Shown here one piece after another: positions 1-28,512 of a DNA stretch of 28,512 bases; position 1 is the first letter of the stretch, and every line of letters begins with the position of its first letter. Under the pieces are notes generated by a model. That model made no database searches and had not been told where the DNA came from. It saw nothing but the letters and a program-made list of their open reading frames with translations. The stretch is taken from assembly GCF_000142905.1 (NCBI RefSeq), contig NW_013657619.1, positions 210,905-239,416 on the forward strand, in the 5' to 3' direction. Made by a program: the position numbers and the translations under genes. This stretch comes from Thecamonas trahens ATCC 50062 (lineage: Eukaryota > Protista > Apusomonadida).

Positions 1-2
1 AG

Positions 3-482
3 TGTGCGGAACAGCGACTGGCGAAGCCGATTGGCGATTCGGACTACGGCGAGCTGTGGCGGACTCTCATGGACACCGCGCGCATCGGCGAGCTGGTTGC
101 GCACAAGTCGGCGCTGTGGTCGCCAGATGTCGACAAGTTCAAGGTCAAGGGCGCAGAGTCGCTTGAGGACGCGCTCCAGAAGCATCGCAAGCCCGAGTAC
201 GACTGGAACAAGATGTATGCAACCGTCAAAGCTGACAATGCCACGCTCGGTATGCTGTACCGGGTGATGTGGGCAGGGATGACGAAAGATCGGAAGACGG
301 CGATTGGCTTCCGTTGGCTCGCCATCTTTGGAACCAAGTTTGGGTACTCGGACTCGCCGGTGGTGAAGGACATTGTCGAGGCGATCAAGAGCCTGTGGCG
401 GGTGGGCGAGCTGCGGCGTGCTCGCGAGGAGGAGCAAGGTGGGAGCGAGGAGCCAGCCCCGAAGCGGAGGAAGGGCCTCTAA
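3..482 (+). CDS. 3' part (5'-truncated by window edge) of a hypothetical protein, tandem paralog of the 759-3349/3374 gene; ends in an NLS-like PAPKRRK
   Basis: Frame is open from position 3 (CAEQRLAKPIGDSDYGELWRTLMDTARIGE...) to TAA 480-482. It aligns with KRPIGESEYGELWRTLMDTARIGE...HRKPAYNW...WAGMPKDRMTAI encoded at ~2760-3100, with near-identical DNA around tacggcgagctgtggcggactctcatggacaccgcgcgcatcgg. Confidence 0.85.
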   Translation, partial: CAEQRLAKPIGDSDYGELWRTLMDTARIGELVAHKSALWSPDVDKFKVKGAESLEDALQKHRKPEYDWNKMYATVKADNATLGMLYRVMWAGMTKDRKTAIGFRWLAIFGTKFGYSDSPVVKDIVEAIKSLWRVGELRRAREEEQGGSEEPAPKRRKGL

Positions 483-758
483 CTGTCGCGAGCCTGCCAA
501 TGGCGTCGCAAGTGTATGGTGGATGAAATTTTCTGCTGATTTAGTTTCTACCGGCGAGGGGGTGAGAGGGAGGAGGGGTATGGAGAGGGGGATACACCCA
601 CCCACGTCTCTCTGTAGGGGTGCTGCTAGGTCTTCTCTCGCTTGTCGGCCATAATCTCCTCCTTTCTTGCTTTCTTGCCCATACCCCCCCCCCCCCCCCC
701 CTCCTCAAACACACACTGTGCGACCTATAACCATAGTTGTGCCGCCTTCTCGCCGGAC

Positions 759-3374
759 ATGCCTGGTGCTCGTGTCGTCCGTGACCCACACGACCAAACT
801 TCATCCGGCCTCTTGTCAATGGAAGGCGCAATCAGCGCGACAATCACATCCGACACGCCTATACTTCTCGTAGGCTCACCAGTGTATTCTTCCGTAGCAA
901 GCTCGGGCCCAAACTTGTGGTCGGATTGCGGCGCGTTTCTTGTTTCTCCGGGAGCCACGCCAAGCTCTTCCCAACGTCATTCAACGCCTGACCTTGAATT
1001 CGAGGAAACAGCAGAATTGGCGACCAAATCTCACACCGATACGGAGGAAGATCTACTCACGACTCCTCAGCCGAGCTGTTTACAGCATTCTTGTGGCGAG
1101 AGGCAGACGTGTGGGCAGAGGACCTGTACCGAGCTGGTGGCCCAGAACTCGGAGTTCTGCACCGATCACAAGTGCGCGGTGTGTGTGGGGGGACGGGATG
1201 GGGGCTCGGAGTTCTGCACCGATCACAAGTGCGCGGTGTGCAACAAGCGCGGCCCGGTGTGTGACAGGCATAGGTGCTCGGTTGACGAGTGCACACGGCT
1301 GGGGCTCTCCAAGTGTTTCACGATTAAGAAAAAGTCGCGGACAGCTTACGGTAAGTATTGCGGCTTGCACATGTCGATGGTGGGCGACGGCCATCCAGTG
1401 CCAAAGTTCAACGGCGGATCGGTCTTGATCCGCGAGTGGGGTGGGGCGATCGGGGTGTGGATTGAGAAGCTCGAGGCCGCCGGCGCCAACCAGGTCAACA
1501 GCAGGGTCAAGCTCGAGGAAGTGCTGGAGGAGAACCGAGAGCTGATGGAGCGGGGGGTGACTGTCGACGAGCTGCTGGAGAAATACGAGCCGCTTTGGCG
1601 CCAATGGAAGTACGGTGGTGTCGCCAAGAACGAGGCATGGATTGAGATCGTCACTCAGGCCTCGCAAGACGAGCGGGTAGCGGTGAAGGGCTGGAAGAAG
1701 CGAAAGCTGGTCAATGTGCCCTTGAAGCCGCATCCCCGTAACAACAAGGGATGGCATGGCTGCTTTTACTTTCAGCTCTGGGAGAAGCGCAAGGGGTCCA
1801 AGTCGAACAGCACAACGTCGAGCACGAGCAGCATGGCGACGGGCGCGAGCAGCGCGCCAGCAGGCGAGAGCCGTGCCGTGACGGCCTCGAAACAGCTGGA
1901 GGCGCTCAAAGTCAAGGTGGCGGGGTTTGGCCTGCGAGATGAGTTCGTTGCGACCAACAAGGTGGTGATCAAGTGGCCGAACAGCGTACCGCAAAACTAT
2001 GAGAACAAGCCGGTGTGGATCACGGATTACGAAGACCTTGTGCAGAAAGTCAGGAAGTACGAGAACAGCACCGGGATGAGGCTCCACCCACCAGCGCCAA
2101 TCCGGCTGTCCAGCATCGGTAACATGGACAACATCGTTGGCATTGCCAAGGATATTGGTCTCTGGGCGACGGACCCGATGATGGCCGAGCTGGGACTGGA
2201 GTGGAACACAGACCTGTTTCCCGAGCCGGAAAATGACGGTAGACTGGTCAGTGTGGCGTACCAGAGCCGTCGGATTATGGCGGTGATGATGGTTGTCTAC
2301 GGGTTGCAGGAGGTGAGTCCGAACGGAGCAGACGTCACAAGTGGCGAATACCGGGAGAGCTGGCGGGCGGCGCAGATGCCGCCGACGACGATGGAGGACC
2401 TTGTCAGGTACGGCGCGGTGAAGCGGAAAGACGACGCCCCAGAGAAACTCCAGGAGGAGCTCTGCGCGCACCAGGATTGGCTCGATCTCCTTCTTATGCT
2501 CGACATGTGCCGGTCGATGATGATCAACGAGCTGCGGAGGAAAGTGGTGACGAAGGTGCACTTGGACGAGACGCGGCTTTCCTTGTGGCTGCGTCTGGCA
2601 GCATTTGCCTTTGGCTTTGACTGCGCCAACTGGAACGGACTTACCGGCGGGATGTTCGGCACAGGCACGTACGTCCCGTTCTGGACGACCAAGCTCCCGC
2701 AGCCGTACGTGACTCTCATGCTCATCACACACAAGAAGGATGAAGACATGGAGCTGCTCAAAAGGCCGATTGGTGAGTCGGAGTACGGCGAGCTGTGGCG
2801 GACTCTCATGGACACCGCGCGCATCGGTGAGAGTATTGCCCACACGTCGGCGCTGGCGTCGCCGGGCCTCGAAACCGGCAAGTTCAAGTTCAAGGACCCA
2901 GAAAAGCTGAAGGATACACTCGAGAACCATCGCAAGCCCGCGTACAACTGGGCTGCGATGGATGCGGTCATCGACTCGGACGACACCAAGCTCGAGCAGC
3001 TGTACCAGGCAATCTGGGCGGGGATGCCGAAAGATCGCATGACGGCGATACTTGTTCGCTCACTCTACGTCTTTGGCAAGCAGCTCAAGTATGACGGGGT
3101 GCCGTTCATCGCCGTCCTCCAGACGATGCTCGGCAGCCCGTGTGAGCCGTCGACGACCAGTCGGCCGCGGCAAGTGGCGCCGAGCACGAGCGAGGTCAAC
3201 GACGAGTCGCCTTTGAGAAAGCGGCCGTGCGAGGATGAGAACGTTGGAGGGTCGGACGCGAGAAAAAGCCATCCAAGAGGCGGAAGGGCAACGACGGCAA
3301 GCGGACGAGGCCGTCGCGCCGGAAGAAGGGCAAGGAGGACGCTGAGTAGCCCATGTCACACCTGCGCTATGTAA
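759..3374 (+). CDS. Hypothetical ~870-aa protein with N-terminal Cys/His (C-x-C...C-x2-H) zinc-finger-like repeats; the true C-terminus probably continues in the -1 frame to TAG 3347-3349
   Basis: Long ORF with GC3-biased codons. First ATG is at 759 (the track's 642 start is TTG; ATG 819 is an alternative). Repeats: CGQRTC-x9-CTDH, CAVC-x9-CTDH, CAVC-x6-CDRH, CSVDEC...YCGLH. The C-terminal domain is shared with the upstream paralog. Confidence 0.8.
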   Translation: MPGARVVRDPHDQTSSGLLSMEGAISATITSDTPILLVGSPVYSSVASSGPNLWSDCGAFLVSPGATPSSSQRHSTPDLEFEETAELATKSHTDTEEDLLTTPQPSCLQHSCGERQTCGQRTCTELVAQNSEFCTDHKCAVCVGGRDGGSEFCTDHKCAVCNKRGPVCDRHRCSVDECTRLGLSKCFTIKKKSRTAYGKYCGLHMSMVGDGHPVPKFNGGSVLIREWGGAIGVWIEKLEAAGANQVNSRVKLEEVLEENRELMERGVTVDELLEKYEPLWRQWKYGGVAKNEAWIEIVTQASQDERVAVKGWKKRKLVNVPLKPHPRNNKGWHGCFYFQLWEKRKGSKSNSTTSSTSSMATGASSAPAGESRAVTASKQLEALKVKVAGFGLRDEFVATNKVVIKWPNSVPQNYENKPVWITDYEDLVQKVRKYENSTGMRLHPPAPIRLSSIGNMDNIVGIAKDIGLWATDPMMAELGLEWNTDLFPEPENDGRLVSVAYQSRRIMAVMMVVYGLQEVSPNGADVTSGEYRESWRAAQMPPTTMEDLVRYGAVKRKDDAPEKLQEELCAHQDWLDLLLMLDMCRSMMINELRRKVVTKVHLDETRLSLWLRLAAFAFGFDCANWNGLTGGMFGTGTYVPFWTTKLPQPYVTLMLITHKKDEDMELLKRPIGESEYGELWRTLMDTARIGESIAHTSALASPGLETGKFKFKDPEKLKDTLENHRKPAYNWAAMDAVIDSDDTKLEQLYQAIWAGMPKDRMTAILVRSLYVFGKQLKYDGVPFIAVLQTMLGSPCEPSTTSRPRQVAPSTSEVNDESPLRKRPCEDENVGGSDARKSHPRGGRATTASGRGRRAGRRARRTLSSPCHTCAM
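1148..1240 (+). repeat. Exact 36-bp direct repeat (1148-1183 and 1205-1240) encoding SEFCTDHKCAVC
   Basis: ctcggagttctgcaccgatcacaagtgcgcggtgtg occurs twice with a 57-bp period, in frame. Confidence 0.95.
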
Positions 3375-3412
3375 ACAAGTGCATCAGAGCCTGCTCAATC
3401 GTTGATAGCGGA

Positions 3413-4717
3413 TCAATTGGTGGTGTAATTGGAGAAGAAGCCGCCGAGGCCGATGCCGCCGTCGAGCTCAACAAGGCCGACGAGGAAGCTGGGGAGGTGG
3501 ACGCAGCCGCCTGCCGCTGCAGGCACCTCAGCCGCCACCAAGCAGGCGGTGCCCGGGAGAGAGGCAGCAAGCACGCCCTGGACCATGGCCTGGTACGCCG
3601 CCACGTCTTCGGTCTCGTACTCGGGATCCTCGCCGAGGCCGACGAGGGCGAGCTCGTGGTCACTTGCGGGCCACGACAGGTGGAGCATCGAGAGCGAGGC
3701 AAAGTGGGACGGCGAGGCACCGAGCGCAAGCGCAAGTGCAGGGAGGACAGCCATGGTCGACGCCTCGACGCCTGCCTGGTTCAGGAGCTCCGGCGTGAGG
3801 ACGAGCGGGAGCCATGGCTGCGAGAACATCGAGTCGAGGTAGACTGCCGGTTGCGAGGCGAGGGCGGCGGCGAGGGCGCTGCGGGTGGCGACGGCGGTGC
3901 TGCCGCTGCTGTGGCTGTCGTGATCGACGGCGGCATGGCTCTCCCGGTCCCACACGCCGCACGTCCACACCTCCCACGCCCCGCTAGTCAGCCGCTCTCC
4001 GCCGGCGATCCAATGCGTCCAGTCTGTGGTGTCCGGGACGAGCTCGAGCGGGAAGAGGCGATGGCAGGAGCCGGCGGCGTTGCGGGCGGCAGCATCGGCC
4101 GCCGCCGCACGCTCGGCTGCCCAGTACGACTCGGAAGCTGCGCGGTCGACGGCAGCTTTCCTGGCCTGCTGGGCAATGTCGCCTGCGCGCGCAGCCTCCC
4201 GATCGGCCTGGGCAGCAAGCTGCGCGCGCGACGCCGCCATGCGCTGCTCGACCGAGAGCCGGCGCCAGCACGAGGAGCAGTAGCCGGACGTCCCGCCGTT
4301 GAACGAGCACCCGCCGTAGCAGGCGATGTCGGTTGTCGGAATGCCGGCAGTCGCCTCGGCGTCGGTGAGCGTCTTTTGCCGCTTGGGCGCCTCGCCGGCG
4401 TCGTCGCTTGCGACGCGCTTGCGAGCGCCCGGGCGGAGGGTATCAAGCAGCTGGACATGGCACTGGCCGCCGGGTGAGGCCAAGGCAACATCGACCACCC
4501 GCAGAGAGTCATCGTTGAACTCATCGAGCGAGAACCGGCCATCTGCAGCATAAGCGGCGACAAAGTCGCGGACGGCGTTGTCGGCATGATCTGCGCCGGC
4601 AGCGGCCAGGAGCGCCCGGGCCTCGCCGAGCGTCGTTGTCTCGTCAATCGGAAGAGGCATCCACATTGTGGGAACTCGCGGGATTTGGAGACCGATGTGA
4701 AAGACATGGCTTGACAT
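3413..4717 (-). CDS. 434-aa protein: putative ubiquitin-like N-terminus, bipartite NLS, A20-type zinc finger, Ala-rich helix, unknown C-terminal domain
   Basis: ATG at 4717, TGA at 3413-3415. CYGGCSFNGGTSGYCSSCWR (4265-4321) resembles the A20 finger pattern CxxGCGFxG...CSxCxR with a shorter spacer. RKRVASDDAGEAPKRQK is NLS-like. Confidence 0.8.
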   Translation of the reverse strand: MSSHVFHIGLQIPRVPTMWMPLPIDETTTLGEARALLAAAGADHADNAVRDFVAAYAADGRFSLDEFNDDSLRVVDVALASPGGQCHVQLLDTLRPGARKRVASDDAGEAPKRQKTLTDAEATAGIPTTDIACYGGCSFNGGTSGYCSSCWRRLSVEQRMAASRAQLAAQADREAARAGDIAQQARKAAVDRAASESYWAAERAAAADAAARNAAGSCHRLFPLELVPDTTDWTHWIAGGERLTSGAWEVWTCGVWDRESHAAVDHDSHSSGSTAVATRSALAAALASQPAVYLDSMFSQPWLPLVLTPELLNQAGVEASTMAVLPALALALGASPSHFASLSMLHLSWPASDHELALVGLGEDPEYETEDVAAYQAMVQGVLAASLPGTACLVAAEVPAAAGGCVHLPSFLVGLVELDGGIGLGGFFSNYTTN

Positions 4718-6336
<1,619 letters not shown>

Positions 6337-6354
6337 TCGTACAACAAAGCTTTA

Positions 6355-6976
6355 AAGCGGTTTTTGTCTTACCCTTTTTGCTTGGTAGGGGTGGTTGGCC
6401 ATGCCGCGGTGTCCGTGTACAGCGGGCGATCTTGATCCGAATCGATTTTTTGGTGCGCGTTGCGGCGACGGCCCAGCGAAACCGACCGCCATCGCAGCTG
6501 TTGCTGGGCTTGGACTCGGGCTTGGCGACCGGGGGGGGGCAAGCGATGCTCCTTACTGCGCCAAGAGCTCCGCTGGCGTCGACACAGTCGGCGAGATGAC
6601 GACGAGCGCTCTTTGGGTGCCCCATTCTTACTTTGATCATGGGTGTTCGCGAGCACAAGCGGTTTTTGTCTTACCCTTTTACCTTGGTAGGGGTGGTTGG
6701 CCATGCCGCGGTGTCCGTGTACAGCGCGCGATCATGATCCGAATCGATTTTTTGGTTCGTTTTGCGGCGACGGCCCAGCGAAACCGACCGCCATCGCGCG
6801 CGAAGCAACGAGACCAAGCAACTGTTGCTGGGCTTGGACTCGGGCTTGGCGACCGGGGGGGGCAAGCGATGCTCCTTACTGCACCAAGAGCTCCGCTGGC
6901 GTCGACACAGTCGGCGAGATGACGACGAGCGCTCTTTGGGTGCCCCATTCTTACTTTGATCATGGGTGTTCGCGAG
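6355..6976 (+). repeat. Tandem duplication of a ~300-bp unit (6355-6653 and 6657-6976); copy 2 has ~22 extra bp
   Basis: Both copies start aagcggtttttgtcttaccctttt and end gatcatgggtgttcgcgag, with few substitutions. Copy 2 carries the extra gcgcgaagcaacgagaccaagc. Confidence 0.97.
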
Positions 6977-7305
6977 GACGCGGCTGTAGCTCATGCACAC
7001 GCAGGTCACCGTGCCAACCGGCACAATGTGCTGGCATAGAGGGTCTGGCCATCAAACCAGCGCATTGGCCGGCCAAGTCGGCAACCGAGAGTGTGCCGGG
7101 AGACAGCTCGAAATTGGCGCCGTGCCACTGCTCGCTCCGCACTCGCTCACACCACACTCACACACTCACACACTCCACACCGACAAGACTTCACTCTGCG
7201 CACTCCCGTGCTCCTTCCCCAAGTGCGCAGTCTACGTGAAGCAAGAGCCCGTCTCCCCCCCTCTGCTGTTCCCCCCCGCCTCCCCCCTCGTTCCTCGCTC
7301 TGCGC

Positions 7306-10300
7306 ATGTGGGTTGCCGTTACGCAACGTTGCTGCTTGAGTACGGTCACGATGACGATGATGGCAATGGTTGTCATGGTCACACTCACCAGCACACTGGT
7401 GGTGGTCAAGGGCCAGACGACGCCGACCATTCCTCAGTGTATGCCAGAGCTGCAAGTGGTGAGGAACGCCCTGACAGTCTCCGCCTTTGCTGCTCGTGAC
7501 GTGGCTGTGGGCGATGTGTCCGGCAATGGCTTGCCGGATGTGGTGGCGGCGGCCGAAAATGCCAACGCTATTTTTTGTTTCCCATGACTTCGCCGGGAGT
7601 CTTCTCTCTCCCGCCTGTGACCATCCAGAGCTCTGTCTCGGAAGCGAGATCGGCGACTCTTTATGATTTGAATAGTGATGGCAACATGGATGTTGTCTAC
7701 ACTGCTCCGGGCTCCAACTCGGCGGCGTACAAGCTGAGCACTGGCGGAACATCGTTCGGCGGTCAGGTCAGTTTCCCAACTCCGGCTCTCACCGGAGCGT
7801 GTGCTGCTGCAGTGGCGCAGCTTGACGGCTCGCTTGGCGCTGATGTGGTTGTCTCGGCGCCTGGTGCGTCGGCACTTGTCTGGTTCGCCAACAGCGCGGG
7901 CCCGGTCGCCACGCCGTCGTTTGTGACTCCTGGCTCGTCGGTGGATGCGTCGGCCATGGGAAGCGGCGCGTGTGCGCTCGACTCGGGAGATTTTGACGGC
8001 GATGGTGACGTTGACCTGCTGCTCGGCGGAAGCGTTGGCGGCGGATGGTTCGCCAACGACGGTGCGGGCACCTTTGCCCCTGCGACCATGCTCTACACCG
8101 GCTCGGTCGGCGCGGTTGTCGCCGGCGACGTCGACGCCGACGCCGACATCGATGTGGCCATCGGCTCGGTCGGCGCCGTCCGGGTGTACGTCAACCCGGG
8201 CGACGGCAGCTTTACCGTTGTCACGCTCTCTGTCCCGTTCTCGGCCGTCATCACCTCGCTCGACATGGCCGACTACTCGGGCGACGCCGCGGTCGACATC
8301 ATTGTCGGCTCGCTCACTCCGTCGCGCATTGGCTTCCTGGCCACCGTTGTGCCGGGCGTCTCGTTTGCGTCGTATCTGGACATCTCGACTCAGGCCGACG
8401 GGGTGACCGCTGTTGCCGCCATCGACCTTCTCAACGACGGCGGCGCCGTCGATCTCGTCTCGGCCTCGGTCAACGACGACGCCATTGCCACCTACACCAA
8501 CGCGCCGCTGGTGCCCAAGTACGGCACCGCGCGGGTTGTCTCCACTGCCGTCAATGGCGTGTACTCGGTCGCTGCGGCTGACATTGACGGTGACGGCGAT
8601 GTTGACATTGTCTCGGCCGGCGAGTTCTCCTCGCGCATCGAGTGGTACCCCAACGTCGACGGCAGCGGCCTCTTTGGCCTCGCCAACGTCGTCACCCAGT
8701 CGGCCTCTGCCGCCCGCTTTGTCGTCTGCGCTGACCTCGACGCAGACGGCGACGTCGACATCGCCTCGGCCTCGTCGGGCGACAACACCGTGGCGTGGTA
8801 TCCCAACTCGGACGGCCGCGGCACCTTTACCTCGCGGCTCATCATCTCAGCCGCGGCCTCCTCGGTCCGCTCGCTCGGCCTGGTGGATCTCAACGGCGAC
8901 GGCGCGCTTGACATTCTCGCCGCCGAGCGCGGCGCCAGCCGCGTCGCCGCCTACTACTACCTCGGCTTTGGCGCCTCCTCCTCCGCCTTCTCCGCCGCCA
9001 CTGTCGTCGCTACCGGCGTCGGCGATGCCATCGACGTCGCGGGCGGCGACATTGACAACGACGGCCTGCCCGACGTTGTCGCCGTTGCCGAGGCCGACAA
9101 CAACATCGAGTGGTTCAAGACCCTCCCCGGCGGCATGTCGTGGGGCGCCCCGGTGGCTGTCGGCACCGCAATTGGTCCGCGCGCGGTCGCGGTCGGCGAC
9201 CTTGACGCCGACAACGACCTCGACGTGGCGGTGGCGGCGACCAGCGGCAACGAGCTGCTCTGGTTCCGCAACGACGCGCTCGGCGCGACCTGGACCACGA
9301 CGGTGCTCGACTCGGCGCTTGACGGCGCCCGCGATGTGCTCATCGCCGACCTCGACTCTGACGGTGACCTCGACGTGGCCGCCGTCTCGCTCTTCAACGA
9401 CATTGTGGGCGTGGTCTTCAACAACGGCGGTGGCTCGTTCGCGCCGCTTGTGACGGTCGATAGTGCCTTTGACGGCGCCATCACGCTTGCTGCAGGTGAC
9501 GTCGACGGCGACGGCGATCTTGACCTTGTCTCGGGCGCCATCTCAGTCGACACCGTCGCCTGGTTCTCCTTCCTCCGCCGCACCTCGTCGTTTGTCTACG
9601 CGCCGGCGTCGCGGGCGGTGGCCATCGGCTCTACGCCGACCACGCCGGCGTGGTGGGATTGCCAGCGGTCGTCGGTGCGGTGCCTTCTCGCCCACGCCTC
9701 GTCGGCCTCGCGCTGCGTCACCGACACCCTCGTCGTCCCGCCGGACACCACCTTTACCACCTGCCTCGCCGACGGCCACGCCCGCATCACCTACCCGCTG
9801 GTCGTCTCTTCCGCCTCCGGCGCCACCATCAACTGCTCCGCCACCGGCGGCGGCGTCCTCTTTGACGTCGGCCCGCACCCGCTGCCGACCGTCCCGCTCG
9901 CCGGCGCGCTCACCCTTGACAACATCGATGTCATCGGCATGACCACAGCCGCCGCCGCCCTCGACGGCGCCCCGGGCCTCCGTGTCGTCGGCAGCGGCGC
10001 CTCGCTCACCCTCCGCAACGCCACCGTGAGCGACGCGTCGTCGAGCTCCGGCTCGGGCTTGGCCTCGGTCCGCGCCACCGACATCGGCCGCGGCGGCGCG
10101 CTGCTCGTCGCCTCGGGCGGCGTTGTCGACGCTACCCACTGCGTCTTCCGCAGCAGCTCGGCGAGCGAGCACGGTGGCGCCATCGCCATCCGCGACCCGG
10201 GCTCAAAGCTGATGCTCAACGAGTCCCGCGTCGAGGGCTGCTCCGCGCCGCGCGGCGGCGGCGTGTACGCCTCGAGCGGCGCGGCCGTCTCAAGCGCTAG

Positions 10301-13050
10301 CTCCTTGTTTGCCGCCAACAGCGCGTCGCTGAGCTTTGGTGGCGGCATCGCACTCGAGAACGGCGCCCACGGCTTGCTCAGCGATGCCAGCTTTGCGCGC
10401 AACTCGGCAGCGTTGTGCGGCGGAGCAATGTATGTGACCGACACCTCCGAGCTCGCGGTGAGCGAGTCGAGCGTGACCGGGAACACGGCGCGGTACGGCG
10501 GCGGTCTGGCGACGGTGGCGGCCGACTCTGTGCTCTCGCTCGAGTCGGCGACGTCTTCGGCGGACGTGGTGGCGGGCAAGCTGCCGCTGGCGGCCGACTC
10601 GCGCAACACGACGCTGACGAGCGTGACCTTTGCCGACAACAAGGCAACCAACTACGGCGGCGGGATGTTTGCCTGTGGCGCTGGGTTGGTCATCGGCAAC
10701 GGCGGCACCAGCTGGGCTTGGACCGACAACACCGCCATCGACTCGCTGCGGGCGGTGCCGTCGGACGTCTTTGTCTGCGCCGCCACCAACGCAGCTGGCT
10801 CGGTAGTGCTTGGCAACCGCGACTCTGCCGAGGGCGTGTTGTGGACAACCTTTGCCGACAACACGTTTGCAGCTCTGAGCGGGGCGGCGATCAAGGGTCC
10901 TGTGGCGTCGCTGGCGTGGGCGCCAGACGCTGCGCCGGCGGACGAGGTCCAGATCGGTCTCCCGCTTGTGGGGCAGGTCATCGCGACCGACGTGCTCGGC
11001 AAGCCTGTCGTCGACGGCCGGGTCCCCATCCGCATCGCCTTTAGCAACACCGGGCCGACGGTGACCCGCGGACTCGACACCGGCGTGCTCAACGGGATTC
11101 CGACCACGACGCCGCCGGCGGCGGTGCGGATCTTCAACTCGTCGGTGGCGACGACGCCGCTCCCGATGACGTACACCTGGCAGCTGAGCGTGGTCACGTC
11201 GGCGGCCGGCGCCATTGCCGTCCCGCCGCTCACCGGCTCGGTCGACCTCCTCGGGTGCAAACCTGGGCTCGGCGGCGTGGTCGAGCCGGACAACGAGGGC
11301 GGGAGCGAGGATCTGAGCTTCTGCCGCGAGTGCGCGGCCGGCACGTTCTCGACGACCAACGGGACGCTCGGCCCGTGCGATCCGATTGTGCCGTGCACCG
11401 GCAACGCGCGCAACATCGGAACCGAGCGGGTGTACAACTGCGTGTGCAAGCAGGGCTTCTACCTTGCGCGGGTCCATCCCGAGCGCGGGCGCGAGTGTGA
11501 CAAGTGCCCCGAGGGCGCGATCTGCAACGAGGGCCTCAGCGATCCGCTCCCGGCCAAGGGCTTCTTCCGCACCTCGCGGACGTCGTTTGTGCGGTGCCGG
11601 CGGCCGGCGTGCCGCGGCGGAACGCAAGGGTGCGCCACCGGGTACGAGGGCTTTATGTGCAACGCGTGCTCCAAGAGGTACTACACCAAGGCCGAGTCGT
11701 GCCTCAAGTGCCCCGACGGCGACTCGGGCGCAGTTGCGCTCACCTTTATGGGCGTTGTTATCATCGGCATCGGCGCGGCGCTCATGACCCTCCTCCCGCT
11801 GTATAAGGCCGGCAAGGCCAACGCCGAGCGCGGCGCTAGCGACGACCCAACCGCGAGGCCGAGCGGACGCGGCTCATCCCGGCCACCATCTCCATGGTCC
11901 TCTTCGCCTTCCAGGTCGTGGGCCTTATCTCGGAGACCAAGGCCGGTTGGCGCGGCGAGTCCAAGGACGCAACCGAGAGCTTCCGCATCTTCAACCTCGA
12001 CGTCAACGCCTTTGCGCTCGAGTGCGAGGTCACCGATCCGTACGTGCTGTACTTTCTCAACCTCTCGCTCCCGCTGCTCCTCTTCCTTGTCTCGTTTGCC
12101 ACCGTGGTGGGCCTCTGGCTGGTGAGGCACAAGGTGCCCAAGCTCGCGCTCACCTATGGTGATGCCTCCATCAAGACGCTCTTCAACGTGACGCTTGTCG
12201 GCGTGGCGCCGCTGCTGCACATCCCGCTCTCGCGGGCCGCGCTCTCGCTCTTCAACTGCGTCAAGCTCCCGGACGGCAACTTTGTCCTCGCATCCGACCC
12301 GTCCGTGGTGTGCTTCAAGGGTGGGTGGTGGTCGGTCCTGCCGTTTGGCATCGTCGTCGTCCTCCTCTGCGTCCTTGGCCTCCCGGCCTACTTTGGCCTC
12401 GTCCTCCACAACCGGCGGCACAAGCTCTTCCGCGAGATCGTCTTTGTCCGCTACGGCGGTCTGTACAAGTTCTTCCGCGAGCCGTTCTACCTCTTTGCGG
12501 TCGTGGCCCTCGGTCGGCGTCTGCTCATGGTGATCACCGTTACCTTTGCCGGCGAGCTCCCGCTCCTCCAGCTCGCCCTCCTCACCGCCATCCTCTTTTC
12601 GCAGCTCATCTCGTCGCTCGAGGCCGAGCCGACTTTTACCTCACCTACAACGACACCGAGGCGCGCCTGTCGGCGGCCCTCATCGCCCTCACCCTCGTGG
12701 GCGGAGCATCCTACGCCGAGCGCAACTCAACGACCAGCATCGTCACCGCCATCGACGTCTGTACCATCACCGTCCTTGCTGCCATTTGCCTCATCGCCGT
12801 CTTGTCGCTTGGGACCGAGATCTTCGAGATCGTCCGCGAGAAGCGCGGCGAGTTCTCCGGCGAGATCGAGCGGGCCCACCGGCTCGCCACTATCCTCACC
12901 AAGGAGCTTCCGGACCTCGAGCCCGACGTGGCCACCAAGTTCAAGGCCGCCATCGACTACTCGCTCCGCGATCGGAAGGCCACGCTGTCGTCGTCCGTCT
13001 TTGAGGGGCCGGTCGAGCTGGACTACCTCGACTTGGACGAGTCTGGGTGA
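7306..13050 (+). CDS. Large (~1915 aa if repaired) cell-surface receptor-like protein: signal peptide, 14 FG-GAP/integrin-alpha-like repeats, GGA(I/L/V) beta-helix repeats, Cys-rich (GCC2/GCC3, ephrin-receptor-like) repeats and a ~9-TM domain; interrupted by three -1 frameshifts (~7575, ~11848, ~12634)
   Basis: Four ORF-track segments (7306-7587, 7575-12125, 11894-13120, 12310-13050) form one coherent architecture. The hydrophobic leader ends VVKG|Q. DxDGDGDxD-type motifs lie at ~7510-9530, GGALLV/GGAIAI/GGGVYA/GGAMYV motifs at ~10090-10670, CxxCxxG motifs at ~11255-11712, and the TM block with RYGGLY...RRL and P(Y)FY...YN at ~11730-12830. TGA is at 13048-13050. Confidence 0.88.
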
Positions 13051-13631
13051 TTTGCCTCGAGCCGCTGGTGACGGCCTTCCTTACTTGCCTGCACCTAATC
13101 GTCCTCGCCTTGGTCATTAAAGCGGCCCATCGACGTCGTCCAACTACTTGGTGACGTCAACGCTTTGGCGGTAGGAGAGGCGTCGCAACGGTGATTAGCT
13201 CGGCTTGGGGTGCTTGATCTGCTCCGTCGCATGCGACCATTCACCAAGGCCCCTCTCCAAGCCACTCTCACCCTCCCTCTCCCGGACACTACACCGATCG
13301 TTGTCTGACATCCCAGCGCTATCACGCACATGCAGGATTGAGAGAGGAAGCGATTGTTGTCGTCTGACCGGAGCGATTGCCAAGAGAAAGAGGGGGACAG
13401 AGGGAGAGAGCCGCGACATGGGCCATCTGCCACTGAGCGCAGATCGGAGGAGAGGGGGGGGGGGGGTCACTCGCTCGCTCGGGCAAGTGCTGGAGTTCTA
13501 TGTCGCGTCATGTCAACACCGTGCTCTCGCCGCCGTTGCCGTTGCTGTGAGACGTTGTCTCAACAAGCCTCGTGGCGCATGCGGTCATCGCCACTCGCAC
13601 AGTACCACGGGGAGAGCGTCGCGGCGTAGAA

Positions 13632-13727
13632 CTAGCGGCGTGCTTGGGAAGCGGCGATGGCCTCATCAAAGTGGAGGACGATGCTAGCGCGGTCGGCCTC
13701 GAGAGCGGTGGTGATGGTGGTGGTGTG
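13632..13727 (-). pseudogene. Diverged remnant of the 3' end of the LRR-ankyrin gene
   Basis: Translates as HTTTITTALEADRASIVLHFDEAIAASQARR* versus HVTIATGNIAALQADRANILQHVDKAIAIFQARR* at 15032-15136. The sequence beyond the stop is also similar (caccacgaggagag/taccacggggagag). An in-frame TGA at 13755-13757 closes the frame upstream. Confidence 0.8.
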
Positions 13728-15031
13728 TGACAGAGAGCTGTGCTCGGCGGGGAATCAATGTGTTGGCCACCTTTGCACCGATCTCCATGAAATTCAGCGT
13801 GCCAGTAGTACACTGCGCCTCATGGACATACGCAGCGTGGTATTGACCAAAGTGGTGGCATGCGTATAGTAGGAGGGGTCAAAGGTCAGGGACAAACGCT
13901 TCCCGAGCGTCCTACGCTCGCACCCCGACACTTACAGCGCCCAAGCTCCAGAAGCACACTAGCTACATAGCTATCATGATGGTAGGGGGAGGGGGCCTGA
14001 TCAGTGCCCGCTACGCAGTCGATTCCCTGCCACCCTTGGGTGCTGATCCCGCCCAGGCAGCACCCAAGTCGCTCGACCACCACCACTCCCAAGAGGCATG
14101 CAAGGACGCGCTCGGTGAGACGCGCCGCCGGAATGTATACGACAGTATTCATGTGCCTTGGGTTGTAGGCAGTTGCGCTCTGGATGCCGTGTGGCGGCAG
14201 ACGGCGGCGTACAAGGTGCCCTGGCGGTGGACGGTGACGGTGGTGCTCGTTTACTACTTCAGCTTGTCACGCGCAGCGGTGTCCGCTCCGCGACGGCTTC
14301 GCGAGGCTTTGCTACGTGCTTGCTCTCTGCACATCAACCGTCCCTCCCATCAAGCTCTCGGGTGCACTGCAGCTGTTGCGTCACCCAGCTTCCACTGCGT
14401 CGCCAGCCAGCACGGCACAACCGCGCGCAGCAAGGCAGCGCGATCCCGTCGCGAGTACAACTTGGATGCCATTGCAAGCCATTGCTTTCATCCACCATGG
14501 CCAACCCCTACCTCACCGCCGAGTCGCGACGGGCACTGCGACGGCCGGCTCGGACATCGCATCGGTGACTACTATCGTCGCACGCTTGCACTGGTGTGAC
14601 GGCCCACACGCTGATGAGAAGGGGAGGCGTTGGCGTGCGCGCAACTAGACCAAGGCGCGCGACGGTGAAGCAGACGCTGCAGGCGGTGGTGATGGAGGCG
14701 GGCCGATGTATGCAAACGCGCGCAACGTGGTCACCATCTTGCACGGGACTTTCATCGCGTCCACCCGCTCGCTCAACGCCTACCGGAAGCGGCCAGAGGT
14801 GCTTGCCGAAACGTCGCTGCATCGGCTTATTCGCGAGATCCGGATCTTTGTCTCGGGCGTGTTGCCGTCGGCTCCCGCAGTTTCCCTACACGGTCGGCTA
14901 CGCTGCGGCGCATCACAAAGCCTCCACGCTGCTGGGCGTGTTTTACTGCGGCATCGCGTCGCCCGCAGACGATGTCCCGGCGGCGGTGTGGGCGCTGCGG
15001 CACACCACGAGGAGAGATTTGAGCCGTAGGA

Positions 15032-17011
15032 CTAGCGGCGTGCTTGGAAGATGGCGATGGCCTTGTCGACGTGCTGGAGGATGTTGGCGCGGTCGGCCTG
15101 GAGGGCGGCGATGTTGCCCGTGGCGATGGTGACGTGATCCCTGACGTCGGCGAGCTCGGCCTTGGTGTCGGCGAGCTCGGCCTTGGTGTCGGCGAAGTCG
15201 GCCTTGGTGTCGGCGAGCTCGGTCCTGGTGTCGGCGAGCTCGGCCTTGGTGTCGGCGAGCTTGGCCTTGGTGTCGGCGAGCTCGGCCTCGAGTTTGTCCA
15301 CGCGAGTGGATGTCCCAGCAGAGGCGCCTGCACCGCCGCCAATGTCGCCACCGGCAGCGATGGTCTCACGGACGTGGTCAGCAACACGCTCCGGGATAGA
15401 GCTTGTACCAACGATGAGGTTGTAGACTTCTTTTGCAGCCGCGTTGGTGTCGCTGCCAGGCTTGTTGAGCACAGCCGAGGCAATTGACATGGCCGTCTCG
15501 CCTTTGGTCCCGAGAGCCCACACATCGGCACCTGCGGCGAGCAGTGCCATGGTTGCGAGGATGTTGGAGGGCGAGACGGTGACGTGGAGCGGGCGCAGTT
15601 CAAGGGACGGCTCGAGGGCATTGATGTCGGCGCCGGAGTTGATGAGGAAGGCAAAGACTGGGATGGAGAACGGGATTGTGTCTGCGGCATGAAGGACGAT
15701 GAAGAGGGCGAGGGTGGCCTTGTTGATGCCGCTGGTTAGCTCGGTGGCGCCGTCGCCATGCTCGCGGATCCAGGCGACCATCGCAGATGAGAACACTGCA
15801 GATCGCTCCACGGGAGCAGCTACGTACACATGCGTGTTGTCCGGCTGCAGCGTGAAGGGATCGAGACCAACTCCGCCCAGCTCGGCCATACGCTCAGCTG
15901 TCAGCTGGTTCGCGGCGATAATGGTGTCGAGCACAGTGGCGCCGTTTCCGTCGACGGCAGACTGGTCGAGGACGACGTCGAGGGCGGCAACTGCCTCGAG
16001 GAGAGCTTTGAGGGCACCGTGATTGGAGTGAGCAAAGGCGACATGAATGACGGGCGTATTGAACGTGGGTTCAACAGCGTTGACGTCTGCACCAGCGGTG
16101 ATGAGCTCGGAGACGATGTCGGCTGAGATCGGGACGGTCGGTGAGGCGCGGAGGACGACAAAGAGGGCGAGGGTGGCCTTGTTGATGCCGTTGGCGAGCT
16201 CGGTGGCGCCGTCTGCGTTGGCCTGCAGCGACTCGATCATGAGGTCGACAAAGACCGGCGCAGACGCGGGAGCAGCTACGTACACGTGCGTGTTGTCATC
16301 ATCGAGATCGTAGAGGTCTGCGCCGTTGGCAAGCAGCGTGTTGAGCGCGCTGAGGGAGAGGAGGTTGCAGCGGTCTATGGCATGCACCGGATGGGGCACA
16401 TGGGCCTGAGCAACGTCAAGCAATGCATGGGCGTGCTGCGATGCAGGGAAGTCTGGTTGGGCGATGGCAGTGCGTGCGCGATGCAAGTCGAGGGTAACCT
16501 TGGAGCAGTTGTTCAAGTCGAGGGTTGTGAGGTTGGGGCAGCCACCGGCGAGGGCGACCACTGCCGCATCGGTGATGTTGGAGCAGTTGTTCAAGTAGAG
16601 GGTTGTGAGGTTGGGGCAGCCACCGGCGAGGGCGACCACTGCCGCATCGGTGATGTCGGAGCAGTTGCGCAAGCCGAGGGTTGTGAGGTTGGGGCAGCCA
16701 CCGGCGAGGGCGACCACTGCCGCATCGGTGATGTTGGAGCAGTAGTCCAAGTAGAGGGTTGTGAGGTTGGGGCAGCCACCGGCGAGGGTGACCACTGCCG
16801 CATCGGTGATGTTGGAGCAGTTGTACAAGTTGAGGGTTGTGAGGTTGGGGCACATCTCCACCACCACCATGGCCATGGCGTCGGTGAAGGACTGGTTGTA
16901 CTCCGCCCTCACCTCGCCCACGCCCACCCCATCCCCCAGAGCCCTCCTCACCTCCTCCACTGTCCTCGTATTCGTCACGTTCACCACTCGTCCAGCACCA
17001 TTCGCAGCCAT
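15032..17011 (-). CDS. 659-aa protein: cysteine-containing LRRs (LRR_CC/AMN1-FBXL type), duplicated ankyrin-like module, C-terminal heptad coiled coil
   Basis: First ATG is at 17011 (the track's 17083 start is GTG); TAG at 15032-15034. Contains CPNLTTLxLxxCSNITDAAVVALAGG x4.5, the ankyrin-like motifs LITAGADVNA, LINSGADINA, RPLHV and LLAAGADVWA...GETAM, and (LADTKAE)n. Confidence 0.92.
   Translation of the reverse strand: MAANGAGRVVNVTNTRTVEEVRRALGDGVGVGEVRAEYNQSFTDAMAMVVVEMCPNLTTLNLYNCSNITDAAVVTLAGGCPNLTTLYLDYCSNITDAAVVALAGGCPNLTTLGLRNCSDITDAAVVALAGGCPNLTTLYLNNCSNITDAAVVALAGGCPNLTTLDLNNCSKVTLDLHRARTAIAQPDFPASQHAHALLDVAQAHVPHPVHAIDRCNLLSLSALNTLLANGADLYDLDDDNTHVYVAAPASAPVFVDLMIESLQANADGATELANGINKATLALFVVLRASPTVPISADIVSELITAGADVNAVEPTFNTPVIHVAFAHSNHGALKALLEAVAALDVVLDQSAVDGNGATVLDTIIAANQLTAERMAELGGVGLDPFTLQPDNTHVYVAAPVERSAVFSSAMVAWIREHGDGATELTSGINKATLALFIVLHAADTIPFSIPVFAFLINSGADINALEPSLELRPLHVTVSPSNILATMALLAAGADVWALGTKGETAMSIASAVLNKPGSDTNAAAKEVYNLIVGTSSIPERVADHVRETIAAGGDIGGGAGASAGTSTRVDKLEAELADTKAKLADTKAELADTRTELADTKADFADTKAELADTKAELADVRDHVTIATGNIAALQADRANILQHVDKAIAIFQARR
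15146..15288 (-). repeat. 21-bp tandem repeat, ~6.8 units, encoding heptads TKAELAD
   Basis: gtcggcgagctcggccttggt units at 15146, 15167, 15188, 15209, 15230, 15251 and 15272 (partial). Confidence 0.97.
16501..16852 (-). repeat. 78-bp tandem repeat, ~4.5 units, encoding 26-aa LRRs
   Basis: Units begin with ggagcag at 16502, 16580, 16658, 16736 and 16814 on the + strand. Confidence 0.97.
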
Positions 17012-18559
17012 ACTCCTCTCCACTCTGTCAGACAGAGAGATATACCCTTCCCACCTTCCGCATACCCCCCGCCACCCACCCACTCACACAGCCATTCGGC
17101 AGACATCAAAGCCATCCAAAAGAATTTGACTCTGATCGTGTCAGGCAGGATCACAGCCCCCTCCACCGCTCAGACACCCCCACCATACTCATTGCCCACT
17201 TGTATATCCTCCCGACCACCCTCTGTACACCCCCATGGTCCCGTATCATCCATCCCTCTCCATCGTCCCCTCCCGGCACTGTGACGTCAATCTCGGCACT
17301 GTGACGTCGTGCCCTTCCCTGCCCCGTCTGCCGGGAAGCCCTGCCACCACCCGCCACCGCCCGCCCCTTCCGCCCGCTCCGTCGGATGGGTCACTGCCTT
17401 GATCACCTTCGCAATGGTCTCGCTCTTCCCTCTCCGGGGCATGCCTCTCCGTCGGCCTCTCTCCAACCCGTCCTTCTGCCAGACGTCGTCGATGACTTCT
17501 GCGGACATGCCCAACACGCTGCTGCGCTCGTGGGTGTCTCGATCAACGTCTGCTGGCCACTGCGCCTCGGTCTTGCCTATCTTCTGCTGATGGGCTGGTC
17601 AGGCTTGGCCGGCCGATCGCCGGGGTGGGTCACTGTGTCGATCGACGTGATCCAGCAGGCAGAGATGGCGAGCGCGATAGATGCGAGGACATCTCGAGCC
17701 GTCAAGCGAGCGGAGCGATCGGCTGGTTGGGAGCTGGAGATGGCCGAGCGCACTTGGTACAGGCACTGTGAGATGCCCGATCTGTCCTTGAGCTCGGCTG
17801 ATCGATGGGGATCATGGTCGATGTCGAAGCTGGTGTCCCGCGTGAGGATGGATGAGGTCGAGCGCCATGCGGCTTGAGTCTGTGGTCTGTCTCGGCAATC
17901 ACCAGAACCGGTGCGATGGTGATGGGTACTACATGCTATGCGACTTTCACATCTGCTGGACGTGTGCCTGTATGAAGGACAGCATGTTGTGGGAAAGTGC
18001 GGATGCTGTGAGGCAGGTGGGGCAGGGGGGGGGTCTCTGTAGTGATGCCGATTGCGATCGGGGCGATGGCCGCGGTGAAGCGCCGATGAGCCTGTGGCGA
18101 TGGCTACGACATGACGTGAGGGGGTAAATGGTCATCGGGCGGTTGGTACTGGGGATGTGGGCCACGGACTGAGTACATAGTTGTGACGAGCACTGCGATG
18201 CGAGTGCGTCATGGGGCGTGGCCACGACTGAGGTGTATGCGTGGATGGCTTTATCGACTGGCCAGTTGCTGGACAGCAGGCTCGTGACCAGCAAGCAGGT
18301 GATGGGATGGAAGAGGATGGATATCTGCATCATCCGTCAGTCTGTCCGATGAGTGTGTGTCGATGCTTGGATGGAATGGGAAGGTGGAGGGAGCCGAGCA
18401 GTGATCACCAAATTCTTTCGGCGACGGACGATTCAGAGCTACGACAACAGCTACTGCACAACACACACCGCTTCTACACGGATCTCCGCCAAGTCGACAA
18501 CCCGTTCATCGGTCCCCATTCCGTACCCATGGCGGCAAGGCAAGGCATGTTAGCGTAGC

Positions 18560-18686
18560 NNNNNNNNNNNNNNNNNNNNNNNNNNNNNNNNNNNNNNNNN
18601 NNNNNNNNNNNNNNNNNNNNNNNNNNNNNNNNNNNNNNNNNNNNNNNNNNNNNNNNNNNNNNNNNNNNNNNNNNNNNNNNNNNNNN
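18560..18686. other. Assembly gap (N run)
   Basis: Run of n. Confidence 1.
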
Positions 18687-20150
18687 GCCGAGGCCATCGT
18701 CTCCTTCACACACTATCCGAGTGTGGCCAACGCGTGTACTTCGCAGACACGGACAACCACAGAAGCCAGTGGCGATCCCATGCCGCTGCCAGCTGGTGCC
18801 AAGGTTGCCATCGGGCTTGACTCGCCACGCACCTCGTCCAAACTGGGTCGTGCCCTGTTGCCGATGGTGGCGCGCGGCGACGAGCCTGCAATGGTCCTGG
18901 ACTACTTGTGTCGTCCAAGCTGGAGAAGCTCATGGATGGCGAGAACATCATGGTCAGTAGCCACAGCGAGTTCAAGTCCTGTATCATCTACACAAGCAGC
19001 CGCCGCGGGGTCGACTTGAATCGGGCGCGCTTGATTGTAGTGGCCGGCCAGGACAAGATAACAGTGCAGCTCCTGCAGGCGCTGTACGCGGCGTCGGGTG
19101 CGGCAGTCTCGGACACAGCCAAGTACTCGGTCGAGGGGCTCGGGATGCTGCGCGGGCGGGGCAGCCCGAGCGAGCTCGTGTACATCGATGCGGATGGTAA
19201 TGATTGTATGCTATGTCTCCCAGCCCGCCCCATCCACTACCACGAGTCCGCCTACGCCCGCAGGCCCACTGTCGCCGAGGAGTGGATCGTGCCCGCCAAG
19301 TTTGTCGAGGAGGACCAGTCGTCGGGCAAGGCGTCTCGCGCCGGGGGTGAGCTGATGCGCCGCTTCAAGGGCCGCGCAGAGCTCGAGAAGGCGCGATCGG
19401 GCACGTTTTGGTGGCACCGGTCAAACAAGAAGCACCTTTGGGCATATCCTCTCGAGGTTGTTGACAGGGGTGATGTGTCCTCTTCTNNNNNNNNNNNNNN
19501 NNNNNNNNNNNNNNNNNNNNNNNNNNNNNNNNNNNNNNNNNNNNNNNNNNNNNNNNNNNNNNNNNNNNNNNNNNNNNNNNNNNNNNNNNNNNNNNNNNNN
19601 NNNNNNNNNNNNNNNNNNNNNNNNNNNNNNNNNNNNNNNNNNNNNNAGCACTTGCGGATGTACGGGGTCCGCAAGCGGGTTCATGACACGGTGGCTGTCT
19701 TGGGCATGTCCGCCAGCTACGAGTGGCTGAACGCAGTCATTGCCACGGCCATCGCGTCGAACAAGAGCGACACACCGTTCAAGCGGCTGGCATTTATCGG
19801 CGACACGGTGCTTACCCTTGCGCCATGCAGGACATGGAGTCTCAGGAAGCGTGTCAACAGTATCTCAAGGCCACTGGCATGGATGATGTTGTGCTTTCGG
19901 ACTCTTACGATATACAAGCCGAGGCCATCTTGTGTGCCATCTACCTGCTGTATGGCCTCGACGACACCGAGCGCGTCTGGCGTATGTTCGTGTCGGCAGT
20001 GGCCCTGGTAGACGATGCGGCGCCGAGCGGCTCAAGCACTTCAACGCTGAGAAGTGGCAAGCAGGAGAGGCAGCAGACCGTGACGACTCGTTTGATGGAA
20101 TCCGTGGCGGCGTGGCAGGGAGCCGAGCTCGGAGTTCCAGACTCTGATGT
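18687..20150 (+). pseudogene. Disrupted or gapped gene containing a divergent RNase III-like domain (~19650-20010); boundaries uncertain
   Basis: FKRLAFIGDTVLTLA (19778-19822) resembles the RNase III signature ERLEFLGDAVL. EAILCAIYLLYGLD (from 19921) resembles EAIIGAIYLDxG but lies in a different frame. Coding-like frames at 18723-18907 and 18908-19486 precede an N gap. Confidence 0.6.
19487..19646. other. Assembly gap (N run)
   Basis: Run of n. Confidence 1.
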
Positions 20151-21765
20151 CAGCCGGCACCATCGGAGAGGTGATCAACTGCTGCACCCAGCCTTACCCC
20201 CCCCGACTCGATCGACCGCTCCCGTTCTTGACAGCCCCAACTGCGACCCCCCTCCGACCCGTTCCACCGCCGACCAGGTCTCACGGGGCTGCTGGGCTCG
20301 ATGCAGTGGCTACGCGCTTGCGAGTCAGCGTGGTGACCAAATCGAGGCAATCCCGGGCCGAGCAGCTGCCGCCAAGGTGAGCCTCGACGAGGACGTAGCG
20401 ATCGGACAGACGCGGATGAAATGGACGAGGTCACGGCGGGATGTGGTGTTGTGACAGAAGCGTCGATGTGCCAGGGTGGTTGGCGCATGATCAGAGAATG
20501 AGCCCGTTGCTGGGTTTGACGGCGCTGTTGACGACGAGCGTGAGCGCCGGGGGCGCAGCGGATGAGGTTGTCGCGGGCGATGCGGCGGCTGATGACGACT
20601 TTGGTGAGTGAAGCTGATGGCGACGACGTCAGAGTTGGTCTTCTGCGAGGCACGGCGGACGGATGGACACGATTGTCGGCAAGGGGGGAGCGACGATGCT
20701 GGCGTGATTGTGCGGTCTCGACACTCCTGCTGCGATGCCGTCGCAGCTCGGTGACTGCGCCTGGCTTTTTGATTGTTAGTATTGTTAGAGCCTTCATCCA
20801 ACGGATAGCGGTAGAGAGTGGTGTGAAAGGGTGGTGCTGTCTGCGTCATGGAAGATGGGATCGGGCTGATGGCCATGGTCCTCCGTACGGCTGTTGCTGT
20901 GGGGGCTTGTGTTCAGAGTATCTAGGGCGAGGGAGGGTGAGGGAGCGATCGGCCAGTCGTATGCAAGTTGAGATGGCGATGGAATGCGGGCATCAGCTTT
21001 GTTGAGTGCACAGTGGGGGTTCATAGCAGCCACCTCGCCGACGAGGGATCGGCGGTCGTCCGACTCGGGGGAGGTGAGGCCCATGGGACCGGGGTCGTTT
21101 GTGGTTGGCTTTTAGCGTCGGCCTTGGGGGCGTCGGACGGGTGGCTGAGGAGGGGCTTGGAGGCCGAGGCGAGGGTGAGGCGGTAGATCGGGCTGGAGAG
21201 GATGTCCAGCATACGTGTGTGTATGTGGGCCGTGTGCTCGTTGGCTGGGAGCTGACACGGCATGTGCGGCTTGGGTGTGGCGATGGGAGGGGGGATGGCT
21301 GGTGTCCGACTGCGGCATGGATGTGGTGAGAGTGTGCGCGATCTGGCGACGACGAGTCTGTGGAGGGGTGATGGCATGTGCTCGCTGTCGTCGAGCGACC
21401 GGATGTCCCATTCGTCTGGGCGGAGCAGGGCAGGGCGTTGTTGCTTCCGCTGTTAGCTTGATGGCGAGCTGGAACCCCAGCGCGCTCTTGACGAAGAACG
21501 ACGACGTTGCATCGACTGCCAGGGCGGTGGTGTCCAAGCTGCAGCACGGCTGTGGTGGACGGAGCGTGGTCGGCTTGCTTGTTTGCCCAGCCCATGAAGG
21601 GCGTAGCAGACGTCATGCCAGCGGTACCGTCGGCGAGGATGACGATGGGGTTGGCGTCAGCAGCACTCGGCTGCGAGCGAGGGTGGGGTCGGTGGCAGTC
21701 GGCATGCGCAACGCCTCGATGGCAGATGTCAGATTGCGGCCGCGGGGCGTGAGCCGAGGGTGCGG

Positions 21766-22236
21766 NNNNNNNNNNNNNNNNNNNNNNNNNNNNNNNNNNN
21801 NNNNNNNNNNNNNNNNNNNNNNNNNNNNNNNNNNNNNNNNNNNNNNNNNNNNNNNNNNNNNNNNNNNNNNNNNNNNNNNNNNNNNNNNNNNNNNNNNNNN
21901 NNNNNNNNNNNNNNNNNNNNNNNNNNNNNNNNNNNNNNNNNNNNNNNNNNNNNNNNNNNNNNNNNNNNNNNNNNNNNNNNNNNNNNNNNNNNNNNNNNNN
22001 NNNNNNNNNNNNNNNNNNNNNNNNNNNNNNNNNNNNNNNNNNNNNNNNNNNNNNNNNNNNNNNNNNNNNNNNNNNNNNNNNNNNNNNNNNNNNNNNNNNN
22101 NNNNNNNNNNNNNNNNNNNNNNNNNNNNNNNNNNNNNNNNNNNNNNNNNNNNNNNNNNNNNNNNNNNNNNNNNNNNNNNNNNNNNNNNNNNNNNNNNNNN
22201 NNNNNNNNNNNNNNNNNNNNNNNNNNNNNNNNNNNN
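21766..22236. other. Assembly gap (N run)
   Basis: Run of n. Confidence 1.
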
Positions 22237-23445
22237 TGTTTGGGCTGGGACTGGGATGGGTGGTGTGTAGGTAGGTGATGGTTGATGGCGGGGTGTGGGT
22301 GATGAGGTTGTGTGATCAGGTGAGAATTTGTGATCAATGGCTGGCTGGGGTGGTGGGGATGGGGATGTGGGTATGGCGAGCAAGTGGATGTGGATGCATG
22401 CGCATGTGTGTGTGTGGGGGGGGATGTGTATGGTGATGATGATGCTGGTGGTCGGCCTCGCGACGGCTGGCGAGTGATGGCAAGCGTGTCGAGGCTGGAC
22501 GGGTGTGGTGCAATAACCATAATCACCCCCCAGACCCCGACCAACCAATTCCGACCAAGTGCGCCACCACACCACCCCATCACTCCCACCCACAATATCC
22601 ATCCCCACAGCCTCTGTTAATGCAGAGGGTTGTCAATTTCTGTGGCCAAACTCGTGGTGGGGAGAGAACTGCTATCACAATGTGTGAAAACAGTCAACTT
22701 CTCCCAACCCACCGAGGCGGGCAACCCCTCACGAGCACTGGCGTGGGTCCGGGCTCTGGCTCTACGGCCAGGGCGCGGGCGCAGGCTGAAGCTAACAGCG
22801 GCAGCGCATGATACCAGCTAGAGACCGCGGCGACTTGTCAAGCAAGACGGCGCGGCATGGCGGGAGAGTGGGCTTGTTGAGTTGCACTGATGGCTCTTGC
22901 GAGCTAGGACAGGGCAAGTGGAGGAAGGAGCCGGTTGAGCGGAGTGGCCAGGTCAAGCTGGTGCTGGGCGAGGCCGGGAGACCCGGGGCGTTGGGCAGGG
23001 GTTGTCGGAGGAAGCTCCGGCGGGCTCTGTGATGCGCTTGAAGAAGACCGGGGCTGAAACGAACTGTGGTTGAGAGAGAGCCAGCAGGGAGGAGCGGGGT
23101 GCAGAGATGTGCGTCGTTTGTTTCTTGTCGAAAGAGTACTTGACTTGAGTCGTAAGAAGCAGTGCGGAGGGACAGGGAAGATAAGAGACGACGACAGGCA
23201 ACCAACCATCAACGGGCCCAGGCCAAGGCAGGCGACGCCACACAAGACCCAGGGCAACACCATCGTCGAGCCAGCGCAGCGCAGCGGGGGGTCCAGGGGG
23301 GCGGCAGCCCCCTGGGGAGACAGACATCATCGGGATGCTGCGGATGATAGAGTACACCACCAACACCACCTCCCCCTTCCGTTGTTGTTGTTCTTCGTCT
23401 TGGACAATCCAGACTTGGGCCCGGCCACTGATCGAACTGTCACTC

Positions 23446-24380
23446 GTCAGTCAGTCAATCAATCAATCAATCACTCGGTTGGTTGGTCGGTCGGTCGGTC
23501 GGTGGGTGGGTCGGTCGGTCACTTGGGCAAGCAGAGGCTGGTTGCCCTCGAGTAGCAGAGGCCAGTCGGAGGAGTTGGGCCTGGCGCAAGCAATCATCAG
23601 CAGCACCAGCACCAGTACCGACAGTCAGGCTTTGGGGGTAGAGTAAGGGAGGGAGGGAGGGAGCAGGAGGGAGGAGGAGGGGGAGAGGGTAGATGATGAA
23701 GACAGGGAGAGGGGGAGGAAGAGTGGGGGGAGGAGAGGGAGAGGGAGAGCAAGAGTAAGAGGAAGAGAGAGAAGAGGGAGGAGAGCAAGAGCAAGAGCAA
23801 GAGCAAGAGCAAGAGCAAGAGCAAGAGGTAGGTTGATCATGTCAGGGTGGGCATGTGAGCTCATCAGGAGGCGAGGCGGGTGCCGGCGAGGCAGGTCGGT
23901 CCAACGCGCACGCAACGCCGACACCATCAAGACCACAAGCCAGCCAGCAACACTGGTCATGGTCGTTGCCGTCCACCTCTCACCCTCCCTCTCGTCGCGC
24001 TCCTCGTCGTCGTCCATCTCGCCGTGCCCGTCGTCAGCGCCGCCCCATCGGCAACTCGATCGCACTTGGGCCCGGTCAGTCATGGGGGAGAGCCTTGTCC
24101 TCGGCCAGCCAGACTTGGGCCCGGTCTTGATCAGCAGCGACGCAGGCGGGCGGCCGTAGCTGATGGCGTGGGCCCAGGCAGTTGTGGGCTGCGGGGCAGG
24201 TGGAGCGAGAGAAAACTCAGGCCAGGCCATGGTCATGGCTGGTTCATCGTCAGTCGGTGTCGGTGTCGGTGTCGGTGAGGGGGAGTGGGAGTGGGAGTGG
24301 GTGGGCGGCGGGCGGCGGGCGGCGGGCGGCGGGCGTGGTGGAGGTGGAGGAGGCGGCAACAACAACAACAACAACAACGA
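23446..24380. repeat. Microsatellite/low-complexity cluster: (TCAG/TCAA/TCGG)n, polypurine tract, (GAGCAA)n, (GTCGGT)n, (GGGAGT)n, (GGCGGCG)n, (AAC)n
   Basis: Seen at ~23446-23520, ~23640-23827 (GAGCAA x7 at ~23783-23827), ~24253-24335 and ~24358-24378. Confidence 0.9.
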
Positions 24381-25469
24381 CGACAATCACTCGCACCAGG
24401 TCAACTGTATCTGCCTCCCCTCCCACTCGCTCTTTTGCTCCCGCTCGCCCCTGCCATCCCGATCTCACGCCCTCATCCTCGACCTCAGCCTTGGCCCGCC
24501 CGCTCGCTCGCTCGCTCGCCTTGGCTATCGCTCACTTGGGCCCGCCCGGCAGCGATCCGGCGCCGATGGTCATCCACACCAGCTGCCTCCCTCCCGGCAT
24601 ATAGTTCATTCATCCCTCCCCCTCGTCACATCCCTCTCCTCCTCCTCCTCCCTCTCACTCCCCAGCAGTCGCAGCCTCGGCCTCAGCTACGACCACCGCC
24701 TCACCTCGTCGTCCGCCATCGCCACCAACACCGCCGCCGCCTCAACCATCACTCCCATCGCCAGCCATCACCATCACCCATCCCCATCCCCCATCACCAT
24801 CACCATCAACATCCTCATCATCAACCCAGCCATCGCCGCCTCAAGCTCATGCTTGCTCATCTCCAGCACCACCAGCAGCAGCACGGCGCCCATGCCGACG
24901 AGTGGCTGACCGACCAGTGGCTGGCCGTCACTCGACCACTCGCACCTCGCCCACAGCACCAGCCACCACCACCACCACCACACTCATCCCACTCCAGCCA
25001 TCTACACCCCCTCACCCTCACTCTCTGCCACTCCCCCGCATAGCCAGCCGCAGGTCGTGCTGGGCTTGCTCCGGCTCGCTCTGGCTTGGCTGCGGCTGGT
25101 CGGGCGGCCGGGCGAGCGAGCGGCGAGTTGCTGGCCAGCGAGCAGTCGAAGTCGACAGGCGACGGTACGTACGGCAGGACTCGGACTCGGGCAGCAGACC
25201 ACTGCACTCTTGTCAACCACCACTCCCTCCCTCCCTCCTCCCTCCCCTTCCTCGCCCTCTCCAGCCCACTGGCCCCGTCTGCCGTCGACGGTAGCGGCAA
25301 CGGCTCGACGGCAGCAGCAGCAGGCCGGGTGGTATTGGGATGGGCAAGGCGGGAGAGAGAGGGAGGTAGGGGGTGCAGCAAGGGCCTGATAGTCATCACC
25401 ACCCATGTCACTGCCCGCATGCACCTTCTCCCGTCCCGCATCCATGCCTACCTCGCTATGGGTGGCCCC

Positions 25470-28400
25470 GGTGGCGTGCCGGTTGGTGGGCGGCGGATGG
25501 CGCTGGTCGGCGGGCGGCGGTCGGCGGCAGGCAGCAGGCGGCCGGCAGCGATGCTGTTGACGGGCTGGTGTCGGCTGAGGTACGTCCACGCGGGCGGGGA
25601 TTGGATGGGTGAGGTTGCAGGGATGGTGGGCAGGTGTGGTGTGGGTGTGGTGGTTGTGGGTGAAGATGGTGGGGAGTGGGGGTCGGATATGGGCCCGGGG
25701 AGGGGGGTCAGCACCTTCGAAGGGACACAGGGCCAACAACTTGGGCCTGAGCCGGCAGAACTCGGATTCCGGAATACTGCAGCTATGGATTGGAGACTGT
25801 GCAAGGGGGTAGTGTGTGTATGTAGTAGAGTAGTAGTGAAATCAGATTGGGCATATCTTGCAATGAGTGTGGTGGGGGGCATGTGCGGGGTCGGGCGGTC
25901 GAGGACGTGCTCAACCACCTAGGGCAAACAAGTCGACGCGAAAGTGAGCCGAGGTCGATGGGTATCGATGACGGCGATATTGATACTGGTGCTAGTGTGG
26001 CATGTGTGATGACCTTGGGTGTGGTCGCGGGTTGCGTAGCTAGTGGTGGGAAGGAGCTAGGTGGTGATGAAGTTGGGCTGATCGGGCGAGCGGGCGGCGG
26101 CTGGCGGCTGGTGGTCAGCGAGGCGGGGGCAGCTGAGGGGCTGTGTCGAGGCTGGATGGCTCGAGATTGCTGTTGGTTGGTAGATGAGCAGTGAGGCATG
26201 TAATGATTGAGGGGTATGGGTGTCGAGGTCGGGGATGGGGATGGGGGTGAGCTGGAGTGAGGAGAGGAGGAGAAGGAGGAGGAAGAGGAAGCCGAGTGCG
26301 CGATGGGATGGTGGTGAGGATGGCCATAGCATGGGGTGGGAGTTGTGGCTGGGATGGAAGTGATGGTGGTGGGGTAGGGGGTGGGGGTGAAAGTTTGTGG
26401 TGACGGGTGGTAATGAGTATGGTAGGGGGGGATGAGGGGGGTCGTGACGTGGGTGACGGGACGGGCGAAGCGGTGGTGGATATGGCGATTGGGCTTAAGC
26501 ATTGATGACGGTGAGTATGTTACGGCTGATACGTGTGTATGGGGTGTGGTTGATGAGAGTGGAGGGGCTTGGGCGGCGAGGGGGAGGAGGGCGGACGGAT
26601 TGGATTGAGATGGATGTCGATGGAGACGATGGCTTGAGATTGCGGGGGAAGCAGCCAACTGCACTTTAGCCGGCCACTGCATTACCTATCGATTGCACTG
26701 GCCCTCTCTTGTTATTCCTTGTCCTGGCCAGCCCGGTGGCTTCGTCGTCTGGCTCGGCGGTCGGCAGCAGGGGCGGCTGGCGATGAGCAGGCCGGCGGGG
26801 GCTGTGATGGGCAAGGCCGGAGGAGGGAGGAAAGAAGTGGATTGGAGGGCAAACTGATAGGCATTGCCATTGATGTAGCTATCTCTATGCATCGTCTCCA
26901 ATGCCCTGTCGATGGCTAGCTTGATCTCGGTGGTGCCGGAGGTGTCGGTCGGCGGCGGGCGGCGGTCGGCGGTGAGCAGCCGGCGGTCGGCAGCGATGCT
27001 GTTGACGGGATGGCGTCGACTGATGTGAATATCGGCGGGCAGGAAGTGGATGGTTATGTTTGCAGGCATAGTGAGTACGTGTGGCGTGGGTGTGGTGGTT
27101 GTGGGTGGTGATGGTGGGGAGTGGGGGTCGGATATGGGCCCGCGGCAGGGGGGTCAGCACCTTCGAAGGGACACAGGGCCAACAACTTGGGCCTGAGCCG
27201 GCAGAACTCGGATTCTGGAATACTGCAGCTGTGGATTGGAGACTGTGCAAGGGGGTAGTGTGGGCGTGTAATAGGGTAGTAGTGAAATCAGATTGGGCAT
27301 ATCTTGCAATGAGGTTGGTGGGGGTTGTGTGCGGGGTCGGGCGGTCGAGGACGTGCTCAACCGCCTAGGCAAAACAAGCCGACGCGAAAGTGAGCCGAGG
27401 TCGATGGGTATCGATGATGGCGATATTGGTACTGGTGCTAGTGTGGCATGTGTGATGACCTTGGGTGTGGTCGCGGGTTGCGTAGCTAGTGGTGGGAAGG
27501 AGCTAGGTGGTGGTGAATGTGGGCCTGATCGGGCGAGCGGGCGGCGGCTGCCGGCTGGTGCCCGGCGAGGCGAGGGCTGCTGAGGGGGCGGGGTCGAGGC
27601 TGGGTGGCTTGAGATTGCTGTTGGTTGGTGGACAGGCAGAAAGGTATGTGGTGGTTGAGGGGTGGCGGTGTCGTGGGCGAGGATGAGGAAGGGGGTGAGA
27701 TGGAGCGGGGAGAGGAGGAGGATGAGGAGGAAGAGGAAGCCGAGTGCGCGATGGGATGGTGGTGGGCTTGGCCATGGCATGGGGGTGGGAGTTGTGGTCG
27801 AAATGAGAGTGGTAGTGGTGGAGTAGGGGTGAGGGTGGTGGTTGGTGGTGATGGCGCGTAATGAGTATGGTAGGGGGGGATGAGGGGGGTCGTGACGTGG
27901 GTGGCGGGACGGGCGAAGCGGTGGTGGATATGGCGAATGGGCTTGAGCATTGATGATGGTGAGTATGATACGGCTAATGGGTGTGTGTGGGGTGTGGTTG
28001 ATGAGGGTGGAGGGGCTTGGGCGGCAGAGGGGGAGGAGGGCGGACGGATTGGATTGAGATGGACGTCGATGGAGACGATGGCTTGGGATTGGAAGAGGAG
28101 GCAGACCACTGCACTCTAGCCCGCCACTGCATTGCCTATCGATTGCACTGGCCCTCTCTTGTTCTTCCCGTCCCTGGCCAGCCCGGTGGCTTCGTCGTCT
28201 GGCTCGGCGGTCGGCAGCAGGGGCGGCTGGCGATGAGCAGGCCGGCGGGGGCTGTGATGGGCAAGGCCGGAGAAGGGAGGGGAGGATTGGGTTGGAAAAC
28301 AGACTGGTAGTCATTGCCATCGCTGTGGCTATCTCTATGCATTGTCTCCAATGCCCTGTCGATGGCTAGCTTGCTCTTGGTGGTGCCGGCGGTGGTCGGT

Positions 28401-28512
28401 CAGCGGCGGGCGGCGGTCGGCGGCGAGCAGCCGGCGGTCGGCAGTGATGCTGTTGACGGGTTGGCGTCGGCTGATGTGCGTATCGGCGGGCAGGGAGTGG
28501 GTGGATATGTTT
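25470..28512 (+). repeat. ~1.45-kb G/T-rich tandem repeat, about 2.1 copies visible, continuing past the window end
   Basis: The anchor gatgctgttgacggg occurs at 25550, 26995 and 28446 (periods 1445 and 1451). Long shared blocks include ggggtcagcaccttcgaagggacacagggccaacaacttgggcctgagccggcagaactcggatt at ~25705 and ~27150. Confidence 0.95.

Follow-up and report, generated by a model that had tools for sequence, protein, structure and literature searches.

A typical mark of recognition receptors that evolve rapidly is an array of repeats that are almost identical except for hypervariable binding residues, and fungal NLRs provide its best-documented case. In fungal NLRs, the HIC (highly internally conserved) repeats of the WD40, ANK and TPR types (HET-E/HET-D/NWD) are near-identical, vary in number and carry a few positively selected residues on the binding face, and they have been read as the outcome of concerted evolution and diversifying selection in an intracellular multigene family; no LRR is reported there for fungal NLRs (Dyrka et al. 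2014, PMC4986451). The protist LRR family PSA/GP46 of Leishmania is under strong positive selection, and intra- and intergenic recombination changes the number of its LRRs and gives rise to chimeric genes (Devault and Banuls 2008, PMC2584048). Near-perfect LRRs with positively selected positions also occur in the Ralstonia effector GALA (Kajava et al. 2008, PMC2244805).

We analyzed a window of 28,512 nucleotides, which is the end of contig C61 of Thecamonas trahens ATCC 50062 and contains a gene for an LRR-ankyrin-coiled-coil protein (Table 1). As in the fungal HIC NLRs, the units are near-identical, their number varies among paralogs, and selection acts at a few predicted binding-face residues. 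However, the repeat is an LRR; it is N-terminal and followed by ankyrin repeats and a coiled coil, and the N-terminal effector of the fungal proteins is absent. NACHT and NB-ARC are missing from the Pfam matches of the window protein and of its paralogs, which places these proteins outside the NLR/STAND class. Like PSA/GP46, the genes form a protist multigene LRR family with arrays under selection and recombination, but PSA, with its Cys-rich flanks, is secreted or membrane anchored and has another LRR signature, whereas the Thecamonas protein combines a 26-residue CC-type unit carrying an ITD motif with ankyrin repeats and a coiled coil. Neither a signal peptide nor a hydrophobic segment was found in the window protein when its N terminus was read, and on this basis the proteins of the family are probably cytosolic. 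The cysteine-containing unit with its ITD motif resembles the LRRs of F-box proteins (FBXL2, FBXL17, and Skp2) and of GALA. Diversifying selection on exposed x residues (xxLxLxx) in clustered, recombining families is also known from plant NLR/RLP LRRs; however, the plant units are not homogenized at the DNA level, and the NB-ARC of plant NLRs is absent from the Thecamonas proteins. We found no description of an LRR-ankyrin-coiled-coil family of Thecamonas in the literature.

The window gene and its paralogs

The open reading frame around the gene (15032..17083) is intact over 683 codons. The NCBI model, named 'hypothetical protein, variant' (P0002, 624 aa), is 99% identical to the window protein and starts later, at 16876; the N-terminal 52 aa 5' of this start are kept in the environmental relative P0004 and in the paralogs.

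Table 1. Features of the LRR-ankyrin-coiled-coil gene (positions in the window)
Feature	Position	Strand	Details or evidence
LRR-ankyrin-coiled-coil gene, coding sequence	15032..17014	(-)	ATG at 17014, stop 15032-15034, 660 aa
N-terminal 54 aa, degenerate LRR-like cap: two predicted strand-helix units before the homogenized array	16853..17014	(-)	AF2 pLDDT ~88-91
Four complete 78-bp (26-aa) cysteine-containing LRR units	16541..16852	(-)	Pfam, TRF, Foldseek
Fifth LRR unit, truncated (codons 1-13), then conserved linker KVTLDL...	16502..16540	(-)	
Hypervariable block (codons 6-11), unit 1	16820..16837	(-)	per-codon pN/pooled pS; AF2 strand position
Hypervariable blocks, units 2-5	16742-16759, 16664-16681, 16586-16603, 16508-16525	(-)	
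Linker and ankyrin-repeat region, internally duplicated module	15299..16459	(-)	Pfam Ank_4 2e-8; profile match
C-terminal coiled coil	15038..15307	(-)	TRF; AF2 single helix 570-659, pLDDT ~70-83

TRF delimits the array at 16500-16852 (period 78, 4.5 copies, 94% matches, zero indels, score 629). On the minus strand, the full units start at 16852, 16774, 16696, and 16618, and the fifth, starting at 16540, leaves the repeat after codon 13 (AAG GTT); the junction between truncated unit and linker is present in all paralogs. The consensus, CPNLTTLxLxxCSNITDAAVVALAGG, is that of a CC-type LRR, with ~26 residues and LxxLxLxxC followed by an ITD motif (definition in PMC2244805), and Pfam matched the window protein to LRR_4 (4.9e-18) and LRR_6 (1.8e-10). 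Codon 14 lies 9 nt 3' of the hypervariable block on the coding strand.

The whole window protein was modeled with AF2 from a 7-sequence alignment. In the model, the N-terminal cap is made up of E9-12, H19-26, E32-36, and H45-54, and the LRR domain, with a pLDDT of 80-91, has its beta strand at codons 7-9. The best Foldseek matches of this domain are the LRRs of FBXL2, FBXL17, FBXL5, and Skp2 (E 6e-9 to 1e-4), and the predicted fold is a Skp2/FBXL-like LRR solenoid. F-box domains are present in the distant FBXL matches; in contrast, neither PF00646 nor PF12937 matched the window protein at an E of ≤0.1, and F-box is absent from the precomputed Pfam lists of the paralogs P0001-P0007. Because the F-box is absent, the database name 'F-box/LRR-repeat protein' (NCBI, UniRef) reflects the repeat type only and needs correcting, and the proteins do not belong to the FBXL class. 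For residues 187-572, the ankyrin region, the pLDDT is below 50. Due to this low confidence, the region was assigned by sequence profile; it contains 33-residue ANK repeats according to the Pfam match (Table 1) and to the match of a profile of the family's C termini to DARPins and ankyrin (E 3e-22). The coiled coil includes a 21-bp tandem repeat (TRF, 15146-15288, 6.8 copies) that encodes ELADTKA heptads.

A genome-wide search located the 78-bp unit at 37 places in 11 contigs, and 110 units were extracted, so the genome contains at least this number. Judged by the C-terminal domain, the paralogous loci number at least 12, and their genes carry 5 to ~30 units each, where the unit counts and orders of the long arrays may be wrong because the assembly around them is gappy (N runs). 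Outside the array, the paralogs have an N-terminal cap, linker, ankyrin region, and coiled coil in common; they differ in unit number. In our reading, this is a Thecamonas-restricted multigene family with the order CC-type LRR, ankyrin repeats, and coiled coil. A metagenome scan with the C-terminal profile yielded two true relatives, both from sample JGI 3300026264, which is also the source of P0006; the remaining seven matches were generic ankyrin. All arrays are located within ~25 kb of contig ends, with many N gaps. The arrays may be subtelomeric, but no telomere-type repeats were found, and the position at contig ends may be an effect of the assembly.

Variation and homogenization of the units

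Seven sites vary within the window array; read on the minus strand, all seven changes are nonsynonymous, and A is among the states at each. The codon states listed in the first-pass annotation proved exact for codon 8 (AAC/TAC/GGC/TAC/GAC), codon 10 (TAC/GAC/CGC/AAC/AAC), codon 11 (AAC/TAC/AAC/AAC/AAC), codon 14 (AAC/AAC/GAC/AAC), and codon 22 (ACC/GCC/GCC/GCC). Its two general statements, that there are no synonymous differences and that A occurs at every variable site, hold within the window and fail genome-wide. With ~74% of sites being nonsynonymous, seven of seven changes is statistically weak in the window alone (p ~0.12 under neutrality). The real signal within the window is the clustering of the variation in codons 8-11, and this is overwhelmingly confirmed across the genome.

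Because the units are only 78 nt long and recombine, selection was measured by pairwise NG86 with bootstrap on 86 close units in place of a tree-based site model, and on recombining repeats this measure is not equal to a phylogenetic site test. At the hypervariable codons 6, 8, 10, and 11, pN was 0.43 and pS was 0.06, giving a dN/dS of ~10, versus 0.27-0.31 at the 20 framework codons. Relative to the pooled pS, the per-codon pN was 6.3 (codon 6), 8.5 (codon 8), 9.3 (codon 10), 4.7 (codon 11), and 2.2 (codon 14), and the bootstrap interval lay above 1 only for codons 6, 8, 10, 11, 14, and 21. At synonymous sites, the hypervariable codons are as diverse as the framework (0.064 and 0.051, respectively), and at each of the third positions of codons 4, 5, 7, 9, and 12 at most 1/86 units departs from the rest. 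Strong codon bias could lower pS somewhat, but neither ten-fold nor in the repeat alone. The same positions vary in the separately homogenized C73a array as in the main family, and the environmental relative L043, which has its own framework substitutions in all of its units, varies at codons 5, 8, 10, and 11. With a framework identity of ~97%, the array thus shows the combination of conserved repeats and positively selected residues on a predicted binding face that characterizes HIC repeats. The hypervariable codons lie at and on both sides of the outward-facing residue of the LRR beta strand (LxxLxLxxC), which places the diversifying selection on the predicted concave face. The conservative reading of the first-pass annotation, which had proposed site-wise dN/dS as a check, was concerted evolution under GC3 bias with the x positions of LxxLxLxxC positively selected; the genome-wide values strongly support that reading.

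The arrays are homogenized between loci, because the synonymous divergence of the repeat framework (0.024-0.062) is far below that of the nonrepeat C terminus (0.066-0.32) in the same pairs of paralogs; for the window gene and C74, the values are 0.024 and 0.275, respectively. The C73a array is homogenized to its own framework (pS of 0.063 within the array and 0.26-0.31 to the main family), and the diverged paralog P0007 represents a nonhomogenized state. The units are nearly identical even at synonymous sites, both inside an array and from locus to locus, which points to gene conversion and unequal crossing-over. The repertoire consists of ~45 unit words, which are reused in differing orders and loci. 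Eleven hypervariable words and four whole units are common to several loci, with the reservation that C102/C60 and C87/C61 are possibly redundant assemblies, which would inflate the number of common words. Among unit pairs with an identical word, 76% still differ in the framework. Hence, the variable words are stable cassettes that recur on different loci and framework haplotypes.

We consider it likely that the array is the ligand-binding domain of one member of a multigene family that evolves in concert and whose concave LRR face is under diversifying selection. In this reading, the 78-bp units are kept alike within and between loci by unequal crossing-over and gene conversion, while four or five codons of each unit (6, 8, 10, and 11, and more weakly 14 and 21) have accumulated amino acid states to about 10 times the synonymous diversity. 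Since the words are stable cassettes, new words, and with them new specificities, would arise mainly by point substitution under selection, after which whole units would be reshuffled, duplicated, and lost.

Alternative explanations

Could the cell exchange cassettes in a more directed manner? The family could be a NOD-independent LRR repertoire for non-self whose specificities are renewed by cassette exchange among the at least 12 loci, in the extreme version during clonal growth by programmed gene conversion; we regard this as unlikely. Programmed exchange during clonal growth, if true, would be a protist counterpart to the diversification of VLRs or antigen receptors.

We find it slightly harder still to accept programmed or somatic diversification in the manner of VLR assembly or antigenic-variation gene conversion, with partial arrays and fragments of genes as donors for an expressed copy. 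The limited repertoire of words would fit such a process, as would the numerous fragments and incomplete copies at contig ends and mosaic copies such as C87, whose C-terminal part matches the window gene at 99.85% identity but whose 5' flank does so at only 91%. However, germline recombination within a multigene family would be just as likely to produce all of them. In addition, the fragments and their position at contig ends may be effects of assembling repeats, and no telomere repeats were seen there. Lampreys complete an incomplete germline VLR gene by copying flanking LRR cassettes, with an AID/APOBEC-like deaminase. In contrast, the germline loci of Thecamonas that we read are complete, apparently functional open reading frames.

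A neutral origin, in which a very recent amplification left unselected diversity at unconstrained x positions, appears just as improbable. LRR x positions accept most residues, and higher-order duplications of recent date are found in the long arrays, for example in C74, where three-unit blocks recur. However, under neutrality the ratio should not exceed 1, whereas at codons 6, 8, 10, and 11 the nonsynonymous diversity exceeds the synonymous diversity of the same units 5- to 9-fold, the bootstrap intervals lying above 1. The near-invariance of neighboring synonymous sites and the recurrence of the same variable positions in C73a and the environmental relative argue against neutrality as well.

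The first-pass annotation had also raised, as a speculation, A-to-N mutagenesis similar to that of diversity-generating retroelements (DGRs), in which a reverse transcriptase (RT) would copy an AAC-rich template with adenine-specific errors into the array. We hold this to be highly improbable. It draws on the presence of A at all seven variable sites of the window, on variable codons 8-14 all being NNC, and on the N/Y/S/D/G-rich residues at codons 8, 10, and 11, which are like those of DGR variable regions. The window's variable codons 8-14 are indeed derivable from AAC, but this is not evidence, as any NNC codon fits and 57% of the codons of the gene end in C (GC3 of 0.78; C:T of 74:21 in two-fold NNY codons), a codon bias that the NNC codons match. 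Tabulated genome-wide, 6/15 consensus A sites vary versus 19/63 non-A sites (p=0.54), so the predicted A-to-N excess is not there. Nine of the consensus A sites never vary, among them the two A's of the codon 3 AAC (86/86 units), and A is among the states at only 15/25 variable sites, with 10/25 lacking it. Codons ending in G, A, or T (AAG, GAA, and TTT) account for 24/344 instances of hypervariable codons, to which C73a adds CGG and TGG. A genome-wide search found all unit copies in coding arrays and no noncoding template copy, and none of the seven RVT_1 matches in the genome is on an array-bearing contig. Moreover, the words are inherited and not regenerated, because they are identical across several loci and framework haplotypes. 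To our knowledge, no DGR is known in eukaryotes. With A excess, template, and an RT on the array contigs all absent, the idea is refuted in its strict form. The likeness to DGRs is superficial, consisting in an N/Y/S/D-rich, NNC-coded repertoire; instead of one variable region, Thecamonas has many loci with ~100 units, and its arrays lack RT, template repeat, and adenine specificity.

An assembly or sequencing artifact, with collapsed or chimeric repeats mimicking variants, finds some support in the N gaps near many arrays and the frame breaks inside C113 and C74, but we give it next to no credence, because the window array lies within at least 1.7 kb of gap-free sequence in its intact frame, the variation is codon structured at the same positions in 11 contigs and an independent metagenome contig, and errors would not spare synonymous sites.

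A possible recognition repertoire

What could such a family do in the cell? Under our preferred explanation, concerted evolution with diversifying selection, the concave face may bind variable protein ligands and the coiled coil may oligomerize the protein, and we hypothesize that the family serves as a repertoire for recognizing non-self, pathogens, or prey. The window protein contains no known effector or signaling domain, NOD, TIR, and death fold among them, and for this reason an immune or recognition role is suggested by analogy with the systems described above.

Apusomonads are deep-branching relatives of animals and fungi. The evolutionary regime seen in WD, ANK, and TPR repeats of fungal NLRs acts here on the LRRs of an apusomonad. 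If the family is a recognition repertoire, the homogenization and diversification of repeats would have arisen independently of NLRs, and the Thecamonas genes would be a tractable system for asking how free-living heterotrophic flagellates discriminate prey, pathogens, and kin.

The LRR array and its gene

Tandem Repeats Finder reported a single clean array in the window, with a period of 78 bp, 4.5 copies, 94% matches and no indels. The unit translates as CPNLTTLxLxxCSNITDAAVVALAGG, and its 26 residues with an ITD motif fit the definition of CC-LRRs (PMC2244805). Reading the units on the coding strand bore out exactly the seven variable sites of the first-pass annotation, all non-synonymous: positions 1 and 2 of codons 8 and 10 and position 1 of codons 11, 14 and 22. 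Judged on the window alone, this pattern is poor evidence, the probability of seven non-synonymous changes out of seven being about 0.12 when 74% of sites are non-synonymous.

The gene was identified as encoding a protein of Thecamonas trahens ATCC 50062: P0002, which carries the names "hypothetical protein, variant" and "F-box/LRR-repeat protein," is 99% identical. The contig has 239,416 bp, of which the window makes up the final 28.5 kb. The start codon is most likely the ATG at 17014, giving a product of 660 aa, because an environmental relative and the paralogs have kept the 52 residues that precede the NCBI start. Pfam matched LRR_4, LRR_6, and Ank_4 in the window protein and gave no match to F-box, NACHT, or NB-ARC, the rest of the search being at noise level; a profile of the family's C-terminal half matched designed ankyrin-repeat proteins and ankyrin (E 3e-22). 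AlphaFold2, with a 7-sequence alignment, modeled residues 8-186 as a confident LRR solenoid (pLDDT 80-91) with beta strands at codons 7-9 of every unit, a low-confidence middle region, and a long C-terminal helix at 570-659. Among solved structures, the closest folds are those of the cysteine-containing LRRs in FBXL2, FBXL17, FBXL5, and Skp2. On a simple reading of the sequence, the N-terminus appears to lack a hydrophobic leader, and we noticed no membrane span.

The copy number of the heptad repeat is not constant among paralogs, and the ankyrin module occurs once in P0005, twice in P0002, and three times in P0001. Hence, repeat-number variation acts at three scales of the gene.

Features of the LRR-ankyrin gene and its surroundings (window positions)
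Feature	Position	Strand	Remark
Open reading frame	15032..17083	minus	
LRR array	16500-16852	minus	
Full units (n=4), starts	16852, 16774, 16696, 16618	minus	
Fifth unit, start	16540	minus	departs from the repeat past codon 13
21-bp tandem repeat	15146-15288		encodes ELADTKA heptads (coiled coil)
5' flank	17400-18500		
3' flank	14000-14385		
FG-GAP/VCBS-like repeat genes	7575-12125	plus	
N runs (assembly gaps)	18560-18686, 19487-19646, 21766-22236		near the gene's upstream region

A multicopy family under selection and homogenization

The 352-bp array matches the 28.7-Mb assembly at 37 places, spread over 11 contigs, and retrieval of the matching regions yielded 110 units. The C-terminal domain is present at at least 12 loci, plus fragments. 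Paralogs have the cap, KVTLDL linker, ankyrin region, and coiled coil in common and differ widely in unit number: about 5-6 on contigs C61 (which ends with the window), C70, and C48 and at locus C73c, 17 at C73a, at least 24 on C34 (an intact 1184-aa ORF), and about 30 on C74. The 5' flank (>1.1 kb) is 91-97% identical in most paralogous loci, and most of them also share the initial 270-385 bp of the 3' flank; therefore, the duplicated unit exceeds the gene. FG-GAP/VCBS-like repeat genes adjoin LRR-ankyrin genes at several loci (the window; L033 9880-10000; L044 450-700), a metagenome contig has an FG-GAP-like stretch upstream of the LRR protein P0006 within one ORF, and the pair may be a duplicated two-gene block. 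Every array lies within about 25 kb of a contig end, but a subtelomeric position is unproven because no telomere repeats were found and N gaps are abundant. Some long arrays contain frame breaks, namely, a split ORF in L034 (C74) at ~5616-5701 and unit spacings of 79 bp and 111 bp with one garbled unit in L031 (C113) at 3335-3603; these are either pseudogenes or assembly errors.

Selection was measured on 86 units with no more than 9 mismatches to the consensus. Codons 6, 8, 10, and 11 have 6, 8, 10, and 6 states, respectively, and most other codons are invariant. These four hypervariable codons have a pN of 0.43 and a pS of 0.06 (dN/dS of ~10), compared with a dN/dS of 0.27-0.31 for 20 framework codons and ~1 for codons 14 and 21. 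Per codon, the ratio of pN to pooled pS is 6.3, 8.5, 9.3, and 4.7 at codons 6, 8, 10, and 11 and 2.2 and 2.3 at codons 14 and 21, with bootstrap intervals above 1 at all six; it is at most 1.3 at all remaining codons. Synonymous diversity is the same in hypervariable (0.064) and framework (0.051) codons, and neighboring synonymous positions (codons 4, 5, 7, 9, and 12) are invariant or changed in 1 of 86 units. In the AlphaFold2 model, the residue at codon 8 faces outward from the beta strand and is flanked by codons 6, 10, and 11. The four correspond to the x positions classically placed on the concave face of LxxLxLxxC repeats. At codons 8, 10, and 11, the predominant residues are N, Y, S, D, and G.

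The framework, in turn, is nearly uniform across loci, with 1.63 differences per 63 nt within arrays and 1.99 between arrays. Between paralogs, pS is 0.066-0.32 in the non-repeat C-terminal domain, against 0.024-0.062 when the same gene pairs are compared in their repeat framework; for the window and C74, the values are 0.275 and 0.024. The arrays have therefore been homogenized between loci with diverged flanks. Three further observations agree with this. The C73a array is uniform around another framework (pS of 0.063 internally and 0.26-0.31 to the main family), and its variable positions are those of the main family plus codons 13-15. In L043, an ENA metagenome contig encoding P0004 (62% identical), all units have framework substitutions at codons 5, 15, 23, and 25 and vary at codons 5, 8, 10, and 11. 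The diverged paralog AMSG_11238/P0007 (L037, C73 10001-20000, ~3171) has ordinary, non-homogenized CC-LRRs and retains the ankyrin and coiled-coil tail; it is a useful outgroup that displays an ancestral-like state. The family-wide dN/dS and pS comparisons support and quantify the conservative reading of the first-pass annotation, concerted evolution plus positive selection.

Origin of the hypervariable words

The residues at codons 6, 8, 10, and 11 form 45 distinct words in the 86 units, compared with 27 framework haplotypes. Eleven words and 4 whole units are common to more than one locus, counts of which the former would be inflated by redundant assembly of C102/C60 and C87/C61, which may have occurred. 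Multi-unit blocks recur in long arrays. Unit pairs with the same word differ in framework in 76% of cases, nearly matching pairs with different words. It follows that the words are cassettes, stable and inherited, that travel between framework backgrounds, and not fresh products of a mutator.

Two pairs of loci bear on the assembly. L040 (C102) at 5954-6247 and L039 (C60) at ~8148-8304 have the same unit order (TNFS, TYEY, TGDN) beside N gaps and probably represent a single locus present twice in the assembly or a segmental duplication of very recent origin. In a 680-bp part of the ankyrin region, L042 (C87) 1-1953 is 99.85% identical to window 15032-17400, but its N-terminal part and 5' flank are only 91% identical and an N gap replaces most of the array; this copy is either a gene-conversion mosaic or a redundant or alternative-haplotype assembly.

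It was also suggested, as a speculation, that A-to-N mutagenesis like that of diversity-generating retroelements (DGRs) generates the variation. The first-pass annotation described an A state at every variable site, no synonymous differences, and variable codons (8-14) derivable from AAC. All three statements hold in the window. The last is weak because every NNC codon fits and 57% of the gene's codons end in C (GC3 of 0.78; C:T of 74:21 in two-fold NNY codons), and the other two break down genome-wide: an A state is missing from 10 of the 25 variable sites, and synonymous C/T and G/A variants occur (codon 16 is ACC in 63 units and ACT in 23). Consensus A sites are not in excess among variable sites (6/15 versus 19/63 for non-A; Fisher p=0.54), 9 of them are invariant, including both A's of the codon 3 AAC in 86/86 units, and 24 of the 344 hypervariable codon instances have a third base other than C. 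The genome has 7 RVT_1 matches, all of them on contigs that carry no array, and all unit copies in the genome-wide match set fall within coding arrays, leaving no template repeat. We consider this mechanism extremely improbable and reject it; the adenine pattern in the window is the one to be expected of an N/Y/D-rich repertoire under C-ending codon bias.

Relation to known repeat families

In evolutionary mode, the closest analogue is found in fungal NLRs, whose highly internally conserved (HIC) WD, ANK, and TPR repeats have a positively selected binding face, are polymorphic in number, and are presumed to evolve in concert; the same study did not find LRRs (PMC4986451). Another protist LRR family, Leishmania PSA, is also under positive selection and changes its LRR number by recombination (PMC2584048), but its members are surface proteins. 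GALA LRRs have near-perfect CC-like repeats with selected positions (PMC2244805) and carry an F-box, which the Thecamonas family lacks. Without an F-box, the family does not belong to the FBXLs; it has no NOD, which sets it apart from NLRs, and neither the reverse transcriptase nor the template repeat that define DGRs. Its way of working therefore resembles that of the fungal HIC-repeat receptors, to which it does not belong, and by analogy its role would be recognition. Our literature searches found no description of the family. Its mechanism is conventional, and it provides a clean case, not described before, from a protist of evolutionary importance.
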